A DNA stretch of 64,000 nucleotides from Octopus vulgaris. Lineage: Eukaryota. The notes under the pieces are model-generated. The model ran no database searches and had not been told where the DNA came from. It saw only the letters and a program-made list of their open reading frames with translations. Of this stretch, positions 1 through 64,000 are shown one piece after another. Position 1 is the first letter of the stretch, and each line of letters opens with the position of its first letter. The stretch is from the NCBI GenBank assembly GCA_951406725.2, contig OX597822.1, positions 4,154,001 to 4,218,000 on the forward strand, written 5' to 3'. A program made the translations under genes and the position numbers.

Positions 1-357
1 TCTGTGTATCTATTTATCTATATACGTGTGTATTATTATTATTATTGTTGTTGTTGTTGTTGTTGTTGTTATTAGTCATGACGAAGATCGCGATTCGATT
101 GTAATAGATATTTTATTGGTTGAACGATATTTCGGCAATAGACCTGTCTTTGTCGATAAAAATTCAAAATTATAGAAATTTAAATTTAAAGTATGAACGA
201 GAGAAACCAGCGTACACACGTTGATGGAAGGACATCATCAGTCTTTAAGTTTCAATTTTATAACAGGCGAAAACAAAAACACAGAAAAGAGAAAAGACAG
301 ATATAAAGACAGGAAGAAAGAGGAAAGAAAAAAAGGGAAGGACAAAAAGAAGAATAT

Positions 358-595
358 TTAATCAAATAGTTTTGTATCAATTTGATGATATTCTCCTGTC
401 ATTTTATTCATTCCTCCTGGGCGGGATGTTAATAACCCGCAAATATATTTCTCCTCATGCTTTTGAGAAGTGAAAGTGAAGCAGATTCATTCAGAATATT
501 TTCTGAGAATATACACTTTCAAGTCTTTTGCAAAATTGCAGCCGTTTGAAGCAAAATGTTCGACAAGTTCAATCGAACTACTGTTATTGTGCCAG
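358..595 (-). pseudogene. Penelope-like retroelement GIY-YIG endonuclease, C-terminal remnant
   Basis: Manual minus-strand translation: ELVEHFASNGCNFAKDLKVYILRKYSE*ICFTFTSQKHEEKYICGLLTSRPGGMNKMTGEY...LFD*. This fits the H-F...E-x2-(W/Y)I-x2-L-x-T-x2-P-x-G-(L/M)-N tail of PLE GIY-YIG domains, with one in-frame stop. Confidence 0.65.
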
Positions 596-599
596 ACGT

Positions 600-1694
600 C
601 ATTTGGGTACATGCCAGTTCTCTCTAACTGGGTTTCCGCTCTCGAACTCTCCAGGATTTCTCGCATCATCGCCACCGCCCCCTCTCCCACCATGTCACTC
701 CAGTTCTCATCTCCTGCTTGTCTCTTGGTGTAACTTCATGCCGTACGCAGCCACCCTGCGATCGGTTAAAGACCTAATAACATCCCGCACATTGAGAAGT
801 TCTCTCCTGCTGACGTTGGTACCCAGCTCCGGCATCTCGTCACCCCTACGAAACACCAACTCGCCTGTTCTGTCTCTCTGAAGCTTAAGCCCCAGTGCAG
901 CTCCTGCAGCCATTGGCTTCGATGGCTTCGCAATCAACCCAAATTTCTTCAAATGTCTCACAACCTCTGAGGCAGGCACTATAGTCTCGTCCACTAGGAT
1001 GTCATCTATGTAGGAACTGACGGCCATTTTTTGTCCTGTATACTTTTCCCATGATGGATTTAAGCACTGTCGCCATGATCTTCGGCGCAGAATTCGGCCC
1101 CAAACCCAGCCTTGTCAGACAATATGTCTGGCCCTTGTATCGCACCAGTTGGTACTGCCACAGTTTGTCGCTCCCATGGAGCTGCAAATATGCGATCGTT
1201 GCCACCTTAGGTCCACTGCCATACACGCAGCGTCTCATCGCCGTTCATCTCCCGAAAGTCCAGTACCGGTCAAACTTTGCCATTTTTGGCTGCACCACTA
1301 CCATTAGAGGTAGCGTTCCACTCATCACTTTCTTTTTCCACGGGATAAGGACACCTTCCTTAATCTACTTCTCTACCTCTTGTTCAAACTTTCCCCAGGC
1401 GTGCCCTTTCGGGGTACGCTGGTAGCAGCTCACCTTGTTCTTCTGCGTCGGGGATCCCTCTTTTCAGCGCCACTCTATCGTCCATCGCTGATCATTGAGC
1501 GCCGCCTGAAAATTCTGGTCTTCAATGGCGTGGGCAGTGCAGCTCCTCGCGGGGCTCTGCTCCCGCTCACATTCCTGACTCACGGTGCACGACGCCTCCA
1601 TAGCACCAAACGAAAGTAAGTCTCCTACGACACTGACACTTTGAAGGCAGTCGATTGCGCCAATCCCCATTACCACGTTGATCTCGTCTACCAC
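600..1694 (-). mobile_element. Degenerate Gypsy-like LTR retrotransposon pol fragment (protease-like region and reverse transcriptase)
   Basis: The ORFs at 1002-1238 and 707-1027 give AYLQL..LWQYQLVRYKGQTYCLTRLGLGPNSAPKIM and SSYIDDILV (RT YxDD box). A frameshifted continuation reads PIAGWLRTA. GC content is raised. No LTRs are seen. Confidence 0.8.
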
Positions 1695-2867
1695 GCATCA
1701 TATATAATAAACACATCCAATTTTCTTCAACAACCAGCGTAACTTGAGTCTTATAAAATGAAAGGCTTATATTACTCAGAACGTATGAAATAAGGGTTAA
1801 ACTAAATGTTTGAAAACAATTATAGATTTATTTGTTTATTGTACAATAGGGTCAACATGTATTTATCCATTGCACAGATAGTGTCAGTTCGTCACATTAA
1901 TCAGGGCTACTTCTATAAACAACTCTTTCGGTGGATATAACTTGGAGAGGTGCACCTCCAAGTTCACTTGTTCTAGATGACCTACATTAAGGCGATTTCT
2001 TCATGCGTCATAGAAATGTAGGAAAATTCAACAGCAGACATGTAGTGACACCATCACTGAATGGATTAAAAGATATAACTATCATCATTCAATTAAACGT
2101 ACATTTCTTTGGTATTGAAACTCAGTTCAGTTTTCTGAATAACTACATTTGAAGACCGAAGTTACTTTGAAAGGTTAATCAGATTTTGGAAAGGAAAAAA
2201 AAATAATCATTAGATGTCTCATCAGGTACGTTTTAATGGATGCAAAGCTTTTGAAACGTTTGAAGTCATTCTAATCGATAAGTAACAATTTGAGATATTT
2301 TTAATGCGGAAAGCTACTTATACTGCGACGAGACTCTCACAAAAGCAAAAGTGGTTTGAATTCTCAAATTGATGATGTGTTGGCGATGTGTCGTTAATGT
2401 GGCCAAAACACTCTCTTCTCAAAGTTCCGGCCAACTTAACTATAAATAGTAACAATATCGTTATTCAATTTTCCAATATAAACAGTGAGAATAATGTTAG
2501 AGAAGCCGTCTGTTCGTGAGCAACCATTGCTGAAATGAACTTCTAATCGTTACACAGCTTGCTCTAAAATATAGTCTTCCATGTTGATTTTCATGAAATA
2601 TATATTCGTGCACATTCATACACACATATACGCATACATCCACACACTAACAGATATATACATTCATATGGATGTGTGTAGGTAGGTATATAGGTAGGTT
2701 GGTAGGTAGATAGATATGTATGTATCGAGAAACGGTCGGTCAAGAGGGTCCCTTGTCATTTCCCTTCACATCGAAAGCATGGAAGAAGTGCATTTACATT
2801 CTTAATTCATCATCGCAGGTAAGGCTATTTAAATTAATTTCCATATATATACATACACACATATATT

Positions 2868-2899
<32 letters not shown>

Positions 2900-2995
2900 C
2901 ATACATATACACACACATATATATGTATATATATATATGCATACACACACACTCACTCACACACACACACACACACACACACATGTATATAAGTA

Positions 2996-3273
2996 GCACT
3001 CCGTCGGTTGTGATGACGAGGGTCCCAACTGATACGATCAACGGAAGAGCTTGCTCGTGAAATTAACATGCAAGTGACTGAGCAATCCACAAACACGTGT
3101 ACCCCTAACGTAGTTCTCAGGGAGACTCAGCGTGAAGCACAGCGTGACAAGGCCGGCCCTTTGAAATACAGGTACTACTCATTTTTGCCAGGTGAGTAGA
3201 CTAGAGCAACGTGAAATAAAGTGTCTTGCTCAAGGACACAACGCATCGCCGGGAATCGAACTCACGACCTTAC
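2996..3273 (-). mobile_element. SINE family C, partial copy
   Basis: Shares the tail (cgacggagtgc, cacgagcaagc, gtatttcaaagggcc) with 29158-29536 and 58733-59113. B-box-like gagttcgattccc. Confidence 0.8.
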
Positions 3274-3274
3274 G

Positions 3275-3460
3275 AAGAGAGAACACAACAACACGAGGAC
3301 GTGCAACAAGTAGAGTATTATTGGACGCTCAGGAAAGAAGTAAAGAAGGAGGGCTTAACGTTTCGAGCGGAGCTCTTCGTCAAAAACATAGGAAAAGGAA
3401 AGATCCAAAGAAGGGAAAACGGAGGAAAAAATCGCCAACGGTACACACGCGGTCACATTT
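3275..3460 (-). mobile_element. Short HHR-bearing pLTR-like element (family D) with degenerate core
   Basis: Homologous to 19125-19300. The minus strand at 3353-3387 reads TTGACGA-A-GAGCTCCGCTC-GAAACGTT (C3 to U change). It abuts (TA)n. Confidence 0.7.
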
Positions 3461-3463
3461 TGA

Positions 3464-3503
<40 letters not shown>

Positions 3504-3799
3504 GCATATACTTATTTGCATATATATATACCTATAAATATATGCATATACATATTTGCATATATATATATATATATATATATACCTATAAATATACAGA
3601 TATATATAGAGAGAGGGATAGATGCAGACAGAAGTACATACATTTATGCATGCACACACCCACACACAGATATATAAAAATATACATATATATATATACT
3701 TATATGTATTTGCATATGTTGCTTTGGAGTGCTTAGTGACACAACCATGCCCAAGTATGTCATACATTTCTCTAATATATTGTCATAAAGAAATATATA

Positions 3800-4149
3800 T
3801 AGCCCGAGCAAAACGCCCCCCGTTCAATGGACGATGCTGAGTTGTCAAACATTTAAACTAAATTTTCTCAAAACAACTTGTCCGACCGTCCCATAGACCT
3901 CTCCTTTGAGAAACACAGATTTAACCTAAATTTGAGACACCGTGCCTTTTTCTCGCGTACTCGTAGTATGGTCGCAACAGCTGATGTACTTGCGCGTACA
4001 AATGCACATTCCCACGGCTTTATCGATCGCATTCTCACCTGGAATCAATTTTTGTAATTTTTTCAAGATTTATACACGCCCTGATACCATCGGTATCTAC
4101 ATATCAAATTTGGGCGCAATCGGATAGAGGATGCCCGAGATCCTAGAAG

Positions 4150-4203
<54 letters not shown>

Positions 4204-4221
4204 CGGATTTTATATAATAGA
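3800..4221 (-). mobile_element. Non-autonomous Helitron-like element
   Basis: The minus-strand 5' end A|TCTATTATATAAAATCCGTTCTGTGTG resembles the other Helitron 5' ends here. The 3' end is GC-rich but reads CTAT, not CTAG. Confidence 0.55.
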
Positions 4222-5024
4222 TTATCACGAATACTTGTATGGAGTCAAAAGAACTATTGGATTTCTAAGTTTAGATGAACGGCATTTGGAGCATTTTACG
4301 AAGTTTATTAGAAGCTGGTGTTTAAAGGCGTCTGGCCTATTGGTTAGAATATTGAATTCATGGTTGCTAGGTCTTAGGTTCGATTCTCGGACCGATGATA
4401 CAAGCCACTACGTTTCACAATGTTTCATTACACTCAGAGAAAAGTGATACCAGTTATCCCTGAAATCGATTGTTGTCCCCTTTAAAATGGCGTCCTGTAC
4501 CCTTAAAATAAAACTCTTTGAAAATCCGAAGAAATTCCTTTGCTTCGAGTCTGTAGACTTACGAGAAGTCTACAGACTCGAAACACAGGAAAAAAGTAGT
4601 ACTTTTTGTTGTTTTTTATTATCAAGTCAACCTGATTCAGGGGACTTAAGATCAAGAGCATTCCAACCATGACATTCCATCATTTCTCAGGTATTATGAA
4701 ACCTAGATAACAAATATTCCTTTTAATGTTGGAATTGTTTTATTAAAGTATAACACGACTGCTAATTCTAATGGATTGTGGTGTAGGAGTTTCGTCAATT
4801 TTCTACGGAATAGAGAGTTTTCTGTATGGTTAACTTGCCAGATAAAATTCTAGTCTATGGTAGTTATTTTCCATATTCCTCAACTAATTGAGTGTAATTA
4901 AGGCAACAGAATTAATTGCTTTGTGTAGACTCGCATTGGAAGTCATGCTTTCAAATCAATCCCATTATACTCGACTATTTTTCTTACTTGAATATATCAT
5001 CACTAACTGCTGTTTTATCCGATG

Positions 5025-5076
5025 TAGCAGTAGCAGTAGCAGCAGCAGCAACAGCAGCAGTAGTAGCAGCAGCAGC

Positions 5077-5144
<68 letters not shown>

Positions 5145-5145
5145 A
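5025..5145. repeat. (AGC)/(AGT)n microsatellite
   Basis: Directly visible. Confidence 0.95.
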
Positions 5146-5156
5146 AGAAGTACGCC

Positions 5157-5345
5157 ATGATAGATCGTTAGCCACTACACACATTTTTCTCTCTCCTTGT
5201 TTTTTCTGTGTCCCTTTCTGTAGAAGAGCGTAGGCTCGAAACGTAAAAGACTTTTTCTATTCCTGAGCGTTATACTAATACATCTGTTTGTTTTGTACAC
5301 CCTGTCTTCGTCTTTTGTTTCTTTTTTTTTCGTAAAAACTCCCCT
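5157..5345 (+). mobile_element. Short HHR-like pLTR element (family E)
   Basis: 5214-5249 reads cttt-CTGTAGA-A-GAGC-GTAG-GCTC-GAA-ACGT-A-aaag. Homologous to 61620-61805. Flanked by (TAG)n repeats on both sides. Confidence 0.65.
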
Positions 5346-5740
5346 AATAGTAGTAGTTGTAACTTTGAATTATGTTTTTGTTTCTTGACAAGAAACCTAG
5401 GGGCGTGTGGTATTGCCCGAAGTTCACACTTTTGTCGAGAGAATTTCTGAAAAACCGTAAAAGAGCTTAAGTGTTTTTAAAAGTCAGTTTGTATATGTGT
5501 CACATACGTGCAATGTATGTGCCACATATTTACACATATTTTTAAAATATGGGTGTAATGAATCAATATCGGTAGGATGCAAGTTAAAGCCACCCCAGTA
5601 GGGTTTCTACGCACAACATAAAAAAGATTATATTAAACATTGTGTGATATGTAATGCAGCCCTCTACCAGGTTCACAAATACACTGTTTACGTTTATCAT
5701 GAAAATAATGCTAACAGAACAATCATTGTGATATTGTGAC

Positions 5741-6231
5741 CTCCTTCGGTCATGAATGACCATGGAATTGCACCTAGAAAGTTACCCTCCGAGGTACAAA
5801 TCTGGGCAAGGTTGTTTATGGAAGACCAGCAGTCCCCACGCATACCAGCCACCCCTCTCCACGCCACTGATGTTATCTAAGGGAAAGGGAAAGGCTGATG
5901 CAGCTTGGCACCAGTGACGTCGCAGCGTGCAAGTGACAGAGCACTCCACAGACACGTGTACCCTTAACGTAGTTCTCGGGGAGATTCAGCGTGACACAGA
6001 GTGTGACAAGGCTGGCCCTTTGAAATACAGGTACAACAGAAACAGGAAGAAAGAGTGAGAGAAAGTTGTGGTGAAAGAGTACAGCAGGGTTCACCACCAC
6101 CCCCTGCCGGAGCCTCGTGGAGCTTTAGGTGTTTTCGCTCAATAAACACTCACAATGCTTGGTCTGGGAATCGAAACCACGATCCTACGACTGCGAGTCC
6201 GCTGCCCTAACCACTGGGCCATTGCGCCTCC
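5741..6231 (-). mobile_element. SINE family C, composite copy with an extra 3' module
   Basis: The minus-strand head tggaggcgcaatggcccagtggttagggcagcgg carries A box TGGCCCAGTGG and B box GTTTCGATTCCC. The 5741-5925 module is shared with 20515-20700. Confidence 0.85.
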
Positions 6232-6750
6232 ACAGAAAAATCTTATTAATTACTATTCCTCATCGTACCACAATGACGTCGTGGAGGTATAATCTATTAT
6301 ATGTATTGATATCGATCAAATTACATGAAAGGTATTTATGGAGTGTTCGGGCTAAATTTGACAATGATTATATAACTTTTTTTTCAGGAAAAGCTTGATG
6401 CATCGGTAAACGGTCAACGGCGTTGGACAGCATGAAGATTAAAGATGAAATTGAAAGAAAGTTAGCTGATACAGAGGATTGGAGGCTATCGGAGTATTGG
6501 AAAAGTGTTACCTGTATCATGATAATTTGCACCGAGTAACAAAATGCCGACACCTTGACTGCAGTGCGATGCTCTGTGAACACTAGCGTGACCAGCAGGG
6601 TTGGTGGACTTTGGGTGCGTGTCTAGAGGGAATAACGTCATGTTGCACCACATCTTTGAACCGGGCATTAGACTCAAGAAAAAATCCTTGAGCACTCGAT
6701 GATAAACAAGAAACTGAAAGAAAAATGTCGAAGACAGAGGGAGAGAGAGG

Positions 6751-6788
<38 letters not shown>

Positions 6789-7784
6789 AATACTCGCTGA
6801 TCTTATCAGCTGGTTTCAGAAAGACCTAATTGATGACGTGCTAAGAGTGAGCGAGGTACAAGAACGTGGAGATTCATAATCACCAACGTCTGTAGGTATG
6901 ACATATGAAAAAGAGATCGCATCCTAGATTAATTATAATAGGATACTTATGCCGTAGCCTAAGTCGTTCTAAAAGCACAATATTTTTTTTTCGAATCCCA
7001 GGAGTCATAAAGCCGGTTACTCGGTTTCTATGCCACATAAGTGACCGAGATTAAAACATATTTTCTCTGAACGAGACGCTGATTCCCTGCAGGGTTCAAG
7101 AACAACTATCCGGAGAAGCAAATCGATTGCATCGACCCGCGTAAATGGCTGGTATTTCATTTTTTTATCGACCTTGAAGGGATGAAAGCAAAGTTGAACT
7201 CGGCGTGATTTGAACTCAAGACGTAAAGAAACGGAAGAAATGCTGCTAAGCATTTTGTCCGACGTGCTAACGATTCTACTAGAATTCACCACTAGATCAA
7301 TTACTACTTCTAACAGCGAACCCAAAGAGATGAATAGCAAAATCAAACTAACACAAGATCTGAACCGATATTCTAAAAGGGCGCAATTATATTTTAGAAA
7401 TCGTTTAGTGCGGTGTTCTTCACTTCTCACAATGCACAGCGCCTTTCTACCAGTCATAATGACATTGCAAAGAATGATTCTGATAGCATCAGCAAAAAAT
7501 AGAAAATTATCTATTCTAAATTTAAGAGAAATAATAAAACAAATAAACAAATATAACCAATCTATTTTTCTATATATTTCATTTTTACTTTGCAGTGATT
7601 TTATTTTCAATTTATATATATTTTTTATTCTTTGTTTTTCTTCGCTTGGAAGTTTTACATAGATGTTCAACACGAAGAAAAATGTTGGAGAAAAAATAAA
7701 ATGAGTAACTCATAAGAAATGCCACAAATATTAATATTCTTTCGCTATGATTTGTTTCAGAATTACACAAAAAGTGCAAATATT

Positions 7785-7815
7785 AATAATAATGATGATG
7801 ATGATGATGATGATG

Positions 7816-7874
<59 letters not shown>

Positions 7875-7973
7875 CTTCATCATCGTAGTCGTCGTCTTCA
7901 ACATCATCATCATCGTAATAATAATGATAATAATAATAGTAATTATTATTATTATTATTGTTGTTGTTGTTGC

Positions 7974-8012
<39 letters not shown>

Positions 8013-8032
8013 CATTATTATTATCATCATCA

Positions 8033-8072
<40 letters not shown>

Positions 8073-8077
8073 CATCA

Positions 8078-8160
<83 letters not shown>

Positions 8161-8179
8161 TTTATCATTATTATTATTA

Positions 8180-8222
<43 letters not shown>

Positions 8223-8288
8223 CATCATCATCATCATCATTATTATTATTATTGTTGTTGTTGTTGTTATTATTATTATTATTATTAT
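7785..8288. repeat. Compound trinucleotide microsatellite: (AAT/GAT)n followed by (ATT/CAT/GTT)n
   Basis: Directly visible. It is the source of the poly-I/N/Y/L ORFs. Confidence 0.97.
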
Positions 8289-8974
8289 AAGAGTAATAAT
8301 AAACGTGGTGGAAGAGAAAAGAATGGTGAAGCATAACATTCTCAGACATGCCAAAGATAGAACTGAAATAGTTGAATCAAAAACGGTAATCTTTGAAATA
8401 AATCACTGTAGCTTTTGTTTTTGCCATGACAGATCACATTTCAACTGGTAACTGTGGGATTCTATAAAAAGATGGCTGACTTTTCATCAACTTTCTACCT
8501 TCCCGTAAAGGAGAGTCCTACCACCACTACCACCAGCACCACCACCATCAACACTAACCTCATCACCATCACCATCATCAACTCCGAAACTATTTCACAG
8601 AAGCAACAAAAACGACTACTAATGTTAATACTACTACTACTACTATACCGAGGTTGTTTCAGCGGGAGATTACTGGCTTGCGGTTCATGAGGGAAAGTGA
8701 GAGAGAGGGAGAGAGCGAAGGTGAGAAAGAGAGAGACAGAGAGAGTGAAAATGATATATCACCGTATAATGTGTGGGTTTTCTAGTGAAATGTCTTGTAT
8801 TTTAGTTGTTTCTTTTTATTTTTTTTAGATTTGTTCTTTTTTTTAATGTTTAACTCTTTTCGCATCACAATGTTTCTTTTTGTTTTTTTCTACCATCATC
8901 GGATTTTTATTTATTTACATATTTTTATCGTTGTTTATATTTCCTTACGTTTCTAACCTTTTTTTTTATTATTA

Positions 8975-9029
<55 letters not shown>

Positions 9030-9647
9030 GTGTGTGTGCTTGTGTGTGTGTGTGTGTGTATTTTACCTTTCAACTAAGTTCACTTCCCGCGTGTTTCTAC
9101 GCCCTCACCGTTCTGCATCGTTGTTGTTACTGTTATTGTTGTTGTTACTGTTGTTGTTGTTATCGTTGTTGTTGTTGTTGTTATCGATGTTGCAGTATAA
9201 TAGTAATGATCGTTCCTTGTTTCTATTTTCTTTTTTTTCTTTTTACTTTTATTCTTTTTCGGGATTTTTTTTTCCCCTAAATTTTCGCTCTGCTTTTCTC
9301 TTCTTGTTACGTTTGTTAATAGACGTACGAATGCGTGTTTGTGTGTTCGTATCTGCTCGTGTATGTAAGCGAGTGCATACATGTATGCCTACCTATGTAT
9401 TTTCGTATGTATGTCTCCTGTTTGATCATATGTGTCTTTTTTCTGTTTGTATGTGAGCGCATCTGTGTAACTGTACGTATGTTTGTGTTTTAAGCCTGTT
9501 TCTATATTCATACAATGGTATGTACGTTCCTGCTCGTGCATGTACGTGTCGGTGTAATGGTATGTAGATATGTTCGTATAATAAGCTGTGCGTATACGTA
9601 GGGGTACAAAACAGTATATACATTTCTGTGCGCTTATATACATATAA

Positions 9648-9742
9648 TGTATGTATGTATGTATGTATGTATGTATGTATGTATGTATGCATGCATGTAT
9701 GTTTGAATGTATGTTTGTACATAGATAGATAGACAAACAGAC

Positions 9743-9812
<70 letters not shown>

Positions 9813-9848
9813 GCAGGCAGGCAGGCAGGCAGGTAGACAAACAGACAT

Positions 9849-9941
<93 letters not shown>
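9648..9941. repeat. (ATGT)n, (AGAT)n and (AGAC)n tetranucleotide microsatellites
   Basis: Directly visible. Confidence 0.95.
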
Positions 9942-9943
<2 letters not shown>

Positions 9944-10349
9944 TTGATCAACATACACATGCATACATTCAGTATTATGGAGCATTGTACACTATTGGGC
10001 ACCTGAGTGTATGCATGCATACGTATGCGTGGTTTTCTTTTTTACGTTTATAACGAAGTTTGAATATCTTTGTGTTCCTATATACGTCTGCATATACAAT
10101 AATGGGTATTTTCGAGGTTGTCATTTTGTGTTTGTATGGATATATGTGTGTACGCATACATACATACACACACACACACGCACATATATGGAGGGTTTAC
10201 ATATATATGTACGTATATTTTTTTAAATGTGTATGTTACCTGCATGCTTGTATGTGTGTGTGTGTGTGTGCGCGTATCTTAGATTGCATATGATTGCATT
10301 TCTTTTTATATAAGCGTATATTTTTGACATTTTCTTCACTTATATATAT

Positions 10350-10388
<39 letters not shown>

Positions 10389-10405
10389 TAGATAGATAGA
10401 TAGAT

Positions 10406-10452
<47 letters not shown>

Positions 10453-11069
10453 CAAACACATATATACATATATATATATATATATATTTATATATGAACC
10501 CTTCTATGTATTTATGTATGTATGTATGTATTTATGTAAGTATATACGTATGTACGTATCTATGTATGAACGTATGTGTGCATACATGCGTGCATATATG
10601 TGAGTGTATGTATGCGTGCATTGGTGTGTTTATTCGTGTGTATTTCTTGGCGATTTATTTCCGTTCATGTTCACAAAACTCAAGCCGATCACTGACAAAA
10701 TGACGAAGTTTCTTTGTTTGAGTCATGACACTCTGGAGACTTGTGAATACCTTTGTGAATATATATTTACGAGTGCGAGTTGATGCGAGCAAATATGTCG
10801 ACATATGTGTAAAAGCTCTGAAATTCATGTAATGAGAATACGTGCGTCTCTTTAGTACGCGTGCGTCACATATGCGCATCTGTGATTCGGTGTAACGTTC
10901 ATTCCACCAATCTCGAATAAAGAAACTTTAGAATGTTTTACAAATATACACTGTGCTCTTAATTGATTGGTGTTGTAGGAGGCGACATAGTTTGCTTAGT
11001 TCATTCTCAGAAAACAAAAAAAAACTCTGCATTCCTAAGTTGTAAGCAAATCTGTTGCTACATTTGAAG

Positions 11070-11485
11070 ACGGCGAGCTGGCAGAAACGTTAGCAAGCCG
11101 GGAGAAATGCCTGGCGGTATTTCGTCTGCCGTAACGTTCTGAGTTCAAATTCCGCCTAGGTCGACTTTGCTTTTCATCCTTTCGGGGTCAATTAAATAAG
11201 TACCAGTGACGCACTGGGGTCGATGTAATCGACTTAATCCGTTTGTCTGTCCTTGTTTGTCCCCTCTGCGTTTAGCCCCTTGTCGGTAGTAAAGAAATAG
11301 GTATTTCGTCTGCCGTTACGTTCTGAGTTCAAATTCCGCCGAGGTCGACTTTGCCTTTCATCCTTTCGGGGTCGATAAATTAAGTACCAGTTACGCACTG
11401 GGGTCGATATAATCGACTTAATCCGTTTGTCTGTCCTTGTTTGTCCTCTCTATGTTTAGCCCTCTGTGGGCAATAAAGAAATAAA
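11070..11485 (+). mobile_element. SINE family B with two internal units of about 184 bp
   Basis: Head ggcgagctggcagaaacgttagc and B box GAGTTCAAATTCC. The string ggtatttcgtctgccg occurs at 11116 and 11300. Confidence 0.85.
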
Positions 11486-12808
11486 ATAAAAACACCAATA
11501 CTGGTTGTCAAGCAGTGGGGAGGAGGTACAAACGTAGACAGAAAGAAACGCACGCACGCGCGCACACACACACATACACACACAAACACACACATGCACA
11601 CGTATATATATATATTCTTTTATATATTTCAGTGTCCGTCTTCCAAATCCACTCTCACAAGGTTTTGGTCAGCCCGAAGCTATAGGGGAAGACACTTGCC
11701 CACGGTTTCACGCAATGGGACTGAACCCAGAACCATGTGATTGAGAAGCAAACTTCTTGCCACACAGACATGTACAAATAGTAATTTATTGCCAGAACAA
11801 AAGATCTGTAAGCTCTTTTAATTTCTCCTTTAGTATTTGAACCTCAACCGCGACTATTAACCATCACATGCCACGTTTTTCTTTAATTTCGAGAGGTTTG
11901 TAGCATTTAACACTAGTTAGTGAGGATATAACTATGCAGTTTTTCGTTCGGGTTAATTAAATGGATTGGTTCTCTGCTTTTTATAGACACAGTTACCTAC
12001 GATCGATTATCTCTTCATCCAAAAAAGTTCCATTTATCTTTTCCAGTTCAGATGCTTTCCACAAATGTCCCACAGTACATTTATGCACTGCATTTGGTCT
12101 GTAGACATGTGAGAAAGTGATTGAAAGACGAATAAATACCTAGGTATATATGTTGTATGAAAATAGTAAAAGTCAGCGTTAGCAGATGCAAAGAAGTGAA
12201 CATAGAAAAATTGAATTGTAAATGAAATGTAAAACATGTTGCCCTGATAATTAATTTTGGTATGAAAAGTCACAGGAGAGAAATACGTCTAGATATCTTT
12301 TAATGGTGGTTGGTGAGGGAAATTAGTTAAGTTACCTTAAGCTTCTGGAAGACAATTGTATAATTTCGGGCATTTAAATGCTAAACTGTTGCTATGTAGG
12401 TTCCTGATTGAAGAGTTTTAGCAGGGTAGTTTACATTTGTCTTTTAAATTAATTCAAGTTCTTTGCAGAATTGAAGCCGTCCACAAATAAATTCACAAGG
12501 CTTCTTTGAATCAGGATAATTCTATGGATTAGTGAATAGTTTAGTAAATGTATGATTGCATGTCGGGGAATATATGGATATACTTGCAATCACGTACTGG
12601 TGTGATATATATGTCTTTAGTACATGAATGTGTGACTGCTTTTTAGATTGAGTGAAAGAGAAAGGGGTGGGCTTTATGCCGTATGTATATGCGAGTGTGT
12701 ACTGGTGTTCATTGCACGAAACTCAAAAGGAGAATAACAAATAATGGAGAAGAAGAGCTTCTAACAGTGTGGAAAGGGAAAGTTTGGCAATTAAAATGGC
12801 AGTATATA

Positions 12809-13222
12809 GGCGCAGGAGTGGCTGTGTGGTAAGTAGCTTGCTAACCAACCACATGGTTCCGGGTTCAGTCCCACTGCGTGGCATCTTGGGCAAGTGTCTT
12901 CTGCTATAGCCCCGGGCCGACCAATGCCTTGTGAGTGGATTTGGTAAACGGAAACTGAAAGAAGCCTGTCGTATATATGTATATATATATATATGTGTGT
13001 ATGTGTTTATGTGTCTGTGTTTGTCCCCCTAGCATTGCTTGACAACCGATGCCGGTGTGTTTACGTCCCCGTCACTTAGCGGTTCGGCAAAAGAGACCGA
13101 TAGAATAAGTACTGGGCTTACAAAGAATAAGTCCCGGGGTCGATTTGCTCGACTAAAGGCGGTGCTCCAGCATTGCCGCAGTCAAATGAATGAAACAAAT
13201 AAAAGGGTAAAGAGTAAAGAGT
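12809..13222 (+). mobile_element. SINE family A (tRNA-derived, internal (TA)/(TG) microsatellite), full length
   Basis: A box GTGGCTGTGTGG, B box GGTTCAGTCCC, CORE-like cttgggcaagt and an (AAGAGT)n tail. More than 10 copies occur in the window, including partial ones at 11490-11768, 47338-47575 and 48207-48351. Confidence 0.9.
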
Positions 13223-14914
13223 ATATATATGAACCCACATTTATAAAATGTTCACCTCTGATGGTGGCACTTTGTGCCTAAAATCGAGAAGGATTACCCG
13301 ACTTCCATTTCCGTTTTGTTAGAAGTTCTTAATTCTTTATTGTTCTACTCCTGTATCACAACGCTTCGTGCAAACTACGGTGTTTTCCTTTCAAAGGGAA
13401 AATCTTCGAAATGTTTTTTGACATCTTCACAGTAACACTAATCGATTAGATTTGAAGGAATCGAGTCAGTTTGCTTTGTTCTTTGTTAAAAAAATCCGGA
13501 TCCCTACGCCACCATGCATATCTTCCATTGCATAGCAGAGAAAACCTATTAACCTGCATTCATGATCTCTAAGCTTCCTCGTTAGTTCCCCTAAAATGTT
13601 CTCCTTTTTCCCAGAACTCCAGACACGACGTTCATATTCGCTGCGCAGCTTACATCTGCTTTTAACAGTGTGGATATATACGGATCGTTGTTTTGCGTTT
13701 ACTAAGTGAGACAGGACAATGCAAGTATAGATTAGTATTGGTGTGTATAAATGTGTAAGTGAAAACCTTATGGCTGATGCATTTATACATATATTTGTTA
13801 GTATTTCTGTACATGTAACTGTATGAGTGCATGTGCATGTATATATATATATATATATATACTTTTCTTTGTTATATATGCTTTTTCTTTGTTAAGTTCT
13901 CTTCGGTTCTCTGCTTGTATGTACATTTTTACTTGAATATTCTACCTTTTACAAACATGGTCTTGCCTATCACCTCTAGCCTCTTGTAATATATATATTT
14001 TTTTCGTTTTTCAATATCAATATGTATACATATAACTCTCTATGGCTCTTCTGCTAGTGCACCTGTTGTGTTATATTCTACTATACACACGTGGCCTTGT
14101 TTACATTATACTTCGTCTCGACTTGGTACTATTTCTTTAAACATATCCGTTAGATCTTTTTTTTTTTGTTATAGTTTACTGTAAATATAGATTGCATACA
14201 CATTGATGTGTCTGTCCTTTTTCTCTTTCGTCTCTCTCATTATATTATTTTACTGTCTTTTCCCCTTTTACAACTTGTTTGTAAATATCCGATTTTCCCT
14301 ATTACCCCATCTGTATTCTCCCTTATTGAATTGTATTTTATTTTACTTTATTAAACCTTTTTTGATGTCCTTCCAAAAATTCTTCACACTGATGAGAATG
14401 ACAATGCATAAATTTAATTATAATTACTACGATTATAATGTTTTTCTTACATATTTGTATTGTCCTTTGAAACATGCGTATGTATTGACTCCAATGTTGC
14501 ATTAAATATAATTCTAATTCAACATCTTTTTCTCCTCCATATTTTTGATACTTGTTTATAGTATATTTATACCTATAACGATATTTTTCAACTATTATTT
14601 TCATATTCTTATTACTTGCTCTGGATGTTATTTATGAATATGTTGAATCTTTATTAGAATTCATTTTTTTTCTTCTCTCTTTTTGGATCTCTCAAAAAGT
14701 TTGAATTTTTCTTTTTGAACTTATTTTTTCTCTTATACAGACACACACACAATATATATATATATATATATATATACATACACATATAGATGAAGGCGCG
14801 TGGCTTATTGGTTAATGTGTTGCGCTCACGATTGCGATATCGTGGGTTCGATTCCCAGACCGGGCGTTGCGTTGTGCTCTTAAGCAAAGCACTTCATTTC
14901 ATTATGGTGGTGTC

Positions 14915-17067
14915 TGAACTTGAACAGGGGGGCCAGACAGGCAGATGAAATTCAGCAATATAAGTTGGGCAGTTATATTTCCTCTAACGAGGCAATGTGG
15001 CGCCTCCTGGGCTTCGAAATCCAGGAGCGACAACCAACAGTGGTGAATCTACCTGTACATCTTGAAAATGGCCAACGTGTATATTTCATACTAGACAATG
15101 CTCGAAACGTAGTTCTAAATCCTCCATAAACCACTTTGACAGTTTTCTTCAAATTATGCCAATGTGATCTGTTTGCCCGAACACTGTTGCATGCTGAGGT
15201 TCTCGTGTACTATACCTGGACACACAATAGTTGGAACAGACGCAAGCAAGGCGCACGCGTTGAGGGCTGGGAAGAACATTCTGTATTCAAAAGTAATGCC
15301 ATCGGGCGGGCGTACACTGTGCACCCTAATCAGTAGGAGTGCTTCTTTTTGCGTCTACTGCTGCACAGTCAGACCTTCGAAGACACAATGGGGAAGTCTG
15401 CACGACCTACAAAGAATCTTGTTCTCAGCCTGGATTACTGGAGGACGATGCTCACTGGGACCAGACACTGGAGGAGGCAGCAATCAGCACAGTACTAAGT
15501 CAACTGCGCCAGCTATTTTCTATCATGTTGATGATATGTGGCTTGGGTGAACCTTTCAAGCTTTGGGTGACCCACAAATTCAGCTTGGCAGAGAACATTC
15601 TACAAAGGATTCAAAGGCAAACCGCAGCGGAAACTGCCACATACAATAACGCTATTTACAATGAGGCATTACTTGACCTGGACACCGGAGTGCAAGCTAT
15701 GGGAGGTCAAGACAGCAAACAATCTCGCAATTGAGTACCTGCGAGAAACCCGCTATGGCATCGAGGAATTGACGGTGTATATAACTGATAGCGAAGGCAA
15801 GCTGATGGTGGACCAACTGGGATTTATAAGATCACTATTTCGAGCACCGAAAGTGAAAGAGGAGGTATTTTCTTTCTGGAACTGGCACGACATTTGTCAT
15901 CAACCTTCTTCTTGTTAAACTGCGCCAAATGAAACACATTGCCATAGCAGCGGCGTCAAGTGGAATAGCGGCAACTCTGCTAAGCGGTGACCGCACAGCT
16001 CATTCCTGTTTCAAACTCTCTTTGGACCTGTCCAAGAAAGAGAAGGAAAACTGCATCATTTGTCGTGGTTGTATAAAAGGCAAACTTCTGAGTGAATGCA
16101 GGTTGATCATCTGGGATGAGGTGATAATGACACCTAAGGTTTACTTTGAAACTCTTGACATGGCTCTTCGGGATCTGAGGCACAACACCAGTCTTGTGGG
16201 AGGTTCCACAGTCTTGCTGGCAGGAGACTTTAGACGAACCCTTCCCGTGGTTCCAAAGGGGACAAGAGCTGATGAGGTAAATGCCAACATAAAATCGTCC
16301 TACCACTGAGTCACCAGTTATGCTGCTTCGAAACCTCGATCCACCAAAGCTTTGCAATGGCACACGACTTATAATAAAAAAGATTATGCTAACAGTCTTG
16401 GAGACAACAATTTTCACTGGTAAAGCAAGCGGTGAGCTTGCTTTACCAGTCAATTTCTCAGAATTCCACTTGTTCCTTCGGATATACCTTTCCAGTACAA
16501 GCGCCTTCAATTGCCGTTGAAACTGAGCTTTGTAATGGGCATTAGCGAGGACCAGGGGCAGTCCTTGGATGTGGTAGGTCTGAACTTTGCGGATCCAGTT
16601 TTCTCCCATGGACAACTTTATGTGGGATGCTGAAGAGTCGGCAGTCCTAATCATTTGTTTATTTATGCCCCACAAAGAAAGACCAAAAATGTTGTTTATC
16701 AACAAGCTCTGCAAACTCAATAAGATTCACCAAATCATCAGGTTTTTATAATTTAAGTGTAACATTTGTAAGTGTTGTAAATCTATTGATAATCCACATG
16801 TTATTTCGTTTTAAATCTATATGCAAATATATTTGTATACTCTTTACTCTTTTACTCTTTTACTTGTTTCAGTCATTTGACTGCGGCCATGCTGGAGCAC
16901 CGCCTTTAATCGAGCAACTCGACCCCGGGACTTATTCTTTTTGTAAGCGCAATACTTATTCTATCGGTCTCTTTTTGCCGAACCGCTAAGAAACGGGGAT
17001 ATAAACACACCAGCATCGGTTGTCAAGCAATGCTAGGAGGACAAACACAGACACACAAACACACACA

Positions 17068-17126
<59 letters not shown>

Positions 17127-17777
17127 GACATGATATAACGACGGGCTTCTTTCAGTTTCCGTCTACCAAATCCACTCACAAGGCTTTGGTCGGCCCGAGG
17201 CTATAGTAGAAGACAGTTGCCCAAGGTGCCACGCAGTGGGACTGAACCCAGAACCATGTGGTTGGTAAACAAGCTACTTACCACACAGCCACTCCTGCGC
17301 CTATGTCTATAGTAAAACTAAATGTCAGTCTGTTTCTACATTCATTATAAATCTATTTCAACACTAGTGTCCCTGAGGGTTATATTCTCTGGGAACGCAC
17401 AAAAGCTCTCTTCAGAGTTATTTACTTTGAATTGTTATTATCTCATATCCGATTAGCTGGTTATTACGTAACATGCTTCACAATTTTGGTATAAATACCT
17501 TATAGGTATTGCCCCCTAAGCTCTATATTCTGTGGGAACGCATTAAAGCCCTTTTCGGGGCTACTTTATTTGAATTCTTCCTATCGGGTAACTAATTCCA
17601 TGTTATTACGTAACTGACTCCACGATTTGGGTATCCATGACTTACAGGGATCTCCTAAAAACAGGACTCTATGTAAGACAGTTCGGTATTGTTGTTATCG
17701 GATTAACGAAATAATTATGAGAACGAAGCCAAGGGATAAGACCCGCTTTTCCGGGAATTACCAGATACGTCAGCTAG
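14915..17777 (+). mobile_element. 5'-truncated degenerate autonomous-type Helitron (RepHel PIF1-like helicase pseudogene at about 14920-16722)
   Basis: Recognisable segments: DEIQQY..YISSNEAMWRLLGFEI..VVNLPVHLENGQ; AASSGIAATLL..RTAHSCFKL; LIIWDE; LLAGDFRRTLPVV; MLLRNLDPPKLCNGTRL; QGQSLDVVGL..FSHGQLYV. Many stops and frameshifts. The 3' terminus cagCTAG|t is at 17774-17777. Confidence 0.9.
16839..17301 (-). mobile_element. SINE family A nested in the Helitron 3' region
   Basis: Reverse-complement match to 12809-13222. Confidence 0.9.
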
Positions 17778-17805
17778 TATTTACATATATATATATATAT
17801 ATATA

Positions 17806-18168
17806 TAGCTTGCTAACCAACCACATGGTTCCGGCTTCAGTCCCACTGCGTGGCATCTTGGGCAAGTGTCTTCTGCTATAGCCCCGGGCCGGCCAATGCC
17901 TTGGGAGTGGATTTGGTAGACAGAAACTGAAAGAAACCTGTCGTATATATGTATATATATATATATGTATGTATGTATGTGTGTGTGTGTTTGTGTGTCT
18001 GTGTTTGTCCCCCCGTCACTTAGCGGCTCGACAAAAAAGAGACCGATAGAATAAGTACTGGGCTTACAAAGAATAAGTCCCGGGGTCGATTTGCTCGACT
18101 AAAGGCGGTGCTCCAGCAGGGCCGCAGTCAAATGACTGAAACAAGCAAAAGAGTAAAGAGTAAAGAGT
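17806..18168 (+). mobile_element. SINE family A, 5'-truncated
   Basis: Matches 12835-13222 with an internal deletion. Confidence 0.9.
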
Positions 18169-18285
18169 ATATGACAATTTAGCTAGATGTAAAAAAAAAC
18201 ACCTAAGGGATATGAAATGTGTCATTTGTATAAAATATTTAAATTGAATTGAATTTATAATTGTTCAATTCATTTTTTCATTTCT

Positions 18286-18343
<58 letters not shown>

Positions 18344-18830
18344 AGTCATCAGTGTTCTTCTTTGTTTAACTCGAGTAGACTAGACTGCTGTTTCCAGCAT
18401 CTACGTGAGCCTGTACTCTTGATGACGTTCGTGTATTTCTGTTTACAAATCGATGTCGTTGATGTAGCTGTCATCACTACATTAGTTCATATATCGGAAA
18501 AGAAGCACACTCTAAAACATAAGAGCTGTATTATTTAGGAAGCTGTTTGTGATGCCCGGTCACAGATGATGATGATGATGCTGGCCATAATGTTTTATTA
18601 TCTCCAGTTGTAGAGATGTTATATGTCTCTGGCCATTTGAGTTTGACGAGTCGCACAAACAGCTTAAGTGCTTTATGGGTGCGGAACCGATGGTCATTCT
18701 GTAACCGACCATAACAAACAACCTTCTAGATATATGTGTATACATAGCAACGGTGGTGCCTGACCGCATGACCGCAGCTTTAAAGCTGAAACAATCTGAA
18801 GAATTTAGAGAATATATATATATATATATA

Positions 18831-19116
18831 CTAGCAGTATCGCCCGGTGTTGCTCGGGTTTGTAAGGGAAATAACTATATAAGCATTTTTAGAGAGTTAC
18901 TTCCCTTATATAATAGCAAAAATGGGAAAAAATGATGGTAAGTTTTTTTTTTTAATCGTAGACTCATCGTAGACGTGCACTAATACATAGAGGGCTCGAT
19001 ATGAATCACGACTATAAGATACCCGCTTTTGGTTAAACTGCACCGCAAAATGTGGGAGTAGTTAGGAATCTAAATCGTAGGAGACAGACACACAACCTTA
19101 CTTTTATATATAAAGA
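18831..19116 (-). mobile_element. Non-autonomous Helitron
   Basis: Minus strand: 5' A|TCTTTATATATAAAAG, subterminal hairpin cccgagcaacaccggg, 3' tgCTAG|T. The 3' end is nearly identical to that of 47740-48190. Confidence 0.85.
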
Positions 19117-19124
19117 TATATAGT

Positions 19125-19300
19125 TAATCCAAATATGAAAACACCAAGAGAAAACACAACAACGTGAGGACGTGACGCTCAGGTAAGGAAAGAAAGAAGG
19201 AGGATTTAACGTTTCGAGCGGAGCTCTTCATCAGAAACATTGGAAAAGGAAAGATCCAAGGAAGGGAAGACGGAGGGAAAAAATCGCCAACGATACACAC
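19125..19300 (-). mobile_element. Short HHR-bearing pLTR-like element (family D)
   Basis: Homologous to 3275-3460 and contains an intact minimal hammerhead motif. Confidence 0.75.
19204..19238 (-). ncRNA. Minimal type I hammerhead ribozyme motif
   Basis: gttt-CUGAUGA-A-GAGC-ucc-GCUC-GAA-ACGU-U-aaau. The core is intact, with a 4-bp stem II, a palindromic ACGU stem III and a 4-bp stem I. Confidence 0.75.
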
Positions 19301-19552
19301 GTATGTATGTATATGTATATACATGTATGCTTATATATGTATGTATGTATTATGTATATACGTACAAATGTGTGTGTGTGTGTGTTTTGTAAGCCTGATA
19401 GAACAAGCAGGAAGAATACGACTCAATACACGTGTTTACGTATATATCACGTGATCACCGTGACCGACCAGGCTATCAGATGTTGCTACATATCGCTGGT
19501 CACAATGCGCTTCGCATTGCTTTAGCCTTCAAATGACGCCACCCCATCAGAT

Positions 19553-19737
19553 GAAAGAGTGAGAGAAAGTTGTGGCGAAAGAGCACAGCAGGGATCGCCA
19601 CCCCACCCCTGCCGGAGCCTCGTGGAGCTTTAGGTGTTTTCGCTCAATAAACTCTCACAACGTTCGGTCTGGGAATCGAAACCGCGATCCTACGACCGCG
19701 AGTCCGCTGCCCTAACCACTGGGCCATTGCGCCTCCA
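19553..19737 (-). mobile_element. SINE family C, 5' half
   Basis: Matches the head and middle of 58733-59113. Confidence 0.85.
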
Positions 19738-20514
19738 CACGTATATATATATACACACACCGATTTATTATCTTTATTCAGCAAAACTCGATTTGAGTCA
19801 CTTTTGTAAATTTCTACCGATTAAAGTTAAAACCAGCCAGAGGCGTATGATTGTATCTGTGTATATATGTTTCTATGTATGTGTCAGCCACAGTATATCA
19901 TTACGTATGTGTGTGTGAGAGAGAGAGGGGGAGGGAGAGAAGGGGAGGGAGAAAGAGAGAAAATATGGCTGCAGTTGCTTTTAAAATATTCACCAACCAT
20001 GTAATCCTCAGGGATATCGTGTTTCCATGTTAGTTTATTACAAATGTAGCAATATCTCTCAGTTGCCTATTCAATGTTAATGTTGATGAAAAGATGAACC
20101 GTCAGTGGCGGCGGCGGCGGCGGTGACTGTAGTGGTGGTGGTGGTGTCGTCGTCGTCGTAACGGTTGTGATGATAATGGTAGGTGGTGGTGGTGGTGGTG
20201 GTGGTGGTGGTTTCGTCTCTTTATGTTTTCAAGACCTCATTTCTCCACTGCGTTCTTCTTTGTTTAACTCGAGTAGACTAGACTGCTGTTTCCAGCATCT
20301 ACGTGAGCCTGTACTCTTGATGATGTTCGTGTATTTCTGTTTTCAAATCGATGTCGTTGATGTAGCAGTCATCACTACATTTCTTGATGCTCTCACAAAT
20401 GCTCGTAACGGATGAAATGCTTTGCAGTACTTCATCCGGATTTACGTTCTGAGTTCAACTTCCGCTGCGTTCGACTTTGCCCTTCATTCCTTCCGGCTTG
20501 ATTGATGCTGAGAC

Positions 20515-20819
20515 CCCCTTCGGTTATGACTGACTATGGGATTGCACCTAGAAAGTTACCCTCCAAAGGCACAAGTGCGGGTTGTTTATGGAAGACCAGC
20601 AGTCGCCTATGCATACTGGCCTCCCCTCTCCATGCCACTGATGTTATCCAAGGGAAAGGCAAAGGGGCCGATACAGCTTGGCACCTGTGACGTCGCAACT
20701 CATTTCTACACCTGGAGCTACGTGAAATAAAGTGCCTTGCTCAAGAACACAACCCGCAGCCCGGTCTGGGATACGAACTCACAACCTCGACGCCCTAACC
20801 ACTGAGCCATGCGCCTTCA
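20515..20819 (-). mobile_element. SINE family C variant with target-site duplication
   Basis: Head gtgaaggcgcatggctcagtggttaggg. The 10-bp direct repeat cttgattgat lies at 20497 and 20820. Confidence 0.8.
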
Positions 20820-21608
20820 CTTGATTGATACTGATCAGGCATTAGGGTGGTGGTGGAGGTGGTGGTGGTGGTGGTAAGGTAACGAACTGGCAGAATCCTT
20901 TTAACGCGCCGGCATTTCGTCCGTCTCCACGTTTTCAGTTCAAATTCTGCCGAGGCCGACTTTGCCCGTCATCCTTTCGAGATCGATTAAATACAAGTAC
21001 CAGTTGAGTACTGGGGTCGATATAATTGACTAGCCTCTTTCTCCAAGTTTCAGGCCTTCTGCGTATAGCCGAAACAATTACCATTCTCGTAGCTGTTGTT
21101 ATTTTTGTTGTTGGCTTTACTGTTGCTAATACATTTATGCGATTGATTTTGTGACTGTTGCTAATGATGAGGTAATATTGCTGCTGCTATTGTAGCTGCT
21201 GCTATTGTAGCTGCTGCTAATGCACGGATAATAAAGTCACTGCTTAACGTTTTTGTTGCTGTTTTTGTTGTGGCTTCTAATACTTGTGGGTTTATGAAAG
21301 GGAAAAGTTAGTAAATGATTTTTACGTATCCCTCTTTCATTCAAATTCTCTCCTCCAACCAATCTGTACCAATGTTAAGATTATTTACGTTCAACCAAAT
21401 CTCTCACATACCCCACATTTGGGTATATGTACATGTGTGTGTGTGTGTGTGTGTGTCAGTTTATCTGTCTGTTTACGAGTGTTTTACGAGTAAAGTTACA
21501 AAAGTGACTGAAGGACCAAGAGTTTTACAGATGTTAACTTAAATTGCATTGCCTAGGTTCATGTGCATCACACACACACACACACACACACATACATAAT
21601 GTATGTGT

Positions 21609-21960
21609 GGCGGCGAAATGGCCCAGTGGTTAGGGCAGCGGACTTGCAATTGTAGGATCGTGGTTTCGATTCTCAGACCGGGCGTTGTGAGTGTTTATTG
21701 AGCGAAAATACCTAAAGCTCCACGATGCTCCGGCAGGGGGTGGGATGGCGAACCCTGCTGTACTCTTTCACCATAACTTTCTCCCACTCTTTCTTCCTGA
21801 TTCTGTTGTACCTGTGTATCAAAGGGCCAGTCCTGTCACACTACGTGAAGAGTGCACGTATCTGTGGAGTGCTCAGCCACTTGCACTTTAATTTCACGAG
21901 CAGGCTATTCCGTTGAACGGATCAACTGGAACCCTCCTCGTCGTAACCGACGGAGAGCCA
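21609..21960 (+). mobile_element. SINE family C
   Basis: A and B boxes and body match the reverse complement of 58733-59113. Confidence 0.88.
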
Positions 21961-22158
21961 CGATGATGTGTGTATGTGTCCGCTTGACGATTGGTTTTAA
22001 TGTGTTACATCCTCGTGATTTTGCGAGTCGTCCAAGAGACTGAGGAGAATAAGTACCAAGCTTTAAAAGGAAATAAATATTGTTGTCGAAGTTTTCGACT
22101 AAATTAGTCAACGCTGTACTCCAGGAAGGCCGCTTTCCAGTGGCCGAAACAAACAAAC

Positions 22159-22160
<2 letters not shown>

Positions 22161-22247
<87 letters not shown>

Positions 22248-22330
22248 CAGACAGAGATAGACAGACAGAGAGACAGACAGACAGACAGACAGAGATAGAC
22301 AGAGATAGACAGAGATGGACAGACAGACGG
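22161..22330. repeat. (AGAT)n and (AGAC)n microsatellite
   Basis: Directly visible. Confidence 0.95.
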
Positions 22331-22561
22331 ACAAACATACCAACAAATAGATATGCGGCTATCAGCCCCTCTGCCTACCTGTCTGGATACAATATCTATA
22401 TGCTCGCCTGGCTTTTTCCTGTAAGGTCAATCAATTTGACCTGTCTTCGTATTCTATTTGGCGATTAATCTCATATTGTTAGCTATATATCTATACTTTT
22501 GTTTTACATGTCTGTATTTATGTATGTATATATGTATATATACGTGTGTATGCATGCATGT

Positions 22562-22605
<44 letters not shown>

Positions 22606-22924
22606 TGTCTATGTGTGTATGTATATATATTTGTGTGTGCGTGTGTATGCATGTATGTATATGTATATAGCCTAATATAGATATGTGTGTGTGCGTGCAT
22701 ACCTGTGTGTGTGTTTATGTGTGTGTGTGTTTATGTGTGCGTGTGTGTGTAAAACTGATTTGCTTTAGAATCCACATCTCAATGGTCTTTGTTTCCTGGG
22801 TAGAGGGTTCAAGTTGAGTCTTACGCACTTTTCTTTTGTAAAAAAAATACCTAAGAATATAGTATGGGGCATTAAGATCTTTTAAAACTTTACTAAAGAA
22901 TATTTTACAATACTAGAATACTAT

Positions 22925-23360
22925 CGGTTTCAAATTTTAGTACAAGGCCAGCAATTTCAGGGGACGGGATAAGTCAATTACATCGATTCCAGTACTCATC
23001 TAGCACTTATTTTATCGATCTCCCCAAAATCGTCCTCGGCGGAATTTGAACTCAGGTGAACACGGACGAAATGCTGCTAAACATTTTACCCGGCGTGCTA
23101 ACAATTCGGCCAGCTCACTACCTTTACAATACTAAAATAATATTGGTTTCAAATTTTGGCACAAGGCTAACAATTTCGGAAGAGCGGGTATATCGATTAC
23201 ATTGACCCCAGTGTTCAATTGATACTTATTATATCGACTCCTGGAGGACGAAAGGGAAAGTTGCCCACTGTGGAATTTGAACTCAAGACGTGAAGATGAA
23301 CGAAATGCCGTTAAGCAATTTGCCGGCGTGCTAACCATTTGAGCCAGTTCATTAACTTTA
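22925..23360 (-). mobile_element. Two diverged tandem SINE family B copies
   Basis: ggtttcaaatttt..acaaggc and ggaatttgaactca each recur with a spacing of about 220-235 bp. Confidence 0.7.
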
Positions 23361-23559
23361 CACTACTGGATTAATATTACAAATCTCTGATTTCGTATCA
23401 CAATCAAAATGGTTTTAAAAAGTTTCCAACACACATTACGTTGTAACACAATATATCCTTTCAGCAAGTATTACACAACAGAATTAGAATGTAGATTACA
23501 AGCATAAATAGAATCTTCATAGAGGCATAATTATTAATGCACGATCTGAATGAAAGATT

Positions 23560-23760
23560 TAAATTCAACGGATGTAATTCTCTCCACATGATGTCATTTA
23601 CCTTTCGTTTTAGAGATTAGTTTCCAATACGTTTGGCATTTTCAATAGGGAGAAAACATTTCTCAAGATCAATATACAAAATATTACACTAAATCTCCGC
23701 GAACAAGTATCTTCTCATGGACAAGTGTACAGGGCTCGTTCCAGCGGACGTGCTTACTTC
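23560..23760 (+). pseudogene. Second, older Helitron/PIF1 helicase C-terminal remnant
   Basis: LPFVL..FPIRLAFSI..SQDQ and SSHGQVYRARS resemble PIF1 motifs V-VI (QFPIRLAFAMTINKSQGQ, FSHGQLYVALSR). Confidence 0.55.
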
Positions 23761-26700
23761 TTGAGTTAAAGTTCTAACAATACTTTTGTGTTTTTTCACC
23801 GTCACAACGTATGAATGAGAAAGGAAGGGATGACAGATGAATTAGGAAGGAAGGGATGATGGCAAACTTAGTAGTGGGATGGTGAACATTCAACGCTGAA
23901 AAGAAAAATCAAACAGCGTTTCAACTCTGTGTGAGTATATGTGTATGCAAGGGAAGTATGTGAATGCATGTGAACATTGACAAGTGTTTTAATTTGATTT
24001 ACCATCCATATTTGTATATAAAATACTACAACTAGTCATCATTTTTGACGGCATGGAGCCAGATAGTTAAGAATAATTGTTAACAGTTCACATGTTAGTA
24101 GAGTTTGTGAATGTGTACCAAAGAATATGTACTCCAAAGATGCTCTCCCAACTACTACACCGTCAGTACTACTTACGTATCCTTTACGTGATAAAATCGA
24201 GATCTTCAGGTTAATTTCTTTCATGTTTCAAAAGAATTTCAGCGTTCTCTATTACATTTTTGTAATGCTATGATTTTCAGAATATTGGCAGAATTGCCAC
24301 AGTTGCTACTAATAAATATATCTTACAATATTATTCAAAATTAGATTATGTAAAAAAATTTTAAAAAGTGAATACTGCAAGTTAATTTCATTTACCCGTG
24401 GAAGATGCCAGATGATCTTCATACGGTGGGGGTGAAAACAGATGTAGTGGTGATAACTTGTTATTATGAATAAAAAATAACTGTGGAGCTTTACCAGTTC
24501 TTGCCTCCCACTCACAGAAATCTGAGGGGATTATGAAGGGATGAATCAACAGCTGGCGGGTCATCAACATCCTTAGAATGGTTTGAAGAAAACATGAGGT
24601 TCAGTTGCTTATGTCGCTGATGCTGCTTCTGGTTAATGAGTTCTCCTAGGGATCTAAATCATTGGTAATAATACTGAACATTATATAATAGATCCTCGTC
24701 ATCATCTCTGTTGTCAACTACAGGGATCTCGGCAGTTATTTGTGCTTCAGTTAACTCTTGGTTTCCAGAGTCATCCTCTTTGTCTTTTACCCAGCTCCTG
24801 ACATCCGCTTTTCTAATAACCGATTTACTTTTTGAAGCATGCAATGAAAATATCAATCTTTCAAAATTCTATCCTTCTCCAGTTATAAATGCCTCCTCTT
24901 TGTGATTTGTAGCTTTTGCATCTCTCAAACGCTTCCTCGCACCAACGGATAATGACTTACAATTATCAAAATAATTCAAAGAAAATGTAGTGAGTTTCAA
25001 CTTAGTCATGCGTATATCCGAAGACGTTTGCTTTAAAGCACGCTACTTTCACAACCGAAGTACTAGCCTCTAATTTCTTTTCGTATCTTCTTCTAATTAC
25101 TACACTTTCTGGAAGTTATGATTTAACGAATAGGGTCAGTAGATACTTTATTGTAGAAACTGCAAGGTAACACAACACTGAAAAAATTATTTCAAAGACA
25201 GCGATGAATGTTAACACTAATGGTCAGACTCTTAACTCAAATTTCGTCAGACAGTCGATAGCCAGCTTATCATAGAACATTTCAATGATGGTGCTCTGTA
25301 TTTCAAATGTGTTAATAAAGGTGTAACTCTCTAAGCTATGTCCATGCTATGCTACGATTTTAACTCAGCATTGCCGATGAACAAAGCCCTTGACATTTAT
25401 GAAGTGCTTCCCCTTTGCTTGCAGAATAATCTTTCAATTTTCAAGGGCTAACTCAATTACCTTACCAGATTAATAGATATCGTCCCGTGTTTTCTACTTC
25501 AGTTCTGTAAGTTGATTCTCAGGAAAATAATGAATTACTGAATGAGTGAAGGAATGAATGCTTATGCATCTACATATTAACCATTTCCCATATTTTAAGT
25601 TTGGAATCTTATCTCAATATTCGTAACAGTAAATTAAGGAAAATATGTCTCTGACTTGCATGCGATTCTATCGTACATCTGTTTCTCCTGAAACCACGTT
25701 GTTAAGATTTCACATAAAAGCTGGATCTGAAATTAATGCGCGAGGTCAAACCTCGAGTTGGTTCGACGCACCTCGATATTCGTATCAACTAAGTAACCAC
25801 TTCATATTCATTCAAGTTGCTAACATTACCAGCCAACTCTGTACCGAATTATAATTTACTGTCTAAAAAGGGACTAATATATTAGACGTTGTACTTTTAG
25901 ATACACTCTCTGAATAAAAGACGGCAGAGTCAAAGCTTGAACACGGATCTGCTTCATCAAAATACTCACATGGAGCTAAACAACTTTACTCTTTCTCTAA
26001 TTAATCAGTTTTGTTGTGTTACTTAGCACGCGATCGAACCCTCATCAACGGACCTATTTCAGAATCACTTAAACTGTGAGTTTCAAGTACTTTTAGGAAC
26101 ATCACAAATATAAATTACCCTGTCACAAAGATTAGCCTTCCTTTCAAGGCCGAAGAGACTTCAACCTGGAACATCTGCTAACCCTCCTCAACAATCCGGT
26201 GAACGATGTTCCTTCTGGTTTTATGTTTGCTGATATTTCAGACGATATCCTCCTCTTGTCATTGATTGTCACGGATTTACCAACTCATTCCAACTCACAG
26301 ACTTTTTCTCTTCTCAATTTCTTTCCTAACTCTACCACTATCGCCTTTTCTCCTCAGATCTGAATGGTCTCGCCATACATCCACTCAAATAATCTCGTCT
26401 TACTTGAGTTATCTGCTGAATGTCATCCATTTTAGACCCCATATAACTACTTCGCCCAGTCTTTCTCCCACCAGAACGATGTCTTTCCGGAAATTCCTCT
26501 CTACGTAACGTTTTTCCTGCAGCGTTCAACTTGTAGCTAACCAAGGCGGATACTCACCACAGCAACCACTCCGGTCATGAAGGCCTGAGAAGCTCATAGA
26601 CTTAACTATTTCATCCAGCTTATTCCATTAAAAAAATTAGCCATTATAGGCACAGGTATGGGCTATTTGGTAAGAAGCATACTTCTCAATCACCCGCTTC

Positions 26701-27404
26701 CGGGTATAGTCCCACGGTGGGCAAAACAATGGGGTATCGAACCAATTGACTAATAATAAATGAGCGGAATTGAACCAGTGTGTATGTTAATTATTTTGGT
26801 AAGATGACTTTCCCTAGACGCGACAAAATTTATTTCAATTCACGAATTCTCATAAATAATCTTGCAAACCAGATACAAAAACGAAAACGAAAATCATGAA
26901 ATGACACAAGGAGACTGAAAAGATACACACTTTACAAACACTAACGGATTGTCTTCGACTATACCAGGGAGACTAGATGAATTATATAAAACGTAGCACA
27001 GCATTTTCAGGAACTATTTGATTTTGTTAGATAGACACCAAAAATGAAAATTTACCTAGTAAATTTGTTAAAAGAATTATAGCTAGAGTCAACAATAACA
27101 TTTTTAATGGTTTATATTTCATAAGAGAATTTCTTTAAATTCTAATATTGAAGATGATATAGATTATGTAGAAGATTATGTAGACAACATATATTACTCT
27201 AAATTCTAAGTCTAAACCTTAAACCAGAAGCGTCAGCTCTAAACCTAACCCTAAACTCTAAGGCTTACCATAATCCCTAACACTAACAGTAGAACCTAAT
27301 CTTAACGCTAAATCCTCCACTAATTTATAATCAGAATTCTAATTTTCAAGGTCTAAAACATGAAATCTGAAAAATAGAAAAGCTAAGAGAGGATATTGCT
27401 TGCA

Positions 27405-27620
27405 CATACATACATTCATACATACATACATACATAAATATATACATACATACATACATACGTATGTACATATATACATACATACGTACGTACGTACATA
27501 CATATATATGTAAGTACGTACGTACATACATACATACATACATACATACATACATACATACATACATACATACATACATACGTACGTACGTACATACATA
27601 TGTATATATGAATATGTGTA
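27405..27620. repeat. (ATAC)n-type microsatellite
   Basis: Directly visible. A similar array lies at 28366-28748. Confidence 0.95.
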
Positions 27621-28769
27621 CAATAATTATACATATATAAATGGTATATCTATACACACAGGTGTGTGTGTCCCCGTAATGTATATATAATAACGGATGT
27701 AGTCCGGTTCTTTTAATTTTCTTAGTCGGTAATGTAATGTGATACTCAGTAGGACTCTTATCTTTGAAAATTACACTTAATTCTAAAATTTTAAATAAAA
27801 AGTAGCCGACATTTTTTTTTTAAAAGTGGGTTGCGTGCAGCTTTCAAAAATTGCATAATCCGCTCGTCGCAAGACTATCTGACAACAACCATACACATGC
27901 AGACGACATATCCATAGTGTAGCTAATAGCATAGAATAATATCATTGGTTGTTTCCTCCCTCTCACCCCATCCAACTACCTAATCAGGTATACATATCTC
28001 TATAACAACATGCATACATAAATACTTTAAAGGAATGAAGCGAATGTCGTTTTAAAAGGACGCTGTTTGTGTGAGTGATAACGAGACAGACATGGCAGAA
28101 AATAAATTCAATATTTATGCTATTCTTTAAAAACAACGTTTGTTTTATTTTGCTTTTGTAATTTTGTTGTTTTTTTTAGCTTTTTGGGGTTTTTTTGGTT
28201 TTTTGCTTTTTTTTCGTTTTTTATTTTTTTATATTTTTCCATCTAACAGCGTTTAAATAAAGAGTATTCTAACTTCCTAACATTTCAGATTTTTAATTTA
28301 CGAAATCAATTTCCGTTCTTAGGAAATACACATTCATCATCACATAAACAATTTATTATATTAAATACACATACACACACACACGCACACACACACAAGC
28401 ACGCATGCCGGTATACATACATACGTACATACACACATACGTACATACATACGTACATACACACATACGTACTTACATACATACGTACATACACACATAC
28501 GTACATGCCTACATACATGCATGCATACATACATACATACATACATGCATGCATCCATACATACATACATGAATGCATGCATGCATACATACGTACATAC
28601 ATACATACACACACACATACATACATGCATACATACGTACATACACACACATGCATACATACATGCATACATACGTACATACACACACATGCATACATAC
28701 ATACATACATACATACACACACACATACATGCATACATACATACATAAACATCTATTAACCATCGATAA

Positions 28770-28975
28770 GGAATTTACAAACCCAGCACCCATGACACAC
28801 TTTCTGCTTCGTACCTATGATTAATGGAGCAACAGGATACATACCAGACCGTCTCAAGCAAAATAATGTTAAACTTGGGTTCTTGGAGAGAAAATGCAAA
28901 TCCTCAATCCAGATACTATAAATAGTCAGATATCTGGGACTTCAATAATCTGCCAGACCGTCGTAAGATTTTAAC
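28770..28975 (+). pseudogene. 3' end of an RLE-type (R4/Dong/NeSL-like) non-LTR retrotransposon ORF
   Basis: CFVPMINGATGYIPDRLKQNNVKLGF followed by ISGTSIICQT resembles the P-I-V-I-G-A-L-G-x-x-P...LG...GT C-terminus of restriction-like endonuclease elements. Confidence 0.5.
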
Positions 28976-29157
28976 GGTGATCGTTAAAACAAGATACTTT
29001 GTTTCACAATATTGCGACAAAGCAGGTGACCGGTCAAAATTTACTCTGAATTAAAGAAAGAGACGAGCCTAAATGGATGTGAATAACAAAATAGGATACG
29101 AATGGTGGTAATTGCTTTGTTTTTTTCCACTCCACTATCTAGATATATGTGGTGGAA

Positions 29158-29536
29158 ATACTCCGTCGGTTACGACGACGAGGGTTCCGGTTGATCCGAA
29201 TCAACGGAACAGCCTGCTCGTGAAATTAACGTGTAGGTGGCTGAGCACTCCATAGACACGTGTACCCTTAATGTAGTTCTCGGGGATATTCAGCGTGACA
29301 CAGAGAGTGACAAGGCCGGCCCTTTGAAATACAGGTACAACAGAAACAGGAAGTAAGAGTGAGAGAAAGTTGTGGTGAAAGAGTACAGCAGGGATCACCA
29401 CCATCCCTGCCAGAGCCTCGTGGAGCTTTTGGGTGTTTTCACTTAATAAACACTCACAACGTCCGGTCTAGGAATCGAAACCGCGATCCTATGACCGCGA
29501 GTCCGCTGCCCTAACCACTAGGCCATTGCGCCTCCA
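29158..29536 (-). mobile_element. SINE family C, full length with TSD
   Basis: The 12-bp direct repeat atctagatatat lies at 29137-29148 and 29538-29549. Confidence 0.92.
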
Positions 29537-30814
29537 CATCTAGATATATACACGTCGTCTCTTTTCTTCTTTCAGTCTTAAGAATAAAATCTTCATTATC
29601 AATAAGTTTAATTATTCGTTTTCTCAATTCAAAACCTGCCACATAACTCATGATCTCTTGGATGACTGAATGTGTTCAAAATTTGAACCCCACTTCCTAG
29701 GTGCAAAACCGTGCGCTGCAACATAGAACGTATATACATATACACATAAATACATGTATGTATACACGCATATACATTCTGTACATACATACACACTTAT
29801 ATGCGTATATGCATAAACACACACATGTATAAATACACATACATACAGACATGCATGCATGCATACATATTTATACACGTACATTGCTATATATGGAGAT
29901 GTAATAGGGCTTTCCACTTAATACAAGGCCGGGAATTTTGGCGGCGGTACTAATCGATTACAGTGAACCCAATAATTGATTGGTACTTAATATATCGACC
30001 CCGAAATGGATAAAAGACAAAGTCAACTTCAGTGGAATTTGAACTCAGATCGTAAAGCCGGAAGGAATGCTGCTTCGCATTTAATCCGACATGGTAACTA
30101 TTCTGCAACTCGCCGCGTTATATCTAGATGTAGTACAGGCAGAAGGCCTGACATTTTGAAGGAGGTCGATAAATCGATTACTTTGACCCCAGTGTTCGAC
30201 TGGTACTTATTTTATTGACTTCGAAAGGATAAAAGGTAAAGTCAGCCTGGCGGTATTCGAACTCAGAATGTAAAAACGGACGAAATACTGCTAAGTATTT
30301 TGTCCGGCATCCTAACGATTCTGCCAGCTCATCATCTTGTATTTAGATGCAACAATACTTGTTCCTTTAATACTCCTAAACCCAAAAGAAAACACACGTC
30401 TCAGTATCGGTAATGTAATACGAACCAGAAACCTTTTCAATCGGATATCAACATTTCAAGAACACGGCGAGTGCGATTCTCCTACGTAACACAGAGTTTT
30501 TTGTGCCGGGGTAGATATTTAGCATTTGAAAACATAGGTCGCAGGATTTTTTTTTCTTACAGACGGTGCTCCAGCATGTCCACAGCCTTTGGGCCGAAAC
30601 GCATAAAAGAGTAAAAGAATATATGATCAATGTAATCCTTTCAACCGATTATATTATCTGAATGCTACATATGGAATTGGCCGCCGAATGTCATCCTTTA
30701 ATATTGGTTTCAAATTTTGGCACAAGGCCGGCACTTTCGAGAGAGGCACTAAGTGGATTCCATTCATCCTCAGTGCTCCGTAAAGACCGACGAACTACCG
30801 CTAAGCATTTTGCC

Positions 30815-31582
30815 CCGTGTGCTAACGATTGTTTTCTACTCTAGGCACAAGGCCCGAAATTTTGTGAAGGGGCCAGTCCATTAGATCATCCCTAGTACGC
30901 AACTAGTACTTAATTTATCGACGCCGAAAGGATGACAGGAAAAGTCAACCTTGCCGGAATTTGAACTCAGAACATAAAAACAGACGAAATACCTATTTCT
31001 TTATTACCCACAAGGGGCTAAACACAGACAGAACAGACAAACAGATTAAGTCGATTATATCGACCCCAGTACGTAACTGGTACTTAGTTTATCGACCCGG
31101 TAAGGATGAAAGGCAAAGTCGACCTCGACGGAATTTGAACTCAGACCGTAACGGCAGACGATATACCTATTTCTTTACTACCCACAAGGATATAAACACA
31201 GAGAGGGCAAACAAGGACAGAAAAACGGATTAAGTCGATTATATCGACCCCAGTGCGTAACTGGTACTTAATTTATCGATCTCGAAAGGATGAAAGGCAA
31301 AGCCGACCTCGACGGAATTTGAACTCAACGTAACGGCAGACGAAATACCTATTTCTTCACTACCCACAAGGGGCTAAACACAGAGAGGGCAAACAAGGAC
31401 AGGCAAACGGATTAAGTCGATTAGATCGACCGCAGTGCGTAACTGGTACTTAGTTTATCGACCCGGAAAGGATGAAAGGCAAAGTCGACCTCGACGAAAT
31501 TTGAACTCATAACGTAGCGGCAGACGAAATACCGCTAAGCATTTCGCCCGGCGTGCTAATGTGTCTGCCAGCTCGCCGTCTT
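30815..31582 (-). mobile_element. SINE family B with four internal units of about 175-183 bp
   Basis: aatttgaactc recurs at about 30958, 31133, 31316 and 31498, with a single head near 31580. Diverged copies also lie at 29920-30340. Confidence 0.88.
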
Positions 31583-32092
31583 AAATTGCATTCTTTGTTG
31601 ATATTAATAGGGAATTAAGGGCAATAGAGTGAAGGGCAAAGTCGACCCACGTAGGATATGAATTCAAATCATAAAGGAACACATCGAAATTCTACAAAAA
31701 CATTTCTACCATCGCAGCGTCATTGATTTACTAAGTTAGCTTCAATGAAGAGAAGGGGGAGGAAAAGAAGTACAGAAATGAGGTTGTACGTGGTAGTAAT
31801 GGTGGCGAGGGGGGGAAATGTGATGAGGATGGAGTTGATAGAGTTTGAATGGAGGCCGGTAGTGACGATTTATCATAATTCCGAAGTTAATGTATTGCTA
31901 ATGTTGTTCTTGTTGTTGTTGCTATGTTGATAATGATTACAGTTTTAGTTTCCTTTACACATACATATATCCCTTATATACGCGCACACGCGCGCCCACA
32001 CACACACATATTCATGAACAGGCACACATACATTTACATATATACATATATGTACACACGTATATATATACATATATGTACGTATATATATA

Positions 32093-32145
<53 letters not shown>

Positions 32146-32281
32146 GAGGGCATTATACATACATGCCAGAGGGCATTATACATACATGCCACACGCTAAG
32201 AGGGACAATTAGTCATTTCTACCAAAAATTTTACTAATCCCCCCGAATGCAATTTTTCAAAGTAAGACATTTAAAAATATA

Positions 32282-32327
32282 GACTTGTATCACTGTGATT
32301 TCATACCTCTGTATTCATCAGCAAGCC
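32282..32327 (-). ncRNA. Type I hammerhead ribozyme (inverted copy)
   Basis: Reverse complement of ggcttg-CTGATGA-ATAC-agag-GTAT-GAA-ATCAC-a-GTGAT-A-caagtc. Confidence 0.9.
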
Positions 32328-32486
32328 TGGACATATCATAAATAAACGACCCTGCCTCGCTTAAGCCGAGCAGCTAACTGGTCAACATCAACGAAGCACA
32401 TGGGTGAGTTTACATATATTACATCCGGTAAATGGCAGACTTTTACGAATTGCATTTCGTAAGGTCGTTTATTTAAGATATGTCCA

Positions 32487-32532
32487 GGCTTGCTGATGAA
32501 TACAGAGGTATGAAATCACAGTGATACAAGTC
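32487..32532 (+). ncRNA. Type I hammerhead ribozyme, predicted cleavage after 32526 (AUA)
   Basis: Stem I GGCUUG/CAAGUC, core CUGAUGA and GAAA, stem II AUAC/GUAU with an AGAG loop, stem III AUCAC-A-GUGAU. Confidence 0.92.
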
Positions 32533-32962
32533 TATATTTTTAAATGTCTTACTTTGAAAAATTGCATTCGGGGGGATTAGTAAAATTTTTGGTAGAAATG
32601 ACTAATTGTCCCTCTTAGCGTGTGGCATGTATGTATAATGCCCTCTGGCATGTATGTATAATGCCCTCTATATATAAATTAATATGTTCAATAAGAAATA
32701 ATTATTTTCGAAATTTTTTCTCTTATGAGGTCTTTCACGCTATCTACCTGACAATTTCTTGTTAAGTTTTCCTTATTAAGTAGTTGTCCTTAATTGCTAA
32801 ATTTTTATTCCGAAAAAACTTTTCCTTTCCCGAAATGCAATTCGTAAAAGTCTGCCATTTACCGGATGTAATATATGTAAACTCACCCATGTGCTTCGTT
32901 GATGTTGACCAGTTAGCTGCTCGGCTTAAGCGAGGCAGGGTCGTTTATTTATGATATGTCCA

Positions 32963-33008
32963 GGCTTGCTGATGAATACAGAGGTATGAAATCACAGTGA
33001 TACAAGTC
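32963..33008 (+). ncRNA. Type I hammerhead ribozyme, predicted cleavage after 33002
   Basis: Identical to 32487-32532 and 476 bp downstream of it. Confidence 0.92.
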
Positions 33009-33276
33009 TATATTTTTAAATGTCTTACTTTGAAAAATTGCATTCGGGGGGATTAGTAAAATTTTTGGTAGAAATGACTAATTGTCCCTCTTAGCGTGTG
33101 GCATGTATGTATAATGCCCTCTGGCATGTATGTATAATGCCCTCTATATATAAATTAATATGTTCAATAAGAAATAATTATTTTCGAAATTTTTTCTCTT
33201 ATGAGGTCTTTCACGCTATCTACCTGACAATTTCTTGTTAAGTTTTCCTTATTAAGTAGTTGTCCTTAATTGCTAA

Positions 33277-33338
<62 letters not shown>

Positions 33339-33352
33339 CTATATATACATAC

Positions 33353-33385
<33 letters not shown>

Positions 33386-33513
33386 TTCTTGTACACGCAC
33401 ACATACAAGTACATATATACATGCACACACACGTTTATAAAGATGCGTATGTGTGTAAGTATATGTGCATATATATATATGTACATATATATATATACAT
33501 ATATCTACGTATT

Positions 33514-33558
<45 letters not shown>

Positions 33559-33696
33559 AAATTTAAATACACACACATAGATTCATGTACGCGCACACAT
33601 ACATGTATGTAATGCAATTATAAATGTATTTGTACCTATGTATACGTATTAGTGAGAGAGAGAAAGATATATATATATATATATTTGTATATGTAC

Positions 33697-33730
<34 letters not shown>

Positions 33731-33837
33731 GTACGTATGTAGGTATAGATATATACTCACATACACATATATATATATATGAATGCTTGTATGCATGAAT
33801 GCTTCTCTATATATATATGCGTGTATGTTTACACACA

Positions 33838-33869
<32 letters not shown>

Positions 33870-34065
33870 TTTGTGATTTCAATATATAATCTGAAATAAC
33901 TTCGTTATTGCTATTAGTGTTTTTGTTGGAATTGTTGCTGTTGTTATTGTTGTTATTGTTAGTGTCGCTGCTGCTGCTGCTGCCGCTGATGCTGCTGTTG
34001 TTGTTTTAACATTTTCTGTTAATGGGATTGAAATAACACTGAGATCTAAGATTACAAAATTTTAT

Positions 34066-34318
34066 CATCATCATCACCATCAGCACCACCATCATCATCA
34101 TCACCATCATCGTCCCCATCATCATCATCATCACCATCATCATCATCACCATCACCACCACCATCATCATCATCACCATCACCACCACCATCATCATCAT
34201 CATCACCATCAACCTCGTCATCAATATCATCATCATCATCATCATCCCCATCATCATCCTCATCATCATCATCACCATCACCATCATCACCATCATCACC
34301 ACCACCACCACCACCACC

Positions 34319-34352
<34 letters not shown>

Positions 34353-34620
34353 TCACCATCACCATCACCATCATCATCATCATCATCATCATCCCCATCA
34401 TTATCATCATCATCGTCATCGTCATCATCACATCATCATCATCATCATCATCATCACCATCGATACCATCATCATCATCAGCAGCATCATCATCATCATC
34501 ATCATCACCATCGTCACCATCACCATCACCACCATCATCATCATTATAATTATCATCTTTATTAGCAACATCATCAATATCACCACAAAGCCATCATCAT
34601 CATCATCAACATCATCATTG
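34066..34620. repeat. (CAT/CAC)n microsatellite
   Basis: Directly visible. Confidence 0.95.
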
Positions 34621-34866
34621 CCGTCATTGACAGCAGCAGCGCCTCGTTGTCATCATAGTCTGCGCGAGTGCCCACATCACCATGGCAATCAGCATTATCA
34701 TTAACCTTACCTCTACCATTATTTCTATTATCAATGATTCCATGTTATTATTCTTGCTGTCGTCGTCGTCGTCGTCGTCTTCTCCTACTTACTTCCAGCA
34801 ATCTCATGAAACTGGCACTTGTAGATATTCTAACGTTTTAATAGGTGTATGGATGTGTGTGTGTGT

Positions 34867-34897
<31 letters not shown>

Positions 34898-34994
34898 GAC
34901 TTATATGCGTTTACTTTGTATCGGAAACGCACATCCTAAGTTACACGCATGCATAAGCAAAGCTAGAAATCCAGGATCTTAAATTATCCAGTTA

Positions 34995-35121
34995 CATATA
35001 TATATATACATACATACACACAGACATACAAACATATATACATACATACGCGCATACATACATACATATATATATATATACATACACACAGACATACAAA
35101 CATATATACATACATACGCAC

Positions 35122-35154
<33 letters not shown>

Positions 35155-35189
35155 CATGCATACATACATACATACATGCATATATTCAA

Positions 35190-35224
<35 letters not shown>

Positions 35225-35664
35225 CATGCATACATATATAGATACATGCATATATATATATATATATATACATGCATACATATATACATACATGCATATA
35301 TATACATGCATATATTCATATATATATATATATATACATGCATATATATATACATACATGTATATATTCATACATACATACATACATACATGCATACATA
35401 CATACATACATACATATATATATACATGCATACATATATACATACATGCATATATTCATACATACATGCATGCATATATTCATACATACATACATGCATA
35501 CATACATACATATATACATACATGCATATATTCCTACATACATACATGCATACATACATACATACATGCATATATTCATACATACATACATACATACATG
35601 CATATATTCATACATACATACATACATACATGCATATATTCATACATACATACATACATACATG

Positions 35665-35698
<34 letters not shown>

Positions 35699-35954
35699 TA
35701 CATGCATACATATATACATACATGCATATATTCATACATACATGCATGCATATATTCATACATACATACATGCATACATACATACATATATACATACATG
35801 CATATATTCCTACATACATACATGCATACATACATACATACATTCATACATACATACATACATACATACATACATACATGCATATATTCATACATACATA
35901 CATACATACATGCATATATTCATACATACATACATACATACATGCATATATTCA

Positions 35955-35988
<34 letters not shown>

Positions 35989-35998
35989 CATACATACA

Positions 35999-36034
<36 letters not shown>

Positions 36035-36220
36035 TATATATACATACATACATGCATACATACATACATATATATATATACATACATACATACACACACA
36101 TACATACATACACACACATACATACATGCATGCATGCATGCATGCATGCATACATACATACATACATACATACATACATACATACATACATACATACATA
36201 CATACATACATACATACATA
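34995..36220. repeat. Degenerate (ATAC/AT/ATGC)n array of about 1.2 kb with higher-order periodicity
   Basis: Rare variants recur: cagacatac at 35021 and 35089, ttcctaca at 35531 and 35807. Confidence 0.95.
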
Positions 36221-36239
36221 AGCTTGCCATAATTTTCAG

Positions 36240-36389
36240 GACTAAAGCCACCACTAATGGCAGTTGAAACCGCGACCATGGAAGTGGAAACTGGGACCAT
36301 TGCGAATGTCACAACACGTTCTAAAACAGTGGCAGCGTATGTTTTGGGTGCGAGAGAAGAGCAGGCACTCTCTCTTTCCACCTGCCAAG
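36240..36389 (+). CDS. Candidate internal coding exon (150 nt, phase 1-1) of an unidentified host gene
   Basis: Acceptor ttttcag| and donor AAG|gtttgt enclose the open frame (G)[49 protein letters not shown]. The segment is non-repetitive and more GC-rich than its flanks. Confidence 0.5.
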
Positions 36390-36686
36390 GTTTGTCGGTA
36401 TTTATTACTGCAAACATATTAACATAATTATATGTTGTTGTTTTTATATAAAGGCAGTTCTTGGCAATACTTCAGTCGCACACGTGAGCTGGCAAGAATT
36501 ATGATTTGTCTTTATCAGTTAGAAGGCAGAGAGTTGAGGTAAGAGTCAGAAAGAGAGAAAGGTGGAGTAACATTTGTATAAACTATCTCCTCTTTACTTA
36601 ACAACACAAGAATGTAAAATTTTATCAAAAAGGAAAGTGGCATTTAAAAATATATTTATATAAACACATTTTTTATTGTCTTCCAT

Positions 36687-36752
<66 letters not shown>

Positions 36753-37132
36753 ATGCAACATCGTTTCTCTTATTCAGTCATCACTCGAAACTTCTTTTCT
36801 GAGAAATATTTCGTTTTTTATACTTTTGTCGAAAATTTCTGAAAACTTGGTCGGGTGTTTATTTTAGTCATCAGAAAGCCTTTAGCTATAGTTTCTCTTT
36901 CTTTATTGCCTATACCTTCTGCACAACTATTTATTACAGAAAATATTCGTTCAACATGGGTAGAGGTACAAGGAGGACAAAGATTGTATTTTTCCAAATA
37001 CATATTCTTTTCGCCAGTTTCCTTCATACATCAAGTTTTATGTTGCTTGCTCTTAGCTTTAGAAGCCCCCAAATTTTTTTGCTATAACCACCTCACTGAA
37101 TTCTTAAAGCTTCTGCTGAGCTTTACTTTTAA

Positions 37133-37335
37133 GGCGGCGAGCTGGCAGAATCGTTAGCACACCCGACAGAATTCGTAGCGGCATTTCGTCGGTCTTTATG
37201 TTCTCAGTTCAAATTCCGCCAACGTCGATTTCTGCCTCTTATCTCTTTCGCAGTCGATAAAATAAGTACGGGGGCTTTTGTAATCGACTACCTTTCCCAA
37301 AACTTCTGGTCTTGTGCTAGAATTTGAAACCAATA
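37133..37335 (+). mobile_element. SINE family B, single unit
   Basis: Head ggcggcgagctggcagaatcgttagcac and B box gttcaaattcc. Confidence 0.8.
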
Positions 37336-38187
37336 TTTACCTTCAAATTCATGAGGTCATCTTAACTACAAACTACTCATCACTGGATTACGAAATATGT
37401 CTCCATAATGTAGCCAAACCATGTTTTCCGCTTGTTCAAAGTTCCATAGGTCTATGTATGAGAGGCATTCCTCATTAGGACTTTTAAACTTTTTCTACAC
37501 TTTTGCAATATTTTCTCTGTTTTCAACTTTTCTGAGCTAGACTTTTACATCTTCAGGTACAAATTCAGTTTTGTCACTGATCTGTATTTGTAACCAAATT
37601 TGGATTTCCAGTTTGATATATTATTCGTTGTTATCATCCGTCTCCGTTGCCAGAAATGCTTTGTTATGAATGCAAACTTTCCATGTCGAAGTCATAAATA
37701 CATTTCTTCAAATTTATTTTCAAACAATTGTTTTATCAACGTTGGGAACAAAATGGGATTTCAAGTCAGTTGAGATGTAATGAATTCTTTTAAGTGCTAG
37801 TAGTATTGTCAAAACTCTGGTATTATTATGTTGCAATAGCATTTTGTATTCCACGCTGACAAACTCATAAAATACTTTTAGCTGTGTTACGCGAACTGTG
37901 TATAAGTAAAAGTATTTGAATACTTTCACAATGTCTTTCAGTGTCAACTGGTAATGAATTAACCGCTGTTTGAAAACGGTTGTATACAGAATGCTACGAG
38001 GGTCCCTTCCAAGTTTTGTATTTAGTTCATTGAATCTATTGGTCCTGCTCCTTTATTTGACGCCATTAAGATATTTTGCAGTTGCCTTCATAAATTCTAA
38101 CAGCTTTTTTCTACCAGACAATGAACGTCAATAAGGCATTATTCAAGGTGTTGACCAGTTCAGCTGGAATTGTATGCATATAGTCGC

Positions 38188-38907
<720 letters not shown>

Positions 38908-39441
38908 AACAGCTAAAGAATTGTACCAATCGGCCATGAGGTATCCATTTAAATTGCTAGATCCTTAGCAAGCTCGAGTTTAGCCATTGGAAAATTTTAA
39001 TTCAAAATTATGGCTAAATTTTCTCGGTGCTAAACAAAACGTTGATTTAAGAATGTTTTGAAACCAACAGTGAAGAGCAATTGGATATCTGCCAGCTCAA
39101 GTCGATGAACAGCAGTTATATCATTAATCAATGCATTACTCGTTAATGAGTACATTTTTAGATGTGCTAACCATTCCAAATGAAACAGCCGATACTCTGA
39201 CTTATGGTCATTCATGGTTTGATGGAAAAGTGACTTTTTTAGTAACAAATAGAAGCTCCATTTTGATTAGTTCTAAATTTGTGTTTGTTTTTGTTTTGGT
39301 TCGGTTTTTTTTTCTTTAAACAAAAGTATCTAATCGAAACATCACCATCTTTGAACGATTGAGATTGGAAATGGTTTTTAATATCCGACTTATCTCCATA
39401 CATCACATAGAACTTCTCAAAGCAAATATAATTTTGCGTTA

Positions 39442-39500
<59 letters not shown>

Positions 39501-39574
39501 GTTATTGAGTGCGAGAGCAGTGCATACCATCAAAGTGACACTGGGGTACAAATATACGAACACCAATATACCTA

Positions 39575-41300
39575 ATAGACTTGAAGCAAAAATATCAAAA
39601 ATGAGAAAGATGTAGAGTTCAAGACAAGTCAAGGATGGTTCATGAGATTTAAGGAGCAAAGAAGTTATCACTCCATTAAGAAGCAAGGTGAAAGTGCATC
39701 AGCTGACGAACAAGCAGCAGCGGAATTTCATAATGCATTAAAGAAAATCATCGAAGAAAACAGCTTTCTTCCTGAGCAGATTTTTAACGTAGACGAAACT
39801 GAATTTTATTAGAAAAAATTGCCAGACCGTTCATTCATTTCCAAGGAGGAGAAAGCTATTCCAGGCTACAAGGTCTCAAAGAACGTGTGACCATTATGTT
39901 GAGCGGTAATTATGCAGGAGATTTTAAGTGAATCGTGCTTGTGAATCGTGCACACAACCTGTCCCTGAAGAACATACCCAAGGCATTTCTCCCTGTTGTA
40001 TGGATGGCTAATTCAAAAATATAGGTTACTGTTGTTGTTTCTGAAGATTGGTCCTTCAATCATGTTATCCCAGCAGCAGAGAAGTACTGTAAGGAGAAGG
40101 GGATTCATTTTAAGGTTGTACATAACATAGATTATGCTCCTGGCCACTTGCAAAAGATTTTGACCCCAAAGTTACCGTCATATAATTCCCTCCGAACTCC
40201 ATGTCTCTTCTGCAGCCAATGGATCAGGGAATAATTGCTATCTTCAAGCGTTACTATATGAAGCGTACGCTGCAGCAAGCACGAGCTGCAGCGGATCTTG
40301 ATGAGTCCATCACACTTTGTGACTTTTGGAAGAGATACGATATCTGCAAGGCTGAACAGAACATAGCAGCGGCATGGAATGATGTACAGAGCACGGCTGT
40401 GAATGCTGTATGGAAGAAGCTATTCCCGCAATTCATGAATGATTCTAAGGGGTTTGATAATGTTGCCATCAACAAAACGTTGGTGACTCTACGAGAAAAG
40501 AACTGGAAATGGATATGGGGATAGGATTTCACAGATTTATTTGAAAAAGACGAGTAGCCCCTGACGAACGACGATTTGATAGAGCTTCACGAGCAGCAAA
40601 ACAAAGAAGGGGAGGTCGAACCTGAGCCACGTCACTTTAAGAAAATGCAGCAAGCATTTGCATATATCGAAAAGGGTATTTCTATGTTCGAGGATATGGA
40701 TCCAAATGCTCAACTCTTTTCCAAGATTATGGGGGCTTGTCCCAAAGCTTTTGCTCCATATAATGTAATCCTTGAGAAAAAGAAAAAGACGGTTCAAGGA
40801 ACTGTCTAGTGCATCGAACAACAAGAACAGCCAGAGCTAGCTATTGATGTTGATGATACACAGCCATCTACATCCTCGATGTAAACCACCAAATTTTATG
40901 TACGTAGTGGTAAATTTAAAATAAATTAGCCTTTTTTACTATTTCAAAATAATAATAATTGCCGAATTTGTGTTTTAAGCTTAGAAAATGCTTTTATTTT
41001 ACCATGTCTTATTGCAAAACGCATTCATAACTAAAGCGTCCGCCATGTACGGTAAACACCGCCGAATTGTATTCGTAAATTTAGATTACATTTTTTGTTT
41101 ACTGTACTGTATCCAAAAATAAAAATTATTTGTTTTTTATGCTTAAAATAGGCTTTTATTAACCATTTATTATTGAAAATGCATTCATAGATAAAGTACA
41201 GAACTGGGAATGGTTATTATCGAGTTAGCATAGAGACAAGTTAATTCGACTTAAATCGTGTCTCCTGGAACCAATTAACAACGTAGGGTAGGTGTGCCTG
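39575..41300 (+). mobile_element. 5'-truncated Tigger/pogo DNA transposon with transposase pseudogene
   Basis: FKTSQGWFMRFK (CENP-B-type HTH), GESASAD, PEQIFNVDET, IDYAPGH, PPNSMSLLQPMDQGII (DDE_1). The right TIR ...ggtgtgcctg|TA ends at 41300. Confidence 0.9.
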
Positions 41301-41385
41301 TATTTTTATTATTATTAACATCATCATCATCATCATCATCATCATAATCATCATTATTATTATTGAGTGAGTGAGTGAGTGAGTG

Positions 41386-41932
41386 AGAGAGCAGCGCATG
41401 CCATCAAAGTGACACAGAGGTACAAATATACGAAGCCCAATATACCTACCATGACTACCCGTCTGATAAAGGTACACCAGGCACATGCATCACAACCATA
41501 TGCGTGCGACGTGGTGATCTCATATCAAGATAAATACCGATGACCTTCCAAATGGGGCCCAGTAAGAATTCTCTTCAGGTCGAGTGGCCCATCCTGTTCA
41601 AAAGGTCCCTGAATAAGGGTTGATTAAGGATATTGAACGAAATATCTGTTTCCAGAGGTGAATTATTCAGGCCTCAAAGAATACCTTTCAATTCATGGCT
41701 ATGATGCTCCCCCACTACTTCTGCTCGTGATCAGAGATGCACATATCGTCAGTCACTAAGGGACATGCTCAACTGGTTACGGTCAAACAACTGACAAGCA
41801 AATCTGTGGTATTGAGCAGAATATTTGCTGTAGCCCATCTTTTACACCAAGACAAAACATGTACATGGCAACACTACAAATCAATTAAGATCAGAAGCCA
41901 GGAGAGCCAGTACTTGGTATTGCATCAGGGCA
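41386..41932. mobile_element. Unclassified interspersed repeat of about 550 bp flanked by (TTA/TTG)n
   Basis: The first 60 bp or so (gagagcag.gcat.ccatcaaagtgacac...) recur at 39512-39571, also directly after (TTA)n. Confidence 0.6.
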
Positions 41933-42138
41933 TTCTATTATTGTTGTTGTTGTTGTTATTTCTCATTTTACATAACAAAACTTTGAGAAACACCAGCTGA
42001 ATCTCCCTCAAACTACGCCTACTTCCAGTCAAATAAGGGTGGGGAGTGGAAAACGAACTTGAAATGGAGTGATAATGGCAAACATTTGTCATTTCCTCTC
42101 TGTCTACTTCTCTCTCTCTGTCTCTCTCCCTTCCCTCC

Positions 42139-42174
<36 letters not shown>

Positions 42175-42581
42175 AATCCTGAAACAGAGAGAGATACAGA
42201 ATGGAGACACATAAGAGAAAAATAGAGAAAGAAGGACGGTGATGATGGCGGCGGTTTAAAAACTAAATAACACATGCATTCATCTAAATAGTTTGCTGCA
42301 AAAACCATTCTTCAGTGAACTATTAATGTAATTTACACTGGATTCAATTTCGAAAGGACTACAACAGGGATTTAACGTCAAATGCTTTCTATTCTATTTA
42401 ATTTCCTAATAACGTTTATTCATAAGGTTTACAGTGGATTCAGATTCGGAAAGACACCTGAGATCTGAGATATGCTTCAACTCAAAAGAAAGATGTTTGC
42501 TAATTCAAAAGCGTCTGAATCGAATTAAACAACAGTCATACGATATCGCAGCGTTCTTCTATATTGAGTGACTGCTAACAA

Positions 42582-42996
42582 GGTGGCGAGCTGGCAGAAA
42601 CGTTAGCACGCCGGGCGAAATGCGTAGCCGTATATTGTCTGCCGTTACGTTCTGAGTTCAAATTCCGCCGAGGTCGACTTTGCCTTTCATCCTTTCGGGG
42701 TCGATAAATTAAGTACCAGTTACGCACTGGGGTCGATATAATCGAATTTAATCCGTATGCCTGTCCTTGTTTGTCCTCTTTGTGTTTAGCCCCTTGTGGG
42801 TAGTAAAGAAATAGGTATTTCGTCTGCCGTTACGTTCTGAGTTCAAATTCCACCGAGGTCGACTTTGCCTTTCATCCTTTCGGGAGTCGATAAATAAAGT
42901 ACCAGTTTCGCACTGGGTTTGATATAATCGACTTAATCCTTTTGTCTGTCCTTGTTTGTCCTCTTTGTGTTTAGCCCCTTGTGGGTAGTAAAGAAA
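42582..42996 (+). mobile_element. SINE family B with two internal units
   Basis: Nearly identical to 11070-11485. Confidence 0.9.
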
Positions 42997-43160
42997 CATA
43001 TATATTTATGCATAATTAATCAAAACAACGTAGCAATAACATTCATAGAATAAGTTCATTACAATCTATTTTTTAAAAGTTAAAAAAACTTCATAACGAA
43101 TTTAATTCTGATCCGTGTGCCCTGTAGATTTTAACTCCAGAAAACTCATCACTTATTATA

Positions 43161-43982
43161 CAGGGTGCGGATTTATGCTTTGCGTAAATTACACGGCCGT
43201 TGTTGTGGTGCTAATAAAGTTGGGCAGGAGTTGATGATGCATTCATGTAGCTAATATTTTATATTTTTGGTTTTTGTTATGCGTATGGTTTGGACTGGTG
43301 CACATCATGCGTTTACCGTTAAATCGCTCATCAAAAATTATAAATCTGTTACTGCGACACAAAGAGCTTTTCATAATCATTTAGAAATAGGTCAAAAGGA
43401 TGCTTTTGCGCAACCGAGAACCGAAGACCTATTTCCAGAAAATGTCCAAGCCTGTAACATCTTTTTTTGCTGTCTCCTAAACATTCAATCCGAAAACATA
43501 CTTCTGCCTTGGGATTGTCTGATCGAACTCCCAGAAGAATTATATAAACCGGATGTGTGTTTTCCACTGGATGGAGTTTCTGCTCAATCGAGAACATCAA
43601 TGGAAGTTTTGAAAGATCTGTTTCCAAAAAATATTATCTCTTTACGTGGTGACGTTGATTTGCCTGCACGCTCACCTTATCTCGACCCAGAGACTATTTT
43701 CTCTTGGGTTACCCTCAGTTATCGGCCAACAACCATTGATAAACTGAAGGTTACCATACGCTAATCAATTGTCGTAAATGACTCGCTGAATAATGGAATA
43801 CCTCCGAAATCTACTAAAGCAGAGTAGCACGATTAGAGGCAACCACTGGTAGGATATCACTTTCAAAGCCTAAAAAAGCTGTGTCCATTCATGTTAACGT
43901 TATTTATATATTTGTCGAATACCATTTACTTTAACTTTTTTGTCAACCTGTAAAATATGGAAGATATTTTCGTTGCACCCTC
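43161..43982 (+). mobile_element. Internally deleted Tc1/mariner-superfamily element
   Basis: Termini TA|CAGGGTGC and GCACCCTC|TA. ORF 43267-43764 has an N-terminal SVTATQRAF HTH-like segment, FPLDG (compare FQQDG) and LPARSPYLDP..IFSW (compare WPARSPDL.P.DFFLW). Confidence 0.8.
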
Positions 43983-44229
43983 TAGTGTAATTAATGCATT
44001 GACGATTTTATCATAGTTTGAAACACATTACCAGAATTCATAAAAGAATAAGAAATTGATTCATCAGTTAAGTAGTGACATTTTAATAAAGGCAATATAC
44101 ATGTCTGTCTAAAGTTACCGACTGAAATATGTCGAGGTCGCTTAGTGATAGAGTTGGTATTTACTATGTGCATACATGTTATACTCAGTAATTTTCGTAT
44201 CAGTACGGTGTCACTGTGATGCACACACA

Positions 44230-44708
<479 letters not shown>

Positions 44709-44709
44709 A

Positions 44710-44774
<65 letters not shown>

Positions 44775-44789
44775 GTGTGCGTGAATGCG

Positions 44790-44833
<44 letters not shown>

Positions 44834-47739
44834 GTAAGTATGCACCTATATATATATATATACTTTATTTATTCACCTTGTCTGTACTCATCCACTCTTC
44901 TATTTGCTGCATTATTCTGACGGTATCATTCAACGAAGGCAGAATCCGTTACTAAATACCATCATCGTTTCTGTACTGCCTTTCATTACTTTCTTCCCCG
45001 ATAACTACTTGCTGTTGTCATCCATCACTCACTCTCACCAAAATATCTCAGTAAAAGCTTTACAGCATAGAAACTATTTTCCCTTAACGTATCTGAAAAC
45101 CACGATAGCATAGTTAAGCCTTGACTCACAATGGAACACTTGCTTTCATGTAAGGGATGATTATGATGCTACTAAATACACAATCATCAAAGACACACAC
45201 GCCTTTAAAAATGCCAGCAGACTGACTCGCATGGAGTCACACACACACCAATATATTTCAACATTTGCTCAGAGAGACACTGTCTCTTCAATCTACAATT
45301 TTATGCTACTTCCACAATGAAGTTAACAATAACAGGTCACCTCCACCGAAATCTGCCGACACACTTTTCTCTTACCCTATCGTTACTCATATTGTGTATA
45401 CCCCACCCCACGAGTCTCAAAATATCCGCCATTTTCATTTCTCCTTTGTTTGAACATCAATCCTCTGGAATTCAGCCACCGCCATGTTTTGTCTTTCTTT
45501 TGTTTTATCTGTATCTGTTAGTGAAGGTACATGGCCTAGAGAAGGTGTTATACTTACTATTGTAAGAATGTAGTTTCAATTCCCGGATCGAGTGGTGCAT
45601 TGTTTTTTGTTTTTGATTTTTTTTATAAACAAAAATCTTCATTTCCCGTTGCTGCAGTTCACTCAGCTGTAAATGAGTTTCAACCATAGCTGGGAAGTTA
45701 ACTATATAAGGAACTGGCGTCCCGTTCTGGCGTAAGTGTTGTAATCTCAGTCATTTACACTGCATGGATACCGAGTTTAGCTCCGTCCTTATGAGTCCTA
45801 GGTCTCAAGACAGAGCTGTCTTTCGTATTTATTCACGGCGAATATCAACTGCATTGACCTCACCAAGCTCTGAAAGTTTGTGAAAACCATGGCCAAAGAC
45901 GTTTCCTCTTGGGTAAACCATTAAACAAAATTTCGACCATCTATAAACAATTATATTCAACCCCTTTACAACATTTGGAATATATCTCTTTCAGTAATCC
46001 CTCTTATATTTATAAACATTGCATAGCTAGAACCTTAACCCTAACCCTAACACGTTAATCCTCAAATTGACTGAACAAAATGATCTACAGGATATAACAC
46101 CCAACTTTCCCTTAAATAGATAATGCATTTCTGCTTATTGTACGTCTGAAAAACGGGGTAGCCTAAGTTGAGATGCTTTTGACCTTAGAGTGGAATGATC
46201 TGGACGTAAACAAAACAATATAACATCAACACTATAATTAGCAGCAGCAGCAACCCCCTCATCATGACGACCCTAATATATGGGCCCCTACTTAGTTGCT
46301 ACACTGGCTAGAAATAGTTGCCGAGTCTCCTTTAGCGTCTCAAAAATGCGGAAGGATACACTAGCTAATGATACAGTTGGTAAAAGACGGTATTGTTACG
46401 GCTGGAATGTCAGATGAAATCATTGGTCTGATTCTTCTAGGTTGGCACAAGGCTAAATAACAGAAATAAAAGCAAAGAATGGTATGAAGACCACCACTCA
46501 CTTTTTCTTCCCTAGAAGCACAACGGGGCAAAATAAATGCTGAGACCACGACGCAGTTTGAATATCTGCTGTTCGTCCTATTAAAAAAATATGTCGCGCT
46601 CCTTATATTTTCAACTTAAAAAAAGTATGACCTTTGTGCCGAGTTCTGGAATTTGAGTTATTTGCTAATATACTGAAGTATCTGATCAACTTGTTGGGTT
46701 TCTTGGTTCCGACCTACAGAGCAGAATATCCAATTACACTGATTATAATATTCAAATAACCAGCATAACAACAACGCCTGATCTAATAATATAACATAAT
46801 CTTAGCTACATATAGCTCGAAATATCATTATTGTTGCAGTTGTTGTTGTTGTTGTTGCTGTTGGTACCAGGTTTGCACAGATCAAGCAGATCTCTGATCA
46901 AATCTATACCTAACGTTATATGATTTTAGGAATATTTGGCTGCGATTTCTAGAAGTTTCATCAACAATATTATTATTTGGGTTTTAATATAAAAGTGGAA
47001 TGAACAAATGGCGGTGCCCCAGCATGGCCACAGCTCGTGAGCTGAAACTAGATAAAATAAAAAAAAATTAAAAAACTGAATAGCTAGTGTTCTACGATGT
47101 AAAAAAGAGATAGAATAACTTTCTGGCGCCAGGAAACCCAAAACAGTTTTTGTGCTGAAATATTTTACAAAAATTTAATTCGTTCAACCGTACTTTCTGT
47201 ACAAATACTTGCGAGTGACGGCTAGCTTTGCCTGATGTCGTATACCTGAAATGCCATTGTATACAAGTCATGTATTATCAATCAATAAACAACTCAAGAT
47301 AATATTTGTTTAATTGAAGTATTGTCTAATATCTATCTTTTAATTGTTTCAGTCATTAGACTGCGGTCAATGCTTGGACACCAGCATGAAGGCGTTTTAG
47401 TCGAAGGAATCAATTCCAGTAATTATTGCTGTTTCTTGTTTGTGTTTTTTTAAGCCTGGTACTTATTCTTTCGTTCAATTTTGTCGAACTGCTACGTTAC
47501 GGGGATGTAAACACAACACCAGTTGTCAAGTAATAGTGGGGGGACAAACACTGACACAAAGACACACATACACACATCTATACATATATATTTCTTTACT
47601 ACCCACAAGGGGCTAAACACAGAGGGGACAGACAAAGGGATTAAGTCGATTACATAGACCCCAGTGCGTAACTGGTACTTAATTTATCGACCCCGAAAGG
47701 ATGAAAGGCAAAGTCGACCTCGGCGGAATTTGACACACA

Positions 47740-48190
47740 TCTATACATATAAAGCTGAAGTTGTCTGTGTGTGTGTGTGTGTGTGTGGCAGGTTTGGTAG
47801 CCTTCAACTAACACTATCTCCTCCGAGACCCTGCGGCGCAAGTTGACCAAAATTGAGAGTATGATAGAAGAAGGCTTGCTCTTCATTCCGTAGAAGAAAA
47901 TATTCAAATCCGACTATGTTAACACCAAATATTATTTACATCAAAAAGGTGCTTTTTTTCTATGAAAATCCCTATTTTTTACGATTTTTTTACTGCTGTG
48001 TCGCCATTTTTCGGTGTATTTCAACCAGAAAAATGTTTACTTAAAGAGAATAACAAGCTACATAATGCAAAATTTTTACTTTTCAAAAAAGACTGAAACT
48101 ATGCCAAACCTTTATTAACGCAACATCAAAGTCTGCCGTTTTAAGCGCAACTAAAAAACAAACCCGAGCAACGCCGGGCTATACTGCTAG
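47740..48190 (+). mobile_element. Non-autonomous Helitron
   Basis: 5' end A|TCTATACATATAAAG, hairpin cccgagcaacgccggg at 48163-48178, 3' end CTAG|T. Confidence 0.88.
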
Positions 48191-48510
48191 TATTTATATA
48201 AATATACGACTGGCTTCTTTCAGTTTCCCTCTACCAACTCCACTCACAAGGTTTTCGAGTCTATAGTAGAAGAGACACAAGATGTCACACAGTGGAACTG
48301 AACCCAAAACCATGTAGTTGAGAAGCAAGATTCCTACCACACAGCCACGCCTATAGAAATGCTTCAGATATTTTTTTAAAGCCAAAACAATGTAAGAAAA
48401 AGTATTAATGTAGTTCGATACTTAGTACCATCGACCAGTAATATTATTTTTTTCTTATAACTTGAATTCATTTAGCTTTAAAAATATTTAAAATATTCAT
48501 TTCTCTAATT

Positions 48511-49465
<955 letters not shown>

Positions 49466-49582
49466 TGTTGTTTATGATATTTAAATAAAAGGAAGTAGAC
49501 ATGACCGTGTGGTTCTGTAGCTCGCTTTGCAACCACGTTATTTCGCGTTCAATTCCACTGCTCGGTGCCTTACACGAGTAAG

Positions 49583-49800
49583 CACATAAATGCAAAACAA
49601 AATGGGAAAATAGTACTCGAATACCGAAGGTAGAGTAATATGCTTTTTAATTAAAGCTGAAAAAAAAAACCTCGCAAAAATTTGTGACTCAGAGTTTCAC
49701 CTTTCCGTTCGTCGAACAGTTGTGATCAAGACAGACTTGATCGCAATTGTCCGATGAACGGAAAGGTGAAACTCTGAGTCACAGTTTTTGTGATGTTTTC
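49583..49800. mobile_element. pLTR-like element with two divergent hammerhead-like motifs forming a long hairpin
   Basis: The arms 49683-49730 and 49736-49783 are 48 bp with 4 differences. The plus arm reads attgt-CCGATGA-ACGGAAAGGT-GAA-ACTC-t-GAGT-C-acagt. Confidence 0.7.
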
Positions 49801-50177
49801 ATATGTATATATGTATGTGTGTGTGTGTTTGTGTGTACATATATATCAAAAGCTTAACAAAATCACACCAAACGGAAAATTTTACAAAAACATAACTAAC
49901 AGAAAATTCGTGGCTAATTCCTCGTCAGTCGACGTCCTTACAATTTCCCGCCTTTATATACAGGTGCGTGTATGTACACAGGTTTGCGCTTCTGTTCTCC
50001 TCACTACCATTTCAGCTGGTGTTAGTTTGTTTACGTCCTCGTAACTTGGCGGTTAGGCATAATAACCCAAGAGAAGTACTAGCCTTTAAAAATAACTACT
50101 GTAGTCGATTCGTTCAACGATAAATCCACTTCAAGGCGGTGCCCCTGAACTACCGCAATCCATATGGTTGTAACAAT

Positions 50178-51323
50178 CTTTTATCTTTTACTTGTTTCAT
50201 TCATTTGACTACGGCCATGCTGGGGCACTGTCTTGGAGGTTTTAGTCAAACAAATCGAACCCGGGCTTTCTTTTAAAGCCTAGTACTTATTCTATCGCTT
50301 ACTTTTCCCGGACCGCTAAGTTATGGGGGTTTAAACACACCAACACCGGTTGTCAAGCGTTGGTGGAGGAGTTCAAACAGGTATAAATACACACACACAC
50401 ACATATATATATGATGATCAAATGTTTTTATTTTTTCATTTCGTTCCTGTCGAATTTTATCCCTAATTTTTGTGGTTATGGAACCTAGCTGTTCTTTCTA
50501 GCATGTTGAATTCCATGGTTGGATTTAAATGTACACTATATATTATGACTAATTCATAGTCTTTTGGGGCTAAATTTTTTACACGTTAGGCCACTGGAAG
50601 TGGAAATTTTAATTAATTTTCCATTTCCCTTTGATATGTTTAAGTATTGTAAGTTTCTTAGATAATTTTCGATTTTAAAAGTTGGCATTTTTTTATTGCC
50701 TGCGAACTGCTGCGTCTGCGCAGTAGATTTTGAAAAATTAGGTTATATAAACGGGAGGCATATAGTTTGATTGCCTCGTTGTTTATATATTTAACCCAAG
50801 GTGTACTTGTTGAGGACGATTGGTGAAATCGTCCTCGTGAGCAAATATTATTTATTTTCTTGCTAAACTAAAATCAGAAACCAATTGGTCCAGGAAACTA
50901 GATGGTAAAATGTTTTTATTTTTTCATTTCGTTCCTGTCGAATTTTATCCCTAATTTTTGTGGTTATGGAACTTAGCTGTTCTTTCTAGCGTGTTGAATC
51001 CCACGAGTGGATTCCTTATATGTTTAAATGTACACTATATATTATGACTAATTCATGGTCTTTTGGGGCTAACTTTTTTTACACGTTTGGCCATGGAGGT
51101 GAAAATTTTCATTTATTTTCCATTTCCCTTTGATATGTTTAAAAAAAAAAATATATATATATATATACGACGGGCTTCTTTCAGTTTCCGTCCACCAAAT
51201 CCACTCACAAGGCTTTGGTCGGCCCGAAGCTTGGTAGAAGACACTTTCCCAAGGTGTCACACAGTGGGACTTAAGCTGGAACCACGTGGTTGGGAAGCAA
51301 GCTTCTTACCAAACAGCCGTGCC
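50178..51323 (-). mobile_element. SINE family A split by an insertion of about 730 bp in its internal (TA)n
   Basis: The 3' arm is at 50178-50410 and the 5' arm at 51151-51323. Confidence 0.85.
50419..51142 (+). mobile_element. 1.5-copy tandem element (unit about 490 bp) with a central hammerhead-like motif
   Basis: aaatgtttttattttttcatttcgttcctgtcg...gatatgttt occurs at about 50420-50641 and 50908-51140. 50806-50894 reads cttg-TTGAGGA-cgatt[...]aatca-GAA-ACCAATTGGT-C-cagg. Confidence 0.7.
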
Positions 51324-51843
51324 TCTGTTCACAAATTTAATTTCAAATTCGTTGTGTTACTGTCTCACTAAATATACAACATTATAGGCTCTTATTTTAC
51401 TGATTCACACCCAGCTCCCGAGGAATTAAAAACAAAACTTGAAATCAGTCAGGATTTGCACTTAAAAACATTACATATCTCGCTAAATATCGAAAGAAAT
51501 ATTACCACCAGTGACGCCGGGCTGTTTGCGCTATGTCCACCGACGACACTTAACTTCAATATAAAAAGACAAACACATTTAATAACGGATATTAGTCTGT
51601 TGGAACATCAGAACAACGAGTACGTTGTCTGTTTAAAGTTTTAATTTACCGACTAATAAAAGCAAACTGGCCTTCAGGCTTTTCTGAGGAAAACTCGATA
51701 ACAAATTGTTCAGCTACATTTTTTTTTTGTTTGTCATGTTTTTCAACATTGACATGTCTTAAATAAGAGCTAATAACAATGTGTTTGTCAGTCTCTGTTT
51801 ATGTGTCTGAGAATTATGTATGTACGCATGTATGTATGTAAGG

Positions 51844-51895
<52 letters not shown>

Positions 51896-52030
51896 CACGT
51901 ACATTCTCACACGTATCTGCATAACATACATTATACATACATATATATATATATAATTATATATATATGTACTTATATGTATATGTATATATACATAATT
52001 ATATATATATGTTATATATACATAATTATA

Positions 52031-52062
<32 letters not shown>

Positions 52063-52167
52063 ATCATATATATGTCTCTCTATATATATACACACACACG
52101 TACACTCACACAGAAACACATGTACACATATATATATATATGTATATATATCAAAGGTTTATATATA

Positions 52168-52199
<32 letters not shown>

Positions 52200-52603
52200 C
52201 TTGTGTGCGTGTGTTCGTGGGTGTATGTATGTGTGAACGTTTCTGTGCACGCATGCGCGTATGTGTAATACGAGATTAAGAGTTAAAACTGAAGCAATTA
52301 CATATTAGATTAGTCACTTTAACCATACAAAATCAAAAAACAAATAAACGTTACATTTTCCTGTCTACGTCTCAATAGTGCGATCTACTATGAAATGTCA
52401 AAAACTTTCATCGTACTTTTACAGCCTTGTCACTGATAAACTTCCACTGCAGCAGCTAAAAATTAGCTTCAAATTCTTCTTTTTTACAGACCTTTAATGA
52501 TTTTTTTTTCATCGTGTATTTCTTTTGCTAGTTTTTTTTTTTTTTTCTCCTTCCATTGTTTCGTTTGTTAACTACCGTAATCTTTCAGAATATAAGTCTA
52601 GTA

Positions 52604-52999
52604 AGGCGGCGAACTGGCAGAATCGTTAGCACGCCGGGCGAAATGCGTAGCCGTATTTCGTCTGCCGTCACGTTCTGAGTTCAAATTCCGCCGAGGTCGA
52701 CTTTGCCTTTCATCATTTCGGGGTCGATAAATAAAGTACCAGTTACGCACTGCGGTCGATGTGATCGACTTAATCCGTTTGTCTGTCCTTGTTTGTCCCT
52801 TCTATGTTCAACCCCTTGTGGGTAATAAAGAAACAGATATTTTGTTCTGTCTTTATGTTCTGAGTTCAAATTCCGCCAAGGGCCACTTTAACTTTCATCC
52901 TTTCGGGTCGATAAATTGAGTACCAGTTGCGTACTGACGTCGATCTAATCGACTGGCCCCCTCCCCAAAAAATTTCGGGCCTTGTGCCTACAGTAGAAA
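52604..52999 (+). mobile_element. SINE family B with a 17-bp TSD
   Basis: agaatataagtctagta lies at 52587-52603 and 53000-53016. Confidence 0.92.
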
Positions 53000-53461
53000 A
53001 GAATATAAGTCTAGTACAGTGGTTTCCCACTTGGGGTCCGCAAAGATAGTACATTAACATATACATTATGTTAAACATTGCGTCAATATGTCAGTTGTAT
53101 TGCAATTTGTGGCTCTACAGTTATTAGCTAACTCCATTGCTCTTTGATTTAATTCTGTCTAAATAGTATTATATCTGTATATATATAAAAGACAGGATGT
53201 GAGTGTGTTTGTGTGTATGCGTGTGTACGTGAATGTAATTTATGCACGTTCACAAATTAGCAGGCATGTCGCTCAAATTTTAGGAGGACATTCGTCAGGA
53301 CCCTAGCTGTATTTTGGTGAAATTATTCTCCCCCGAAGCAAGGCGAATAGCGGCAAAAATAATTTTGAACCATAACGTCTAACAATTTTCAAATCGGAGA
53401 AATCCACCATTATTTACAAATATGAGTTAAGTCCCCTTCTAGCGACAAGTTACTGTTATCT

Positions 53462-53614
53462 ATCGCTCTCTCTCTCTCCACACACTAACAAAACAACTTC
53501 TCATACGCACTACACGTTCTGTGTTGCATACCCCATCAAACAGACTCACACACACATGGGGTGTGTAACACAGAACGTGTAGTGCTTATGAGAAGTTGTT
53601 TTGTTAGTATGTGT

Positions 53615-53651
<37 letters not shown>

Positions 53652-53666
53652 GAGAGAAAGAGCGAT
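53462..53666. repeat. Long inverted repeat (unique arms of about 60 bp plus (CT)/(AG) extension, 19-nt loop)
   Basis: ctaacaaaacaacttctcatacgcactacacgttctgtgttgcataccccat pairs with atggggtgtgtaacacagaacgtgtagtgcttatgagaagttgttttgttag. It lies downstream of a Helitron-like 5' end near 53174. Confidence 0.9.
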
Positions 53667-53821
53667 TTTAAAAAAAATTTTTAAATGACAGATTTTTTAA
53701 AATTTCGTCTTTTTAGTGAGTGATTGACAGACAAAGATACAGAGAAGGGTTGTTGTGAATGGCTTCAGTCACACACACACGAACATGTATGCGTACAAAA
53801 AGATATGTATGCAATAGGCGT

Positions 53822-53860
<39 letters not shown>

Positions 53861-53959
53861 GCCCGTATATATATATATATATACACACAATATAAACGAT
53901 ATTCTCTGTTTCTCCACTGCCAATTTCCAAACTAGGTGAATCCGTTGCTCTACTCATTG

Positions 53960-54582
53960 CAACATTTAGGGACCAATTCTGTATGTTTTTACTCCACTCT
54001 AAACGCTTTGCAACGTTTGTTTTTGAAAATAGTGGTTTTCTGATTGCAGCCTTTCCGTGAAATCCGGCTTTGTGCACCTCCCGGCGAACAGTTTTTTGTG
54101 GAAACTGAGTTCTCGAGGTGGTCATTAAGCTCTGCAGTAATTTTGGGGGCTGTACTTTTGTGATCCTTTCTAACAATTTGCGTAAGAATCCGACGGTCCC
54201 TATCTGAAAGTTTTGATTTTCTTCCAGAATTTTGTTTCGCCGAGGAGGTTTTTCCCTCTTTCTCAAAGGCTGCCATTACTTTCGAAACAGTACTTCGTGA
54301 TACACCAAACATTTCGGCTGTTTTCGTTACGCTAGCACCTGCCATACGAGCACCAACGATTTGACCTCTTTGAAAGTTTGATAGATCTGTAATTTTAATT
54401 AATTTTAATTACCTTTTTCTGATGATATCTGAAAAGAAATAGAAATTTTAGCAAAACATATTAAGCAACACTAATAATAAATCAAAAAACATAAAAATAA
54501 ACAAGCTTTTGACGGATTTATAGATATTTCAAAATTATGATGCTATGCTGCTAGGTGTTTCCATTATCTTGCCCATCCCCTG
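53960..54582 (-). mobile_element. 3'-truncated Tc1-type DNA transposon (paired-like HTH region)
   Basis: (I)TDLSNFQRGQIVGARMAGASVTKTAEMFGVSRSTVSKV..SGRKSKLSDRDRR, then a frameshift to TVRREVHKAGFHGKAAIRKPL..KRLEW. The left TIR is TA|CAGGGGATGGGCAAGATAATGGAAACACC. Confidence 0.9.
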
Positions 54583-54597
54583 TACATACATATATAG

Positions 54598-54895
54598 TGG
54601 AGGCACATGGCCTAGTGGTTAGAGCAGCGGATCGCAGTCGAGGGATCGCGGGTTCGAATCTCAGACTAGGTGATGTGCGTGTTTATGAGCGAAACACCTA
54701 AGCTCCACGCGGCTCCGGTAGAAAGTAGTGGCGAACTTCTGCTGACTCTTTCGCCACAACTTTCTCTCATTCTTTCTTCCTGCATCTTGCAGCTCACCTG
54801 CGACGACCGGCATCCCGTCCAGGTGGGGAACCTATACGCCAAGGAAGCCGGGAAACCGGCCCTTATGAGCCAGGCATGGCTCGAGAAGGAACAAA
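54598..54895 (+). mobile_element. SINE family C variant with an alternative tail
   Basis: tRNA-like head tggcctagtggttagagc..ggttcgaatctc. The tail ctgcgacgaccggcatcccgtccagg is shared with 63625-63930. Confidence 0.8.
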
Positions 54896-55060
54896 AAACA
54901 TACATATATAGAGAGAGAAAAATGGATAGATATGTTTGCCTGCGCGCATGCGCTGTGTGTGTGTTGTAAATCTTGTGGGAGTGCAGTTGACTGCAATATT
55001 TATCATACGAAATATTGTTTGCAATATGTGTGTGTGTTTTCGTCGTTCTTTATATATTTG

Positions 55061-55107
<47 letters not shown>

Positions 55108-55536
55108 GTACACACGTGTGTGTGTGCGTGTGTTTGTGTGTGTGTACGTAACTGTCGCTTTGTTTTTAGTTTATTTTTTCCTATGTCGCTTACGGTTGTT
55201 GTCATCCTCTAATGACTACGGCATTAACTTAGTTCAAAATTTTCGCTCAATGGGGAATTTCGAGGGCCATTGGGATTTCAACATTTATAACTTTGAATAA
55301 GTATGACCTTCACGTTATGGTGTTAATGTACTCGGTTTGGTATTACATTAGCACTTGGTTTTAACTATATTCTTTTAGCGACATCAACAAAGTAGAAGGA
55401 ACTTAATCTTGTTCCAATTGCGAAGGCGGTATAATTCGCTGGTAGTCACAAAATCATAATACATAAAGGCATTCAATGTGTGTGCGTGTGTGTGTATGTG
55501 TGTGTGTGTGTGTGTAAGTACACGCAGAGTCTAGAC

Positions 55537-55587
<51 letters not shown>

Positions 55588-55784
55588 TACATACACAACA
55601 TACCTATACACACACTCATGCGTACACAGACATACATACGCACAAACATATTTGTATATATAAATTTATAAATTATGCACAAAAACAAATATATATTTAT
55701 AGAGGTATACAAGTGTATATATATATATATATATATGTGTGTGTATGTATAGATGCATGCACACACACACACGTATATATACAT

Positions 55785-55825
<41 letters not shown>

Positions 55826-56167
55826 AATAAAATATATGCATATATATAAACATATATGTACGTACCTACCTCTATATATATATATATATGCATACATATA
55901 CATACGCACATACATACATATATATATGTATATATACATATATGTTAGTATATACCCTTCCTTGTTTTGTTTTAGGTTGTTTGTTTTTTTGCTGCCGTTT
56001 CAGTGTTTGGATGTGTTATCATTAATTTATTTTATAGTTATTGATTGGTATGTTCTCTGTTTTATTTTGTTTTTTGTTTTCTTCTATTTTCCATAACGTC
56101 GTTAGATTCTCTCTATTTTTGTTATATATTTTACAGAAGTTTTTCTTATTTTTGTTAATGTTTCAGA

Positions 56168-56225
<58 letters not shown>

Positions 56226-56485
56226 AATCTTTTCGTTGACCAAAATGTGTTTATAATGTTTTGTTGTTAGTCACTTTTAGTGTCAGTGTTGATATCGCTT
56301 GTAATGGTTTGGACGGTTCCGGAGATGGTGCTTGTGTTGGTGGAGGTAATGACAATGATGCTGTAGATACTAAAGCATCATTTAACTAAAAATCACTCGC
56401 TTAGTCAAGTCGGTGACACTGTTTCAATTCAAAGTTGTAACGAATGTATTTAGTTTTATTGTTTTATGATCCCCAGAAATTACTG

Positions 56486-56837
56486 TCTTTTTACTCTTTT
56501 ACTTGTTTCAGTCATTTGACTGCAGCCATGCTGGAGCACCGCCTTTAGTCGAGCCCAGGACTTATTCTTTGTAAGCCCAGTACTATTTCTATCGGACTCT
56601 TTTGCCGAACAGCTAAGTTACGGGGACGTAAACACACCAGCATCGGTTGTCAAGCGATGCTGGGGGGACAAACACAGTCACACAAACATACACACACATA
56701 TATATATACATCTATACGACGAGCTTCTTTCAGTTTCCGTCTACCAAATCCACTCACAAAGCTTTGGTGGGCCCGAGGCAATAGTAGAAGACACTTGACC
56801 AAGGTGCCACGCAGTGGAACTGAACCCAGAACCATGT
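56486..56837 (-). mobile_element. SINE family A, head-truncated
   Basis: Reverse-complement match to family A. Confidence 0.88.
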
Positions 56838-58732
56838 GATATTTTCTCTGAAAGCTATCTTTTATTTTAATGTCAATCAATGTGTTTCTTGCTTCTGTTA
56901 TCATCGCGGCACTTTTAGGCGGTGGCACGAACATATACAACATATACATTGAGAAATGTGAGATACCTCAGAAAATTCTAGTTACCTTATTCTCAAAAAC
57001 ATTTCTTTTTGAACAATGCATATTTCCTTTCATTTTTTTCCCATCGCATTTGATACCTTTGCCTTGCCTTACCTTATTTTGCCTTGGATCTTCAACTCTT
57101 TCATTGAGTTTTAGGGGAATCGTTGGGATATATGAAGTATTTTTTGGCATCTGCAGACTTAGCGGCTTATCCGTATGGAAGGATGATTAAAACCAATTTT
57201 TTCCAGAAGAGAGAGACCGCCAGACAGAAAGAGAACGTAAGAAAAAGAGAAATATCGCTCCCAGTACGGAACGCGAACTCTATTCATCTCCGAAAAGATG
57301 ACAAGTAGATTTGATGTCGGCAAGATTTGGATTCAGAACGTAGAGAACTGGAACGATTACTCCAAATAATCTACCCAACATTCTAACAGCTTTAACAATC
57401 TGCCGCCATATTTGATAGATATGAAAGAGCCAAAAGAACAGTTGAGTTTAATGAAATCATCATGATTTGACCCTGGGTTCAGTGTGTCAAGGATCAGTGT
57501 GTCAAGAGAGGAATCCCGGATTTCTGACATCTCCTCCCTCAAAAAACTCATGGTCTCTGAGGACCGAAAGCAGTTCACATTGAAACGTCTCTCTTGATGG
57601 CTCTGGTTTAATCAGAAGAGAGAAACTGTTCATGAGATTTTACAGGAATTCAAAGACTTGAGATAGAAAAGAGAGAAGAGACCACAGCTGCAGTATCGAG
57701 CAAACCATCAAGGACTAGAATTATCTTCAGACTAGAGACCTGGCCTTAATGTTTGCAACAGAGAGAGTTTCTCTTTTTTATTATTTACTGTGTCAGGAAG
57801 AAAGGGCAGTCTTTGTGATCGTTGCAGGCCCTTCCGAAATGGGTGAATTGATACTGTTCATACTCTAAACGTTTGTAAGCCAATATCTGCAGGAAAGACA
57901 TGAAAGCATGAGAAGTGAGGATATTCCGGAAAATTGATGTTTAAGGAAGAAGAACTGGACATATTGGTTAGTGCAAAACTAAAAAGGTTAAACAGAACAA
58001 CAATGAGATGTAAGCAGAAGCGTAGATTGGAAGTACATAAACAGAGAGAGTACTAGACTTACCAAATAGGAGGAAGAGAGGCCATTGTAGTAGCAATAGA
58101 AAAGTCAGAGGAGACAGTACGACTAAGGTTTAATAAACCCACACAAGAGCCAGGAGGTTGTGTTAAACTAGATGAGGGAACAAACTACCAACAAGAACAA
58201 GTACAGTATATCTGTTGGGTCTTTATCCGCCCTAACTCTCTAACAAGACTTAGATTAAACCATAGTATATAGCACTTGCAATGGTTTGTTACAAAAGAGT
58301 CGAACACAGAGCCAGATGGTTGCAAACTAAAGTTCTTAACCACAAGGCCATGTTTGTCCCCTCAAATTGAGCTGCATTCAAAACACCGGATAAATAAACT
58401 CATCTCATAAGATACTATTTTCTTTTACTCATAAAAATATCTTTCAGGAAAATTAATAATTCATAATTTCTTAATTCCATTTCCATACAAATATTTACAT
58501 TTCATACATAAGTAACAACCTGTAATTGTTCAGAATTAAAAATACGAGTGAGGCTGATGCAGTAAGTGATAAACTGGCTTAGATGTATTTACGGCGTCCA
58601 GTTCAACGATTCTCTGTGCTGCATCTTAATCACATTTAAGCTTGTAGTAAATTAACGGTCAGAAATACTACTAAAGGCTGATCCTACGCCCTGCCAAATA
58701 TGCATCAGTTTTCGGTTAGAATGGTGGATGGA

Positions 58733-59113
58733 AGCACTCCGTCGGTTACGACGATGAGGGTTCCGGTTGATCCGAATCAACGGAACAGCCTGCTCGTGAA
58801 ATTAACGTGTAAGTGGCTGAGCACTCCACAGACACGTGCACCCTTAACGTAGTTCTCGGGGATATTCAGCGTGACACAGAGAGTGACAAGGCCGGCCCTT
58901 TGAAATACAGGTACAACAGAAACAGGAAGTAAGAGTGAGAGAAAGTTGTGGTGAAAGAGTACAGCAGGGATCACCACCATCCCCTGCCGGAGCGTCGTGG
59001 AGCTTTTAGGTGTTTTCGCTCAATAAACACTCACAACGCCCGGTCTGGGAATCGAAACCGCGATCCTATGACCGCGAGTCCGCTGCCCTAACCACTGGGC
59101 CATTGCGCCTCCA
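58733..59113 (-). mobile_element. SINE family C, full length with TSD
   Basis: tcggttagaat lies at 58712-58722 and 59115-59125. Nearly identical to 29158-29536. Confidence 0.92.
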
Positions 59114-61466
59114 CTCGGTTAGAATACCAAGTTCAACAAAGGAGAGAAAAGACAGTGTCTCGTTCAATGTGATGACAAGAGTATTTGGAAGTAACTTTAA
59201 ATCCGCCTACGGCCTGTGGACGCGCAGAGGGACTTCAATTTAGCACGACAAACTCATGGCACAATAAATAATAAAGATGCAACTGTTATGTCTAGCAAAC
59301 TGGTAGACGACGTAAAAGCCATCCATGTTGTCTTCGTGCTGACTTTTACGGCATTGCTGTTTCTATTCTTAACAGCTAAGCAGACTTATTGAAAGAGACT
59401 TGCCTTGGTGTTTACAAAGTCTTTACCTATTCAGCTGCAAACACGGTGACGAAAGATCTAGAAGTAGCCTGGCACACCTGGTAAAACCCATCCAGTGATG
59501 ATTACACATTTTGTTCCTTTAAGAATATCTAAAAAATTAAGACGATAGTAGAGAGTACCCATGCCCTTATATTCAGTTTCGTCTTCTGAAGATGGACATA
59601 TAAGTAGAAAAGATGTGGTTTGCAAGAATGACTGATTACAGACTATTGTTTTATATTGTCGAAAGGACTGGGAAATGTTTCGTACTGAGATTTGTGGACA
59701 GATGAGTCAACAATGGGAAGAATCCGAAGAAGGTGGGGCAGATGCACTAGGTTATGGCTGATGTTTGCTAATTGATAAGAAGAGGCTCTATGAGGAATTA
59801 TGTGGAGTTTTGCCGATAAACCGCACGGTTTTTATGAGTTCGAAAACTGCACCATTCCAGTTATGAACACCTAAATTTAATATATATTATAGAATATTGG
59901 CAGTTTGTTAAGAGTAAAATATTCTTTGCGAAGAAGCCTTGACCATTTCTATATAAGAACGTCAATAGAAAGTGTAGCACATACCGCGAGTTTAAGCGCA
60001 TACCTGAAATCATTTCAGTGAATTTGTTTTCTCATCAAAGAAAAATGAATTTTTCTTTCTCCTAGCTAAATAAACATTATTATCGTTTGAACTAAATACA
60101 AAGGGGTTTTATTCTTTCAAATATTATAGAACAGGAAGTCATGTCTTAACCTACGTCACTAATGACGTACAATGAAAAAATGTGGCCTCAACAAAATCTA
60201 AATTACCACTATGTTTCTCGTCACCGGTTATAACGCTTGGTACAGGCTTCACTGTGTATCTAAGAATTTCGCCTCGCAAATACGCGTTTCGGGTTCACTC
60301 CTACCCCCATGGCATACTGGATAATGCTATTTAGTTATTGGGTTAGACAAAACTTTATCAGCGAAATATTTGAAGATTGACCTCGAATTCTTTAAAAGAC
60401 AGCAATTTGTTCTTTTTATTGCAGAGTTCATGAAAGCATTATTATGTAATGAATATAAAATTAGTTCCAAATTTGTAGATTTGGACTCTGTTGTTACAAA
60501 ATGTTTGTCTCTTAATAATACACAATTTACTCATTTGTTCTTTTCCAGTTTGCTTATCTTAACAGTCATTCAACCATACAATCGAATCTAGATAATTTAT
60601 ACATATATATTGACTGTGTACCTCCTTCATTTACTAAAGCTGTTGACCTACCAAAAGAAAAAGTAGATAATGTAACAAATAATAGAAGCGAAAAATATAT
60701 TTTTAAAAATTGACTGTTCTTTCATAGAATACTTTAAAATTTATGGTGTGTCATTTAAATTCCATTCAGTATCCCCAAAGACGAACCTATTTTTAAAATG
60801 ACAATAGAGGCATTGAGTCACACCCAGACCCTGCAGCCACTGAATGCCTGGTAATAATTTGTCTACTACTATTAATAAATGGAAATCAAATATTAGCTGG
60901 AGCTATTTAGATGCAATATTCTTTATCGCTGAAAAATAAATGTGACCTTTTCAAAATTTCAAACAATATCGGAAAATACTTCACTACTTAAATTTATACT
61001 TGAACTAAGTGCACAGGGTAAAATATATTTTTTATGTACATATAGATAAAACAATAATAACCAAAATATGACTAAAGCTTCTAATAAATGAATATATTTA
61101 AAATGTTAAGAATGGGTGTCCAGAGAGAATTATATGGTTTAAGTCATTTAGACTATACTTAAAACATCAAACGCGGTAGTTAACTCTATCGGTATTTTGT
61201 ACATCAAAACAAATATATAACAAAGCAGATATTTATGAATTTAACGAAATAGACATTTATAACGGATATTCTTATAAGTTAACCAATAAAATTACAAGGA
61301 CATATAATAATTTGTTTTGATAAGGAAGAAGGTCAGTTTATGGTCAATTCTACTGACTCTAGTATCACAGTTTTTAGTACTTTTGCAAACCCGAGGGTAT
61401 GACTGACAAAATACTGAAACACTAAAATAGTGGTTTTGTTAAGCAGCTAATGATGATCGATTTAGA

Positions 61467-62045
61467 GGTGTGGCTGTGTGGTAAGACGCTTGCTTCTTAA
61501 CCACATGATTCCCGGCTCAATCTCGCTGTGTGGCACCTTGGGCAAGTGCCTTCTATTATGGCCTCAGGCTAACCAAAGTCTTGTGAGTGAACTTGGTAAA
61601 CATAAAGTGAAAGTCCATGCTTGATCGTTAAATTCACAAGTTTTTTTTTTATTCAATCTCTGTTTATTTTTTCTCGTTCCTTTCTGTTGCAGAGCGCAGG
61701 CTCGAAACGTAAAGGACTTTCTCATTTTCCCGAGCGTCAAACTAATACACCTGCTTGTTGTTCATACACCTGTCTTCGTCTTCTGTTTTTCCATAAATTT
61801 CAACAATACATACATGTGTGTGTGTGTGTGTGTCTGTTTCCACCCCACCCATCACTGCTTGACAACCGGTGTTGGTGTGTTTACGTCTCCGTAACCCAGC
61901 AGTTCAAGAAACCGATAGAATAAGTACAAGTACTAGGCTTTAAGAAAAATAAGTCCTGGGGTCGATTTGTTCGACTAAAGCCCTTCAAGGCGGTGCTCCA
62001 GCATGGCTGCAGTCAAATGACTGAAACAAGCAAAATAATAAAAGA
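61467..62045 (+). mobile_element. SINE family A carrying a family E HHR-like insert (61620-61805)
   Basis: The family A arms flank an insert that reads cttt-CTGTTGC-A-GAGC-GCAG-GCTC-GAA-ACGT-A-aagg at 61680-61715. Confidence 0.8.
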
Positions 62046-62097
62046 ATTTAGCCATATAAAGATGAAGAAGAGATATGTGAACGTCGACTATTTAGGC

Positions 62098-62741
62098 CAG
62101 TGGTTCTCAACCATTTTCTTTTTAGGGACCCTTTGATTTCTGTTTCCCTTGGATGGACCCTCATGACCTTTTGATGTTTTTAAAAAAGCCTATTAGATTT
62201 TTAATATTAAATGTTATTAGGAATTGTATGAAAGAATTTCTTAAGATATTTTGTGTATTGTTTAAATATTACTAATTTATTGCATATAGGCGCAGGAGTG
62301 GCTGTGTGGTAAGTAGCTTGCTTACCAACTACATGGTTCCGGATTCAGTCCCACTGCGTGGCAACTTGGGCAAGTGTCTTCTACTATAGCCTCGGGCCGA
62401 CCAAAGCCTTATGAGTGGATTTTTTAAACGGAAACTGAAAGAAGCCCGTCGTATATATGTATATATATGTGTGTGTGTGTGTGTGTGTGCACGCGTGTGT
62501 GTGTGTGTGTGTGCGCGCGCGCGTGTGTGTGTGTGTGCGTGTGTATGTGTGTGTATATGCTTGTGTGTCTGTGTTTGTCCCCCCAACATCGCTTGACAAC
62601 CGATACTGGTGTGTTTACGTCCCCGTAACTTCGCGGTTCGGCAAAAGAGCCCGATAAAATAAGTACTAGGCTTACAAAGAATAAGTCCTGGGGTCGGTTT
62701 TCTCGACTAAGAGCCGGATGGACCATGGTTGAGAGCCACTG
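62098..62741. mobile_element. hAT (Charlie-like) MITE with a nested SINE family A copy (62289-62710)
   Basis: TIRs CAGTGGTTCTCAACC and GGTTGAGAGCCACTG. The 8-bp TSD is not conserved. A similar single TIR starts at 53017. Confidence 0.7.
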
Positions 62742-63250
62742 CTTTATGACCATCTCAGTGTGGGTTACATTAATAACTCGGTGAGACTATTACAGGGTAA
62801 ATATTTTCATGTTAGCGTTTAGGAAGACAAAGGTAAATAGAAAGGAAGTTATAGGAAGATGTTATTTGGGGTCGTGAATTTATTAGACTCGAAAGAAGTT
62901 AACATTGATAATTCTGCGTTACATGCATGTGTGTGTGTGTTTAAACACACAAACACATGTAAACAAATAGTATAACCTAGGTTATGACTCGGAGGAGTCA
63001 AGTGCAATAGAGAAGGTGAAGCCGAGGTTAACTTTCTGACAGGCCATTACCAAAGAAATTCCACCCGACTACATAAAATGTAACTGCTCACATTTTTTTT
63101 AGAGTATACTTTTTTTATTTTTGTCTTTTTTTTCAGACTCAGACAACTGACCGATTATTTACATGTTTGTTTATGTATGCGTGCGTGTGTGTGTGTGTGT
63201 GTGTGTGTACGCGTGTGTAACTGTGCGAGTATGTGTACGTATGTGTGCAG

Positions 63251-63551
63251 TGAAGTCGCGTGGTTAAGTGGTTAGGATATTCGGTTCAAGATCATTAATT
63301 TGGTGTTCGATACCAAGCGGTGACACTTTATTTCACGTTGCTCCAGTCCACTCAGCTGGCAAGAATGAGTAGTCCCTGTATTTCAAAGGGCCAGGCCTGT
63401 CACATTTTATGCCACGCTGAATCTCCCAAAGAACTACGTTAAGGGCACGCGTGTCTGTGGAGTGTTCAGCCACTTGCACCTTAATTTCACGAGCAGGCTG
63501 TTCCGTTGATCGGATCAACTGGAATCCTCGTCGCCGCAACCGACGGAGTGC
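63251..63551 (+). mobile_element. SINE family C variant (alternative head and middle, common tail)
   Basis: Diverged tRNA-like head with tail gtatttcaaagggcc...cgacggagtgc. Confidence 0.8.
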
Positions 63552-63624
63552 CGGTTATTTATGTATGCATGCGTGTGAATATTTAAGATGTAATGGAATT
63601 GTTAGTGACAACATACCAATAGTG

Positions 63625-63945
63625 TGGAGGCGCAATGGCCCAGTGGTAAGGGCAGCGGACTCGCGGTTGGAGGATCACGGTTTCGATTCCCAGACCGGGC
63701 GTTGTGTGTGTTTATTGAGCGAAAATACTTAAAAGCTCCCACGAGGCTCCGGCATGGGGTGGTGACGACCCCTGTTGTACTCTTTCGCCCCAGGGTTCTC
63801 TCACTCTCTCTCTGTTCCTGTTTCTTGAGTAACGCTGCGATGGACTGGCGTCCCATCCAGCTGGGGGGAACACATACGCCACAGAAACCGGGAAACTGGG
63901 TTCATGAGCCTGGCTAGGCTTGAAAAGAGCGAAGTTTATCGTTTT
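63625..63945 (+). mobile_element. SINE family C with an alternative tail and an 18-bp TSD
   Basis: acataccaatagtgtgga lies at 63611-63628 and 63946-63963. Confidence 0.92.
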
Positions 63946-64000
63946 ACATACCAATAGTGTGGAAAAACGACTAATGTTTTTACATTTTATGGTACATAGT

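Follow-up and report, generated by a model that had tools for sequence, protein, structure and literature searches.

A protein-free hammerhead repeat family in the genome of Octopus vulgaris ends at two fixed sites and carries a Penelope-type insertion signature

The window analysed here, a stretch of 64,000 nucleotides from Octopus vulgaris (assembly GCA_951406725.2, contig OX597822.1, positions 4,154,001 to 4,218,000), contains an insert in which copies of one unit face each other and each copy carries a complete hammerhead motif. This locus raises the question of what kind of element leaves such a mirror-image insertion, and by what machinery a sequence that encodes no protein could have been copied into its target. 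Our analysis reveals a young member of a repeat family that lacks ORFs, encodes no protein and has thousands of copies in the genome. We consider it, with a probability of about 0.8, to be the insertion of a non-LTR retrozyme that was copied in trans by a Penelope-like reverse transcriptase-endonuclease priming at two sites, A and B. The features of the locus are collected in Table 1, and unit positions are counted from window position 32527, the first base past the predicted cut, as nt 1.

Table 1. Features of the insert and its flanks, in window coordinates
Feature	Position	Strand	Remarks
Left (TA)n target tract	32101..32136	none	From the sequence
Inverted arm	32137..32459	-	Unit nt 305 via the cut to nt ~152; 3' end at 32137 = site A
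Type I hammerhead, mirror of 32953-33014	32276..32337	-	Predicted cut between 32288 and 32287
Head-to-head arm junction	32460..32462	none	3 extra bases
Forward arm, 1.7 units	32463..33280	+	Begins at unit nt 413; 3' end at 33272-33280 = site B
Type I hammerhead 1	32477..32538	+	AUA triplet; predicted cut after 32526; from core, stems and compensatory changes
Predicted cut-to-cut monomer	32527..33002	+	476 nt, non-coding, strongly structured
Conserved branched domain with sites A and B	32591..32804	+	Consensus fold helices 3, 5, 6, 8 and 9; end mapping
23-bp tandem duplication	32623..32669	+	Also 33099-33145 and 32145-32191; only in the 474-481-nt subfamilies
Site A, read through in this unit copy	32670..32681	+	Also 33146-33157; from junction spellings
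Type I hammerhead 2	32953..33014	+	Predicted cut after 33002
Right (TA)n target tract	33281..33337	none	From the sequence

The preliminary description of this DNA saw an inverted copy, a unit and a partial unit, all nearly identical, and this architecture is confirmed: the 323-nt inverted arm is 100% complementary to 32831-33153, and the forward arm repeats with a period of 476 and one mismatch (at 32476). The insert was also correctly placed, as non-coding DNA, within a (TA)n tract, which lies on either side of it; six-frame translation of the doubled 476-nt monomer gives no long ORF, and the surroundings are repeat-rich non-coding DNA, with a GC content of 0.335, below 50%, in 32001-33000. 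The hammerhead cores (at 32493 and 32969 on the plus strand and at 32321 on the minus strand) and the stems of the three type I hammerheads are as first described, with the correction that the third lies on the minus strand. Both (TA)n flanks contain an AAC interruption that may mark a target duplication; flanks share at least 9 letters in 15 of 59 loci versus 6.2 in shuffled pairings (maximum 13), a comparison that is confounded by local microsatellites. Elsewhere in the window, a dispersed repeat of 174-185 bp forms tandem arrays of 2-4 copies (30873-31580, 11116-11483 and 42630-42996), and decayed coding fragments (707-1425, 15330-16309, 40186-40524 and 53769-54408) presumably resemble LTR-type reverse transcriptase, Helitron-type helicase and DDE transposases.

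The initial reading was made to depend on further copies in the genome, and these are abundant: exact matches to three family motifs number 129, 1,085 and 2,442 in the 2.8-Gb host genome, with 0 for the reversed controls. The unit itself is found at high identity in at least 191 places (40 of 1,227 candidates scored), with 89-100% identity among the 150 matches listed. Across the family, cut-to-cut units measure 453-503 nt, arrays reach up to ~8 units, and identity falls to 63-71% in old subfamilies. The claim that the element is young thus applies to the subfamily of this locus, whose neighbours at 99-100% identity indicate a young insertion, but not to the family, which is old. An ORF-less family with a conserved type I hammerhead and many copies in (TA)n agrees with the retrozyme-type reading, and the family is a new non-LTR retrozyme, or non-autonomous Penelope-like, family of a kind that is itself already known. 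Our literature search found no description of it, although the 2020 supplementary retrozyme list, the tables of a 2026 preprint and Repbase/Dfam may list it. Tandem arrays, and microsatellite flanks that are hard to assemble, could also suggest satellite-like DNA spread by recombination or an assembly artefact, the latter having been named at the outset as a way in which the reading could fail. Dozens of loci share the design but differ in their junctions, so at the level of the family it is no artefact, and dispersal over many chromosomes, fixed 3' ends, variable 5' ends, locus-specific junctions and RNA structure under selection make either explanation highly improbable.

What is new here is that the copies end at two fixed sites, abutting (TA)n, and that an insertion with two arms nearly always uses both. 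The 3' ends map to site A, ~nt 150, and site B, ~nt 272 after the predicted cut, and the junctions enter (TA)n with an overlap of 1-4 nt. Among 89 non-overlapping loci, counted after 13 overlapping or duplicated ones had been dropped, 146 of 156 A or B ends adjoin a microsatellite. The loci L001-L070 contain 48 two-armed clusters, 44 with A+B, one with B+B and three with an off-site end, so that A+B is seen in 44 of the 45 with both ends on-site; the lone B+B results from an incorrect split of L003, which is bounded by A on one side and B on the other. A motif-picked set, biased to B, gives A+B in 14 of 14 two-armed loci. In old subfamilies, 27 of 54 loci are two-armed (18 A+B, one A+A and eight with an off-site or cut end), giving A+B in 18 of the 19 with both ends on-site, and the sole A/A locus, L217, is split by a TA tract. 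All of these loci are best or first-listed matches and no random sample. One A and one B per two-armed insertion is the 'tail at one end' signature of Penelope, with a tail of 122 nt here, and the inverted arm is indeed of the Penelope type, as had been proposed. We found no description of two fixed ends in any retrozyme, with the proviso that the same supplements and Repbase/Dfam may contain one. In one old subfamily (L215, L216, L217 and L219), the TA-rich site A appears to have expanded to (TA)n within arrays, or to hold nested insertions.

Could the inverted arm have been made from DNA, by a cDNA that folds back, is copied and is then trimmed by the endonuclease at the TA-like site A? Site A contains TATATATAAAT, the junctions show palindromes or overlaps of 1-9 nt between the arms, self-priming has been proposed in the literature for such junctions, and 27 of 41 loci have compatible arm lengths. 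However, arm lengths at the remaining 14 of 41 preclude fold-back of a single cDNA in either direction, and the longer arm can be either one, depending on the locus; we therefore regard such an origin as unlikely. Both arms exceed one unit at 11 of the 41 loci. The 5' ends of 107 arms are scattered round the unit, and 2 of them lie no more than 4 nt from the cut, against 2.0 expected. Run-off at the cut is likewise not seen among these arms, 9 ends falling in -5..+20 versus 5.9 expected (p 0.13). Apparent 5' ends at unit nt 311 were excluded, since a deletion in one reference had produced them artificially.

Is the hammerhead itself likely to be active? Among 32 distinct motifs, the core reads CUGAUGA in 26, CUGAAGA in 5 and CCGACGA in 1, residue 17 is A in 28 and C in 4 and never G, GAA is kept, and the five pairs of stem III are retained in 30. 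Only stems I and II provide independent evidence, because the pattern used to collect the motifs required the core and stem III letters. These two stems show double compensatory changes, such as U-A to C-G at I.2 and I.3 and A-U to G-C at II.1. A palindromic stem III working as a dimer had been considered; a dimer is possible, but the five pairs show that it is not required. In this copy the pair 10.1-11.1 is A-U, unlike the usual G-C, which is conserved in canonical hammerheads (PMC4209133), and a literature search for the A10.1-U11.1 pair found nothing. A search with the Rfam hammerhead models, the check first proposed for this motif, gave no match at the gathering score nor at E<=10, and the hammerhead fold, with a probability of 2e-4, is not the predicted minimum. 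Judged from sequence, self-cleavage activity is likely but no more than that, given the departure at A10.1-U11.1 and folding programs that do not favour the hammerhead fold. Among the sequencing runs listed as containing the family, none is recorded as RNA. Three runs presumed to be RNA contain contigs of the family at low depth, of a sort that cannot reveal ends, strand or circles, and one contig in one of these runs has the inverted junction and a TA flank, as if from read-through.

The whole unit appears to be shaped by its RNA structure. The 476-nt monomer folds better than 100 of 100 shuffles (z -6.65), and four diverged units folded as circles give z values of -2.1 to -5.1 (20 shuffles each). 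A consensus fold of 11 units has 92 pairs, with 97% of cells paired; double changes occur at 15 of the 92, a value reached in 0 of 500 shuffles, to be read with the caveat that the lineages are few and the structure was taken from the same alignment. Helices 1-2 join unit nt ~15-45 to ~303-335 and span site B, which indicates selection on the complete unit and not on a terminal stub alone. Sites A and B each lie a few bases 3' of a conserved hairpin, and the branched domain that holds them is, in our model, the likely recognition and start region of the reverse transcriptase. These features bear on another explanation, that the copies are 5'-truncated pLTR stubs of an autonomous Penelope-like element and no independent unit. 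Autonomous elements have precisely the same kind of inverted arm, tail and (TA)n target, according to the accessible portions of PMC8557442 and PMC3846280, and the endonuclease candidates scored were 150 of 6,136 (Pfam GIY-YIG) and 150 of 19,436 (second endonuclease clade). Against this, every arm seen to exceed one unit loops back into the unit before it and none into an ORF, the conserved helices require read-through of site B, and no Penelope-like ORF is continuous with the element at the loci examined. We consider it improbable that the copies are such stubs.

A Penelope ORF flanked by the retrozyme sequence, as envisaged in the preliminary description, was not found in the GIY-YIG and second-clade searches, the extended flanks of 20 loci or the profile searches. 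The insert also fails as an autonomous Penelope-like element, since no ORF lies inside or continuous with any examined copy. Four Penelope-like fragments near retrozyme copies are separated from them by microsatellite or other repeats, and copies 2.9 kb apart on C1, considered as a pLTR-ORF-pLTR arrangement, turned out to be two separate insertions. The genome holds a young Penelope-like element with an intact 781-aa frame of reverse transcriptase and GIY-YIG and an upstream ORF at 16 among the 148 matches listed (L114:289-5510, G000:C6:112993788-112999009, and L101-L116), with a 509-bp pLTR; one such frame lies at G000:C6:112995675-112998020. It uses (TA)n targets, and its two ends are separated by ~33 nt (a 33-nt tail), each occurring once in all 6 two-armed cases seen (L106, L118, L237, L244, L246 and L254), mapped with a query biased toward one end. 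We label it 'Neptune-like', tentatively, from a CxxC finger before its nuclease and not from a tree. Its pLTR has a hammerhead-like motif in which U3 and A8 replace C3 and G8. Further Penelope-like families with a C-terminal GIY-YIG, at least five in number, are present, mostly decayed, and many of them end in (TA)n (L151-L170, L281-L310). No shared sequence was detected between the retrozyme and the young element, and comparison with the terminal repeats of sampled Penelope-like families (100 + 30 loci) gave nothing beyond nested copies of the retrozyme and a single weak match. Likeness of the distal ends of retrozyme and Penelope-like element reaches p 0.003 and 0.007 in old subfamilies, as a post hoc comparison, and 0.28 in the subfamily of this locus.

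How would such an insertion arise? The end geometry is directly established. For the steps that lead to it, we infer that the unit RNA would be transcribed, cut by its hammerhead and ligated to a circle of ~476 nt, and that a Penelope-like reverse transcriptase-endonuclease, probably a protein dimer, would bind the domain of A and B. Both strands of the (TA)n tract would be nicked, one 3' end priming at A and the other, separately, at B. The enzyme would run a variable distance, often going round the circle more than once, so that arms could reach ~8 units, and the two cDNA ends would be joined head to head through short microhomology. The Penelope two-primer step is, in our judgement, very probable. 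As far as the text of PMC11167929 is available, one Penelope-like protein, studied in purified form, cuts both strands and extends them, starting at two internal RNA sites that define the tail.

For the circular form of the template we see an even chance, the alternative being an uncut multimeric transcript. With the same family and the same two-site priming, an uncut linear multimer transcribed from existing arrays could serve without any circle, the hammerhead cutting rarely or acting as a folded structure that binds protein. In the one biochemical system described in the accessible text of PMC11167929, hammerhead cutting is dispensable and uncut RNA is the main substrate, which makes such a multimer a serious rival; hammerhead mutants were without effect on insertion in vitro, and RNA-seq of an anole element showed no ends at the cut. 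The A-U at 10.1-11.1 together with the AUA triplet points the same way, and the absence of 5' ends at the cut fits a multimer as well as a circle. Copies at L032 and L043 differ at 6 and 4 sites, respectively, by variants found elsewhere, so a single circle is not always the sole template. In contrast, copies of one locus are nearly uniform, even in arrays of up to ~8, the core, a cleavable residue 17 and the stems are kept across 63-71% divergence, and retrozyme circles have been demonstrated in coral, mussel and axolotl. At L033, L038 and L069, some rare variants are common to both arms. We give the uncut multimer an appreciable chance of being the template, though a minor one. More speculatively, and in our view rather doubtful in its full form, a 476-nt viroid-like circle may be recognised by its shape, without homology to a helper, by a reverse transcriptase dimer that starts at two hairpin-flanked sites of one domain, one per target strand, and rolls on.

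We compared the octopus family with the closest known elements. Animal non-LTR retrozymes, as described in the available text of PMC7229834 and bioRxiv 10.64898/2026.07.22.740005, share with it ORF-less tandem units with one type I hammerhead each, low GC, a highly self-paired predicted monomer, thousands of copies and co-existence with Penelope-like elements. The octopus unit is slightly longer than the 150-450 bp of PMC7229834 and falls within the 51-972 bp of the 2026 preprint, so far as these sources are accessible. The family differs in its 5-pair stem III, in that no homology to a resident pLTR was found, and in that its RNA is a predicted one. Inverted arms and two fixed 3' ends belong to the octopus family and are not described for retrozymes in the portions of this literature at hand; the word 'inverted' is absent from the main text of PMC7229834. 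The accessible part of the preprint argues that retrozymes are non-autonomous Penelope derivatives and reports in vitro cutting for 1 of 9 frog retrozyme dimers.

The same genome also contains another young retrozyme family, unrelated to this one (L261:1556-2764, G000:C1:70536555-70537763; L039:661-1309; L167:2208-2768). It has a 353-nt unit, a type I hammerhead with a GUC triplet and G10.1-C11.1, a palindromic stem III and (TA)n targets. Its copies end at unit nt 174 and 222, and at L015/L261 it forms a fusion with an arm of the 476-nt family.

Endonuclease-positive Penelope-like elements, in the available text of PMC8557442, PMC3846280 and PMC11167929, have a pLTR, an inverted copy at the 5' side, an ORF and a tail of 30-40 nt, whereas the octopus family has no ORF and a tail of ~122 nt. 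Relative to these descriptions, its one-end rule is near-absolute, its starts are AU-rich and its target overlap is 1-4 nt. Chlamys elements such as MRC1 share non-autonomy, pLTR formation and multicopy head-to-tail insertions, but, according to the accessible text of PMC8557442, their 3' ends are generally similar to those of the autonomous partner, and they belong to a clade without canonical hammerheads, and the octopus family differs in both respects.

The earlier link between retrozymes and Penelope rested on co-occurrence and pLTR homology. In the octopus family, an ORF-less retrozyme itself bears the Penelope insertion signature, and its mirror-image insertions with two fixed ends likely show a Penelope-type enzyme copying from both ends of a DNA break. 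The near-strict A/B rule and the widely spaced sites provide a compact 476-nt RNA system for two-ended priming, the need for the ribozyme and the circular template. If a circle recognised by shape and a reverse transcriptase dimer are indeed at work, a single mechanism would account for the Penelope tail as well as for inverted repeats and tandem arrays, and the ends described here would be the first direct trace of how a retrozyme is mobilised. The finding thus bears on how retrozymes move and on the origin of the tails and inverted ends of Penelope-like elements.
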